From Geotalea daltonii FRC-32 (GTDB taxonomy: Bacteria; Desulfobacterota; Desulfuromonadia; Geobacterales; Geobacteraceae), in NCBI RefSeq assembly GCF_000022265.1, contig NC_011979.1:2340001-2372000 (forward strand): 32,000 nucleotides of DNA, given 5' to 3'. Both the position numbers and the translations under genes were made by a program. The notes under the pieces were generated by a model. That model did no database searches. It worked only from the letters and a program-made list of their open reading frames with translations, and was not told the DNA's origin. Numbering within the stretch: position 1 is the first letter of the stretch; every line of letters begins with the position of its first letter. Positions 1-32,000 of this stretch are shown here, piece after piece.

Positions 1-221
1 CCTTTCCCGATCACTCGGGTTACGGGGAGGAGGAAATCGCCGCCCTTTCCCGGCTTGTGGCTGCTTCCCGCTCCGAATATCTCATAACGACCGAAAAAGA
101 TGCCGTCAAACTCCATTCCCATATCTCCAGGCTGGGAAACGTTTATGTGACTCCGCTGGAGCTGCGTTTTTCCGACCCCCAAATTTTGGAAGCTCAGCTG
201 GACACCCTCTTCAGGAGGTAA
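1..221 (+). CDS. lpxK: tetraacyldisaccharide 4'-kinase, C-terminal fragment (5' end outside window)
   Basis: The frame starting at nt 3 is open to TAA at 219-221. The translation FPDHSGYGEEEIAALSRLVAASRSEYLITTEKDAVKLHSH... carries the FPDH ... TEKDAVK C-terminal signature of LpxK. A YcaR/Trm112-type gene follows directly, as in the E. coli lpxK-ycaR arrangement. Confidence 0.6.
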   Translation, partial: FPDHSGYGEEEIAALSRLVAASRSEYLITTEKDAVKLHSHISRLGNVYVTPLELRFSDPQILEAQLDTLFRR

Positions 222-227
222 ATTTTG

Positions 228-398
228 ATGACAATTTCCCAAGAGCTGCTCAGTATTCTCGCCTGTCCGAACTGCAAGGGTGAGCTTGTTCTTTTGGCCG
301 ACGGTTCCGGCCTGGTCTGCGAAGCTTGCCGCCTCAGGTATCCCGTTCGTGACGGCATACCGGTGATGCTGGTGGACGAGGCGGAGAAGCTGGATTAA
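228..398 (+). CDS. Trm112/YcaR (UPF0434) family small protein, 56 aa
   Basis: ATG 228 to TAA 396-398, read by hand because it falls below the ORF-track length cutoff. The translation is [56 protein letters not shown]. It shows the CPxC ... C..C zinc-ribbon-like spacing and the P.RDGIPV.L motif typical of YcaR/Trm112. The ATG lies 7 nt after the lpxK stop. Confidence 0.75.
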
Positions 399-431
399 CG
401 GCTGAAACAATTGAATTATTGAAGGAAGTAC

Positions 432-1625
432 ATGAAAACAAAGATTATTGCGGTCGTGGTTGTTTTAGCCCTTGCGGTTCTGGCGGCTGTCTTCATACCC
501 AGGAAACCACCGGCATCCGACTATCGCCTGGCAAAGGTCGAGAAAGGATCGATCGTCTCCAATGTATCGGCAACCGGCACCCTTGCCGCAGTTGTTACGG
601 TGCAAGTGGGTACCCAGGTTTCCGGTACCATCAGCAGACTTTTTGTCGACTTCAACTCGCCGGTGAAGAAGGGGCAGGCCATCGCCCAGATAGATCCTGC
701 CCTCTTCAGTGCCAGAGTCGAAGAATCCAGGGGCAACTACATCAGCGCCCAGGCTAATCTTGACAGAGCAAAGGCCGAAATGGTGGACGCCAGGAGGGCT
801 CTGGAGCGTAACCGCCAGTTGATCAAGGATGGCATCCTGGCCCAGAGTGAATTCGACACGGCCGATACCAGATATAAGCAGGCCCTGGCAGCAGTAAAGG
901 CTGCCGAGGGCAGCATTTCCCAGACCCGCGGATCTTACAGCCAAGCCCAAACGAACCTGAAATATGCCACCATTACCTCGCCTGTGGATGGAATCGTCGT
1001 TTCCCGCAACGTGGATGTGGGCCAGACTGTTGCCGCCTCGTTCCAGACACCCACCCTGTTCACCATCGCCCAGGATCTTACAAATATGAAGATCGACACC
1101 AGTGTCGACGAGGCCGATATCAGCAGGGTCATGGTCGGTCAGCCGGTAACCTTCACCGTTGATTCCTACCCCAAGAACAATTTTCCCGGCAAGGTTACCC
1201 AGATCCGGAATGCGCCGATCATCAACCAGAATGTCGTCACCTACACGGTGGTGATCGGTGTGGACAACAAGGAACTCAAGCTGAAACCTGGAATGACTGC
1301 CAATGTTACCATCGAGACGGCGCGCAAGGATGATGTATTGAAAATTCCTTCTGCCGCCCTTCGTTTCAAGCCTAAATCTGCAAAAGAGGCCAAAGGAAAG
1401 CCTGACGGAAAGGGTGCGGGCAAAAAGAAAAGAGAAGGCGGCCCGGTGGTATATGTCCTTGGCCCTGAAAAAGAGCCGGTGCCGGTTTCTGTCGTGACAG
1501 GTATCGGTAATTCCGGCCATGTGGAGCTGGTGCAAGGCAACCTCAAGGAGAACGATGAGGTGATAATCGAGCAAGTTTCGACAAAGAAGAAAGCGAACGG
1601 GGGCGCCGGCTCGATGCCCATGTGA
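432..1625 (+). CDS. efflux transporter periplasmic adaptor subunit (HlyD/MacA-like membrane fusion protein)
   Basis: 397 aa with an N-terminal hydrophobic anchor (IIAVVVVLALAVLAAVF). It has a lipoyl/barrel-sandwich region (VQVGTQVSGTISRLFVDFNSPVKKGQAIAQIDP) and a coiled-coil hairpin segment. GAAGGAAG RBS upstream. It is followed by an ABC ATPase and an FtsX-type permease. Confidence 0.85.
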   Translation: MKTKIIAVVVVLALAVLAAVFIPRKPPASDYRLAKVEKGSIVSNVSATGTLAAVVTVQVGTQVSGTISRLFVDFNSPVKKGQAIAQIDPALFSARVEESRGNYISAQANLDRAKAEMVDARRALERNRQLIKDGILAQSEFDTADTRYKQALAAVKAAEGSISQTRGSYSQAQTNLKYATITSPVDGIVVSRNVDVGQTVAASFQTPTLFTIAQDLTNMKIDTSVDEADISRVMVGQPVTFTVDSYPKNNFPGKVTQIRNAPIINQNVVTYTVVIGVDNKELKLKPGMTANVTIETARKDDVLKIPSAALRFKPKSAKEAKGKPDGKGAGKKKREGGPVVYVLGPEKEPVPVSVVTGIGNSGHVELVQGNLKENDEVIIEQVSTKKKANGGAGSMPM

Positions 1626-1668
1626 TGGCAACTGTTATCCACAGGTTCCCAAAGGTTCTTTCCAAGAT

Positions 1669-2367
1669 ATGAACGATGTGGTCAAGGTCAGCAATGTGAC
1701 CAAGATATACAGTGTCGGCGAACAGCGGGTAGAGGCGCTCAAGGGTGTTTCCCTGACCGTCGTTCAGGGCGAATTCGTCGCTATCATGGGGGCTTCCGGC
1801 AGCGGAAAATCCACCTGCATGAATATCCTCGGCTGCCTTGATGTCCCTACCTCCGGCGAATATCTGCTGGATGGAATAAGCATCGGCAAGCTCTCCGGAA
1901 ACGATCTGGCCGAGATCAGGAACAGGAAGCTGGGCTTTGTTTTCCAGGGATTCAACCTGTTATCGCGTACCACTGCCCGGGAAAATGTTGAATTGCCGCT
2001 GGTTTATGCCAGGTGTCCGGCAGCAGCCAGAAAGGAAAGAGCCCTGGCGGCGCTTGACCAGGTAGGTTTGGCGGAACGGTCGAACCATTTCAGCAACCAG
2101 ATGTCCGGCGGACAGCAGCAGCGGGTTGCCATCGCCCGGGCACTGGTAACCGACCCGGCAATCATTCTGGCCGATGAACCGACCGGCAACCTGGACAGCA
2201 GGACCAGTGAAGAGATTATGGGGCTTTTCCAGGAACTGAACCTGCAGGGTATAACCATCATCATGGTGACCCACGAGCCCGATATCGCCGCCCATGCAAA
2301 GAGGCAGCTCACGTTCCGCGATGGGCAGATCATCGATGACCGGCCGAATCAACAGCTCAAGGTATAG
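1669..2367 (+). CDS. ABC transporter ATP-binding protein (MacB/LolD-type)
   Basis: Walker A GASGSGKST, ABC signature MSGGQQQRVAIARAL and Walker B ILADEPTGNLD are all read in the translation. Confidence 0.9.
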   Translation: MNDVVKVSNVTKIYSVGEQRVEALKGVSLTVVQGEFVAIMGASGSGKSTCMNILGCLDVPTSGEYLLDGISIGKLSGNDLAEIRNRKLGFVFQGFNLLSRTTARENVELPLVYARCPAAARKERALAALDQVGLAERSNHFSNQMSGGQQQRVAIARALVTDPAIILADEPTGNLDSRTSEEIMGLFQELNLQGITIIMVTHEPDIAAHAKRQLTFRDGQIIDDRPNQQLKV

Positions 2368-2371
2368 ACAT

Positions 2372-3598
2372 ATGGAGTTCTGGCAGTCGTTCAAAATAGC
2401 CTTGAGGGCGCTCCGGGTCAACAAGATGCGCTCCTTTCTCACCATGCTCGGCATCATCATCGGCATTGCCTCGGTAATAGCCATGGTGGCCATCGGTACC
2501 GGAGCCCAGAAGAAAATTTCCGAACAAATCGCCAGCATGGGCAGCAACCTTATTCTGATCATACCCGGATCCACAACCACTGCCGGGGTACGCGTCGGCT
2601 CAGGAGCCGCTCCCACCCTGACCTATGACGACGCCAGGGCCATAAGAGCTGAATGTCCCTCGGTGGAGGAAGCTGCACCAACCACCCGCGGCGGCGGGCA
2701 GGTGGTCTATGCCAATCAGAACTGGTCAACGGTGATAATGGGGATAACTGCAGATTTTCTGACGGTCAGGGAATGGCCGATCGCCGCGGGCCGCAATTTT
2801 ACCCAATCGGATGTGGACGGCATGACCAAGAACTGCATTATCGGCCAGACCATCGCCGATAATCTGTTCGGTTCCGTCGATCCCGTCGGCAAGGTCATTC
2901 GCATCAAGAAGGTCCCCTTCCTGGTGGTCGGCCTGCTGGAAAAGAAGGGACAGTCCCCCCAAGGAACGGACCAGGATGATGTGGTCAATATTCCCATCCG
3001 CACCGCCCAGCGCAAATTATTCGGCAGCCCATTTCCCAATGCCGTAAACTCGATCCTGATCCGGGCCACTGGCAGCGAAGATCTTTCACGGGCAGAAGAG
3101 GAGGTGACTGCACTTCTCAAACAGCGCCATCACATCGGTCCCAACAAGGAAAACGATTTTACCGTCCGTAACCTGACAGAGCTCCTTTCCGTGGCGTCAT
3201 CATCATCCCAGACCATGTCCATTCTCCTAGGAGCCGTAGCTTCAATTTCCCTGATCGTCGGCGGCATCGGCATCATGAACATCATGCTGGTGTCGGTGAC
3301 GGAGCGGACCCGGGAAATCGGCATCAGGATGGCCATCGGTGCCAAGCAGCGGGACATCCTGCTCCAGTTCCTCACCGAGGCTGTCCTGCTGACCTTTTTT
3401 GGCGGCGTTATCGGCATCGCCCTTGGAGTCGGCGGAGCAACGGCAGTTTCCAAGCTGGTGGGGTGGCCCACTCTCGTTTCCTTCCAGGCGATTGCCCTGG
3501 CTGTCTTCTTTTCTGCTGCAGTGGGTATTTTTTTCGGTTTTTACCCGGCAAAAAAAGCGGCTGCCCTCAATCCCATCGACGCATTGCGTTACGAGTAA
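2372..3598 (+). CDS. ABC transporter permease, MacB/FtsX family
   Basis: The start is placed at ATG 2372 (MEFWQSFKIALRALRVNKMRSFLTMLGIIIGIASV, the typical MacB_PCD/FtsX N-terminus), 5 nt after the ATPase stop. The track start at 2294 overlaps the ATPase gene. There is a large periplasmic domain and then a C-terminal FtsX-like 3-TM bundle ending NPIDALRYE. Confidence 0.85.
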   Translation: MEFWQSFKIALRALRVNKMRSFLTMLGIIIGIASVIAMVAIGTGAQKKISEQIASMGSNLILIIPGSTTTAGVRVGSGAAPTLTYDDARAIRAECPSVEEAAPTTRGGGQVVYANQNWSTVIMGITADFLTVREWPIAAGRNFTQSDVDGMTKNCIIGQTIADNLFGSVDPVGKVIRIKKVPFLVVGLLEKKGQSPQGTDQDDVVNIPIRTAQRKLFGSPFPNAVNSILIRATGSEDLSRAEEEVTALLKQRHHIGPNKENDFTVRNLTELLSVASSSSQTMSILLGAVASISLIVGGIGIMNIMLVSVTERTREIGIRMAIGAKQRDILLQFLTEAVLLTFFGGVIGIALGVGGATAVSKLVGWPTLVSFQAIALAVFFSAAVGIFFGFYPAKKAAALNPIDALRYE

Positions 3599-3740
3599 AA
3601 GGCCTGGAATCTGACAGAATTTCCCTCCCAAATCCTGCACCTTCGTCTTGCAATTACCTGTGAAATGTGGAAAAATGCGACGTTTGAGCCGATGGGTTCA
3701 CTGATTAACTTGAACCCGAAGTTGCTCCAAATGGTTTTAG

Positions 3741-4808
3741 GTGATGCTTATAAAAAACGAACAGAAAAAAATACTGGTGATGCGCTACAGGTTCATCGGC
3801 GATACCATTCTCACCGTCCCTTTCCTGCGCAACCTGCGCCGTGCCGAGCCCGACGCTTTTATCGCCTGGATGGTGGCCCCCGGTTCCTCGGAAGTCGTCA
3901 AAGGAATTCCTTATGTGGATGAGCTTATCTATTGGGACCCGGTGACGATTCATGCCGACAGCAGGGGGACGCACCGGACCCTGGCGTCGAAACTTGCTTT
4001 TTTCAAGGAGCTTCGCTCCAGGCATTTTGACAAAGTCTATGTGCTGAAACGTTCGTTTTCCAGTGCACTTTTGGCCTGGCTTTCTGGAGCGAAAGACCGC
4101 GTTGGATTTGATACTGAAGGGCGTGGTTTTCTGCTGACTGGAAGGGTGCCGTATCGTCACGATCAGCATGAGGTGCAGAACTTCCTGGATGTGCTGCGGG
4201 CCGACGGGGTGCCGGTTGCCGATGATCATCTGGAAGCCTGGATTTCTGCCGAAGAGCAACAGTTTGCCGACCAGTACATGGCTGAGCATGGCGTCGGTGC
4301 CGATGAACAGTTGCTGGCCGTTCATCCCTTTGCCGCTAATCCGGTACGAGGCTGGCACGAGGACAACTTTGTCGAGGTGGCGAACCGACTGCAGCGTCTA
4401 TACAAGGCACGAATCGTTCTTTTCGGCGGTGGCCGCGATGTGGAACGTGCACAATATATGCGCCAGCGTATTTCTCCCGAGCCGGTGATGGTCGTCGGCA
4501 GCACCACCCTGCGCCAAACAATGGCCATTCTTGCCCGATGTCAGCTTCTTGTTTGCAACGACAGCGGCATCATGCACCTGGGTGCGGCCCTTGGCGTACC
4601 TCTTGTGGCAATATTTGGCCCACAGTCGCCGGTAAAGTTTGGACCGTGGGGGAAGGGTTGTCGGGTCGAGTACAGTGAATTCAAGTGCAGCCCATGCCGG
4701 CAGAAATTTTTTACCGAATGTAAGCCCTCACCGCGGGGAAAGCCGGAATGCGTTGAAGCGGTGCAGATTGAGCAGGTTATCAAATGTGTGGCAGATGTAA
4801 GGAATTAA
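3741..4808 (+). CDS. glycosyltransferase family 9 (ADP-heptose:LPS heptosyltransferase, WaaF-like)
   Basis: KKILVMRYRFIGDTILTVPFLRNLR N-terminus. The segment FDKVYVLKRSFSSALLAWLSGAKDRVGF resembles E. coli WaaF. C-terminal CNDSGIMHLGAALGVPLVAIFGP motif. The exact start is ambiguous among GTG 3741, ATG 3744 and ATG 3780. Confidence 0.8.
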   Translation: MMLIKNEQKKILVMRYRFIGDTILTVPFLRNLRRAEPDAFIAWMVAPGSSEVVKGIPYVDELIYWDPVTIHADSRGTHRTLASKLAFFKELRSRHFDKVYVLKRSFSSALLAWLSGAKDRVGFDTEGRGFLLTGRVPYRHDQHEVQNFLDVLRADGVPVADDHLEAWISAEEQQFADQYMAEHGVGADEQLLAVHPFAANPVRGWHEDNFVEVANRLQRLYKARIVLFGGGRDVERAQYMRQRISPEPVMVVGSTTLRQTMAILARCQLLVCNDSGIMHLGAALGVPLVAIFGPQSPVKFGPWGKGCRVEYSEFKCSPCRQKFFTECKPSPRGKPECVEAVQIEQVIKCVADVRN

Positions 4809-4848
4809 GATGAAATCCCTTGTTATATGGCAGGTAGTGGCTTAGCCT

Positions 4849-5931
4849 ATGCGTCCTCTACTCATTATTGAGCCAAACCTGAGAGGCCTAAGTGGCCACT
4901 ATGGCGAGTTTGTTCGTGCGCTTGGTACGCATGCCGGTGAAAATGCCGTTGATGTGTTTGCCCATCCTCAGGCAGATGAAATGCTGGCTGCAATGAATGG
5001 TATCAGAGCCTGTACCGATGAGCCTCGAGTTGGTTGCCCGCTTGCAGAGTGGCGTATGATTGTACGCGCCGTCAGGGAGGACATTCCATTCCTGGTTCTG
5101 ACCTCAGACGGGCGCCATGCAGCTGCAGTTTCACTTGCCGCATTGCTTGCCAAACGTCAGCCAAAGCGGGCCCACCTCTATTTTCATCAGGCCCCTACGA
5201 AACCTAGGGATTCCTTCTTTTTAACCATGTCCGCAGCAGCACGCAAACATGCATCTGCCATTGCTCCCACGGCAAAAGTTGCCGATTCCCTCCGGGATAT
5301 GGGCTGGCAACATGTGGAATATGTTCCCTATCCGGCGCTTGCTGAGGAAAAACCACCGCAACCGGTTCCTTTTTCCCATTTGCTCATGGCTGGGGCTGCC
5401 CGTTTGAACAAGGGACTGGACCTTGTTGCCGATCTTGCTGGCCGGTGGGCAGGGGAAGGGCGTTCTCTTCCTCTTTGGGTACAGGTATCGAAGAAGCATG
5501 CAAAACGCCACGGGCATCGTGAGGTGGCTGTGGTTGAGGCGCTGCTCTCTTCTGGTTACAGTGGCCTTGTTGCCAGCGACAAGGCACCGGAACGCGCTGA
5601 GTATGTGGAGCGGTTTCACGGGGCACTGGTGCTTGCGCCCTATGAACGGGAACGTTTTTCAGAGGCGGTAAGTGGCGTAGTGCTTGATGCCCTGCTGCAT
5701 GGTGCGCCGGTCATTGCAACCAAAGGTACCTGGCCGGGTGCACAGGTGGAGCGATTTGGGGCGGGAGTAACCATAGAGGACCGTAGCGTAGCGGCACTTG
5801 CAACTGCCATTGATACCGTGCTTGCCAAATGGCCTGATTATACGGCCCGAGCATGCCAAGCGGCTGTGGTCCTTAAGCGGGAGCATGATCCCGAACGCCT
5901 TCTTACGTTGCTATCACTGTCAAAGGTTTAA
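4849..5931 (+). CDS. hypothetical protein, divergent GT-B-fold glycosyltransferase-like
   Basis: 360 aa ORF lying between two glycosyltransferase genes. Only the C-terminal stretch PYERERFSEAVSGVVLDALLHGAPVIATKG resembles the E..(F/G)...(L)(E/D)A...G.PVIA nucleotide-sugar-binding region of GT1/GT4 enzymes. The N-terminal half is not recognisable, and there is no strong RBS. Confidence 0.45.
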   Translation: MRPLLIIEPNLRGLSGHYGEFVRALGTHAGENAVDVFAHPQADEMLAAMNGIRACTDEPRVGCPLAEWRMIVRAVREDIPFLVLTSDGRHAAAVSLAALLAKRQPKRAHLYFHQAPTKPRDSFFLTMSAAARKHASAIAPTAKVADSLRDMGWQHVEYVPYPALAEEKPPQPVPFSHLLMAGAARLNKGLDLVADLAGRWAGEGRSLPLWVQVSKKHAKRHGHREVAVVEALLSSGYSGLVASDKAPERAEYVERFHGALVLAPYERERFSEAVSGVVLDALLHGAPVIATKGTWPGAQVERFGAGVTIEDRSVAALATAIDTVLAKWPDYTARACQAAVVLKREHDPERLLTLLSLSKV

Positions 5932-6029
5932 GCGGAACAGTTGGTAGCGATATAAATACTATAAAGGTTTTAACGGTAAGCGGGGCATTTGCATACCTGT
6001 CCAGCGGGCCGCATCATGGGAGATACGCA

Positions 6030-7112
6030 ATGAAAATGTTTTTTGTCAATAACGGCCGGGTCGCCAGTGGGGCAGAAGAACACCTACTGGACCTGGCACC
6101 CCCTTTTATTGCCAATGGGGTGGAACCGGTGTTCCTGGTGCGGGAAAATGGTAACCTTAAGGATAAACTTTGGGAGCGGGGATACAAGGTCTACACTGTT
6201 TTCAATAACAAGAACCTTTCACTCCCTTTTCGCATCGCCCGTCTCATTCGTCAGGAAGAGCCTGATGTCATATCGGTCAATCGTGAACACACAATTTATG
6301 CTGTTCTTGCAGGTTATCTTCTTGCTTTGCCATTTCTAAAAAATCGCCCAAAGCTGGTCAATGTCTTTCACACCCCAACGGGCAGATGGTATCCATTGCT
6401 AACCATGTTATTTGATGGAATCATCGCAACATCCCGTTACACTGCTCAATCTTTTTATCCCAAAAACAAGGGCATGGAGGAGATGACCACTATCATACAT
6501 TACGGCATTGAGCCCACGGCGGTTGATACACTGCAAAAATTTGATAGGGACCGGCCTCGTCGTATCTTTCCCGATCGCAAGTTCCCTATTATCGCCATGG
6601 TTGGCGAGCTTTGGAAAAACCAGGAAGAGCTTATCGACGCTGCGGTTTATCTGACCAAAGTTTTTCCCGACATCACCATTGCCATTGTTGGTGGTGGTGG
6701 CACTGCCCACCTGGAGGAGAAGATCCGCAACTTTGGCGTCGAAAAGAATTTCATCCTGACCGGAAGAATTCCGCGCGAAAAAGTTACAGATCTTTTTTAT
6801 GACTGTGATCTCTCTGTATCCACCCACCGCAACGAGGGTTTTGGCATTGTTCATATCGAATCCTTGGCCGCCGGTACGCCGGTGGTAGCCTACAACAGCG
6901 GCGGGCTGGTTGAAATCATCGAGAATGGTGGCGGAGTTCTTGTGGGGGGCGGGACCAGAGAATTTGCAGAAGCAATAATAGAACTACTGAAGAATGACGA
7001 GAAACGGTTTGCATTGGGGCGCCAGGGGAGGGAAGTCGTTGATCGTTACTTTACTCTGGATAAGATGAGTAGCGCCCATTTTGCCTATTACTCCAGATTG
7101 ATGGGGAATTGA
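6030..7112 (+). CDS. glycosyltransferase family 4 (Glycos_transf_1 domain)
   Basis: HRNEGFGIVHIESLAAGTPVVAYNSGGLVEII is the classical GT4 E-x7-E region. GGGAGA RBS before the ATG. Confidence 0.85.
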   Translation: MKMFFVNNGRVASGAEEHLLDLAPPFIANGVEPVFLVRENGNLKDKLWERGYKVYTVFNNKNLSLPFRIARLIRQEEPDVISVNREHTIYAVLAGYLLALPFLKNRPKLVNVFHTPTGRWYPLLTMLFDGIIATSRYTAQSFYPKNKGMEEMTTIIHYGIEPTAVDTLQKFDRDRPRRIFPDRKFPIIAMVGELWKNQEELIDAAVYLTKVFPDITIAIVGGGGTAHLEEKIRNFGVEKNFILTGRIPREKVTDLFYDCDLSVSTHRNEGFGIVHIESLAAGTPVVAYNSGGLVEIIENGGGVLVGGGTREFAEAIIELLKNDEKRFALGRQGREVVDRYFTLDKMSSAHFAYYSRLMGN

Positions 7113-7117
7113 GAACT

Positions 7118-7969
7118 ATGAATGCAGCAATTACACGTAAAATCTCCGTTATCGTTCCCACCTATAATCGGCCAGACTCACTATGGCTGTGTCTTTTAAG
7201 TCTCTCTGCTCAATCGGTGCTGCCTGATGAGGTTTTAATCGCTGATGACGGTAGTGGAGACGAAACCAAAGAAACCATAGAAAAGTTCAAGGCGTCATCC
7301 CATTGTCCCTTTTCTTTGAAACATGTTTGGCAGGAAGATGCCGGCTTCCGCAAGCCAAGAATCATAAATGAGACAGTCCGAACCGCTAGTGGTGATTACC
7401 TGGTTTTCATAGACGGCGATTGCCTTGCACATCGTCACTTTGTTAAATCTCACATCATGTATGCGGAACCTAAAGCTGTTCTTGGTGGTAAGCGTGCAGA
7501 AATAGGAAAAGAACTGACGGAGCAATTGCTTCGCCAGCGAAAACTTATCAATTCCATTGATCAAAAACTAATCTGGGATGGAATTTTTGGGAGCTCCCGC
7601 AAAATCGAGGAAGCTATCAGAATAAAATCGCCCATGCTACGACGACTACTGCACCGCGACCGAATCTGTGATGACGGTATTTGGGGGTGCAATTTCAGTA
7701 TAAGCAAGGAAGACTTTTACTTGATAAATGGGTCCGATGAAGATTTTCAAGATGGTTCCATTGAGGATAATGATCTGGGTATCCGGCTTCTCAATAATGG
7801 GGGGAAGGTTAAGTCAGTCCGTGCCTTGGCGATTGTATTTCACCTTTGGCATAAATCGTCCTGGAGTTTCAGCAATGAAAAATATATCGCCAATCATGAG
7901 ATCCTGAAACGGCGTATTGCCCTGAAGGAACCCAGGTGCATAAACGGCATCGTAAAGGCGACGCCATAG
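7118..7969 (+). CDS. glycosyltransferase family 2
   Basis: ISVIVPTYNRPDSLWLCLLSLSAQS ... LIADDGSGDET ... FIDGDC (DxD) motifs. C-terminal EDNDLGIRL segment as in GT2 proteins with a Glyco_transf_7C-like tail. The start is ATG 7118, or alternatively TTG 7109, which overlaps the upstream stop. Confidence 0.8.
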   Translation: MNAAITRKISVIVPTYNRPDSLWLCLLSLSAQSVLPDEVLIADDGSGDETKETIEKFKASSHCPFSLKHVWQEDAGFRKPRIINETVRTASGDYLVFIDGDCLAHRHFVKSHIMYAEPKAVLGGKRAEIGKELTEQLLRQRKLINSIDQKLIWDGIFGSSRKIEEAIRIKSPMLRRLLHRDRICDDGIWGCNFSISKEDFYLINGSDEDFQDGSIEDNDLGIRLLNNGGKVKSVRALAIVFHLWHKSSWSFSNEKYIANHEILKRRIALKEPRCINGIVKATP

Positions 7970-8133
7970 CAAGCCGGTAAAGGTTTTTGCCTTTTTCGAA
8001 ACTTCAAAATCATGTGGACATGCTCCTTAAAGAAATGATGTAGTTTCAGCTGTGTTTAGTGCTAACTGAGGCGCTGGACCAGATGAAAAAAGTGAGAGAT
8101 ACCACTCATGCACGATGTAATGGCACTTTGTAA

Positions 8134-9129
8134 ATGAATATACTCATCATCAAGCCAGGTGCTGTCGGTGACCTTCTTCAACTGACACCCGTCATGCGCA
8201 CCCTGAAGATCCGATTCCCGGACAGCCGCATTACTCTGCTCGTTGGTTCCATGGCCACTGCTGCCATGTTCAATCATAGTAACAATGTGGATAATATCGT
8301 TGTTTTTGACCGCAAAGGAGCTCATCGTTCTTGGCCGGCATTCCTCAACCTTTGCCGTCAAATTCATGCAGGCCGGTTTGACCTGATTGTCAATTTTCAG
8401 CGTAGCAATGTGAAGGCATGGTTGATTGCCATGGCAGCCTTTCCTTGCCGTATACTTGTCTATAAGAAGGCACGTGGAAGAACCGTGCACGCGGTGGTGA
8501 ATCATCTTGAGACCATTGTGCCCCTTGGTATTGATCTTGCCAATGCTGATCTTCATCTGGATATGCCGATTACCAGTGAAGAAATGGAAAAAGCGGAAAA
8601 ACTACTGATCCCGGCGGGATTCAGGCATAAGCCCTTGATTGCTTTAAACCCAGGTGCCAGTAACCGCATTAAGTGTTGGAGCACTAAAAAATTTGCCGAG
8701 CTCGGTGATCGCCTGATCGATGAACTTAAAGTAGATATAATTGTAGTTGGAGCTCCCGATGAACGGGATCTTGCTGAAGGGATCATAGCAGCAATGCGTA
8801 ACAAGCCTCTTGATCTCCTGGGTAAGACAAACCTCAGGGAACTGGGGGCACTGCTAGCCGCTTCCAACCTCCTCGTCAGCGGTGATACCGGCCCCATGCA
8901 CATGGCAACTGCGGTGGGGACGCCGGTGGTGGCACTTTTCGGCGCCATAGAGCCGTTACGGACCGGACCAGTGGGCAACGGACACACGGTGATCCGTCAT
9001 GGGGAGATCGACTGCGTACCCTGTAATGGGAAGAGATGCAAGAATCCCCATTACCTGGAATGCATGGAAAAAATAACCGTGGAAGAAGTCTTTGATGCGG
9101 TGGCTTCCATGCTGGCGGAAGGTAAGTAA
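8134..9129 (+). CDS. glycosyltransferase family 9 (heptosyltransferase family)
   Basis: MNILIIKPGAVGDLLQLTPVMRTLKIRFP N-terminus and SGDTGPMHMATAVGTPVVALFG C-terminal motif. It is preceded by a 164-bp gap, the largest spacer in the core region that contains no repeats. Confidence 0.8.
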   Translation: MNILIIKPGAVGDLLQLTPVMRTLKIRFPDSRITLLVGSMATAAMFNHSNNVDNIVVFDRKGAHRSWPAFLNLCRQIHAGRFDLIVNFQRSNVKAWLIAMAAFPCRILVYKKARGRTVHAVVNHLETIVPLGIDLANADLHLDMPITSEEMEKAEKLLIPAGFRHKPLIALNPGASNRIKCWSTKKFAELGDRLIDELKVDIIVVGAPDERDLAEGIIAAMRNKPLDLLGKTNLRELGALLAASNLLVSGDTGPMHMATAVGTPVVALFGAIEPLRTGPVGNGHTVIRHGEIDCVPCNGKRCKNPHYLECMEKITVEEVFDAVASMLAEGK

Positions 9130-9131
9130 CC

Positions 9132-10172
9132 GTGCGGGTCCTGATTGTAAAAATGAGCGCCATGGGGGATATCATCCATGCCCTGCCGGTATTGGATTAC
9201 CTGCACAATGTTTCCCCGGGCATCGAGATCGACTGGCTGGTGGAGGAGCCTTTCCTGGATGTGGTGGCCGGGAATCCTCAGATTTCCATGATCCATACGG
9301 CCCGCAGCAAAGCCTGGCGCAAGAGCCTCTTTTCCTCCAGGACTTTTTCCGAGACGGCGGCATTGAAGCGTACCCTGCAGGAGCGAGATTACGACATCGT
9401 CTTCGATATTCAGGGGAACATCAAGAGCGGCGTTTATGGCTGGCTGACCGGTGCGGACAACCGCATCGGCTTTGATGCCGAGGTTCTCCAGGAGCGCCTC
9501 AACATGCTGTTTACCACACGCCGGATACCCCTTCGTCCCCAGGACTCGCACATTACCGAACAATACCTGCGCCTGGTCAGTGTTCCCTTTGGGCGTGATT
9601 ATCGGGAGATGCAGCTCGTTTCCGATATTTACACGACTCCCGAAGATGATGCCGCTGCCGAGGCACTGCTTTCCACCCTGGCCGATGGGCTGGTGTTTCT
9701 CTTCCATTATGGTACTACCTGGCAGACCAAGTTTTGGCGCGAAGAGAGCTGGGTTGCCCTGGGCAGAGATCTGCTCGGCCGCTTTCCCGAATCGTCCGTT
9801 CTCCTTTCATGGGGCAATGACAGCGAGCACCAGGTGGTGATGAGGATTGCTGCAGCCATCGGTACCGGTGCCCGGGTCATCGATCGCTACCCCCTGAAAG
9901 GGCTGACGGCCCTGCTGAAAAAGGTGGATCTGGTGATAGGTGGAGATACGGGCCCGGTGCACCTGGCGGCGGCCGTGGGCACGGCGACGGTCTCCTTCTA
10001 TCGCGCTTCGGATGGCAAGCGTAGCGGGCCGCGGGGAGACAATCACGTGATCATCCAGTCTCCCATGCCCTGTTCCCGGTGTTTCCGGACCAGATGCGAC
10101 CAGGATGAGGAGTGCCGCCGGAGCATTACGGTCGAAGTTGTGATGCATGGCGTCGAAAAACTTTTGGTGTAG
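9132..10172 (+). CDS. waaC: ADP-heptose:LPS heptosyltransferase I (WaaC-like, GT9)
   Basis: GTG start 3 nt after the upstream stop. MRVLIVKMSAMGDIIHALPVLDYL...IEIDWLVEEPF...AWRK closely parallels the E. coli WaaC N-terminus (MRVLIVKTSSMGDVLHTLPALTDA...IKFDWVVEEGF...RWRK, from memory). C-terminal GGDTGPVHLAAAVG motif. Confidence 0.7.
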   Translation: MRVLIVKMSAMGDIIHALPVLDYLHNVSPGIEIDWLVEEPFLDVVAGNPQISMIHTARSKAWRKSLFSSRTFSETAALKRTLQERDYDIVFDIQGNIKSGVYGWLTGADNRIGFDAEVLQERLNMLFTTRRIPLRPQDSHITEQYLRLVSVPFGRDYREMQLVSDIYTTPEDDAAAEALLSTLADGLVFLFHYGTTWQTKFWREESWVALGRDLLGRFPESSVLLSWGNDSEHQVVMRIAAAIGTGARVIDRYPLKGLTALLKKVDLVIGGDTGPVHLAAAVGTATVSFYRASDGKRSGPRGDNHVIIQSPMPCSRCFRTRCDQDEECRRSITVEVVMHGVEKLLV

Positions 10173-10204
10173 GCAGATGACTTCCAATTAAACGCGAGGT
10201 GACC

Positions 10205-11335
10205 ATGCTGAAGGTCCTTACTGTGTTCGGTACCCGTCCGGAGGCCATAAAAATGGCCCCGGTGGTAAAGGAGCTGGAGAAGCACCCGGAATCCTTTAAA
10301 AGCGTCGTCTGCGTGACGGCCCAGCACCGGCAGATGCTCGACCAGGTGCTGGAGCTGTTCGCCATCCATCCAGATCATGATCTGAACATCATGAAGCCGG
10401 GGCAGGATCTTTTCGACATCACCTGCAATGTGATGCAAGGGCTGAAACCGGTGCTGGAGCAGGAGTGTCCCGACGTGGTGCTGGTCCATGGCGACACGAC
10501 CACGACCATGGCGGCGTCGATCGCTTCCTTTTACTGCCGGACAAAGGTGGGGCACGTGGAGGCGGGGCTGCGGACCCACAACAAGTTCGCCCCCTTCCCC
10601 GAAGAAATCAATCGCCGTCTGGCCGGCGCCGTTGCCGATCTGCATTTCGCTCCGACAGCAGCCTCACGACAGAACCTGCTCAATGAAGGTGTATCCGGGG
10701 AGGATATTCACGTTACGGGAAATACGGTGGTCGATGCTCTGCTAGCCGTATCCAGACGCATCGAGAGCGATTCGGCGCTGACAGAACGGTTCAGGGGGGA
10801 GTTCTCTTTTCTTGACCCTGAAAAACGTCTGATACTGGTTACCGGGCACCGGCGGGAAAACTTCGGTGCCGGGTTCGAACATATCTGTGAGGCGCTGGCA
10901 GAAATTGCCAAGTCCTGTCCGGATGTGGAGATCCTTTATCCGGTCCACCTCAACCCCAATGTCCAGGAGCCGGTCAAACGCATCCTGGGTGGAAACAAGC
11001 TCACAAACGTTCACCTCATCGAGCCGGTGGACTATCTTCCCTTCGTTTACCTGATGAACCGCTCCCATCTGATCATCACCGATTCGGGTGGCGTTCAGGA
11101 GGAAGCGCCTTCCCTGGGCAAGCCGGTGCTGGTCATGCGGGAAACCACCGAGCGGCCCGAGGCAGTCACTGCCGGTACGGTCAAGCTGGTGGGTACCGAC
11201 AAGGAAAGAATCATCGCCGAGACTAAATTGCTCCTCAATGATGTCACTGCTTACAGTACCATGAGCATGGCCCACAACCCTTACGGCGACGGCCTCGCGG
11301 CCCGGCGGATTGTTGAAGTGCTGAAAAAGCTTTAA
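10205..11335 (+). CDS. wecB: UDP-N-acetylglucosamine 2-epimerase (non-hydrolysing)
   Basis: [58 protein letters not shown] and NPYGDG are all hallmark WecB segments. ATG 10205 is preferred over GTG 10199 because of the GAGG RBS spacing. Confidence 0.9.
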
Positions 11336-11341
11336 GGCTTG

Positions 11342-11485
11342 TTTAGCCACGAGTAGCACGAATGTCCACGAATAAAGGCAAAACCAAAAAAAGATTTATC
11401 AGGTGGATAAAACTCAAATGGTTTTTGAGACTTCTGGTTCTAAAAGATTTTTCCATTCGTGTTGATTCGTGTCATTCGTGGTAAA
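11342..11485. repeat. palindromic intergenic element A (3x CACGAAT-type heptads / centre / 3x ATTCGTG)
   Basis: Left-arm heptads start at 11348 (CACGAGT), 11357 and 11367. Right-arm ATTCGTG heptads start at 11455, 11465 and 11474. Spacings are 9,10, mirrored as 10,9. The outer ends are TTTAGCC ... GGTAAA. Confidence 0.85.
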
Positions 11486-11504
11486 GGGTTTGAAGAGCTC
11501 TTTG

Positions 11505-11633
11505 TTTAGCCACGAATAACACGAATGTGCACAAATAAAGGCAAAAAGAACTGACTCTTTTGTGGGCAGAAACAAAAGACTTAGGTCCTGCTTTGGTTTT
11601 CATTCGTGTTAATTCGTGTCATTCGTGGCTAAA
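11505..11633. repeat. palindromic intergenic element B (same family and orientation as A)
   Basis: Left-arm heptads at 11511, 11520 and 11530 (the third is CACAAAT). Right-arm ATTCGTG at 11602, 11612 and 11621. The right arm differs from that of element A at about 3 positions. Confidence 0.85.
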
Positions 11634-11667
11634 TGTTTGGCTTTTGCAGTTACTGAAAGGAATTCCC

Positions 11668-12618
11668 ATGAAATACAGCCCCATCGATCTTTCCGGCGTC
11701 AAAACCTATCCGCTTTCCGAGCGGCAGAACAAGGTGAGCATCAAAAAGGATTTTGCCTCACCCATCACTGCCGGCATGTCCGTGGCTGAACTTTTATCGG
11801 CGTTGCCGCCGCAGCTGGGCTCCCAGGCACTCCTGGGGGTAATAGATGCTGTTGCTGCCGCCCGTGCCAAGGGGAAACCGGTGGTAATGGCCATGGGCGC
11901 CCATGTAATCAAATGTGGCCTGCAGCCGGTGCTGAAGAGCCTCATCGAGGCCGATGCCGTTACCGCCTTTGCCCTGAACGGCGCCGGCTCCATCCATGAT
12001 TACGAAATCTCCCTGATCGGCGAGACCAGCGAAGACGTGGGCGCCGTTCTCCACTGTGGCACCTTCGGCATGGCTGAGGAGACCGGCCGTGATATCAACC
12101 GGGCGCTGAAGGATGGGCTAGCCAAAGGGATGGGCTACGGTGAGGCTGTTGGCCGCTTTATAATCGACAACGACAATCCCTGCCGCGAACACAGCCTGCT
12201 GGCAGTCTGCGCCGAGCGGGACATTCCGGTGACGGTCCACGTGGCCCTGGGGACGGACATCATCCACCAGCATCCCACCGCCGATGGGGCGGTCATAGGC
12301 CAGGCATCCTATACGGACTTCCGGATTTTTACTTCCATTGTCTCGGAACTGGGGGACGGCGGCGTCTATCTCAACATGGGCAGTGCCGTGCTGCTCCCCG
12401 AGGTTTTCCTCAAGGCACTCTCCATCGCCCAGAATCTGGGGCACCATGTGGATCATTTCACCACCGCAAACTTTGACATGCAGCAGCACTACCGTCCCCT
12501 GCAGAACGTGGTCAAACGCCCCACTTCCGGCAAAAGCCGTGGCTACACCATCACCGGCCATCATGAAATAATGATCCCGCTCCTGGCGGCAGGCATTCTC
12601 GATAAAATCGAGCGTTGA
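11668..12618 (+). CDS. conserved hypothetical protein (possibly deoxyhypusine-synthase-like fold); function unknown
   Basis: The start is placed at ATG 11668 (MKYSPIDLSG...). The track ORF start at 11560 reads through repeat element B (FIRVNSCHSWL is translated repeat). The segments MAMGAHVIKCGL...ALNGAGSIHDYE and IPVTVHVALGTDIIH loosely resemble deoxyhypusine synthase family topology. This rests on my recollection only and is not verified. Confidence 0.6.
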   Translation: MKYSPIDLSGVKTYPLSERQNKVSIKKDFASPITAGMSVAELLSALPPQLGSQALLGVIDAVAAARAKGKPVVMAMGAHVIKCGLQPVLKSLIEADAVTAFALNGAGSIHDYEISLIGETSEDVGAVLHCGTFGMAEETGRDINRALKDGLAKGMGYGEAVGRFIIDNDNPCREHSLLAVCAERDIPVTVHVALGTDIIHQHPTADGAVIGQASYTDFRIFTSIVSELGDGGVYLNMGSAVLLPEVFLKALSIAQNLGHHVDHFTTANFDMQQHYRPLQNVVKRPTSGKSRGYTITGHHEIMIPLLAAGILDKIER

Positions 12619-12653
12619 AGCGTTCGGAGTTCGACGTTCGGAGTTCGGAGGCA
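12619..12653. repeat. 7-bp tandem array, 4 units of NNGTTCG (complement orientation of the downstream array)
   Basis: GTTCG recurs at 12622, 12629, 12636 and 12643 (period 7). The array begins immediately after the upstream stop codon at 12616-12618. Confidence 0.85.
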
Positions 12654-12656
12654 TAG

Positions 12657-12870
12657 GTGAAAATCACCAGGTTCGAAGATATTGAGTCGTGGAAGGAAGC
12701 CCGACTGCAGGGGCTCCACTGCTGAAGTCAAAAGCCTTGCTTATGCCGGAATGGATATTGGCTATTTGAGCACTGACACCTTCAAAACCCTTTCCGATCG
12801 CTGCACGAAAATTAGCAGTCTGTTGAACGGTTTCATAAGTTTTCTGAAAAAGTCTGAGAGAAAAAAATAA
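12657..12870 (+). pseudogene. four-helix-bundle protein (23S rRNA intervening-sequence protein family) gene remnant with internal deletion and frameshift
   Basis: The frame from GTG 12657 gives VKITRFEDIESWKEAR, the family's N-terminus, then stops at 12723-12725. The +1 frame from about 12712 gives GSTAEVKSLAYAGMDIGYLSTDTFKTLSDRCTKISSLLNGFISFLKKS, the family's C-terminal GSxxE...Y.A.D.GY... helices, ending TAA 12868-12870. Roughly the middle 50 codons of a normal ~120 aa member are missing. Confidence 0.7.
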
Positions 12871-12873
12871 CGT

Positions 12874-12943
12874 CGAACCTCGAACGTCGAACCTCGAACG
12901 TCGAACGTCGAACCTCGAACCTCGAACCTCGAACCTCGAACGT
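12874..12943. repeat. 7-bp tandem array, 10 units of CGAAC(C/G)T
   Basis: Units were read at 12874, 12881, 12888, 12895, 12902, 12909, 12916, 12923, 12930 and 12937. In order they are cct, cgt, cct, cgt, cgt, cct, cct, cct, cct, cgt. The array ends 5 nt before the GGAGGG RBS of hldE. Confidence 0.9.
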
Positions 12944-12960
12944 TTCCCGGAGGGAAAAAC

Positions 12961-14424
12961 ATGGAAAGAAAAGACCTGGAATCACTCTTTACCCGTGCCA
13001 GGGAGATTAAATCCCTGGTGATCGGTGACCTTATGCTGGACGAGTACCTGTGGGGAAAGGCGGAGCGGATTTCACCGGAGGCGCCGGTGCAGGTGGTGGA
13101 TGTTACGCGGGAAGATCTGCGTCTCGGCGGCGCCGGCAACGTGGTCAACAATCTGGTTGCTCTGGGGTGCCAAGTGGCGGTATGCAGCGTCATCGGCGGC
13201 GATGAAAACGGCACCCATCTGCGCCATGCCTTTACCGGCAAAGGAGTCGATCTGGCAGGCGTCTTCGAGGACCCTTTGCGCCGGACCAGTAAAAAAACCA
13301 GGGTCATCGCCGCCAACCAGCAGATCGTCCGCATCGACCGGGAATCCAAGGAAGAAATAGCACCGGAATTCGAGGAGAAGCTGATCGGCTTTATTACTGC
13401 CGAGGCGTCTCGCTTCAATGTTATCCTTATCTCCGATTACCTGAAAGGGGTCCTGACCGGTAAGGTCCTTGCCGCAGTGACTGCTAACGGCAGGCGTTTG
13501 GGCATTCCGGTCGTCGTCGACCCCAAGGGAATCGATTACTCCAAATACCGTGGCGCCACTATCCTGACTCCAAACCGCAAGGAGGCCGAAGCTGCTTCAC
13601 ATATTGTAATCAAGGATGAAGCAGGATTGATCAAGGCAGGGGAGACTCTGCTTCGGGAGCTAGATCTGGATGCACTGCTCATTACCCGTAGTGAGGAGGG
13701 CATGTCGCTCTTCCAGCAGAATGTCGCGAGGACGCATATTCCCACGGTGGCGCGCGAGGTCTTCGATGTTACCGGTGCCGGCGACACGGTGCTGTCGGTT
13801 CTGAGCCTTGGGCTTGCCTGTGGCCTTTCAATGGCTGAGTCGGCAGGAATCGCCAACGTGGCTGCCGGCATAGCCGTGGGCAAACTGGGTACTTCCACCG
13901 TTTCTCCTGCCGAGATCATTGCCGAAATTGGCCACGTCCATCCGGACAGTGATGCCAAGATCAAAAACCTGGACGTGCTTGCTTCGCTTGTGGCAGAGGC
14001 GAAGGCAAAGGGGAAGCGGGTGGTTTTCACCAACGGCTGTTTCGACCTGCTCCATGTGGGGCATGTGAAATATCTGCAGAAGGCGCGCACCTTTGGCGAC
14101 CTGCTCATAGTCGGCCTCAACAGCGATGCCTCCGTACGCGCTCTGAAAGGGGAAACCAGGCCTTTGATAGTGGAAACGGAACGTGCCCACATTCTGGCCG
14201 CCCTTGATTGCGTCGATTACGTGGTGATTTTCGATGAAGAGACGCCCCTAAAGCTCATCGAGGCCCTGCAGCCCCTGGTCCTGGTCAAGGGGGGGGATTA
14301 CACCCCGGAACGGGTGGTGGGCAAGGATGTGGTCGAGTCCTACGGCGGCAGGGTAGAACTGGTAACTTTTGTCGACGGCAAATCGACGACAGGAATCATA
14401 GAAAAAATTCGCAAAGAGCATTAA
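12961..14424 (+). CDS. hldE: bifunctional D-glycero-beta-D-manno-heptose-7-phosphate kinase / heptose-1-phosphate adenylyltransferase
   Basis: 487 aa. The N-terminal half is a PfkB/ribokinase-like domain (GGAGNVVNNL ... DVTGAGDTV). The C-terminal half is a cytidylyltransferase-like domain (VVFTNGCFDLLHVGHVKYL). GGAGGG RBS. Confidence 0.92.
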   Translation: MERKDLESLFTRAREIKSLVIGDLMLDEYLWGKAERISPEAPVQVVDVTREDLRLGGAGNVVNNLVALGCQVAVCSVIGGDENGTHLRHAFTGKGVDLAGVFEDPLRRTSKKTRVIAANQQIVRIDRESKEEIAPEFEEKLIGFITAEASRFNVILISDYLKGVLTGKVLAAVTANGRRLGIPVVVDPKGIDYSKYRGATILTPNRKEAEAASHIVIKDEAGLIKAGETLLRELDLDALLITRSEEGMSLFQQNVARTHIPTVAREVFDVTGAGDTVLSVLSLGLACGLSMAESAGIANVAAGIAVGKLGTSTVSPAEIIAEIGHVHPDSDAKIKNLDVLASLVAEAKAKGKRVVFTNGCFDLLHVGHVKYLQKARTFGDLLIVGLNSDASVRALKGETRPLIVETERAHILAALDCVDYVVIFDEETPLKLIEALQPLVLVKGGDYTPERVVGKDVVESYGGRVELVTFVDGKSTTGIIEKIRKEH

Positions 14425-14525
14425 TAATTAACAATGAAGCCTGTATTGAGTTGCCTTTGCAGCCATATTATGGTAACAAACTAGCACTTTTATAGTAGAT
14501 GTAATTTTATGGAACGAGAGGACTG

Positions 14526-15578
14526 ATGAAAAAGGCGCTGATTACAGGAATTACCGGCCAGGATGGCTCATATCTGGCTGAATTGCTGTTGAAAAAAGGT
14601 TACGAGGTGCATGGCCTCATTCGGCGTTCCTCTTCTTTCAATACCGGCAGGATCAACCACATCTATCAGGATCCCCATGAATCCTCTGCCCGTCTGTTTC
14701 TCCACTACGGTGATCTGAACGACGCCAGTTCCCTCAACAAGGTGTTGCGCGATATACGACCCGATGAAATCTACAACCTGGGCGCCCAGAGCCATGTCAG
14801 GGTATCCTTTGATGTGCCTGAATATACAGGAGAGGTGGATGCCCTGGGGGCGGTGCGTATCCTGGAAGCAATCCGTGAGACGGAGCTGAATACCAAGTTT
14901 TACCAGGCATCATCGTCCGAACTATACGGCAAGGTCGTGGAAACGCCACAGAAGGAAACGACCCCATTCTATCCCCGTTCCCCCTATGCCTGTGCCAAGG
15001 CTTACGCCTATTACATCACCGTCAATTACCGGGAAAGCTACAACCTCTTTGCCTGTAACGGCATTCTCTTTAACCACGAATCACCCCGCCGCGGCGAAAC
15101 CTTCGTTACCAGGAAAATCACCCGCGCTGCCGCCCGCATCAAGCTGGGGATGCAGAATTGCCTCTACCTGGGCAACCTGGATGCCAAGCGCGACTGGGGA
15201 TTTGCCGGTGATTATGTGGAAGCCATGTGGCTCATGCTGCAGCAGACCGAGCCCGATGATTATGTCATTGCCACCGGCGAAACCCATGCGGTGCGGGAAT
15301 TTGCAGAGAAGGTCTTTGCCCGCCTGGATATGCCGTTACAATGGCAGGGGAGCGGCGTTCATGAGAAGGGGATCGACAGCAAGACCGGCAAGATCGTCAT
15401 CGAGATCGACCCTAAATATTTCCGTCCGGCCGAGGTTGATCTCCTCCTTGGCGACCCGACCAAGGCCAAGACAAAGCTTAACTGGGAGCTGAAAACCGAT
15501 TTTGAAGGACTGGTAAACATGATGGTGGACGCGGACCTGCAGGAAGCCGAGCGGGAGAAAAGGGCCAATGGCAGGTGA
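14526..15578 (+). CDS. gmd: GDP-mannose 4,6-dehydratase
   Basis: [53 protein letters not shown] and [17 protein letters not shown] are hallmark GMD segments. Confidence 0.95.
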
Positions 15579-15594
15579 GTAAACATGAAAATCC

Positions 15595-15722
15595 TTTTGC
15601 CACGAATTTCACGAATTAACACGAATAAAAAACCTGAACCAGAACCCATGTTTCTTTTGGTTTGAACCCAAAGATTCAGGCCTTTGCCTTATTTGTGCAC
15701 ATTCGTGTCATTCGTGGCTGAA
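15595..15722. repeat. palindromic intergenic element C (same family as A and B, inverted orientation)
   Basis: CACGAAT at 15601, 15610 and 15620. ATTTGTG/ATTCGTG at 15691, 15701 and 15710. The reverse complement of its right arm matches the left arm of element B at about 36 of 38 core positions, including the degenerate CACAAAT heptad. Its left arm matches the reverse complement of the B right arm (ATTCGTGTTAATTCGTG is shared exactly). Confidence 0.85.
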
Positions 15723-15745
15723 CAAAAAGCCTTTAAACCCTTTTT

Positions 15746-16242
15746 CAGCGAATAACACGAATTGACGCAGACATTGTTAATCGGGAATAGGCTGCTTCTT
15801 TTCAGAGCGCTCAAATGCCAGCTGTTATTTTTAAAGATCTATCGTTTCAAATAATGGCTGCAGCTTTTGAGGTACACAATACTTTAGGCTTCGGCTTCCT
15901 TGAGAATGTGTATCAGAGAGCTCTGCTCAAAGAATTACAGCTTCGAGGGATTCCAGCAGAATCTCAAAAAGAAATGAAGGTCTTCTATAAAGATGAAGAG
16001 GTGGGCCTGTATTTCCCTGACATAGTTGTTAATGATCAAATCGTTATTGAGCTAAAGGCAGTTGCCGCGCTTAACCGCTTGCATGCAGCCCAAGTTTTGA
16101 ATTATCTCAAAGGAACAGGCTTTAAGGTTGGGCTTCTGATAAATTTTGGCAAAGAAAAAGTAGAATCCAAAAGATTGATCTTATAGGAAGTGTAGCTAGT
16201 TCATATATTCATTCGTGATATTAGTGACATTCGTGGCTAAAA
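15746..16242 (+). mobile_element. candidate ORF-bearing member of the CACGAAT palindromic element family (arms 15746-15770 and 16208-16242 flanking a GxxExxY gene)
   Basis: The left arm CAGCGAATAACACGAATTGACGCAGAC is a degenerate type-1 arm. The right arm ATTCGTG(16211) ATTAGTG(16220) ATTCGTG(16229) GGCTAAAA directly abuts the fcl ATG at 16243. The outer extension AAAAAGCCTTTAAACCCTTT (15725-15744) is the reverse complement of the extension at the right end of element A. Mobility itself is inferred, not shown. Confidence 0.35.
15815..16186 (+). CDS. GxxExxY protein (PD-(D/E)XK nuclease superfamily, PDDEXK_3-like)
   Basis: 123 aa. The GFLENVY (GxxExxY) motif follows AAAFEVHNTLGFG. A PD...ELK pattern (FPDIVVNDQIVIELK) fits a PD-(D/E)XK core. 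The C-terminus GLLINFG....KRLI is typical of the family. Confidence 0.85.
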   Translation: MPAVIFKDLSFQIMAAAFEVHNTLGFGFLENVYQRALLKELQLRGIPAESQKEMKVFYKDEEVGLYFPDIVVNDQIVIELKAVAALNRLHAAQVLNYLKGTGFKVGLLINFGKEKVESKRLIL

Positions 16243-17214
16243 ATGATTGAGAAAAAAGCGAAGATATATGTCGCCGGTCATCGGGGACTTGTTGGTTCTG
16301 CCATAGTCAGAAAACTTAAAGCGGAAGGTTACGACAACCTGGTTGTCAGGACAAGTGCTGAGCTGGATTTACGCAACCAGCAGGCCGTCTCTGATTTCTT
16401 CCAGCAGGAGAAGCCGGAGTACGTCTTTCTTGCCGCCGCCAAGGTTGGCGGAATCGTTGCCAACAATACCTATCCCGCCGAATTCATCCATGACAACCTG
16501 ATGATCCAGACCAATGTCATTCATCAGTCATGGCTGAATGGTGTGCAGAGGTTGCTCTTCCTGGGGAGCACCTGCATCTATCCGAAAATGGCACCCCAGC
16601 CGATCAAGGAGGAATACCTCCTCACCGGTCCCCTGGAACCGACCAACGAACCTTATGCCATAGCCAAAATCACCGGCATCAAGATGTGCCAGGCCTACAA
16701 TCGCCAGTATGGCACCAGGTTTCTTGCCGCCATGCCGACAAATCTTTACGGGGCCAACGACAATTTTGACCTGGAGACCTCCCATGTATTGCCGGCTTTG
16801 ATGCGCAAGTTCCATGAGGCGAAGGTGAATGGGGAGGACAAGGTCGTTGTCTGGGGCACGGGAACTCCGCTCCGCGAGTTTCTCCATGTGAATGATCTGG
16901 CTGACGCCTCTGTATTTCTCCTGAATTTACCTGAAGATGCCTTTTCCTCACTCCTCACTGACCCCTCCTCACCAGCCTTACTAAATGTGGGGAGCGGCGA
17001 GGAGATTACCATCAAGGATTTGGCAGTCGCCATAAAAGATGTAGTTGGCTATACGGACAATCTGGTGTTTGATGCCAGCAAGCCAGATGGTACTCCGCGC
17101 AAGCTGTCGGATGTCTCTAGACTTAACAAGCTTGGCTGGCGGCACAAAATTATTTTGGCAGATGGCTTAAAGACAGTATACGATTGGTACACACTGCAGA
17201 GACAAGGGTCGTAG
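16243..17214 (+). CDS. fcl: GDP-L-fucose synthase (GDP-4-keto-6-deoxy-D-mannose 3,5-epimerase/4-reductase)
   Basis: [41 protein letters not shown] and NLYGPxDNF-like (NLYGANDNF) segments. Confidence 0.92.
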
Positions 17215-17313
17215 AGTACCACCTTGTAACTTGTTCGTGCTCAATATCCTTCTACAGAAGCGTAACCCCTATCCGAACACGATGATATTTTGTTGCATTG
17301 CAGAGGAGCCGTA

Positions 17314-18090
17314 ATGAAAGTTGTTATACTTGCAGGTGGATTTGGAACAAGGATAAGTGAAGAATCCCACCTGAAGCCAAAACCGATGGTGGAGATCGGG
17401 GAGCAGCCAATTCTCTGGCACATAATGAAGATATATTCCCATTATGGCTTCAATGACTTCGTCATCTGTCTTGGTTACAAGGGGTATTGCATAAAAGAGT
17501 TCTTTGCCCACTATTTTCTCCATGAATCAGATGTCACCTTTGATTTCAAGAACCAGAATCAGAGAGTTATACATCATCACTCTGCAGAACCTTGGACCGT
17601 TACCCTTGTCAATACTGGCCTGGAAACTATGACCGGTGGCAGGGTTAGGAGAGTCAGGGAATATATTGGCAACGAACCCTTCATGCTTACCTATGGCGAC
17701 GGCGTTTCGGACGTAAACATAAAGGCATTAGTCGACTATCACCAATCTCACGGCAAATTTGCAACCGTCACATCTATACAGCCTTCCGGCCGTTTTGGGG
17801 CACTTGATCTTGATTCCACCAGCACAGTGCATGGTTTCAAAGAAAAACCGAAGGGTGATGGGGCTTGGATTAACGGAGGGTTTTTCATTCTTCAGCCAGA
17901 AGTCTTCGATTTTATTGCAGGTGACTCTACCGTGCTGGAACAAGAGCCGTTGGAAGGGCTTTCAAAGGCGGGACAATTGAAAGCTTTTAAACATTCCGGT
18001 TTCTGGCAGCCAATGGATACACTGCGCGACAAGAACTATCTGGAAGAACTTTGGAAAACAGGCAAAGCGCCATGGAAGGTCTGGGCGTGA
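17314..18090 (+). CDS. rfbF: glucose-1-phosphate cytidylyltransferase
   Basis: MKVVILAGGFGTRISEESHLKPKPMVEIGEQPILWHIMKIYSHYGFNDFVICLGYKGY is the canonical RfbF/DdhA N-terminus. GAGGAG RBS before ATG 17314. The track start at 17290 is less likely. Confidence 0.92.
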   Translation: MKVVILAGGFGTRISEESHLKPKPMVEIGEQPILWHIMKIYSHYGFNDFVICLGYKGYCIKEFFAHYFLHESDVTFDFKNQNQRVIHHHSAEPWTVTLVNTGLETMTGGRVRRVREYIGNEPFMLTYGDGVSDVNIKALVDYHQSHGKFATVTSIQPSGRFGALDLDSTSTVHGFKEKPKGDGAWINGGFFILQPEVFDFIAGDSTVLEQEPLEGLSKAGQLKAFKHSGFWQPMDTLRDKNYLEELWKTGKAPWKVWA

Positions 18091-19169
18091 GACAATTTTT
18101 CCTCGGCAAAAAGATCTTCGTAACTGGCCATACTGGGTTCAAGGGAAGCTGGCTTTGCCTATGGCTGCATCAACTGGGGGCAGAGATAAATGGCTACGCC
18201 CTCGATCCCCCCACCAACCCAAGCCTGTTCAAATTGGCGCGGGTTGCAGAGCTGCTGCAGGCTCACACTGTTGCTGACATCCGCGATGGTGCTGCTCTCA
18301 CAGCCGCCATGCAGAAGGCTCAGCCCGAAATCGTCATACACATGGCTGCCCAACCCTTGGTGAGGGATTCTTATGCAATCCCTGTCGATACCTATGCCAT
18401 CAATGTCATGGGTACCGTCAATCTCCTTGAAGCGGTTCGAAATTGTCCGTCCGTTAAGGCAGTTGTCAACGTTACCACCGACAAATGTTACGAGAATAAG
18501 GAATGGGTTTGGGGATATCGTGAAAACGAGGCCATGGGGGGATATGACCCTTATTCCAGCAGTAAAGGGTGCTCCGAGTTGGTGACTTCGGCCTATCGGC
18601 AGTCCTTTTTCAACCCGTTGCATTATTCTCAGCACAATGTAGCCATTGCCACTGCACGAGCCGGCAATGTCATCGGCGGTGGCGATTGGGCCAATGATCG
18701 CCTGATCCCCGATATCGTCCGGTCATTGCTTGCCGGTGAGCCGGTCCGCATTCGCAACCCACACGCCATTCGCCCGTGGCAGCATGTGCTGGAGCCGCTA
18801 TCAGGTTACCTCACGTTGGCACAATATTTATTCCAAAGTGGGACTGAATATGCCGAAGGCTGGAATTTCGGCCCTGCTGACAATGATGCAAGGCCGGTGG
18901 AATGGATAGTAAACGAGATGTGCCGACTGTGGGGCAACGGCACGCGGTATGAGATCGACAAAGGTGAACATCTACATGAGGCCCACTACCTCAAGCTGGA
19001 CTGCTCGAAGGCGCGCATGCGTCTGAACTGGCAACCCCACTGGAGCTTGGACGAGGCTTTGGCCAACATCATCGAATGGGTAAAGGTATATTCCGCCGGT
19101 GGTGATATCCGGTCCTGTTGCCTTGAACAAATCAAATCGTATGAGAGCTACAGAGGGGAGTTGCGGTGA
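18072..19169 (+). CDS. rfbG: CDP-glucose 4,6-dehydratase
   Basis: [29 protein letters not shown] and [11 protein letters not shown] motifs. The start is ATG 18072, or GTG 18087, which overlaps the rfbF stop as GTGA. Confidence 0.9.
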
Positions 19170-20509
19170 GTATCGAACAAGAAGCTAAACTTCGCAAAGA
19201 GGCTATAGATGCAGCTATCGCTTACTATAATCATGTGCATGGTTGCAAAAAAAAATTCTCTCCTGGGGACCGTATTCCCTATGCAGGTCGTGTTTTCGAC
19301 GAGGCTGAGATTATCAACCTCGTAGATTCTTCCCTGGATTTCTGGCTGACTACCGGCCGGTATGCCGAAAAATTCGAAACCGACTTCGCCAGGTTTTTGG
19401 GGGTCCAGCACTGTTCACTGACCAATTCCGGGTCTTCTGCCAACCTGCTGGCGTTTATGGCACTGACTTCACTTAAGCTGGGGCAGCGCCGGATAAAGCC
19501 AGGTGACGAGGTTATCACCGTTGCAGCCGGTTTCCCGACCACCGTGGCCCCTATCATTCAATACGGTGCAATACCGGTTTTCGTGGATGTTTCGCTGCCC
19601 ACCTATAACATTGATACAGCCCTGCTGGATGAAGCTCTTTCCGAGAAGACAAAAGCGGTTATGGTTGCCCACACGCTGGGTAATCCCTTCGATCTGGCCG
19701 CTGTCAAGGCTTTCTGCGACCGGCACAACCTTTGGCTCATCGAGGACAACTGTGATGCGCTAGGCTCCCGCTACAACTATAAAGGTACCTGGAAATATAC
19801 CGGCACTATCGGTGATATCGGCACATCCAGCTTTTATCCACCCCACCATATGACCATGGGGGAGGGGGGCGCCGTCTATACCGATGATCCTCAACTGAAG
19901 CGCCTGGTGGAATCATTCCGCGACTGGGGGCGTGACTGCTGGTGCCCATCAGGCAAGGACAATACCTGCGGCAACCGCTTCGGCCAGCAGTTTGGCGAGC
20001 TCCCCTTCGGCTATGACCATAAGTATGTCTATTCCCATTTCGGTTACAACCTGAAAGTAACTGATATGCAGGCGGCAATCGGCTGTGCCCAGTTGGAAAA
20101 GCTGCCGCAATTCATTGAAGCGAGGAAGAAAAATTGGAAACTGCTGCGTGACGGACTTGCGGGACTGGAAGACAGACTGCTCTTACCTGAGGCGACGGAG
20201 AATAGTGACCCCTCCTGGTTCGGTTTCCTCCTTACAGTCCGTGAAGGGGCCGGTTTCAACCGGGATAAGATTGTTAATCATTTAGAGGGGAAAGGTATAC
20301 AGACGCGGATGCTTTTTGCGGGTAATTTAACCAAGCATCCTTGCTTTGACGAAATGCGCCGTGAAGGGAAGAGCTATCGGGTTATTGGAAATCTAGAGAC
20401 CACAGACAGCATCATGCGCGAAACCTTCTGGATTGGTGTTTATCCAGGGATGACGGAAGAGATGATTGCATACATGATCTCGACAATAAAAGGCTTTGCT
20501 TGTAAATGA
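19166..20509 (+). CDS. rfbH: CDP-6-deoxy-L-threo-D-glycero-4-hexulose-3-dehydrase (E1, RfbH/DdhC; DegT/DnrJ/EryC1 fold)
   Basis: [14 protein letters not shown] (HH at 19844-19849) has His where aminotransferases of this fold have the Schiff-base Lys. [11 protein letters not shown] (19937-19969) is the C-X-C-X7-C part of the E1 [2Fe-2S] motif, with a further Cys 61 residues upstream (DNC). The GTG start overlaps the rfbG stop. Confidence 0.9.
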
Positions 20510-21393
20510 AGATTCTTGTTACCGGTGCTACAGGTTTCCTTGGAAGCCATCTGGTGCGGGCCCTTCTGAAACGGGGACATCAGATAATAGTATTAAAAAG
20601 GAGCTTTTCTGATCTTTCACGTATATCTGATCTTATGTCTTCGGTTGAAACTTACGACATTGACAAAATGGATCTGTCGCTGCCTTTTGCAGAGCAGGGA
20701 CATATCGATGTAGTCATACATGCTGCCACATGTTATGGGCGAAACAAAGAGAGAGTAACAGATATAGTTCAAGCTAATATGGCCTTTCCTCTACAGTTAC
20801 TTACTTCAGCAGTCTCTGCCAAAATATCTGCTTTTATAAACACTGACACATCTCTGGAAATGTTCCTAAACCCTTACGCTCTTTCAAAGAAACAATTTAA
20901 GGACTGGGGTGTGCTTGCAGCCAACCAACGAGGCATTACATTCATAAATCTGGAACTGGAACATTTTTATGGACCGGGTGACGATCATTCCAAATTCGTA
21001 ACAATGTTGATCAGAAAGTGTCTTCAGAATGTGAAAGAGCTGAATCTGACAGCCGGCGAGCAGAAGCGCGATTTCATTCACATAGACGATGTCGTTTCAG
21101 CGTATCTGCTCATTCTCGATCAGTTACAGATAAAAAAGCCATCCTTTAAGAATTATAGTCTTGGTTCCGGGAATACCATTGCGGTAAGGGCTCTTGTTGA
21201 GAAAATTCATGTGATGACCGGATCTCATACAGTGCTTAATTTTGGCGCCATCCCCTACCGTCAGAACGAGGTAATGGATTCATGTGCCGACATAACAGCC
21301 CTCAATTCGCTCGGATGGACTCCAAAGATCTCCTTGGACAATGGCCTTGGCATGACCATTCCATACGAAAAGCAGCGATTACAAAAAGGATAG
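20506..21393 (+). CDS. CDP-paratose/abequose synthase-like SDR (CDP-3,6-dideoxy-4-hexulose 4-reductase)
   Basis: [16 protein letters not shown] Rossmann N-terminus. [25 protein letters not shown]...[10 protein letters not shown] and [14 protein letters not shown] parallel Salmonella RfbS (Prt) as I recall it. Its position between rfbH and a tyvelose epimerase homologue also fits. ATGA overlap with rfbH. Confidence 0.65.
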
Positions 21394-21411
21394 TTTGAAA
21401 AGGGCTTTGAT

Positions 21412-22431
21412 ATGAAATTATTGATTACTGGGGGTTGCGGTTTTCTTGGTAGCAATCTTGCCTCACATGCTATTCAACAGGGCATGGATCTTGTAGTTTT
21501 TGATAACCTGTACCGTGAGGGATCTCTTTCGAACCTGCAGTGGCTTAAAGGTCTCGGAAAATTTCGGTTCGTTCACGGAGATATTAGAAATCAGAATGAC
21601 ATAACCCGGTTGGTGCAGGATTTCCAGCCATCGGCCGTCTTTCACCTGGCCGGACAGGTGGCCATGACAACCTCCATTGCAAATCCACGCATGGATTTTG
21701 AAGTCAACGCCATGGGCACTCACAATCTCCTTGAGGCGATACGGCTGTATGCTCCTGATGCAGCGGTTATTTATTCTTCCACAAACAAAGTTTATGGCGA
21801 TCTTGAGCAGTACTCTTACCGGGAAACGGCCACAAGGTATGAGTGCGTCGACCATCCAAGGGGGTTTGATGAATCTACATCCCTTGATTTCCATTCTCCC
21901 TATGGCTGCTCGAAAGGGGCGGCAGACCAGTACATGCTCGATTACTCCCGTATTTTTGGGCTGAAAACAGTCGTTTTTCGCCATTCCTCAATGTATGGTG
22001 GACGGCAATTTGCTACGTATGATCAGGGGTGGATCGGCTGGTTCTGCCAACAGGCTGTAGCAACGAAAGCCGGAACACTCAAGGAACCTTTCACAATATC
22101 GGGAAATGGCAAGCAGGTGCGCGATGTGCTGCATGCCGACGATATGATTGCTCTCTACTTTTCAGCTTTTGAGAACATTGAGAAAGCCAAGGGTAATGCC
22201 TTTAATATAGGGGGCGGAATCGAGAACAGTCTTTCCTTGTTGGAGCTATTTGGGTTGTTGGAAGAGATTGGTAAGCTAAAGCTCGATTACAGAAAGCTTC
22301 CCCCGCGCGAAAGTGACCAGAGGGTTTTTGTCGCCGATCTTGCCAAGGCCAAGACTTTGATGGGTTGGTCCCCCAAAGTGTCTGCTAGTGATGGCGTGAA
22401 GCGAATGCTCGAATGGGTATCTGGAAATTGA
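21412..22431 (+). CDS. rfbE: CDP-paratose 2-epimerase (CDP-tyvelose 2-epimerase)
   Basis: [20 protein letters not shown]...VVFDNL...[15 protein letters not shown]...[18 protein letters not shown]...[14 protein letters not shown]...[50 protein letters not shown] is near-colinear with Salmonella Typhi RfbE (Tyv) as I recall it. Confidence 0.85.
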
Positions 22432-22432
22432 G

Positions 22433-23686
22433 ATGAAGCTAGCTGTGGTAGCAGGATGGATTGCAAGAGCACTAGTTATTATACTCTCTCTAGTAAACTC
22501 GCGGTTGTTGATAGATTTAGTTGGCGTAGAGGGTTTGGCAGTACAATCCATCCTTGTGTCACTGACAACCTGGTTCACATTGCTGAACTTTGGTATTCCA
22601 CAGGCGGTACAGAACCTTATTTCCCGTTGCAGAGCGGAAGGACATAATCACGAACTGCTTAAGCAAACGGCTAGCAGTGCACTGGTGGTAATTTTTGTTG
22701 TTCTGCTGCCAGTAGTGATGCTTCTGGGCGTTGCAATCAGGCATTTTGTGCTGGCCCGTTACCCGGGTGTGGCAACAATAACCGTCATCCTTTTTTGTGT
22801 CGGGTTATTTATTGCCGGGCTGAGCGTTCTGTTCAACCTTGTGCTTTATGCAGAGCAACGTGGACATTGGCCGAATCTTTATCCCGCTGTTAATTCTCTT
22901 TTTGTCACTGGAAGCCTTATAGCATTCCGTTTTCTGGCTATCTACGATATTAACCAGATACTGTTGATTCTTGTGATTGGTAACCTTCTTGTTGCTGCTA
23001 TAGGGGCTTTGCAGGCGGGGGTGTACCGCAGGTGGTCTCTCGACAGGCATATTCTAAAGGAAATTTGGCATCACAGCCGTGGTTTTGCTCTTTTTTCGTT
23101 TCTTGCGGCAGGAGTATTGGGCATTGACTATCTTGTAATGTCTCGTGTATTGGCTGCACATGACATTGCAGTCTACAACATCTGCCAACGCGTATTTATG
23201 GCTTTATTTTCTGTGCATGCCATCATATTGACTTCAGCTTGGTCATCTGTTTCTGAAACTCTCTTTGCCAAACAGTGGGAGCTTGCTAGAAAAAAAATAA
23301 GGAGTTTACTGATCATCGGTGGTGGTATGGTGATTATTTTAGGATCTTTTATCATGATCTTCATGGAAAATATAGCTGACATTGTTTCCCATCATGTAAT
23401 CACTTTAGTACCTGTTTCTTTGACATCTCTTTTTGTCATTTACATGTTGTTACGTGTTTGGTCAGATACGTATGCAATGGCATTGCTGAGTTTCAACGAA
23501 ACAAACCTATTGAATCGTTATGTTCCTGTTCAAGCAATCGTGAGCATACTGGCACAAATTGTACTTGGAAAAGAATATGGTTCGACAGGGATCATGTTGG
23601 GTCTTATACTTTCATTTGCAGTAACATCTGTTTGGATACTGCCTAAAGCATTCTATCATACAACTAGAGAGCGTGCCTGTGACTGA
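22433..23686 (+). CDS. wzx: O-antigen flippase (Wzx-like, MOP/polysaccharide biosynthesis protein family)
   Basis: 417 aa and almost entirely hydrophobic segments. It begins 2 nt after the rfbE stop, the same position as rfbX/wzx in the Salmonella group D cluster. No catalytic motifs are expected in this family. Confidence 0.7.
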   Translation: MKLAVVAGWIARALVIILSLVNSRLLIDLVGVEGLAVQSILVSLTTWFTLLNFGIPQAVQNLISRCRAEGHNHELLKQTASSALVVIFVVLLPVVMLLGVAIRHFVLARYPGVATITVILFCVGLFIAGLSVLFNLVLYAEQRGHWPNLYPAVNSLFVTGSLIAFRFLAIYDINQILLILVIGNLLVAAIGALQAGVYRRWSLDRHILKEIWHHSRGFALFSFLAAGVLGIDYLVMSRVLAAHDIAVYNICQRVFMALFSVHAIILTSAWSSVSETLFAKQWELARKKIRSLLIIGGGMVIILGSFIMIFMENIADIVSHHVITLVPVSLTSLFVIYMLLRVWSDTYAMALLSFNETNLLNRYVPVQAIVSILAQIVLGKEYGSTGIMLGLILSFAVTSVWILPKAFYHTTRERACD

Positions 23687-24707
23687 TGTGAAATTATCAT
23701 TTTGCATACCTACATATAATCGTGCAGCTTATATCGAGCAGACGATTGAAAGCATCGCCGATCAAATCACTGAGCTACGACTTACTGATTCTGTTGAAAT
23801 TTGTATTAGTGATAATGCCTCAATTGATGAAACAGATCAGCTGGTTTATCATTTTAAACAAAGATATCCTTCAATCAAGGTCATATACTCTAAGAATGAC
23901 TATAACATTGGTGCAGACCTAAATTATCTGCGAGCTGTTGAGCTAGCTTCAGGCGAATATTGTTGGTTTATGGGAAGTGATGATGTATTGAAACCAAATT
24001 CCTTAAATACTATTTTCGATAAGCTCAAGGTCAAGTCTTCTATTTACCTCTGTAATCGAACTTTCTGTGATTCCAGTTTGAATCCAATTTCAGACCAGAA
24101 ATGGTTGAAGAGTTATGTTAGAGATGAAGTTTTTAAAATTTACGACAGGAAATCTTTTGCTAACTATGTAGATCAGTGTACTTCTCTTGGAGGACTTTTT
24201 AGTTACCTGAGTTCTATAATTTTTAAGAGATCCAAATGGAATTCTATCCCCTATGACGAGAGGTTTACAGGAACAGCCTATGCCCATGTATTTAAATTGT
24301 TTCAATTTCTCATTGATGGCTGCACACTTAATTATATCAGCAGCCCTTTAGTCTATTGTCGTGGTGACAATGACAGCTTCTTAGGTAAAAGTCTGGCTAA
24401 GAGAGTAAACCTTGATTTGTATGGATATTTATTGCTTGCTAATACCTTGTTCAGCAAAGAAGAGATTATACATTCTAGCCTTTTGAAAGTGTTGAATTCT
24501 GAGTGTAATAATGCATATTTCTATTCCATACGTAGCACTTTAAAGGTAAGATGCTTTTCTGAAAAAGAAGACTGGCGGAATTTGAAGAGTCAATATGAAA
24601 GTATTTGCGGGGATAATCTCAAATTTTTATTTGTAGATAAAATACCTTTCGCTTTGCTCTTTTTATTTCGCATGTGCTTTGTCCTCAAAAGAATAATCTA
24701 TGTATAA
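23673..24707 (+). CDS. glycosyltransferase family 2
   Basis: KLSFCIPTYNRAAYIEQTIESIADQ ... ICISDNASIDETD ... FMGSDDV motifs. There are GTG start candidates at 23673, 23679 and 23688, all overlapping the wzx 3' end. Confidence 0.75.
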   Translation: MPVTDVKLSFCIPTYNRAAYIEQTIESIADQITELRLTDSVEICISDNASIDETDQLVYHFKQRYPSIKVIYSKNDYNIGADLNYLRAVELASGEYCWFMGSDDVLKPNSLNTIFDKLKVKSSIYLCNRTFCDSSLNPISDQKWLKSYVRDEVFKIYDRKSFANYVDQCTSLGGLFSYLSSIIFKRSKWNSIPYDERFTGTAYAHVFKLFQFLIDGCTLNYISSPLVYCRGDNDSFLGKSLAKRVNLDLYGYLLLANTLFSKEEIIHSSLLKVLNSECNNAYFYSIRSTLKVRCFSEKEDWRNLKSQYESICGDNLKFLFVDKIPFALLFLFRMCFVLKRIIYV

Positions 24708-25833
24708 AAAGTCCGTCTTTTACATAAGTGCCAATTTATCTTCAAATGCCAGTGGTGGCAGACTACTTTCTGAAACTAATTTAAAAATATTAGAAGCATG
24801 TACCGGCATTGACATTGAAGTTTTTTCTGTTGGTAGAGGGGAGACTGAATTTAACAATATCCAGTCAACTACAAGTACTTTCAGTACTGGAATAGCTAAT
24901 CTAAATCTTTTCTCAGGTGGGTTGAATAGAAGGGCAGTCAACGTTATTGTAAACGAGATTGCTAAAAAACAGCCTGTTTTGCTTTACTTAGATACCTCAT
25001 TATTTGGTTATTTGGCATTCATTGTTAAAAAAAATTTCCCCAGCATTAAAATTATTACTTTTTTCCACAATGTTGAAATTGATTTCAAAAGGCAGTGTTA
25101 TGGAGGTTTAAAGAGGCTAGTTTACGCACCAGCAATTATTTCGGATTGGGTAAATGAAAAGCTGGCTATTTCACACTCTGATACATTAGTTGCTTTGCAT
25201 GCAACAGACTCTAATCGATTGCAACGCTTATATGGTCGTGCCGCTGATTTCATTCATCCTGTTTGTATTGCCGATGCAAAGCCAGCATGTCATTACATTA
25301 ACAGTCAAGTCAACTTGCAACCAGGCTACCTTCTTTTCGTGGGTTCAGCATTCCCACCAAATATACAGGCATTGGAATTCCTTTGCGAACATGTGATGCC
25401 ATTTGTCGATATACCTTTAGTGGTCATAGGAGCAAATTTAGAGACATACACTCACAAGTTCGGATCAAAAAATGTATGTATTATTGGTACTGTTTCAGAT
25501 CTTGAACCTTATTACAGGAACGCAAAACTTGTGGTTACTCCTATTTTTGCTGGTGCTGGTATGAAAGTGAAAGTGGCTGAAGCATTAATGCACGGCAGAA
25601 GTGTGATCGGAAGCAGGTTTTCTTTTATTGGTTATGAAAATGCCATTGCACATGGTGTGTGCATAATAGCAGAGACTGCTTCTGAATATATTAATAAAAT
25701 TAAAGGGTTTACATCCTCCCCGGATGCTGATTCAGTAGCAGAAAAGTTGTTTTTGGAGGAGTTCAGTGTTGCAGCAGGGATTAATCGCATGACTGAAATT
25801 GTCGGTGGTTTAAACATTGGTTTACTTGAATAA
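24700..25833 (+). CDS. glycosyltransferase, GT4-like (Glycos_transf_1-like C-terminal domain)
   Basis: The C-terminal AGAGMKVKVAEALMHGRSVIGS resembles the GT4 sugar-donor-binding region. The N-terminal half is not recognisable. The ATG overlaps the upstream stop. Confidence 0.6.
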   Translation: MYKKSVFYISANLSSNASGGRLLSETNLKILEACTGIDIEVFSVGRGETEFNNIQSTTSTFSTGIANLNLFSGGLNRRAVNVIVNEIAKKQPVLLYLDTSLFGYLAFIVKKNFPSIKIITFFHNVEIDFKRQCYGGLKRLVYAPAIISDWVNEKLAISHSDTLVALHATDSNRLQRLYGRAADFIHPVCIADAKPACHYINSQVNLQPGYLLFVGSAFPPNIQALEFLCEHVMPFVDIPLVVIGANLETYTHKFGSKNVCIIGTVSDLEPYYRNAKLVVTPIFAGAGMKVKVAEALMHGRSVIGSRFSFIGYENAIAHGVCIIAETASEYINKIKGFTSSPDADSVAEKLFLEEFSVAAGINRMTEIVGGLNIGLLE

Positions 25834-25840
25834 GATCATT

Positions 25841-27061
25841 ATGCTTTACAATTCCAGATATAGGCTTGCAGAAAAAATTTACCTTTCCCTTTACATTACC
25901 AGTCTAATGCTTGTGGGAATTTTTATGATGACAACCACTAATTATTCAGGTGAGTTGTCTTCTTTCGAGTACTTGGTCAGCTCTAGTGAGCTAACTATTA
26001 TCTTAGGTTACTCAGTCTTAGGCTTTATAGCCGCATATTTTTTCTATATTATTACAAAAGACAAGAGGATAGCTTTTTCATTCAGCCCATTTAGAGTTAA
26101 TATTTTACGTTTAAATATTGTTTTTGGCGGGTTGTTAATTGCCCAACTATTTTTCCTTGTTTTGACAGGGGTGGGGCGTATAGGTAGTCAGGCAACAAAT
26201 CCATTTTCCCCTCTTTTCGCGTTGTTAAACATAGATGGCTTGTTCACCATCTTTTACATGTTGGTCAGAAAGTCTCCATGTGGAAATAGAACCCTATTCT
26301 GGTTCACTGTTACAATATATGTCATTTACAAACTTCTGCAGGGTTGGTCAGGCGTCTTTTTGACAATCTTTTTCATGGAGCTTTACTTCTATTTTCAATC
26401 CCATACCTTCAAATTCTGGAACCGAATTTTCATGGTCATTCTATTGCCACTTTTTATCCTCCTGATTGGCGGTAAAATCTACCACTATGTTTTCCCCTAT
26501 AAACTTGAAGTTAGAGGCATGGGGATGTCACAAGTTTCTTATTCAGAGAGTGTTGTTAATTTGACAAACCGGCTCACATTTTTTCCTGTTGCAGTCGGTG
26601 CATATGAGAAAGATTTAGAAATTCAGCACCTTGCCTTTCAGGATGGTACTTTTTTAAGAGAAATAAAAGGTTTTTTCAGGCCGTTCACTCCTCGATTCCT
26701 GATGGATGATAAAGACTTTAGGTCTATTAACAATCTTGTCATGCAATCTTTTTTCCCGAGTATTGAAGGTTCTACAAGTTCCGATATTGGCTTGATTATG
26801 TATGTTTATACACTTTTCAAGCTAAATGTTGGGGAAACAATTGTATGGCTCGTTTTCACATTCATGCTCCTATTGTTTAACAAAGCTATTATAGATGCAT
26901 TTGAACAGTACAAAGGTCAGCTGAATTTTATCTATTTCTTACTAATTATGAAATTATATTACACAGCATCTCCTGAAATGGTCTTTGGATATGGATCGAT
27001 CAGTATTTTGTTTTTGCTACCATTACTGTTTGCCACAGGCAGCATCAAATTCAAAAGGTAA
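25841..27061 (+). CDS. O-antigen polymerase candidate (Wzy-like integral membrane protein)
   Basis: About 406 aa with many hydrophobic segments and one long hydrophilic loop (EVRGMGMSQVSYSES...FRSINN). It is very AT-rich, has no recognisable homology, and is embedded among O-unit glycosyltransferases. All of this is typical of Wzy, but the call is an inference from context. ATG 25841 is preferred to TTG 25817. Confidence 0.5.
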   Translation: MLYNSRYRLAEKIYLSLYITSLMLVGIFMMTTTNYSGELSSFEYLVSSSELTIILGYSVLGFIAAYFFYIITKDKRIAFSFSPFRVNILRLNIVFGGLLIAQLFFLVLTGVGRIGSQATNPFSPLFALLNIDGLFTIFYMLVRKSPCGNRTLFWFTVTIYVIYKLLQGWSGVFLTIFFMELYFYFQSHTFKFWNRIFMVILLPLFILLIGGKIYHYVFPYKLEVRGMGMSQVSYSESVVNLTNRLTFFPVAVGAYEKDLEIQHLAFQDGTFLREIKGFFRPFTPRFLMDDKDFRSINNLVMQSFFPSIEGSTSSDIGLIMYVYTLFKLNVGETIVWLVFTFMLLLFNKAIIDAFEQYKGQLNFIYFLLIMKLYYTASPEMVFGYGSISILFLLPLLFATGSIKFKR

Positions 27062-27065
27062 CTAA

Positions 27066-28244
27066 ATGATTAAAGAGCAAAAACCTAAAATACTCACTCT
27101 CGTTGGGTTTTACCTCCCCGGATACAAAGCTGGAGGCCCACTGCGCACAATTGCCAATATGGTTGAACATCTCAACGATTATGAATTTTGGATTATAACC
27201 AGAGACAGAGATTTAGGTGACGAATCGCCCTATGAAGAGATTAAGCCTGATAAGTGGCAGAGGGTCGGCAATGCAATGGTGCATTATCTATCACCTGAAA
27301 GGTGCACAATTCGTAGGCTAGCTGTTCTTATTGCAGAAACTTCATATGATGTATTGTACATAAATAGTTTTTTTGACCCGTTTTTTACAGTTAGACCACT
27401 ATTGGCACGAAAACTTGGATTACTGCCTAATAAACCTGTTATTATTGCCCCACGTGGGGAATTTTCAGAAGGTGCAATCAAAATAAAACGACATAAAAAG
27501 CACTTATTTATCAAATTAGCTGGTTTGATCAGGCTTTATGCCAATGTTGTATGGCACGCGTCTAGTACTCATGAAGCACAGGATGTACTTCGTGTTTTAG
27601 GTATGGGGTCTGGCACCATCCATGTTGCCCTTGATTTACCCAGTCGAAAGAGCCTGATCGCTTCGGGTGTCTCTCCGCAGGCCGAGTCTGCAGACGCAGT
27701 GACAAGAGTTGTTTTTCTCTCACGTATTTCGCCTAAGAAAAATTTGGATTACGCATTAAAAGCTCTAAGCAAAGTAAAGCAAAAAATTCTTTTCAATATC
27801 TATGGACCAGCTGAAGACCAATCATATTGGAATCGCTGCCAAGAAACTATTTCACAGTTGCCCGCAAACATTTCAGTGAAATATTGGGGGGCAGTGCATC
27901 CAGATCAAGTGTCATCAATTTTTAATGCTCATGATTTATTTTTTTTCCCTACGCGCGGAGAAAATTACGGACATGTAATTGCTGAGGCACTTTCTGTTGG
28001 CACTGCAGTTTTACTGAGCGATCAGACTCCATGGCGTGATTTGCAATCGGAACATCTTGGTTGGGACTTGCCACTGGAAAATATCGATGAATTTGCTCGA
28101 ATTATAGAGGAATATGCAATTATGCCTATTGAAGAAAAGTTAGCATGGCGCAAAGATATTATCAGCAAAACCACCAAACGTTTGAGCAAGAATGAAACAA
28201 TAGAAGCGAATCGTAGCTTATTTATGAGTGTTGTAAATAAGTGA
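27066..28244 (+). CDS. glycosyltransferase family 4
   Basis: FFFPTRGENYGHVIAEALSVGTAVLLSDQTPW is a GT4 E-x7-E-type region. VVFLSRISPKKNLDYALKAL is a typical linker preceding it. Confidence 0.75.
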   Translation: MIKEQKPKILTLVGFYLPGYKAGGPLRTIANMVEHLNDYEFWIITRDRDLGDESPYEEIKPDKWQRVGNAMVHYLSPERCTIRRLAVLIAETSYDVLYINSFFDPFFTVRPLLARKLGLLPNKPVIIAPRGEFSEGAIKIKRHKKHLFIKLAGLIRLYANVVWHASSTHEAQDVLRVLGMGSGTIHVALDLPSRKSLIASGVSPQAESADAVTRVVFLSRISPKKNLDYALKALSKVKQKILFNIYGPAEDQSYWNRCQETISQLPANISVKYWGAVHPDQVSSIFNAHDLFFFPTRGENYGHVIAEALSVGTAVLLSDQTPWRDLQSEHLGWDLPLENIDEFARIIEEYAIMPIEEKLAWRKDIISKTTKRLSKNETIEANRSLFMSVVNK

Positions 28245-28264
28245 AGATAAGGAGATCCTTTAAC

Positions 28265-29293
28265 ATGTTTAAGAACAAAATCCTTCTTATAACTGGCGGC
28301 ACAGGTTCATTCGGCAATGCCGTGCTCCGCCGCTTTCTTGATACTGATATTAAGGAGATCCGTGTTTTTTCCCGCGACGAGAAAAAGCAAGAGGATATGC
28401 GGATTAATCTAAATAACTCCAAGGTCAAGTTCTACATTGGTGATGTCAGGCACTATGACAGTGTCTACTCTGCAATGAGTGGTGTTGACTTTGTCTTCCA
28501 CGCAGCTGCCCTAAAACAGGTTCCATCTTGCGAGTTTTATCCGATGGAGGCTGTGCGGACAAATATCCTGGGAACAGAGAACGTTCTCAATGCTGCTTTA
28601 GCTAGTGGTGTGAAAAAGGTCATTACTCTTAGTACTGATAAGGCTGTTTATCCGATCAATGCAATGGGAATATCAAAGGCAATGATGGAGAAACTTATGG
28701 TTGCCAAAGCTCGCATGACAGACAGTTCCAATACTGTCTGCACAGGTACCCGGTATGGGAATGTTATGGCTTCTCGTGGATCTGTCATACCTCTCTTCGT
28801 CAAGCAGATAAAAGAGGGTAAGCCATTGACTGTAACTGATCCTAATATGACTCGTTTCCTCATGTCTCTTGATGATGCTGTTGATCTTGTTCTTTACGCT
28901 TTCCAGAATGCAAGGCCAGGGGATATTTTTGTACAAAAAGCGCCAGCATCTACAATCATGGATTTAGCAGTTGCCGTTAAGGAACTTTTTAATGCAGAGA
29001 ATGAAGTTCGTATTATCGGTACGCGACATGGTGAGAAACTATACGAGACCTTGCTGACCCGCGAGGAACTTGCCAAAGCACAGGATCTCGGTGGCTATTA
29101 CCGAATCATTCCCGACGACCGTGATCTGAATTACGGCAAATATTTCACTGAAGGACAGGAACAAGTATCTCTCATCGTGGATTACAACTCCCACAACACG
29201 CAACGGCTTACTATACCCGAGATCAAGGAAAAGTTATTGAAACTGGATTTTATTCAGCAAGAGCTTAGTGGAGGTATCGGGTGCGCATACTGA
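28265..29293 (+). CDS. UDP-N-acetylglucosamine 4,6-dehydratase/5-epimerase (FnlA/CapE/WbjB/WbvB family)
   Basis: MFKNKILLITGGTGSFGNAVLRRFLDTDIKEIRVFSRDEKKQEDMR...KFYIGDVR is near-identical in pattern to the CapE/FnlA N-terminus. AAGGAG RBS before ATG 28265. Confidence 0.9.
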   Translation: MFKNKILLITGGTGSFGNAVLRRFLDTDIKEIRVFSRDEKKQEDMRINLNNSKVKFYIGDVRHYDSVYSAMSGVDFVFHAAALKQVPSCEFYPMEAVRTNILGTENVLNAALASGVKKVITLSTDKAVYPINAMGISKAMMEKLMVAKARMTDSSNTVCTGTRYGNVMASRGSVIPLFVKQIKEGKPLTVTDPNMTRFLMSLDDAVDLVLYAFQNARPGDIFVQKAPASTIMDLAVAVKELFNAENEVRIIGTRHGEKLYETLLTREELAKAQDLGGYYRIIPDDRDLNYGKYFTEGQEQVSLIVDYNSHNTQRLTIPEIKEKLLKLDFIQQELSGGIGCAY

Positions 29294-30126
29294 TTTTAGG
29301 TGGTGATGGCATGCTAGGTCATCAACTGCTGAAACACCTGCAACCTCGACATGAAGTGAAGGTAACTCTTCGTCAGGATTTAGGTACTTATTCTTCACTT
29401 GGAATGTTCACTAGTGAAAATGCTTATGACGGAGTAGATGTCCGCTCACTGGAAAGGCTTGTTGAAGTATTGTCAGATTTTCGCCCTGAGGCGATAATCA
29501 ACGCTGTCGGTATAGTAAAGCAGAGACCTGATGCCAAGGAAAGCATTCCGAGCCTGGAGATTAACGCATTACTTCCGCACAGGCTGGCGGTGCTTTGCAA
29601 GGGGATAGGAGCTAGGCTGATTCATTTGAGTACTGACTGTGTTTTTTCAGGGAAAAAGGGTAGCTACCTGGAGAGTGATCTTTCCGACGCTGAAGATTTG
29701 TACGGTAAAACGAAATTTCTGGGGGAGGTCCACGATACTAATTGTCTGACTTTGAGAACATCTATCATAGGACATGAACTCTCCAGGCACAAGAGTCTGC
29801 TTGACTGGTTTCTTGCCCAGACTGGCGCTGTAAAAGGCTTCACCAATGCCATCTACACCGGATTTACCACTATCGAGATGAGCAGAATCATCGAGAAGAT
29901 GTTGCTTGATTTTCCTAATGCATCAGGGGTATATCAGGTATCCAGTGAACCTATCAACAAATACGAATTGTTACTACTGTTTCGTGAGAAACTAGGTCAT
30001 AACATTGAACTCATCGCTGATAGTACCTTCTGCTGTGACCGGAGTCTCGATTCCGCCAGGTTTCGTCGCGAGTTTAATTATACACCGCCATCCTGGCCTG
30101 CAATGATTGAGGGGTTGAATCGATGA
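29281..30126 (+). CDS. RmlD-like SDR 4-reductase (281 aa; WbvR/QnlB-type rather than FnlB/CapF-type)
   Basis: MRILILGGDGMLGHQL Rossmann N-terminus, STDCVFSG and YGKTKFLGE (YxxxK) motifs of the dTDP-4-dehydrorhamnose reductase fold. It lacks the roughly 90 extra C-terminal residues of CapF/WbjC-type enzymes. The GTG start overlaps the upstream gene by 13 nt. Confidence 0.7.
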   Translation: MRILILGGDGMLGHQLLKHLQPRHEVKVTLRQDLGTYSSLGMFTSENAYDGVDVRSLERLVEVLSDFRPEAIINAVGIVKQRPDAKESIPSLEINALLPHRLAVLCKGIGARLIHLSTDCVFSGKKGSYLESDLSDAEDLYGKTKFLGEVHDTNCLTLRTSIIGHELSRHKSLLDWFLAQTGAVKGFTNAIYTGFTTIEMSRIIEKMLLDFPNASGVYQVSSEPINKYELLLLFREKLGHNIELIADSTFCCDRSLDSARFRREFNYTPPSWPAMIEGLNR

Positions 30127-31250
30127 CCATGAAAGTAATGACCATTGTCGGGACCAGACCAGAGATAATCAAGTTGAGCAGAGTCATTGCCGAGCTTGAC
30201 CGGCATGTGCAGCATATACTTGTACACTCCGGCCAGAATTATGACTACGAGTTGAATGGTATATTTTTCAATGAGCTTGGAATCAGAAAACCTGACTATT
30301 TTCTAGAAGCAGTGGGCCCAACGGTGGCCCACACTATCGGCAACGTTATTGCAAAGGCCGATGAGGTGCTAGAGAAGGAACAACCGGCGGCCCTGCTGTT
30401 GCTGGGGGATACCAATAGCTGCTTGGCGGCGATTGCTGCGAAACGGCGGAAGATTCCTATTTTTCATATGGAAGCTGGCAATCGCTGCTTCGATCTGCGC
30501 GTTCCCGAGGAAATCAACCGCAAAATAGTAGATCACATAAGCGACATCAACATGACCTACACGGAACATGCTCGCCGATATCTGATGGCAGAGGGGCTGC
30601 GTCCTGAAACGGTATTAAAGACAGGTTCCCCTATGAAGGAGGTTCTTGCACATCACCGAGGGCAGATAGACAGCTCCGATGTGCTTAAACGGCTTGAGCT
30701 GCAGAAAATGGGATATTTTCTAGTAAGCGCCCACCGTGAAGAAAATGTGGACAGTGAGGCAAATTTCGCTAATCTGCTTGAATCTCTTTCTGCCATTGCA
30801 GAGACGTATGATAAGCCGGTCATTGTGTCCACCCATCCGCGTACCAGAAAAAGGCTTGAAGAAAAAGGCACTGCCACTCTTGATAACCGTATTAAGTTCC
30901 TTAAGCCCTTAGGTTTTCCGGATTATGTAAAACTGCAGATGAACGCTGCCTGTGTTATTTCAGACAGTGGCACAATTACGGAGGAATCGTCCATCCTTGG
31001 CTTCCCAGCAGTTACAATTCGCCAGGCCCATGAGCGGCCGGAAGGGATGGACGAGGGAACCTTGATAATGTGCGGTCTTGAATCAGAGGCGGTGCTGAAA
31101 GCAATTGAAGTAGTAATGTGTCAGGTTTCAGACTCCAGTCCTTTTAGAATTGTAGAAGATTATGATGTTGATAATGTCTCTCTTAAAGTGCTACGGGTTA
31201 TCCTCAGCTATACCGATTATGTAAACCGAAATGTCTGGAAGAAATGTTAA
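30123..31250 (+). CDS. UDP-2-acetamido-2,6-dideoxy-L-hexose 2-epimerase (FnlC/CapG/WbjD/WbvD family, WecB fold)
   Basis: MKVMTIVGTRPEIIKLSRVI, HMEAGNRCFD..VPEEINR and ISDSGTITEESSILGFPAVTIRQAHERPEG motifs. ATGA overlap with the upstream reductase. Confidence 0.85.
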   Translation: MTMKVMTIVGTRPEIIKLSRVIAELDRHVQHILVHSGQNYDYELNGIFFNELGIRKPDYFLEAVGPTVAHTIGNVIAKADEVLEKEQPAALLLLGDTNSCLAAIAAKRRKIPIFHMEAGNRCFDLRVPEEINRKIVDHISDINMTYTEHARRYLMAEGLRPETVLKTGSPMKEVLAHHRGQIDSSDVLKRLELQKMGYFLVSAHREENVDSEANFANLLESLSAIAETYDKPVIVSTHPRTRKRLEEKGTATLDNRIKFLKPLGFPDYVKLQMNAACVISDSGTITEESSILGFPAVTIRQAHERPEGMDEGTLIMCGLESEAVLKAIEVVMCQVSDSSPFRIVEDYDVDNVSLKVLRVILSYTDYVNRNVWKKC

Positions 31251-31265
31251 GAGTGGCTGAGAATC

Positions 31266-32000
31266 ATGCGTATTGCCTTAATCACTGATGCTTTTCCGCC
31301 GCTCCGATCATCAGGGGCCGTTCAGTTGCGGGACTTATCCTTGGAGTTTGCCAAGCAGGGGCATGAGATCACAACGCTGGTAGCGGCCCCTGAACTGGAA
31401 GAGGATTGGCGTATTGAGACATGGAATGATGTTCGCATCGCCCGCTTGAAATCTCCCAAGACCAAGGACATAGGCTACGTACGGCGTACGATCGGAGAGT
31501 TCCGCATGCCGTTCTCGATGCTGCACAACTTTCGTAAGTGTCCACTGGCGAATGAACATTGGGATGGTGTTGTTTGGTATTCCCCTACAATTTTCTTGGG
31601 ACCCTTTGCAAACGCACTGAAGCAATTAAGTAAATGCAGAAGTTATCTCATCATCCGCGATATTTTTCCTGAGTGGGCAGTCGATATGGGCCTTATGGGC
31701 AGAGGGCTGCCCTATAGGTTCTTCAAATTGATTGCGAACTACCAGTACTCTATTGCTGATGTCATAGGGGCACAGACCTTTGGAAATCTGACCTATTTTA
31801 CTGACTGGGCTTCTCGGCCTGGCCGCCGTGTTGAGGTTTTGCAAAACTGGCTGAGCGATGTGCCTAATTCGGGATGCAGCATCAGGATTTGTGACACCTC
31901 GTTGGCCGGTCGAAAGATTTTTGTCTATGCTGGCAATATGGGCGTGGCGCAAGGCATGGGGATTTTGCTGAACCTTGCTGAAAGTTTAGTGAGTAGAAAA
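31266..32000 (+). CDS. glycosyltransferase family 4, WbuB-like, N-terminal 245 codons (3' end outside window)
   Basis: Hand translation from ATG 31266 is open to the window edge: MRIALITDAFPPLRSSGAVQLRDLSLEFAKQGHEITTLV...YLIIRDIFPEWAVDMGL...IFVYAGNMGVAQGM. The IRDIFPEW and YAGNMGxAQG segments are typical of WbuB-type transferases, which usually follow fnlC/qnlC. It is absent from the ORF track because no stop is reached. Confidence 0.75.
   Translation, partial: MRIALITDAFPPLRSSGAVQLRDLSLEFAKQGHEITTLVAAPELEEDWRIETWNDVRIARLKSPKTKDIGYVRRTIGEFRMPFSMLHNFRKCPLANEHWDGVVWYSPTIFLGPFANALKQLSKCRSYLIIRDIFPEWAVDMGLMGRGLPYRFFKLIANYQYSIADVIGAQTFGNLTYFTDWASRPGRRVEVLQNWLSDVPNSGCSIRICDTSLAGRKIFVYAGNMGVAQGMGILLNLAESLVSRK

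Follow-up and report, generated by a model that had tools for sequence, protein, structure and literature searches.

What separates gmd from fcl in Geotalea daltonii FRC-32, and does the small gene between them belong to the inverted repeats that surround it? We analysed a stretch of 32,000 nucleotides from this organism (the window), in which gmd (GDP-mannose 4,6-dehydratase; 14526–15578; TIGR01472, 4.4e-181, above the cut-off) and fcl (GDP-L-fucose synthase; 16243–17214) are the upstream and the downstream host gene, both on the forward strand. The latter matched Pfam Epimerase and NF047922 (4.2e-149; 496 bits, slightly below the curated cut-off of 500), and is recorded in the source databases as a GDP-L-fucose synthase family protein. 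A first-pass annotation, made from the sequence letters, had placed the two genes 664 bp apart, with an empty hairpin (element C) and a gene for a 123-aa GxxExxY protein in the spacer; the distance (15579–16242), the hairpin and an intact gene were all confirmed. A promoter and terminator scan gave no signal above background. The annotation had also proposed that gene and repeats form one cassette, of which the empty copies would be MITE-like derivatives.

The window has 20 copies of the heptad CACGAAT, where 3.75 ± 1.9 would be expected and 100 shuffles gave at most nine; 18 of the 20 copies fell in eight arm arrays. Three empty hairpins are present. Elements A (11342–11486) and B (11505–11633) have arms of the CACGAAT family and folded with z-scores of −5.3 and −8.0, respectively, and element C (15595–15722) gave a long stem when folded as RNA (−43.2 kcal/mol, z = −6.7). 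The left arm of C consists of three CACGAAT heptads at 15601, 15610 and 15620; a loop of 64 nt follows, then a right arm that reads ATTTGTG, ATTCGTG and ATTCGTG at 15691, 15701 and 15710 and terminates in GGCTGAA. No GxxExxY fragment was found in the loops of A, B or C. The Rfam matches on hairpin B were spurious hits to a plant miRNA precursor, and no described RNA family fits.

Between C and the gene-bearing unit (unit D) lies a quasi-palindromic linker, AAAAAGCCTTTAAACCCTTTTT (15724–15745), which is an inverted homologue of the flank 3' of the right arm of element A (11483–11503). The first-pass annotation had read an outer repeat here as the reverse complement of that flank; the repeat exists, but its coordinates shift by one to 15724–15743 and the match is imperfect, with about 16 of 20 bases identical and one indel. 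It had also credited unit D with the same architecture as the empty copies. This holds for the right arm (16211–16242, reverse strand), whose heptads ATTCGTG, ATTAGTG and ATTCGTG stand at 16211, 16220 and 16229 as described, the last of them 7 nt short of the fcl ATG, which the terminal GCTAAAA adjoins. By contrast, the left arm (15746–15772, forward strand) is degenerate: AGCGAAT, CACGAAT and GACGCAG follow each other at spacings of +9 and +10, and only the CACGAAT at 15756 is exact, the other two words carrying two and three mismatches. The stem has been lost owing to this degeneracy. Indeed, the whole unit folded no better than shuffled sequence (z = −0.57), hence the architecture of A, B and C is no longer present in D.

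A left arm with a single exact heptad, in a unit with no stem fold, is also what would be seen if a solo arm and an unrelated gene had met by chance. Three results refute such a juxtaposition and leave it with a negligible probability. The left arm of D with its outer flank, aligned inverted to the right arm of A with its flank, scored 52 versus 14.9 ± 3.1 for shuffles, about 12 standard deviations above them; an 84%-identical orthologue (L212) carries intact arms on either side of the gene at the same site; and the association of gene and arms across the family, described below, is overwhelming.

The gmd–fcl site is polymorphic among relatives. In L205 the two genes overlap and the site is vacant; in L206 a spacer of 69 nt is armless; G. 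uraniireducens has a solo right arm and no ORF; L212 has a full cassette, with arms on both sides of the gene, plus a solo arm; and the window has hairpin C and a decayed cassette. Empty-site alleles therefore exist (L205 and L206), and gmd–fcl has vacant and occupied alleles of one site, as would a homing endonuclease gene. Comparison with L212 suggests that the right arm in the window is a pre-existing solo arm beside fcl rather than the cassette's own; it is probably the orthologue of the solo arm that precedes fcl in G. uraniireducens and L212. The cassette's own right arm would then have been lost, apparently via recombination with the adjacent solo arm. Unit D is a composite and decayed copy and not the intact autonomous partner that had been considered possible. 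Element B likewise has an orthologous hairpin in G. uraniireducens (L211, 5703–5830); this hairpin, like the solo arm ahead of fcl, has descended vertically among Geotalea species with no ORF accompanying it. The ORF of the window stayed in place over a divergence of about 1 in dS, and its dN/dS of 0.086 against the L212 orthologue indicates strong purifying selection on the protein. Because it was retained in place under such selection, the gene resembles one that has been domesticated or is of use to its host more than one that actively jumps, and the window copy as a whole looks like an old, partly decayed resident.

The 123-aa ORF (15815–16186, forward strand) encodes a full-length member of the GxxExxY/PDDEXK_3 family, as had been proposed, with a predicted PD-(D/E)XK fold. 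It scored 148.6 bits against PF13366 (1.2e-43; cut-off 22) and 147.7 bits against TIGR04256 (1.7e-43; cut-off 35), and the only other Pfam match was a weak one to DUF7487. Residues D69, E79 and K81 are invariant in a family alignment of 30 homologues. The AF2 model (pLDDT 93) has an alpha-beta-beta-beta-alpha-beta core, and its nearest folds in the PDB are Cas4, lambda exonuclease, Hjc and (tRNA-)splicing endonuclease, with a best TM of about 0.55. A search of the PDB by sequence returned no match, and by fold only generic PD-(D/E)XK neighbours and no close relative. Many natural two-domain GxxExxY fusions exist, which suggests that the protein may act as a dimer. No transposase or integrase family matched the protein or the long copy. 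PADLOC and PHROGs gave no meaningful match either, so the protein does not belong to a known defence or phage family. The family is large (17,576 clusters at 50% identity, E ≤ 1e-3). PDDEXK_3 was entered as a family of unknown function (PMC3424549), and the searchable literature links no function to GxxExxY/PDDEXK_3 and contains no account of an element that combines gene and hairpin.

To measure the association of gene and arms, we used 70 GxxExxY genes from metagenomes, each with 150 nt of flank or more and 47–64% identical to the window protein. An arm was scored where a chain of two or more CRCNRAY heptads lay within 150 nt of the gene. Such phased arrays flanked 59 of the 70 genes, 42 of them on both sides, compared to 23 of 274 control positions in the same loci, none of which was flanked on both sides (0/274). 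The first-pass prediction that phased inverted repeats flank these genes more often than chance was thus borne out by a wide margin, and an independent word-based test also gave an enrichment. An arm consists of TTARC as a short terminal motif and, after it, about three heptads with the consensus CRCNRAY (CACGAAT in G. daltonii). The heptads are spaced 9–10 bp apart, i.e. one turn of the DNA helix, with a period of 10,10 in 201 of 336 arms. The arms of a pair are in inverted orientation, and full-length copies have a single loop gene, for a GxxExxY PD-(D/E)XK protein of about 125 aa. The commonest layout, left arm, gene and inverted right arm, accounted for 25 of 80, with the left arm ending about 30–100 nt upstream of the start codon and the right arm starting 0–50 nt past the stop codon.

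The heptad type was shared with the nearest protein neighbour in 50 of 65 cases, a statistic reached by none of 2000 permutations, and distant arms on the same contig had the heptad type of the resident gene in 23 of 27. Gene and arms therefore diverge together, and the heptad type tracks the protein clade, although simple linkage instead of recognition could produce the same pattern. This co-divergence supports the proposal that ORF and arms form one cassette, whereas the persistence of arms without an ORF at orthologous sites argues against treating the two as inseparable. Five residues (14, 21, 22, 112 and 116) co-vary with heptad position 7 (T/C), a split that coincides with one protein clade, so that we treat it as a lead only; no residue of GxxExxY follows heptad position 2, which switches repeatedly.

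Beyond the metagenomic set, at least 120 genome stretches contain an exact CACGAAT arm of three heptads, mostly in the form of empty hairpins. Hosts among the matches listed include Flavobacterium, Verrucomicrobiota, Planctomycetota, Chloroflexota, Acidobacteriota, Nitrosomonas, Halofilum and a Thermoplasmata MAG, and the occurrence of one arm type across phyla implies horizontal spread. Only two viral loci carried the element, suggesting that phages are not its main carriers. In our preferred reading, at about even odds, the gmd–fcl spacer is home to members of a widespread, previously undescribed hairpin repeat family.

Are the empty hairpins derived from gene-bearing ones? Among the at least 120 stretches listed, 95 adjacent arm pairs enclosed loops of 1–205 nt; a second loop class of about 330–430 nt contained GxxExxY (L049, L081, L033, L077 and L069), with frameshifted copies in L077 and L069. 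ORF-less hairpins far outnumber gene-bearing copies. Four of 65 empty loops kept GxxExxY fragments, as expected of MITE-like deletion derivatives, but most loops showed no gene trace, so the gene may never have been there; likewise, loop sizes are continuous from 1 nt upward, hence most hairpins are probably not simple internal deletions. The proposed MITE-like origin may apply to some copies and probably not to most. The family resembles pairs of a MITE and an autonomous IS in that a copy with the gene has the terminal inverted repeats of numerous short copies without one, of which some are apparently deletion derivatives. Unlike such pairs, the family has no DDE or other known transposase, a continuous range of loop sizes and no target-site duplication: direct repeats of 3–8 nt were not enriched at any offset around 60 isolated hairpins.

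We then considered whether the arms act as RNA. In 23S rRNA intervening sequences (IVS), known from Leptospira and Coxiella, a small loop ORF lies within an inverted-repeat stem with tandem heptamers (PMC4990558). The Coxiella IVS has a 28-bp stem with three tandem heptamers, GACAGAT, in variable copy number, RNase III cuts in this stem and the loop carries a small ORF (PMC4990558); the heptamer resembles the CACAGAT type of GxxExxY arms. The IVS analogy drawn in the first-pass annotation thus finds support in the literature. Moreover, the window itself holds a sister cassette (12621–12941, forward strand), a pseudogene of the four-helix-bundle 23S rRNA IVS protein family (S23p) between inverted period-7 arrays (GTTCGRA ×4 at 12621–12650 and CGAACNT ×10 at 12869–12941), whose orthologue is intact in G. 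uraniireducens. These parallels, the strong folding of hairpins A, B and C (z from −5.3 to −8.0) and the tRNA-splicing endonucleases among the structural neighbours of the GxxExxY model would all suit an RNA-level element, in which the arms pair in the gmd–fcl transcript, RNase III excises the loop, the heptads count only as stem material and the ORF is either carried as a passenger or active on RNA.

The pattern of conservation favours a different account. Heptad positions other than position 4 were matched between arms in 94–100% of cases, position 4 in only 62%, and the spacers between heptads matched in 56% versus 44% for shuffled partners. Mismatches between arms had no sense-strand G.U bias (36 versus 45, with 111 transversions), and these tests thus gave no support for RNA-level selection. 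What has been conserved is the sequence of the heptads and their period of ~10 bp, not base pairing, which points to recognition by a protein. The heptad sequence is also conserved between phyla and does not co-vary freely, and unit D keeps an ORF under purifying selection despite having no stem fold. There are further differences from 23S IVS. The gmd–fcl element sits in the spacer of an mRNA and not in an rRNA, and no conserved rRNA motif was found in 210 loci; its ORF is GxxExxY rather than S23p; and its heptads are spaced 9–10 nt apart rather than contiguous. On a stem around the ORF the picture is mixed: A, B and C fold and D does not, but both arms are present in L212 and in many of the metagenomic cassettes. 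On balance, we regard a purely RNA-level element as unlikely.

Recognition by a protein need not mean recognition by GxxExxY. In G. metallireducens, paired inverted arrays of four to five hepta- or octanucleotide repeats have been read as sites for unidentified global regulators or for IHF/HU (Aklujkar et al., 2009; PMC2700814). Classes 1–4 of these sites, which occur in the same bacterial family, resemble our hairpins in being inverted array pairs, intergenic, at variable distance and present in dozens per genome, but their consensus words are GTTGCTYN and MTYCTGA, and a nested gene and a cross-phylum distribution are absent from the main text (PMC2700814). Extended to our family, such an interpretation would make the hairpins host-level elements (REP-like mRNA stabilisers, sites for nucleoid proteins or regulators, or attenuators), with GxxExxY as an unrelated gene tolerated inside. 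Consistent with it, the hairpins sit in intergenic spacers of ordinary operons, they are kept at orthologous Geotalea sites without any ORF, and phasing by 10 bp is typical of regulator-bound arrays. Nevertheless, we consider it improbable. A heptad array that recurs across many phyla, and in a MAG from an archaeon, would need one conserved host factor, and a change of heptad type goes with a change of clade in the nested GxxExxY protein. GxxExxY is also the only family repeatedly nested within an arm pair; together with the arms at 59 of 70 genes, this makes a passive landing hard to uphold.

In about 12–14 cassettes (among them L125, L213 and several loci of the '+G+' and '-G-' kind) the arms around the gene are in direct instead of inverted orientation, an arrangement that no simple model predicts and that counts against our preferred reading. 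It is as expected from site-specific integration of a circular gene-plus-arm module, and the arms might accordingly be recombination sites for an enzyme encoded elsewhere, as in integrons, or operators through which the gene regulates itself, with empty hairpins as vacant sites or decoys. L033 has several small toxin-antitoxin cassettes with arms between them, and some outer termini (RYYYAAC/GTTRRRY) are attC-like, which fits an integron-like arrangement. However, no integrase was found in the loci inspected, and the arms are built of three 10-bp-phased heptads rather than the R''-L''/L'-R' boxes of attC. GxxExxY aside, what lies between arms are ordinary host genes, mostly housekeeping, or toxin-antitoxin genes, and these are placed between separate hairpins. 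The attC idea, which L033 and the GTTRRRY-like termini had raised, was rejected on these grounds, and operators or integron-like sites in general appear highly improbable.

The reading that we prefer, at a probability of roughly 50%, is a selfish hairpin family, REPIN/RAYT-like or IVS-like, whose own gene encodes a predicted PD-(D/E)XK nuclease. RAYTs are REP-associated tyrosine transposases; the REPIN/RAYT systems are reportedly treated by Nunvar (2010), Bertels and Rainey (2011) and Ton-Hoang (2012). Like them, our family comprises hairpin repeat doublets in many copies dispersed over intergenic spacers (three in the window; at least 95 arm pairs in all), has one associated gene that is itself flanked by repeats (59/70; both sides 42/70), lacks target-site duplication and shows a repeat type that matches the clade of the associated gene. 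Unlike them, it has a gene for a PD-(D/E)XK fold of about 125 aa instead of an IS200/IS605-like HUH/Y1 transposase, arms of three 10-bp-phased heptads instead of a single imperfect palindrome, and an arm type that crosses phyla, whereas RAYT systems are mostly vertical. The family also shares features with homing endonuclease genes, some of which, such as that for I-Ssp6803I, encode PD-(D/E)XK enzymes: a small PD-(D/E)XK gene lies in a repeated site that has a vacant form, with presence or absence at an orthologous locus. Unlike homing endonuclease genes, it has no intron or intein context, and no relationship was found at the sequence level.

On the selfish-hairpin reading, the GxxExxY protein, probably as a dimer, would recognise heptad iterons of the type found in its own arms and cut DNA at or near them. 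Cutting would in turn promote the copying, rearrangement or retention of the hairpin, as a RAYT does for REPINs or a homing endonuclease for its cassette. Within an operon, the paired arms may additionally be substrates of RNase III, as in the Coxiella 23S IVS; such a cut would render an insertion between co-transcribed genes harmless. One observation that weighs against this mechanism is that the 123-aa protein has no separate DNA-binding domain.

A broader and more tentative idea, which we think somewhat doubtful, is that GxxExxY is the catalytic engine of an unrecognised class of mobile or self-maintaining prokaryotic DNA. Small dimeric PD-(D/E)XK nucleases would read 10-bp-phased heptad iterons and disseminate or preserve hairpins across phyla, a third solution beside RAYT/REPIN and IS/MITE, and the four-helix-bundle IVS proteins in period-7 arrays, including those of 23S rRNA IVS, would be a parallel branch. 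At a practical level, the heptad repeats break metagenome assemblies, and annotation risks mistaking them for regulatory sites or for N-terminal gene extensions. The association ties the GxxExxY family to a defined DNA motif and thereby yields a hypothesis that can be tested directly at the bench, by confronting the protein with its own arms. Thousands of intergenic hairpins that have had no explanation, the 'global regulator sites' of Geobacter among them, would also gain a plausible origin, and the layout shared with the four-helix-bundle genes and the Coxiella IVS bears on the 30-year-old question of what the ORFs of 23S IVS do.

Family models placed gmd at 14526-15578 and fcl at 16243-17214 of the window, 664 bp apart as the first-pass annotation had stated, and likewise bore out its full-length 123-aa GxxExxY (PDDEXK_3) ORF in the spacer (15815-16186; E = 1.2e-43 and 1.7e-43), the product of which is 100% identical to the NCBI entry 'PDDEXK_3 family protein [Geotalea daltonii FRC-32]'. 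CACGAAT occurred 20 times in the window (3.75 ± 1.9 expected), and 18 of these copies sit in eight arrays. Hairpins A (11342-11486), B (11505-11633) and C (15595-15722), all clean and empty, are built from these arrays and have fold z-scores of -5.3, -8.0 and -6.7 against shuffled sequence. The claim that unit D, which holds the GxxExxY gene, shares the architecture of the empty copies held in part. Its right arm is good (heptads at 16211, 16220 and 16229), but only one heptad is exact in the degenerate left arm (15746-15772), and D in its present state has no stem fold (z = -0.57 against shuffles). Since the left arm and outer flank of D align, inverted, to the right arm and flank of A at ~12 sd above shuffles, this arm is a true relic; by the same alignment the extended outer repeat proposed earlier exists, although its coordinates had been off by one.

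We noted that the fcl start codon directly adjoins the arm terminus (ATTCGTGGCTAAAAATG, window 16229-16245) with no recognisable Shine-Dalgarno sequence, and hence the arm may influence fcl translation; GAGG is found at the equivalent place in G. uraniireducens. Separately, a mechanical ORF of the GSU2086 family begins within hairpin B (TTG at 11560; region 11560-11668). The family model matches from residue 41 onward only, so the ATG at 11669 is probably the real start, and annotated N-termini can be inflated by hairpin sequence.

In evolutionary terms, the heptad hairpins and the GxxExxY gene are a single unit. We took 80 metagenomic loci whose GxxExxY proteins share 47-64% identity with that of the window and, irrespective of motif, scanned the 200-nt gene flanks for chains of at least three heptads phased at 7-12 nt; random pseudo-genes from the same loci served as the control. 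Chains lay upstream of 50/76 GxxExxY genes (pseudo-genes, 21/178), downstream of 46/76 (27/178) and on both sides of 34/76 (1/178), and an inverted word occupied the opposite flank in 26/76 (0/178). All words from this test fit one degenerate heptad, CRCNRAY (for example CACGAAT, CACAGAT, CACAGAC, CGCAGAC, CGCAGAT and CACGGAT). With the CRCNRAY pattern, an arm was found no more than 150 nt away in 59/70 genes versus 23/274 controls, and arms on both sides in 42/70 versus 0/274; inverted repeats thus flank GxxExxY genes beyond chance, a check that the first-pass annotation had proposed. The real arm-bearing fraction is somewhat above 59/70, because variants such as CGCGAAA (locus L210) fall outside the pattern.

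The most frequent layout was arm, gene, inverted arm (25/80 loci), with the loop tightly filled by the gene. A minority of cassettes carry direct instead of inverted arms. The contig L125 holds two diverged GxxExxY copies (36-419 and 2971-3354) ~2.9 kb apart, and both it and L213 (336-1147) show a hairpin, the gene and a right arm. This places the gene between two right arms in direct orientation, which share 28 identical nt in L213, as though a module of gene plus arm had been integrated at a pre-existing arm. That the element is a recombination-site cassette is, in our estimate, very improbable. The majority of close homologues lie on very short contigs (0.6-3 kb), as would be expected if the repeats on either side of the gene interrupt metagenome assembly.

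The arms constitute a separate family that extends far beyond Geobacter. The exact three-heptad CACGAAT pattern occurred in at least 120 genome stretches, against ~5 expected by chance by our own estimate, and the hosts among the matches listed include Flavobacterium, Verrucomicrobiota, Planctomycetota, Chloroflexota, Acidobacteriota, Nitrosomonas, Halofilum, Akkermansia and a Thermoplasmata MAG. These listed matches comprise 95 adjacent inverted arm pairs with loops of 1-205 nt, and a second loop size class of ~330-430 nt that holds GxxExxY; the copies in L049 and L081 (Verrucomicrobia) and in L033 (Nitrosomonas) are intact, those in L077 (Chloroflexia) and L069 (Planctomycetaceae) frameshifted. 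The remaining genes between arms in this set are ordinary host or toxin-antitoxin genes that lie between separate hairpins, none of them nested. Across 336 arms, the anatomy is a terminal motif TTARC followed by three heptads, with a period of 10,10 in 201 arms, 9,10 in 73 (the G. daltonii type) and 9,9 in 43; the inverted repeat ends ~5 nt outward of the first heptad, and a search for target-site duplications of the hairpins found none. In the Nitrosomonas MAG, L033 (1-3410) packs 18 CACGAAT/CGCGAAT-type arms into 3.4 kb, which separate a ParE/antitoxin pair, a DUF4160/DUF2442 pair, a CCDC90-like gene and the GxxExxY gene; its first part consists of right arms in tandem, ~173 nt apart.

Empty-site gmd-fcl alleles, another check proposed at the outset, were found: the two genes overlap in the more distant Geobacteraceae genome L205, and the syntenic relative L206 has a 69-nt spacer without arms. 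L205 does have a CACGAAT hairpin two genes downstream (5963-6080); the family is therefore present in that genome, only not at this site. In G. uraniireducens Rf4 the spacer measures ~85 nt, and a solo right arm (ATTCGTG/ATTGGTG/ATTCGTG) lies 10 nt upstream of the fcl start. L212, whose GxxExxY protein is 84% identical, has an intact left arm, the gene, a right arm, ~60 nt, that same solo arm and then fcl. The right arm of D resembles the solo arm; recombination between the two direct arms has therefore probably removed the right arm that belonged to the cassette. Hairpin C has been added in the window spacer, and a close strain (L203) has a near-identical spacer. Between the window gene and that of L212, dN/dS was 0.086 at a dS of ~1, and thus selection has long maintained the protein at this locus.

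We compared the two arms of each hairpin. Heptad positions 1, 2, 3, 5, 6 and 7 matched in 94-100% of cases, position 4 in only 62%, and arm spacers in 56% (44% with shuffled partners). In 31 gene-bearing cassettes, G.U-compatible arm mismatches were not in excess on the sense strand (36 vs 45), and transversions made up the majority of mismatches (111). Conservation of the heptad sequence rather than of pairing, together with a period of one helical turn, is the signature of repeated putative protein-binding sites, and not of a stem maintained through compensatory changes. We therefore regard a purely RNA-level element, similar to the 23S rRNA intervening sequences (IVS), as unlikely. Paired inverted hepta-/octanucleotide arrays in G. 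metallireducens, analogous to those here, were described as putative global-regulator sites (Aklujkar et al., 2009; PMC2700814); that our hairpins are likewise host regulatory repeats seems doubtful.

Five heptad types map onto the GxxExxY protein tree, the nearest neighbour having the same type in 50/65 cases, and the observed within-type protein similarity was reached in 0/2000 permutations. Arms more than 600 nt away on the same contig had the gene's type in 23/27 cases, which are not independent since eight come from L125. Either simple linkage or a protein that recognises its arms would fit this co-divergence; covariation of individual residues with heptad type is confounded by phylogeny and provides leads only. 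The AF2 model of the window protein (pLDDT 93) has a PD-(D/E)XK core, with no variation at D69, E79 or K81 across the family alignment. The nearest solved folds are generic only (Cas4 SSO0001, lambda exonuclease, a splicing endonuclease and Hjc; TM ~0.4-0.55), a sequence search of the PDB gave no relative, and PADLOC and PHROG searches gave no family. GxxExxY is a huge family (17,576 clusters at 50% identity), rare in viral contigs, and many members of ~250-275 aa are two tandem domains (e.g. P0241-P0253), suggesting that single-domain proteins work as dimers.

We class the element among dispersed hairpin repeats, as one that has a gene dedicated to it. The GxxExxY protein, as a dimer, would cut DNA at the phased heptads that it recognises, those of its own arm type. 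Such cutting would drive the hairpins or preserve them, much as RAYT does with REPINs or a homing nuclease with vacant sites. Arm pairing in transcripts may in addition render insertions harmless via RNase III, a route demonstrated for the Coxiella 23S IVS, the stem of which contains tandem GACAGAT heptamers (PMC4990558). Against active mobility at this site stand the old, decayed copy under purifying selection, the vertical inheritance of arms without ORFs, the absence of target-site duplication, and the cassettes with direct arms.

The literature searched held nothing linking GxxExxY, PDDEXK_3 or TIGR04256 to repeats; Steczkiewicz et al. listed PDDEXK_3 as of unknown function with multiple transfers (PMC3424549). 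REPIN/RAYT is the closest resemblance in behaviour, but the heptad element is not a member since its protein is not an HUH transposase. IVS elements are alike in layout, whereas the heptad element is not in rRNA, and the direct TAACTGA heptamer arrays of MacGregor (2015) are a different phenomenon. A MITE reading fails on the lack of a target-site duplication and of a known transposase, and an integron reading on arm structure and the absence of an integrase from the loci inspected.

Two genes upstream in the window, a pseudogene of the four-helix-bundle (23S rRNA IVS protein) family (12621-12941) lies between inverted period-7 arrays (GTTCGRA x4 and CGAACNT x10). G. uraniireducens has an intact orthologue (L211, 6845-7219) with only 4 right heptads, and thus the window copy has undergone an ~186-nt internal deletion and an array expansion. 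Hairpin B is also orthologous between the two species; taken with the ORF that is intact in one and internally deleted in the other, arms clearly outlive ORFs. All four-helix-bundle genes in the fetched loci (the window, L211, L197 4480-4848, L036 213-611 and L085 1923-2405) were nested in inverted tandem heptamers, the words of the last three being unrelated (GGATTAG/CTAATCC, GCAAGAC/GTCTTGC and CTGACNT). Together with the Coxiella heptamers, this suggests that small ORFs between inverted heptamer arrays may constitute a broader class, classical IVS ORFs included.
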